Positions 1 to 13,780 are shown, numbered from the stretch's first letter. The stretch is 13,780 nt of DNA from Selaginella moellendorffii (GCF_000143415.4 NW_003314545.1:1-13780); one strand, 5' to 3'. Notes: generated by a model not told the origin, from the sequence alone. Program-made: numbers and translations.

Positions 1-61
1 TGGCTGTTAAAACTGTCTTGCTTTCAAGAAGAATCGGCATTTAGCAATTTAAACTGCCTGC

Positions 62-382
62 GAATGGTGACCAAAGTCACGCAGTTGATCACTTAGCCCT
101 CTTGTTTCATGTGCTGAAAGATCTCTAGAGCAGGATGGAAATGCAGGCTTCGAGTAAACATTGAGGATAGAGGACCACACCGGCAGTCATCTTGTCGAGC
201 AAACTCCTTGCTTCCCTCAATCTCCTGGAACCTGAGGTAAATTTCCAAGCGCGCCTGGCAGATCGATGCATTGCTGGAGTAGCACAAGCACTAAAGGAGG
301 CGCTGGCAATGGAGAGCCTACCATGCTCAATGAGATCCACTGATTGCTTGAGTACTGCTGCTGAGGATCTGGCTGCAAGAGG
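62..382 (-). pseudogene. Degenerate PLS-class pentatricopeptide repeat (PPR) gene fragment
   Basis: The minus strand reads AAVLKQSVDLIEHG...SFSAC...GSRRLREARSLLDKMT. After a frameshift it reads ALEIFQHMKQEG*VINCVTLVTI. These match the plant PPR motifs GxLxEARxLFDxM and ALxLFxxMxxEGxxPNxVT. It has an in-frame TAA at 93-95 and a frameshift. Confidence 0.75.
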
Positions 383-790
383 TGTTGGAGCATAATGGAG
401 TCCACCACCTCCAGTTACCTTCAGTTCATACTCAGAGTTAGCTCATGCAGTAACTAGCAATTAGCTATAGTATTTAAAACAGGTTTTTTTACCAGATCTA
501 TATCTTGTTAGGCAGAGATAAGCCATTCTTTCTCTTTTTCTTCATGGTATCAGAAGTTTAGATTCAATCATAACTTATTCTCCTACTGAAGTAATTCTCA
601 TGCCATATAATGGCATTGATTTCTATGAGTGGCAAGTTACAATACAGCTGTATCTTATAGAGAAGAACACATAGAGTGCAGTTGACACATTACTCAAGCT
701 AACTTCTAATACATCTCTTATTAATGAATGGAAGTAGTAAAATTGCAAAGCACTAGGAATTATTAAATGCATAGTTGGCATTATGATGGG
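383..790 (+). mobile_element. Ty1/Copia LTR retrotransposon 5' remnant (LTR ~383-544, PBS 545-554, degenerate gag N-terminus ~600-790)
   Basis: TGTTGG at 383 to TTCA at 544 is followed directly by TGGTATCAGA, a tRNA-iMet primer binding site. The frame from 600 reads MPYNGIDFYEWQVTIQLYLIEKNT*SAVD...EWK**NCKALGIIKCIV, matching the Copia gag N-terminus (FNGxNFxxW...LWxxV...WxxxNxKALGxI). The 5' LTR boundary is inferred and no second LTR is seen. Confidence 0.75.
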
Positions 791-2651
791 AAAGATTTTT
801 AGTAGGAAATGCCATATTCAAAGTTGAGGTGTACAATAAGATATGTATATATAAAATTATCCCTCCTATACCTCTACTATTACTACTTTACACTTTTTCT
901 CTATAACCTGTCAAAGTCAAAAACAAGTAAAACTAAATCCCTTTACAACTACTTTTTCCTTTCTTATATTTGTTCTATTACCTATCCATCCTACTCTATT
1001 CTATTTTTACTAAATGATTTGTTATATAATTCCCACATTTAAGCATACTCTCTAAATATCTACCACCATTCAAAAGTATTTTCTTGTGTAACATATACAT
1101 TAAAAAATGGTCATCTAAATTTGCCACCTTTTTTACACTAATATTTTATGATATCAACAAAAAAATATAAAATATAATTCAAGGACTATATAAGAAAGAG
1201 CCTCTCATGACACAAAACATTAGAATATAAAGTGTAAAGTGATTCTAGTTTAAGTTTTTTCTTCTAGTTTTGCAATGTTCTTTATTTGAATCTTTTTTTT
1301 TTTTTAAATATTAAAATTAAGAGTTAGTGGAAATCCCTCTCTTTTGTCATTCTCTCAAGGTACAAAGTATGTAGAGATGGTGTGTTATTAGCCACTAGCT
1401 TTGGTCATAAGAAAGGTTGAAAAATTAGTGAGATTTTCATCGATTACTTCATTAAAAGATTTACTTTTAATCATATCGCTACTTTATAAAGTCCCTTCAA
1501 ACAAGCACATGGCAAAAATTTCCATAAGTGAACAATGCATAGTGATGAGTATAAATCATTCTTGAGCTACAAACTGAAGAGTTGAGCTCAATTGTAGTAT
1601 AATACAAATATTATATTTCCAAAAAACTAAAGTTCATAACAAGCTCACTTTATATGTTTTAGAGGACACCACTTATCCAAGAATTTAAATACTTACTATG
1701 TGCCATAATAGGAAGGTTCATTAGAACATAAAATAAGATAAGATTTGTTTGTAAAAAAGTAATCTTATCACTTCTTTAAATATGTACTTTGAGCTTTCTA
1801 GCATTTAAATGTCAAGTTTGTTAGAATTTAAATAAATATTAAATTTGAAATAAAATTATTTTGCAAAACCATGTAAATATTTCAATAGGAAAAAATAACC
1901 ATTAATATAAGTTTTTTGCATATAAAAAAGAGACTTAATTCTTCTCTAGAATATATTCTTGAGGGGTTTGTCATAGTATAGTGTCTATAATTTATAAATC
2001 TTCACTTGCACTTTGAAGTACACACAAATGTCTGTGGGTTTTAGTATTAATAATTTTAACTTTTGCAATCTATTTTCATGGTAGTAATTCAAAGGCTAGA
2101 AGCTGCAATATCCATCCCATTGCACAACACAACCAAAATATACAAGAGATAGAAAAAAAGGATAATAAAGATAGTGATAAAAAGTTGGCGATAAATGTAA
2201 TAATAAAGAGTGTAGCAAAATAGGTGTAGAAAATTACCCTCCTACTTGTTTTAGAAAATTACAGTTTCATGACTTTCAAGAAATATCTTATGTGTTTTTT
2301 GGCTTCTGGTGGAAATAAAGGTGACAATCAGTATGATAGTATATATGCTCTTGTGCCACACTGTAATATCACGTCTTCAAAAGACTACTATGACATAATT
2401 TTTCTGGTGGTAAAGATAGAAATAAAGACACATAAGTATTCTGGCTAGTATTGTGAAAACGAATATTGGGAAATATATTCTTTAATTAATCATATAACTT
2501 TTAATATATTTATATTATTGATAGGGAATAAACAATAATAGTCTTAGCAAACCTAATTAGCTTCAAAAGTCTTTTGCAATTCAGTAATAGTAGAGTTTGC
2601 CTAAAGAATCTCACACTTAAGTGTTTAAGATAAGCTCATTTTACCTTAATT

Positions 2652-3586
2652 CTATTTAGAGATGGCATTAATAAATTTAACTACCTTATATTTTTTTGCT
2701 GCCCTCCTATGCATCTTTGTGGGAACAATGTCAATTCTGTTGCTCATATCTCTAACTCTCCTTTTCTCAAGATTAAAATAAAATTTCTCAAGGTTTTCAA
2801 TCTCAAGGATGACCTCATTAGCAATTGGCCATTTTTTAGATACTGTATCAAGTTTCATCATTATAATGTCTTCAACCTATTTTGTATAGTTAGCATCAGT
2901 GTTGTAGCAATATAATTAACACCATCTTGAAAATTTTGATTGCTTTCATTCCCCATGCAAATACGAGACTAAAATAAAACCACCATAGATCCAGGCTCAA
3001 CACCCCCTCTAAAGCATCTTCATACACTTTTTATTGGATTTTGCTAGCATCTGGTGGATTACCCATTACATTAACTTTATGCTATAGTAAGCAATTTCAA
3101 CATATTGTGATATACTCTTTTGAAGTAACTTAGTCTAAGGATGGTGTTTTGGAGTAAAATAACACTTAACATCAAATTTATAAGAGCTTTTTGCTCAAAA
3201 TATTATACTAACATTTTCACTAGCAAAGGTAAAGTGACACTTTGAATGGATAATCTTTATATCACCGATAGTAAGTTGGGGAATGTACTTTATAGATGTG
3301 TTACAGACCACTTCCTTAATTGTAGTTGCCACTATTCGAGTTGGTGGAATTATTTTTCTCTTCATTGATCATGTAACATTTCCATAGAAGGCCCTATTCC
3401 CATGTATCTTCTTTCCTCAAATACTAAAGTTTTTGAAAATTGCTTTATAACTCATATCAAATATAATAAAGATACTTCATAGAGACTTATCTTCCTTTTC
3501 CCTACCTCAAAAAAATGCTAGCTCCAGTGCTTACTCTTGGAAAGATTCATAGTTGGAATATATATAATGTCTTCAAGTGGTTGGTT
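2652..3586 (-). mobile_element. Highly degenerate coding relic, possibly a DNA-transposon (MULE-like) transposase C-terminal region
   Basis: A frame with scattered stops from ~3586 reads IPTMNLSKSKHWS*...ISLYEVSLLYLI*...RYMGIGPSMEML. It resembles, from memory, PTxNLxExxHxSW...SLYEA...GxGPS segments of transposase-like proteins in non-seed plants. Coding-like sequence continues toward the 2652-2861 ORF. The family call is tentative. Confidence 0.3.
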
Positions 3587-3705
3587 CTATAAAAAAGATG
3601 ATATTAAAAGGCAATAAAAAAAGAAGACAAAAAGAAATCAACCCTCGCCCCCCTTTGTGGGACAATTGCTTTGGGCATTCACCCTATAACTTGTATTGGT
3701 ATTCG

Positions 3706-3777
3706 AACTTAGTCTTAGACTCGGTCTCGGACTTGGTCTTGGACTCGATCTCAGATTCAACTTCAGACTTGGTCTTA
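3706..3777. repeat. Tandem repeat, 6 x 12 bp (consensus GACTYGGTCTYR)
   Basis: Units: aacttagtctta / gactcggtctcg / gacttggtcttg / gactcgatctca / gattcaacttca / gacttggtctta. Confidence 0.85.
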
Positions 3778-4396
3778 ATTTATAATTAAATAATTAATAT
3801 AATACTTAAGGCTATGTTTTACTTGAAAAGAGTTTTAATACTTATTTTATGATAGGAAATGTTTTTTATCCTTCTCATCTTGCAAGTCCAGAAATAGTCA
3901 TTAATTATTCTGGGAGTGATAGATCTTTAATGTTAGTTAAGAGGTGAGAATTTTAAAAAAAGTAACTCTCAAGGATAAAGAGCAATTTACATGGTTGCCT
4001 AGTGATACTGTAATATGTAGTACATTATATTGGTGCAATGTGTTGGAATGAAAAAAAATGGCAAGTTCTGAAATACATGATTATGGAATATTCTGGTATG
4101 TTAATGATTCCTTACTTGCAATATAGACTGAAAATAGCATATTGGGTGTAAAAGAAAAATGTTAAGAAGTTTTCTTTTTATCAAAAGACAAACATACTAG
4201 TATATATTGATCTCTATTTTGATTATAGAAAAATAAATTAATATTCTGATAAGAAGTTTATAAGGTTAATTCAATAGCTATATAAAGAGGTGAGAGGTTT
4301 ATAGGATAATTTGTTTTTAAAATTCATTTTCAAGAGCTATACTTCTATATGAACATGTAATTAAAATCATTATTAATTTCTCATTTTATTTCTTAA

Positions 4397-4575
4397 TATA
4401 AAGTTTGTAAATACATGTATGTATATACATGTATTACCTTGCCTAAGTCATACACTAATTATAATACTAAAGCATATGAACCATCCATTTGAGATTTAAT
4501 CTGGTCCATCCATTAGTGTATATAAGTAGGGGTGTGAACCCCAATTAATATACTTATTCCTATATCTTGAGCACA
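4397..4575 (+). repeat. 5' LTR
   Basis: tataaagtttgtaaatacat...cattagtgtatataag...tatatcttgagcaca is colinear with 6688-6874. The terminal TG appears as TA. Confidence 0.85.
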
Positions 4576-5896
4576 ATTTATCCCTAAAGGGCAAAACCTT
4601 TTGGTAGTGCTTTACTTTAGTGTTTGGGATTGTGTTTTTTTGTTCTTATTTTGTCATTCTCTTTTAGATTTAGATTTGTATTAGCTTTTTGCAAAATCTA
4701 GAATTTTAGCTATTATTGTGCTTAGATCTGCTCTTTTTTCTAATCTTCATTGCATTCTTTTCTTCTACCATACCACACTGTTATCAATCAAAGAGTATAT
4801 CACTTAAGGCTGCTAATGCTACTTCATTGAATCAAACTTTTGGTGTTGTAAGGTATAATCATATTGGTGTTACACCCATCCTTGGTGTGTTGCCATCTCT
4901 AGTTTTTTTAGGACATGATTACACAGCTTGTTCTATTCTTAGTGTTCTGCAATCTCCCATTGATGTGGAGTGTGATTATGATATTGATTGGTGAGCTATG
5001 AATAATGCAATCCAATTCTTGAAGAATGTTTGAGGATTAAGTTTATGGGAAGACAATGTGTACGAGCTCAAATGGATTCCAAAGTGTGATGATAAGTTTG
5101 ATTATTATGAAGATAGCTTTAGAGATGAAATGGAGATTTTATGAGGTAGATGTCAATCTTTCAATCTGCTATTTAATCCTTTCTCTTTCCCTTCTGCTCT
5201 TTCCCAATGTTTTCTTATTTCTCGGTTTGAGCCATCTTCTCATATTCCTAGTATTTCTTCATCAGTGTTTTCTTCTCCTGACACGTCAATCATTTGTGAC
5301 TCTCATGATTCTCATTCTCAGTCTAGTGTTGAGTTGAGTGTTTTCTATCCTCTTTATACTAATTTAGACATTGAGTGTATCCATGAAGTTGAGAATTTTA
5401 CTTTTGTTTCATTGGCAAAATCTTTGATTAGTTCTAGTGTTAAGTATTCCCCTGTCCCAAAGGTTGAGTCACTTTGGCCAGAGTTTTGGGTTAAATGCAT
5501 GTCCCCACTTATGAGTGCCACTAAAAGCTTTTGCTTTATCATTGTTGCTGAGGAATTTATGTATTCCCTTAAGTGCGTGGGTGTTATTATTGATTTTTCT
5601 GTCTTAAGTGTTAAATTGTATATTGAGGAGGTTGAGCAATGTGAATCTTTTGCTTATATTGTGGTGGCCAAAGTATTTTTCCAATATTTGAGCATATGTC
5701 CTTTTTTTGATTTCCCCATTTTTGCATTTTTAGTTACTACAAATTCTCTCTTGATACCTCTTTATCCACTTTTTCTTCTTTTACAATTATTTTTCCTCAA
5801 TTTTTCTTGTTTTCTTCTTTCTACCTCGACACTTCAAACTTTTTTTTCTTTGAAGAAGGGGGTAGAGGGGACGAACGAGAGTCCAACTCCGGCAAT

Positions 5897-6190
5897 GGAG
5901 TGAGGACAAGTGAATACAGTAGTGGAGTGAGGACGAATGACATAGATTGTAGAGTGAGGACAAGCATAACAAGTCTGAACGGAACATTCGGCCCTGACGA
6001 TGGAATGAAGACAAATGAACACAATAGTGGAGTGAGGACAAACAACATAGATTGTGGAGTGAGGACAAGCATAGCAAGTCTAAATAGAACATTTGGCCCC
6101 AACATAATGAGGACAAATGGATGCAATAGTGGAGTGAGGTTGAACATAGATAGCGAAGTGAAGACGAGCACAGTGAGTCCGAATGGAGTC
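5897..6190. repeat. Higher-order tandem repeat (~105 bp = 27+27+30+21 bp subunits, ~2.8 copies) inside the LTR element
   Basis: The core GGAGTGAGGACAA recurs. Units start at 5897, 6002 and ~6104, and the block is GC-richer than its flanks. Confidence 0.9.
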
Positions 6191-6687
6191 AGTGCTTCAA
6201 AATTTTTTTCCTTCGAAAAGGGGATATAAAGGATATAGAGGACAAACAAAATGAGTCTAACCCCCCATATGCAATGCTAAACAAAGATGATGGTTCTACT
6301 TATGGTCTTAAATTCGAGTTAATGGTTGTCTTAGAGGATCGTTGACATGCAAATTTAGAGATGGGATGTATCATTTGTTACAATGGTGTTCTATAAACTA
6401 TAATAGCTCTTAAAATCCCTTTCTTTGGTTCAAAATATGGTTGTGTAGTTGGTTTGAGCATTTTAGAGCTGTATCTGGAGTTGCAACTCGTTTATCAGGA
6501 TTCTGTAGTTGGTTGATATTTATGCTATGGCTTTGGGTTTTATTTCAATCATAGTTATTAGCAACTTTATTAGTGATTTTGTGGGAGCTTTAGATTTTTG
6601 TGGTAATTTATAATCACCTAGCAGAAACTCTAGATGTTCCACCTGACTTATTTTCATCATTTTTTCATCTTCCAGAGGGAAGGATAG

Positions 6688-6874
6688 TGTAAAGTTTGTA
6701 GATACATATATGTATATATATATATGTATTACCTTGCTTAAGTAATACACTAATTATAGTACTAAAGCATATGGACCATCAATTTGGGATTGAATCTAGT
6801 CCATCCATTAGTGTATATAAGCAAGGGTCTAAACCCCAATTAATATACCTATTCCTATATCCTAAGCACTCACA
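6688..6874 (+). repeat. 3' LTR
   Basis: tgtaaagtttgtagatacat...cattagtgtatataag...cctaagcactcaca directly follows the PPT and contains a TATA-like TATATAAG. Confidence 0.85.
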
Positions 6875-7235
6875 TTAAAATATTTATTTTACTTTATTTG
6901 GACATAATACACTAAAAACATAAAGAGATTGAATCATTAATAAAGATTTCAGAATTACATTATAACACATTATATTGTAATTATGAAACATTTTTCAAAA
7001 TGACAAAATTCTAGATATACTCTAGCCACTATGAATTTTCTTTTTAATTTTTTAATTTTTTATTTCTTATCAAAATACAAAAAATTAAGATGATTAGAAT
7101 ATTAAAATTAAGGTTAATTTTTATTAAAATATTTAAAAGAGAATAAACTTTTTGTAAAAGCCAAATATGTTGGATATATTGTCGTATTTAAAATCTTCAT
7201 TTAAATTTGTAATTATGAATACTTATACCAAAATT

Positions 7236-7685
7236 ATGAAAATATTTTATGTTTTTATTATATGGAATTTTCTTATAACATTCATTGACTGCTTTATTCA
7301 AACTGATAATGTAAGCTAATGTCTGAATTTTTTCTTTGTTAATTCCTTCTTACTCATTTAGTGCTATGGATTACTATATCATTGCCCAGATGTTCAATTG
7401 CTTGGAGATAGTGTTTTACAAGCAAATTGTCCAAATGATGTGGAATTAGATTTAGAATACTATTTAACAAATGTAAATGGAAACATTCAAGCTATTACCG
7501 TGGGATCACATGATAATGGTTATTTTACACATTCATGTCAAGGTACAATACTTGAAGGATCCATTTTAAAAACAAAATGTGCTTCAGTAGCTTCTTATCT
7601 TCATTACACAGCTATTGACTTGAACTTATGGATTTCTTATCAAAATAACAAGTTAGTGTTTTGTAATCAAAATAGAGATCAGTAA
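7236..7685 (+). CDS. Secreted cyanovirin-N homolog (CVNH-domain lectin), CVNH-A1; 2 exons 7236-7310 + 7362-7685, 132 aa, apparently intact
   Basis: Exon 1 MKIFYVFIIWNFLITFIDCFIQTDN is signal-peptide-like, with an alternative in-frame ATG at 7215. A 51 bp phase-0 intron runs GTAAGC...TTTAG (7311-7361). Exon 2 is CYGLLYHCPDVQLLGDSVLQANCPNDVELDLEYYLTNVNGNIQ...GYFTHSCQGTILEGSILKTKC...IDLNLWISYQNNKLVFCNQNRDQ*. It shows the two CV-N repeats (FxxSC...LxGSxLxxxC...IDLxxxIxNxxGxL). Confidence 0.88.
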
Positions 7686-7713
7686 AAATTTTATTCCTGA
7701 GGAGTAAAAAGTA

Positions 7714-7977
7714 TTTATATTAATAAACACAACTGATTGCGTGCTCCTTTTATCACACTTTTATGACACCCATGTTGTTCCGATGCACACCACAAAAATG
7801 TACTACATATCTTCAGCGGCCATTCAAAATCCTCTTTATCTTGAGGATCACTTTCTTAAGCTCTTGTTGTTTCAATGTCACTTCCAGAATAAATAGTGGC
7901 TAATGCATTGCTTCATTTTCAAAGACAAGAATAGAAAACATTGCCCAAGATGCTAAAAGAACCAAAACTCTTGCCAT
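7714..7977 (-). pseudogene. S-protein homolog (SPH / self-incompatibility S1-like) pseudogene, copy 1
   Basis: ATG at 7977 gives MARVLVLLASWAMFSILVFENEAMH*. Shifted frames give YSGSDIE, LKKVIL and DKEDFEWPLKICSTFLWC. It is colinear with 12674-12892, but the LHC segment is deleted. The 3' boundary is approximate. Confidence 0.65.
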
Positions 7978-8105
7978 AAAGATAATTTCTAAAGTTTGTT
8001 TTCTTTGATAATCATAGTTGTTTGGATTGTAGCAACATCATTTAATAAAAGGTGGTCTTTCCGCCAGCTTCAAACTTTCATGCTTATTTTATGCCTTCGC
8101 ATCAA

Positions 8106-8676
8106 ATGGCGTTCATAGCAATGCTACTGCTGCTCCTCCTTTCACAAGTTCATCAAAGCATATGTTAAGGAACACAAGTTTAAAGAGTTCTTTGTTTGCC
8201 ATTCAATCATTTGTGCTGCGGTGCCTTTTTTAACAGCTACAAGGACCATAGATACTTTCCCGATACCGACATATTGGAAGCCGACTTCTCTGGCACAGCA
8301 CGACACTGCTCGCTCACAAATATGTAAGGAAACACTTATAATTTTGCTCGAAAATGTGATTGTTCTTTGTTTGCCATTCAATCAGTTGTGCTGAAAGCTG
8401 CAAGGATCCCAAATACCATCTTAATACCGACGTACTCGAAGTCAACTTCTCTGGAGAGTATTCAGCACGGACACGGACACTGCTCGATAACACACTCACA
8501 AATCTCAATGGCAGCCTGGCTTACGGCAGAGAAGGCGGTTTTTGGGACACTTGCAGCGAAATTGTTCTTGTTGGTTCGAATCTGGACGCTACCTGAGGCG
8601 CAGATGGTAACTGGCCAGCATAGAACAAAGCAACGACCATGGAAACTTCGTCATTTGCAGCCGCTACGGCCTCTAG
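8106..8676 (+). pseudogene. CVNH-B1 pseudogene (secreted cyanovirin-N homolog) with internal duplication
   Basis: Exon 1 (8106-8159) is MAFIAMLLLLLLSQVHQS. The intron donor reads AT (8160) and the acceptor reads AT (8209-8210). A partial exon LCCGAFFNSYKD...ILEADFSG follows. A second intron+exon copy from ~8320 gives SCKDPKY...TLTNLNGSLAYGREGGFWDTCSEIVLVGSNLDAT* and, in a shifted frame, SNDHGNFVICSRYGL*. Confidence 0.82.
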
Positions 8677-9262
8677 TAAATTGAGAGAAGCACCAAAATC
8701 AGAAAGAATAAAATCAAAAAGGATTTATACATTTCAAGCTTAAAGATAACGATCCGCTGCTAAAGTTTGACGAGCTTACTCTTGTAAGTCGTCCATATGG
8801 TCCTTGAATCCAATAACTAAAAACAAGCTTAAGCCACGGTCCAGAGAGATGGAAAAAGAAAACTGACGAGTACCTTTTTAGCTTTTGCAAAGATAGCTCC
8901 AGAGCATGGCATTTCGTGAGATCGTGACGAGAAACGTTAGGTAGATCTCTCGCTCCCAGTGTCTGAAGAATCTGACAGCCCAAAGTATCGGAGATGTAAA
9001 TACACTAAAAAACAGCGAGTTTTGATCTGGAAAGTACGGAAGTATGTAAGATAACTAAAAACATGCAATAACCAGACAGTTAACCTCTCTACTTAATGGC
9101 AGATGCTGTCACGGCTTGAAACTACAGCCGTGTTTCCTGCTCTGAAAGCCACTCAAAAGAAAACTAGATCCCAAACTCACCAGTGAAAGCTTAATCGTGG
9201 CTTGAGTAGTGCGCTTTAGACTTTGGTCTTTTTGGTTGGCTGTTGTCTTCTTTCACCTAATT

Positions 9263-9505
9263 TATCCGCTCAAAAGCGTTGTACTTTGTGCACATGTTCA
9301 CAAGAGAAATACCAATGTCAAGAACTTCGTGGTATATAGCCACTTTCAACAAAACACCAAGTCATAGAAAACTCTGGCAGTAGTAGGTAAGAATGGTTTT
9401 GCTTGATGAAGGATCTCTAGAGCATGCTGGAATGCTGCTTTGGTAGTAAATTCAGTTTCACACTGCTAGGTCCCTGGCAGTCATCTTGTTGAACATACTC
9501 CACTA
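9263..9505 (-). pseudogene. Degenerate PPR gene fragment, paralog of the 62-382 remnant
   Basis: Frameshifted pieces read SMFNKMTARDLAV*N, HALEILHQ, VESGY and DIGISLVNMCTKYNAFERI, matching the PPR motifs FDxMxxRDxxxWN and IGxSLVNMYxKCG. It shares GATCTCTAGAGCA and GGCAGTCATCTTGT with 120-195. Confidence 0.75.
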
Positions 9506-9578
9506 GCAGTCTGAGAATATTTATTCTTTATATTTATATTTTATATTTATTTATTATCATTATATAGATATTTATATA

Positions 9579-10325
9579 TGTGAGTGCTATATGTGTCTAA
9601 ACCCCTATTTATATACCAAAATAGCATATGCTATAATTTATGTATTACACAAGGTGTTATATATATATATATATATATATATTGTATATGTATTTATAAA
9701 CCTTACACCATTATCTCTTCCAAAAGATGAAAAAGTAATGACAATAAGTTAGGTAGAACATCTAGAGCTCCTATTAGGTGATTATAGATTGCAATAAGAA
9801 CCTAAAACTCCTATGGAACATTGTTAACAACCATGATAGAAATAAAAACTTAAACTTATAGCACAAGCATTAGTCAACTATAGAACTAATAAATTACTTA
9901 CCACTCAATGTGTAAGTGCAAAATACTCAAACTAACCTCAAAGTTATAATTTTGAACCAAAATAAAAGACTTTAAGAGCCATTTCAATTCACAAAACACC
10001 ATTATAACAAATGATATATTTCATTTTAATTTTGCCTATTGGCCACCCTCTAATACCATCATTAACTGGGACTCACTACTATCAATAAAATTTATTTTTA
10101 CGTCTTCCCTTTAGTTAACCTTTGAGGCCTATGTTAACTCATACTTATAACTTTCATCATTATCTAGCATTGCATATGGGAAGTTAAACTCAATTCATTT
10201 ATTTTCCACATCCTCTTTATCCCCTCCTTAAAAGAAAAAAAGTAAAGGATAAATAAGTATTGAAAGAAGAATTTTTAGGGCAAAAATGAGGAAATAAGAA
10301 GAACTAAATATGCTCAAAGCTTGAC
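9579..10325 (-). mobile_element. Truncated inverted copy of the 4397-6874 LTR element (3' LTR 9579-9707 + PPT + 3' internal region)
   Basis: The reverse complement aligns with ~5685-6874. For example, GAACATCTAGAG...TAGGTGATTATA matches 6609-6638 and GCATTGCATATGGG matches 6264-6277. The LTR runs TGTAAGGTTT...GCACTCACA on the minus strand. Confidence 0.85.
9658..9682. repeat. (TA)n microsatellite within the inverted LTR
   Basis: About 12 TA units, expanded relative to the corresponding tract in the two other LTR copies. Confidence 0.9.
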
Positions 10326-10953
10326 TAATAAGTTTATTGTCTTATATTAATCTAATATTTGTGTTTAATGTAATTTTAAAATATTTGGATGTCCTCTAAG
10401 AATATTTAAAGTATATTTTAAAAGTCATCTGTAAATAGTCATGTTTGGCCCCCTCAATAAGGTATGGTGGCACTTTGGCAAGATAAGTAGTTTCTAGTAA
10501 GATCAGCTTATGACCTTGTGTCCACTCTACTGTTTGGGGGTTTAGTGAATATCCACATATGTTCTTATAAATCAAAATATTCAGTTTATATTCTTGTAAA
10601 ACCTCATGAATATTTGGGCTTAACTTGTAGTGCATATGAATTTGGAGTTAAACTCTAAACATGTTGCACTACAAAATGAGGGTTTGGTACACACTCAAAA
10701 TCCCTTATAAACACTAATTTCCTATCTCCACTAGCAGATTTAGGCACTTACCATAAATAGCATTGGGGCATGATAATGAGGGTGTTTTGCAAATACAATA
10801 AACTATCATTAGTGATATTGAGGGATTAGACTTAATACACAAGGGTTCTTGTTATTAGCTAATGCAAAATATAACAAGACAAAAGCTACTTATTGAGTTA
10901 AATATTATAAGCAATCAAAAGGAACAACTTGAGTGACGATCTATAAAGAGGGA

Positions 10954-11345
10954 AAGATAGCTTACATTCTTATCATATTGAACTTTTTAATAATATTCAT
11001 TCAAGGATTTCAAGATATCAATAGTATAAGCTAATATTTTAGGTTTTTCTTTGTTAATTCATTTTCAATTTTTAGTGTGCTATATAATTGCTTAAAATTT
11101 ATATTTCTTGAAGGTAAAACCTTAAAGAAAATTTTCCAAATGTAGTGAAATTAAATTTAGCCTACTTTTTATCAAATGTAAATGAGAACATTGAAGATAT
11201 TAAAGTGAACTCAGATGATAATGGTTATTTTATACGTTCATGTAAGTGTAAAACTCTTGAAGGATCAATTTTAAAAACCAATTATGCTTCAAAAACCTTT
11301 TATCTTCATATTACACTACTATTGACTTATCAAAATAAAGAGTAG
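10954..11345 (+). pseudogene. CVNH-A2 pseudogene
   Basis: The exon 1 relic KIAYILIILNFLIIFIQGFQDINS has no ATG. The donor at 11026 reads ATAAGCTAAT versus GTAAGCTAAT in A1, and the acceptor is at 11075. Exon 2 is frameshifted: LNLAYFLSNVNENI...DNGYFIRSCKCKTLEGSILKTNYAS, with Cys losses and a 3' deletion. Confidence 0.82.
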
Positions 11346-11499
11346 CTACTTATATTTTCTATATATTAAAAAACAATTCTTATTCTTGTTTTTATAAGCT
11401 TGCACTATAAGCTATAATTCCAACTTTTGCCTCATTTTCTTTGTTTTGCAGCTCCAACCTATTGTTGTTAATGATTAAACCATACATAAAACTTATCTT

Positions 11500-11830
11500 G
11501 TTTCATTAGACAAAAAGAAACCACCAATACCCTACTTAACATGCTTGGTTAGAATGTCAATATCCCAGAAATTTATTTCCCAAATGAAGCATGTTTTCTT
11601 GTTCTTTTTGTTCTATATCCAGAAAGCAAACACCACTTTTGATGCCTAGGCCCATAGTTATAGATGAAGTAGCACGCTTGATTGCTGTTTCTGGGAACAA
11701 TTATGTAAAATCATAAACCTTTTTGAAATGACAGCAGCAAGTTTTACTTGAAGTTCCAGTTGGTCTCCAAATTCCATGGCAATAGAAAGGTTGTGAGATT
11801 TGGAAGCTCCAGAAATGGTGATTCTTCTTC
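11500..11830 (-). mobile_element. Possible LINE (L1-like) ORF2 C-terminal remnant
   Basis: The minus frame LHL*LWA*ASKVVFAFWI*NKKNKKTCF resembles the L1 C-terminal WxIWxxRNxxxF motif. No RT core or clear poly-A tail is seen, and the boundaries are approximate. Confidence 0.35.
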
Positions 11831-12098
11831 TGGGCAACATAGAGTTTAAATACAAGATTAATCTTATTGCATATTAACTTGTTCAAGATTAATCTAAATG
11901 AATAACTGATAGAATATCCTAGAATCTTCAAGCAATATAGTTATAGGTTTGCTTAAGAAAAACAAAATGTGGCATTTAAGCTACCATATAAACATCTAAA
12001 TAAAGATATAATAATACCACCACATAGAATATGAAACTAGTATTAAATTATCCTATTAAAAAGCTTCAGTCACTCTCAAATATTTAATTATGAATATC

Positions 12099-12449
12099 AT
12101 TAAAATAGCCTATATTCTTATCATATGGAATTTTTTTTATAATATTCATTGGAGATTTTAATCAAATTAATTTAATATCTTATTTTCTTGTTAATTATTT
12201 ATTTTTGTTTAGTGTTATTTATTACTATATTTTATTAATACTAATGGGACATTAAAGCTATTGGTGTTTTTTCACAATTTGATGGGCACTTTACACATTC
12301 ATGTTAGATTCAACTCTTGAAGGATCCATTTTAAAAACCAATTGTCTTTCAAAAACATTAAATCTTCATTATAGTTCTATTGACTTGAACTTATGGGTTT
12401 CTTATTAAAATAAGAATTTATTTTTCTGTAATAAAATAAAAATCAATAA
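12099..12449 (+). pseudogene. CVNH-A3 pseudogene
   Basis: IKIAYILIIWNF has the ATG replaced by ATT. The donor is lost and the first repeat is largely deleted. The C-terminal part STLEGSILKTNCLSKTLNLHYSSIDLNLWVSY*NKNLFFCNK is colinear with A1. Confidence 0.85.
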
Positions 12450-12673
12450 ATTTTTTACCATCTATCATTTTGTGTAAATAAAAGTATTTCATAATCTGAA
12501 AGAAAAACATCTTATTATATTATTAAACACAATTTTTACACCTAATATGTTGTTCTTAACCCGTATTGCATGCAAGGATATCCTATGTCACAATTAACAT
12601 GCCAAAATATTACTCCATAATCGTGTACGCATATGCTGTCTGTTCACTTATATATGACACATTCTGAAATGCA

Positions 12674-12892
12674 TCATAACCAAAATAATGTGCTACATTT
12701 TACATTATCAGTAAGCGACCATGTCAATTTTTCTTTATCCTTGAAGGTTACTTTTTTATAATTTTTGTTTCCTAACTGACAGTGAAGATCTATGTCACTC
12801 CCAGAATAATTAGTGACTATACCTTCATTTGCAACCACTAGAAGGATTGAAAACATTACCCAAGATGCTAAAAGAACCAAAACTCTTGTCAT
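12674..12892 (-). pseudogene. S-protein homolog (SPH / self-incompatibility S1 family-like) gene, copy 2, prematurely truncated at 72 aa
   Basis: MTRVLVLLASWVMFSILLVVANEGIVTNYSGSDIDLHCQLGNKNYKKVTFKDKEKLTWSLTDNVKCSTLFWL* has a signal peptide and the SPH pattern VxN...LxxHC...W...TLFWC. It stops just after the position where the conserved Cys is expected (Leu here). A shifted frame continues YDAFQNVSYISEQTAYAYTIME*, which may be the lost C-terminus. Confidence 0.7.
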
Positions 12893-13049
12893 TCCTAGTA
12901 AAATATGAAGCTTTAATCGTTGCTCCAAACAAGCGCGTTGACAGGGCAACGAAAGAAACAAACGTACTTTCCATAGCTGTTAATCTTATTCTTTCCGCCA
13001 GCATTAGCTTTTAAACTTGGATCCTTGCTTTCTCAAGTTTTCGCATCAA

Positions 13050-13464
13050 ATGGGGTTCACAGCAATGCTCCATCAAAGCGTATGTACAGAAACACTTGAA
13101 AAGTCTGAAGAAATACCTTTGTGATCGTTCTTTTGTTTGTCATTCAATCAGTTGTGCTGCGGTGCCTTTTTCTACAGCTGCAAGAACCCCAAATACTTTC
13201 TCGATACCAACATTCTCGAAGCCGACTGCTCTGGAGACACCCCAGGGACACTGCTCGATAACAAACACACTCACAAATCTCAGAGGAAGCCTGGCTTATG
13301 GTAGAGAAGGTGGTTTTCGAGCCTCTTGCAGCAACATCACTCTTGTTGGTTCTAATTTAAGGCTCCCTGTGACACGGGAGGCGCAGATGGTAAGCCGACT
13401 GGACCGCAATTCGTACATAAGCAACGGCCATGGAAACTTCGTCATTTGCAGCCGCTACAGTTAG
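13050..13464 (+). pseudogene. CVNH-B2 pseudogene (exon 13050-13079, intron 13080-13151, exon 13152-13464)
   Basis: MGFTAMLHQS | GTATGT...AATCAG | LCCGAFFYSCKNPKYFLDTNILEADCSGDTPGTLLDN, then a 4-nt insertion (~13263). It continues TLTNLRGSLAYGREGGFRASCSNITLVGSNL...LDRNSYISNGHGNFVICSRYS*. The Leu-rich signal core is deleted (24 nt) relative to B1. Confidence 0.85.
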
Positions 13465-13780
13465 TACAGTAGCGCGTAGTCCTCTAGTACATTGAGAGAA
13501 GCACCAAAATCAGAAAGAATAAGCTCGAAAAGGATTTGCCTTTCAAGCTCTGTGATCGTTGTGTTCACGGCTTACATGGGGAGCTGGACAAGCATTTAAA
13601 AGTTAACGATCCGCTGCTTACTCAGGCATTTGTAAGTCGTCCGTATGGTAGAGCTCGGTCCTTGAATCAATCTATAGAAAACAAGCTTAAGCCACTGTCC
13701 AGACAAAGGTTGGACAAAGAAAACTGACGATCGTACCTTTCTTGCTTTCGAGAAGAATCGGCATTTAGCTCCAGAGCATG

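What the first reader, a model, noticed from the sequence alone, without database searches (positions are those of the whole stretch)
7236..13780. Tandemly amplified cassette of small secreted proteins: two distinct CVNH lectins flanking an S-protein homolog
Seen: the order CVNH-A(+), SPH(-), CVNH-B(+) is packed into ~1.4 kb and occurs twice, and all three gene types have signal-peptide-like starts. Known: CVNH domains are cyanovirin-N-like mannose-binding lectins with a patchy distribution (cyanobacteria, ascomycetes, seedless plants). SPH proteins are secreted ligand-like proteins related to the Papaver stigma S-determinant. Inference: this may be a co-regulated extracellular recognition or defence cluster (lectin + ligand-like protein) under birth-and-death evolution. 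I know of no described CVNH-SPH linkage, but passive co-duplication of neighbours is a real alternative.
Basis: partly seen in the sequence, partly recalled or inferred. Interest (0 to 1): 0.78.

Follow-up and report, generated by a model that had tools for sequence, protein, structure and literature searches.

The report
Decayed spikemoss lectin/SPH gene cluster
A stretch of spikemoss (Selaginella moellendorffii) DNA holds repeated copies of a three-gene block for small secreted proteins (two cyanovirin-type lectins and a relative of the poppy self-incompatibility ligand). Every copy but one lectin gene is broken, so this is mainly a gene graveyard made by block duplication, not a working defence cluster.

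Summary
The order CVNH-A(+), SPH-like(-), CVNH-B(+) occupies about 1.4 kb and occurs twice in direct orientation (7236-8676 and 12093-13464).

- **Family calls.** Both CVNH calls are solid. A1 scores 30.4 bits on Pfam (cut-off 24.5) and matches cyanovirin-N in the PDB at E 1e-8. The B copies are 62-69% identical to the annotated S. moellendorffii CVNH protein SELMODRAFT_415071. The SPH call is moderately supported. Pfam gives only 16.4 bits, but an all-library phmmer search hits a bona fide Linum SPH at E 2e-4.
- **State of the genes.** Only A1 (132 codons, 51-nt intron) is intact. All three SPH copies, both B copies and A0, A2 and A3 carry stops, frameshifts, deletions or lost splice sites.
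- **Origin.** Copies differ by 0.14-0.32 substitutions per site. Intergenic DNA was copied along with the genes, so the repeated adjacency reflects old block duplications, direct and inverted.

The scan has already noted unannotated CVNH genes and two SPH-CVNH fusion genes on other DNA of this genome. I did not check those notes.

The parts
7236..7310 (+). CVNH-A1 exon 1 (25 codons, signal-peptide-like)
   Evidence: ATG at 7236, then a hydrophobic stretch, ending on a whole codon before a GTAAGC donor at 7311. Translation was checked.
7311..7361 (+). CVNH-A1 intron (51 nt, GT...AG, phase 0)
   Evidence: Read from the sequence. The annotated B-type homologue P0001 has its intron at the same place, between signal peptide and mature domain.
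7362..7685 (+). CVNH-A1 exon 2, a complete CVNH domain (107 codons plus stop). This is the only intact gene of the cluster.
   Evidence: Pfam PF08881 scores 30.4 bits against a cut-off of 24.5 and covers profile positions 5-101 of 102. In the PDB it matches tandem cyanovirin-N at E 1.1e-8 and Ceratopteris CVNH 2jzj at E 1.4e-5.
7718..7977 (-). SPH1, a heavily deleted SPH-like pseudogene
   Evidence: The signal-like start at 7977 is followed by a stop. Later pieces lie in other frames and internal sequence is missing compared with SPH2. It is 80% identical to SPH2 over 214 nt.
7978..8105 (.). 128-bp head-to-head spacer between the SPH1 and B1 start codons
   Evidence: The spacer aligns with its counterpart in cassette 2 (8096-8320 with 13040-13265).
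8106..8676 (+). CVNH-B1 pseudogene
   Evidence: tblastn with P0003's companion query P0001 gives 69% identity. The lesions:
- The donor site reads AT instead of GT at 8160.
- The first acceptor is lost.
- There is a 175-bp internal tandem duplication (8187-8293 and 8362-8454).
- There is a stop at 8594.
- There are frameshifts in the C-terminal half.

Pfam CVNH scores 22 bits on the longest piece.
8677..8908 (+). Flank downstream of B that was copied with the block
   Evidence: 87% identical to 13465-13780. No Pfam hit on its ORFs.
10954..11345 (+). CVNH-A2, a solo pseudogene
   Evidence: 73-76% identical to A1. The start codon and donor are lost. It has a 1-nt and a 17-nt deletion, a truncated end and lost cysteines.
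12093..12457 (+). CVNH-A3 pseudogene (cassette 2)
   Evidence: 78% identical to A1. A large deletion removes the exon 1/2 junction. It also has single-base deletions and two in-frame stops.
12542..12892 (-). SPH2, the best-preserved SPH-like copy (116 codons with two in-frame stops)
   Evidence: The stops are at 12674-12676 and 12644-12646.
- Pfam PF05938 scores 16.4 bits, E 0.013, against the N-terminal half of the profile.
- The all-library phmmer search hits a Linum two-domain SPH at E 2.1e-4.
- The reciprocal tblastn gives E 1e-7.
- Shuffle z-scores are 11.9 and 7.2.
- The top Atlas hits are all PF05938.
12893..13049 (.). 157-bp head-to-head spacer between the SPH2 and B2 start codons
13050..13464 (+). 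CVNH-B2 pseudogene
   Evidence: 62% identical to P0001. Eight codons of the signal-peptide core are deleted. A 4-nt insertion near 13258 and at least two further frameshifts follow. Pfam CVNH scores 20.6 bits.
13465..13780 (+). Flank downstream of B2, cut off by the window end
   Evidence: Aligns with 8685-8908. Positions 13737-13769 also match window 13-45 at 94%.
3824..4123 (+).
   Evidence: 77-80% identical to SPH2 in inverted orientation. It has several stops and frameshifts. tblastn with the Linum SPH gives E 2e-4 and includes the second half of the domain.
4165..4385 (-). CVNH-A0, an inverted pseudogene that converges on SPH0
   Evidence: 72-76% identical to A1 and A3. It has at least four stops and several indels.
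5682..6759 (.). Left arm of a degenerate inverted duplication (partner 9631-10323)
   Evidence: About 70% identical in inverted orientation. Together with SPH0/A0 against A3/SPH2 it forms one large palindrome-like arrangement, 3824-6759 against 12891-9631, centred on cassette 1.
9631..10323 (.). Right arm of the same inverted duplication

Best explanation
This is the decaying remnant of an old, segmentally duplicated block in an AT-rich, CpG-depleted part of the Selaginella moellendorffii genome.

**The ancestral block.** It packed three two-exon or single-exon genes for small secreted proteins into about 1.4 kb.
- A divergent cyanovirin-type lectin (A).
- An SPH-like protein on the other strand, tail-to-tail with A.
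- A second cyanovirin-type lectin (B, the SELMODRAFT_415071 type), head-to-head with SPH across a spacer of about 130-160 bp.

**What happened to it.** The block and its flanks were copied as whole segments, directly at least twice and once in inverted orientation. Nearly all copies then died. Today only CVNH-A1 has an open, spliceable reading frame and may still make a secreted lectin.

**Shown.** The copy map, the family calls, the lesions, the divergence and the composition.

**Inferred.**
- The ancestral genes were functional.
- The ancestral SPH and B genes shared a promoter.
- A1 is still under selection.
- The AT-richness comes from methylation-driven C-to-T decay.
For: - **Copy map.** It comes from self-blastn and the repeat finder.
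- **Segmental copying.** Spacers and the flank downstream of B align as well as the genes do. K2P distances are 0.14-0.32 for all components.
- **CVNH calls.**. B1 and B2 are 62-69% identical to the annotated CVNH protein P0001 (SELMODRAFT_415071, UniRef D8RUX5).
- **SPH call.**
- **Lesions.** They were read from frame-by-frame translations and alignments.
- **A1.** Its frame is open over 132 codons with canonical GT-AG. The three other A copies each carry at least three disabling lesions. A1 has fewer private changes (3 synonymous, 5 non-synonymous) than A3 (6:19) or A0 (4:29).
- **Composition.** CpG observed/expected is 0-0.2 at 20-33% GC in most A-copy and spacer DNA (0.4 in SPH1 and SPH2), against 0.6-0.9 at 41-47% GC in B and its flank.
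- **Left end of the window.** Positions 13-207 resemble the flank downstream of B. This suggests one more unit upstream of the window.
Against: - **Selection on A1 is not shown.** Pairwise dN/dS of A1 against its paralogues is 0.66-1.06. The private-change counts are too small for a test.
- **No expression data.** The splice junction is only predicted.
- **The SPH call is below the Pfam cut-off.** It scores 16.4 bits against 24. In the all-library search four of the five hits were Ig or ankyrin repeat proteins, one with a better E-value than the SPH hit.
- **The A1 structure model was uninformative.** Mean pLDDT was 34.8.
- **Fusion genes elsewhere.** Scan notes report intact SPH-CVNH fusion genes in this genome. 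If true, the pairing may be more than passive.
Confidence: 0.75

Rival explanations
1. SPH-like and CVNH proteins form a real two-component secreted module in spikemoss, a ligand-like protein plus a lectin that act or are regulated together. This locus is a dead paralogous copy of that module, and live versions exist elsewhere, including fused genes.
For: - The SPH and B start codons are head-to-head, 128 and 157 bp apart, in both cassettes. That fits a shared bidirectional promoter in the ancestor.
- The A/SPH tail-to-tail pair is kept in all three copies, including the inverted one.
- Scan notes s1-420043 and s1-394654 report SPH-CVNH fusion genes on other pieces of this genome. I did not check them.
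Against: - All adjacency in this window traces to one ancestral block that was copied as a segment, so it counts as a single event.
- Every SPH copy here is dead.
- No intact neighbour pair could be examined.
- No paper links the two families.
Confidence: 0.15
2. The cassette was captured and spread by a transposable element. Its repetition then reflects transposition and not segmental duplication.
For: - Cassette 1 lies between inverted repeats of about 0.5-1 kb (5682-6759 and 9631-10323).
- The surroundings are AT-rich and CpG-poor, like silenced repeats.
- A 185-bp repeat occurs at 4394-4574 and 6685-6869 at 87% identity.
Against: - No transposase or reverse-transcriptase domain was found in any ORF tested.
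- The inverted repeats belong to a larger inverted duplication that itself contains A and SPH copies.
- The cassettes share no defined termini.
Confidence: 0.07
3. The whole cluster, A1 included, is dead. A1 is simply a pseudogene that has not yet been hit by a stop or frameshift.
For: dN/dS of A1 against its paralogues is near 1. A1 sits in the same CpG-depleted, 28% GC DNA as the dead copies, with GC3 of 17%. The word search returned no protein at all for A1, not even an annotated product of the window itself.
Against: - The three sister copies of similar age each have at least three disabling lesions, and A1 has none.
- In 28% GC sequence about 8% of random codons are stops, so a 132-codon open frame with start, donor, acceptor and all six cysteines kept is unlikely by drift. 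This is my own rough estimate of about 0.01 or less, from the lesion counts.
Confidence: 0.3

Closest known systems
Cyanovirin-N homologue (CVNH) lectins of seedless plants, e.g. S. moellendorffii SELMODRAFT_415071 (D8RUX5) and Ceratopteris richardii CrCVNH (PDB 2jzj)
   Same: - **A1.** It has one full CVNH domain behind a signal-like exon, and it keeps cysteine pairs at the positions of the two cyanovirin disulfides.
- **B1 and B2.** They are 62-69% identical to SELMODRAFT_415071 and share its exon structure.
   Different: A1 is only about 30% identical to the B type. The word search returned no protein at all for it, not even an annotated product of the window itself. It is extremely AT-biased, with GC3 of 17%. 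The B copies here are pseudogenes. Sugar binding is untested.
SPH / Self-incomp_S1 family (PF05938), typified by Papaver rhoeas PrsS and Arabidopsis SPH15
   Same: - It is small, at 116 codons, with a signal-like start.
- The N-terminal half matches profile positions 11-51.
- The characteristic ...LHC..., ...TWS..DN..CSTLFW... and ...WHVN.D.G... stretches are present.
- The best non-repeat hit in the whole library is a Linum SPH.
   Different: It scores below the Pfam cut-off. All three copies are broken. The PDB search gave no hit, so solved SPH structures did not match. The family is reported in mosses and tracheophytes, lycophytes included (PMC10619864), so its presence here is not new.
Birth-and-death tandem clusters of small secreted cysteine-rich protein genes in plants
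   Same: There are repeated local duplications, rapid divergence, many pseudogenes beside a few live copies, and poor automatic annotation (SPADA paper PMC3924332, found, abstract only read).
   Different: Here three unrelated or distantly related genes were copied together as one compact block. The copying includes an inverted duplication.

Membership tests
CVNH (PF08881) | Profile match above the curated cut-off over the full domain | tested here: met
   A1 exon 2 scores 30.4 bits against 24.5 and covers profile positions 5-101 of 102. The B1 and B2 pieces score 22.0 and 20.6 bits, below the cut-off, because each piece is a fragment.
CVNH (PF08881) | Similarity to experimentally solved cyanovirin-N or CVNH proteins, with both sequence repeats present | tested here: met
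   A1 matches tandem cyanovirin-N 3s3y at E 1.1e-8, with both halves aligned. It also matches 2jzj at 1.4e-5 and 1n02 at 1e-3. P0001 gives a similar list.
CVNH (PF08881) | Close homology of the B type to an annotated CVNH protein | tested here: met
   P0001 (SELMODRAFT_415071, precomputed PF08881) matches at E 7e-17. tblastn identity is 62-69%.
CVNH (PF08881) | CVNH fold (pseudo-symmetric two-lobed beta structure) | tested here: inconclusive
   The AlphaFold2 model of A1 exon 2, built from a 6-row alignment, had mean pLDDT 34.8 and pTM 0.24. That is unusable, so no fold search was run.
CVNH (PF08881) | Binding of high-mannose glycans | not testable with these tools
   This needs recombinant protein and a glycan array.
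SPH / Self-incomp_S1 (PF05938) | Profile match above the curated cut-off (24 bits) | tested here: not met
   SPH2's N-terminal piece scores 16.4 bits, E 0.013, on profile positions 11-51 of 104. The C-terminal and other pieces gave no hit. The gene is split by stops, so only pieces could be scored.
SPH / Self-incomp_S1 (PF05938) | Significant similarity to a bona fide family member | tested here: met
   - phmmer against 1.84 billion representatives gives P0003 at E 2.1e-4. P0003 is a Linum grandiflorum protein with two PF05938 domains scoring 96.8 bits.
- The reciprocal tblastn hits SPH2 at 1e-7 and SPH0 at 2e-4.
- Shuffle z-scores are 11.9 and 7.2.
- Caveat: four Ig or ankyrin repeat proteins also passed E 1e-3.
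SPH / Self-incomp_S1 (PF05938) | Small secreted protein of about 110-140 residues with a signal peptide | tested here: inconclusive
   The frame is 116 codons with a hydrophobic N-terminus, judged by eye. No signal-peptide predictor was available, and the frame has two stops.
SPH / Self-incomp_S1 (PF05938) | SPH beta-sandwich fold | not tested
   No unbroken copy is available to fold. The PDB sequence search gave no hit.

The most novel reading that the evidence does not exclude
SPH-like proteins and cyanovirin-type lectins are functionally coupled in lycophytes. They are encoded as a compact head-to-head or tail-to-tail block here and, according to unchecked scan notes, as single fused genes elsewhere in the same genome. 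That 'Rosetta-stone' pattern would point to a secreted ligand-plus-lectin recognition or defence module. It would also give the first functional clue for SPH proteins outside poppy self-incompatibility.
Probability: 0.15. Interest if true: 0.6.

Novelty: new member of a known kind. Interest (0 to 1): 0.3.

Why it matters
It adds one probably live, unannotated and very AT-biased cyanovirin-type lectin gene to the Selaginella catalogue, along with a set of dead paralogues. It shows that small secreted-protein genes in this plant turn over by block duplication inside CpG-depleted DNA.

Its wider value is as one data point for a possible SPH-CVNH association, which only a genome-wide and cross-species test can settle. 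On its own the locus is ordinary: known families, passive co-duplication and mostly pseudogenes.

Tried and rejected
- **Word-based protein searches.** The SPH2 piece and A1 exon 2 found nothing. Only the B2 piece found a relative.
- **The look-up of encoding contigs.** It was closed, so the neighbourhood of SELMODRAFT_415071 and any intact CVNH-SPH pair could not be seen.
- **Short SPH and A pieces on Pfam.** They gave nothing useful.
- **Atlas search with SPH2's 33-residue C-terminal piece.** Uninformative.
- **PDB sequence search with the SPH2 piece.** No hit.
- **AlphaFold2 model of A1 exon 2.** Unusable at pLDDT 34.8, so no fold search was run.
- **Pfam on ten other ORFs of the window, and Rfam on the whole window.** Nothing.
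- **An SPH-CVNH fusion at this locus.** Rejected, because SPH is on the opposite strand to both CVNH types. It converges on A and diverges from B.
- **Assembly or haplotype duplication.** Rejected, because the copies differ by 14-32%.
- **The joined A1 model.** The spliced model (exon 1 plus exon 2) was only translated and counted in a local script. It was never sent to a search or fold tool. Searches were done exon by exon by reference, and the joined step was left out.


Full report
**What is there**

The window is AT-rich eukaryotic DNA, 25-45% GC. Earlier notes of this scan call the genome Selaginella moellendorffii. That fits the one database relative I found, SELMODRAFT_415071.

Self-comparison shows a repeated block:
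- **Cassette 1.** A1 (+, 7236-7685), SPH1 (-, 7718-7977), B1 (+, 8106-8676) and a shared downstream flank to at least 8908.
- **Cassette 2.** A3 (+, 12093-12457), SPH2 (-, 12542-12892), B2 (+, 13050-13464) and a flank that runs to the window end.
- **A solo copy.** A2 lies between the cassettes at 10954-11345.

With the inverted repeats 5682-6759 and 9631-10323, the segment 3824-6759 is a degenerate inverted copy of 12891-9631, and cassette 1 sits at the centre. The window's first 200 bases resemble the flank downstream of B. A further unit probably lies upstream of the window.

**Family calls**

*CVNH-A.* A1 exon 2 is a full-length CVNH domain. Pfam PF08881 scores 30.4 bits against a cut-off of 24.5 and covers profile positions 5-101 of 102. 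It matches cyanovirin-N itself (E 1e-8 against the tandem construct 3s3y) and the fern CVNH 2jzj (E 1.4e-5).

*CVNH-B.* B1 and B2 are 62-69% identical in pieces to the annotated 129-residue S. moellendorffii CVNH protein SELMODRAFT_415071, UniRef D8RUX5. That annotated model also confirms the shared gene structure: a signal-peptide exon, a phase-0 intron and a CVNH exon.

*SPH.* This call is weaker but holds.
- Pfam PF05938 gives 16.4 bits (E 0.013) on the N-terminal half.
- The protein-language-model Atlas puts only PF05938 clusters on top, at score 0.84, which is a lead only.
- A phmmer search of 1.84 billion representatives finds a Linum grandiflorum protein at E 2.1e-4. That protein has two Self-incomp_S1 domains scoring 96.8 bits.
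- That protein, searched back against the window, hits exactly SPH2 (1e-7) and SPH0 (2e-4, including the second half of the domain).
- The alignment stands 7-12 sd above shuffles.

The caveat is that four Ig or ankyrin repeat proteins also passed E 1e-3, through many short stretches. I take these as repeat-summed noise.

**State of the genes**

Frame-by-frame reading, tblastn with the intact B-type protein and DNA alignments give the following catalogue.

| Copy | State |
|---|---|
| A1 | Open frame of 132 codons, ATG, GTAAGC donor, TTTAG acceptor, 51-nt intron, all six cysteines kept |
| A2 | Start and donor lost, 1-nt and 17-nt deletions, truncated |
| A3 | Deletion across the exon junction, single-base deletions, two stops |
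| A0 | At least four stops and several indels |
| SPH2 | Two in-frame stops in an otherwise collinear 116-codon frame |
| SPH1 | Early stop and large internal losses |
| SPH0 | Several stops and frameshifts |
| B1 | Donor reads AT, first acceptor lost, 175-bp internal tandem duplication, stop at 8594, C-terminal frameshifts |
| B2 | Eight codons of the signal-peptide core deleted, a 4-nt insertion, at least two more frameshifts |

One of eight gene copies is intact.

**History**

Pairwise K2P distances are 0.14-0.32 for genes, spacers and flanks alike. The similarity runs through non-coding spacers. This is segmental duplication, direct and inverted, of one ancestral block, followed by decay. 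The fact that the gene order 'occurs twice' is therefore one event, not two independent ones.

**Is A1 alive?**

Pairwise dN/dS against its dead paralogues is 0.66-1.06, which does not show constraint. On the other hand:
- A1 has no lesion, while each sister copy has three or more.
- A1 has fewer private changes, 3 synonymous and 5 non-synonymous, against 6:19 for A3 and 4:29 for A0.
- Stop codons are frequent in DNA of this composition.

I put A1 being, or having recently been, under selection at about 0.7. Expression is unknown. The word search returned no protein at all for A1, not even an annotated product of the window itself, so the gene appears to be unannotated.

**Composition**

Most A-copy and spacer DNA has 20-33% GC and CpG observed/expected of 0-0.2, with SPH1 and SPH2 at about 0.4. 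B and its flank have 41-47% GC and CpG observed/expected of 0.6-0.9. The boundary lies between the SPH and B start codons in both cassettes, so it probably predates the duplication. The pattern fits long-term methylation-driven C-to-T decay in the A and SPH part. That is inference, and it agrees with scan note s1-385081.

*For it.* The ancestral block was extremely compact. The SPH and B start codons are head-to-head across only 128 and 157 bp, which suggests a shared promoter. The A/SPH pair is kept in all three copies. Scan notes report SPH-CVNH fusion genes elsewhere in this genome, which I did not check.

*Against it.* Nothing but A1 works here, and the repetition is passive.

*Literature.* The papers I found place CVNH in bryophytes, lycophytes and ferns (PMC6362431) and PF05938 in mosses and tracheophytes (PMC10619864). 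None mentions the two together.

**Verdict**

The thing itself is a mostly dead, block-duplicated cluster of known families, with one probably live unannotated CVNH gene. The scan has met unannotated CVNH genes and SPH-CVNH fusions before on other DNA of this genome.

**Method note**

The spliced A1 model was searched exon by exon by reference. The joined sequence was used only inside a local script for translation and base counts, and the joined search step was left out.

Noticed in passing
window 7978-8105 and 12893-13049 (boundary), with 7236-7990 against 8106-9500 and 12093-12892 against 13050-13780: A sharp composition boundary lies between the SPH and B start codons in both cassettes. 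On the A and SPH side GC is 20-35% and CpG observed/expected is 0-0.4. On the B side GC is 41-47% and CpG observed/expected is 0.6-0.9. It may mark a methylation boundary older than the duplication.
   Followed up: partly
window 5895-6187: There is a tandem array of a 105-bp unit (2.4 copies, 83% matches) with a 27-bp sub-repeat. Long ORFs cover it on both strands (5807-6229 + and 5821-6249 -) with no Pfam match. It is present in the left arm of the inverted duplication and absent from the right arm.
   Followed up: partly
window 4394-4574 and 6685-6869: This 185-bp direct repeat at 87% identity is the best-preserved repeat in the window. It has a TGTATATACATATA-type micro-repeat inside and may be a short transposon fragment.
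   Followed up: no
window 13-207: The left end of the window (44% GC) resembles the flank downstream of the B genes. Positions 13-45 match 13737-13769 at 94%, and 112-207 match 9404-9501. Another cassette probably lies just upstream of the window.
   Followed up: partly
window 12677-12892 (-): The phmmer search with the SPH2 piece also drew multi-domain immunoglobulin and ankyrin repeat proteins at E 1e-6 to 7e-4, through many short stretches. This is probably repeat-summed noise. SPH proteins are described as beta-sandwich (from memory), so a faint strand-pattern resemblance to Ig domains is possible.
   Followed up: no
window 7686-7717 and 12458-12541: A and SPH converge with only about 30-90 bp between their stop codons. 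In the ancestral live block their 3' ends must have overlapped or abutted.
   Followed up: no
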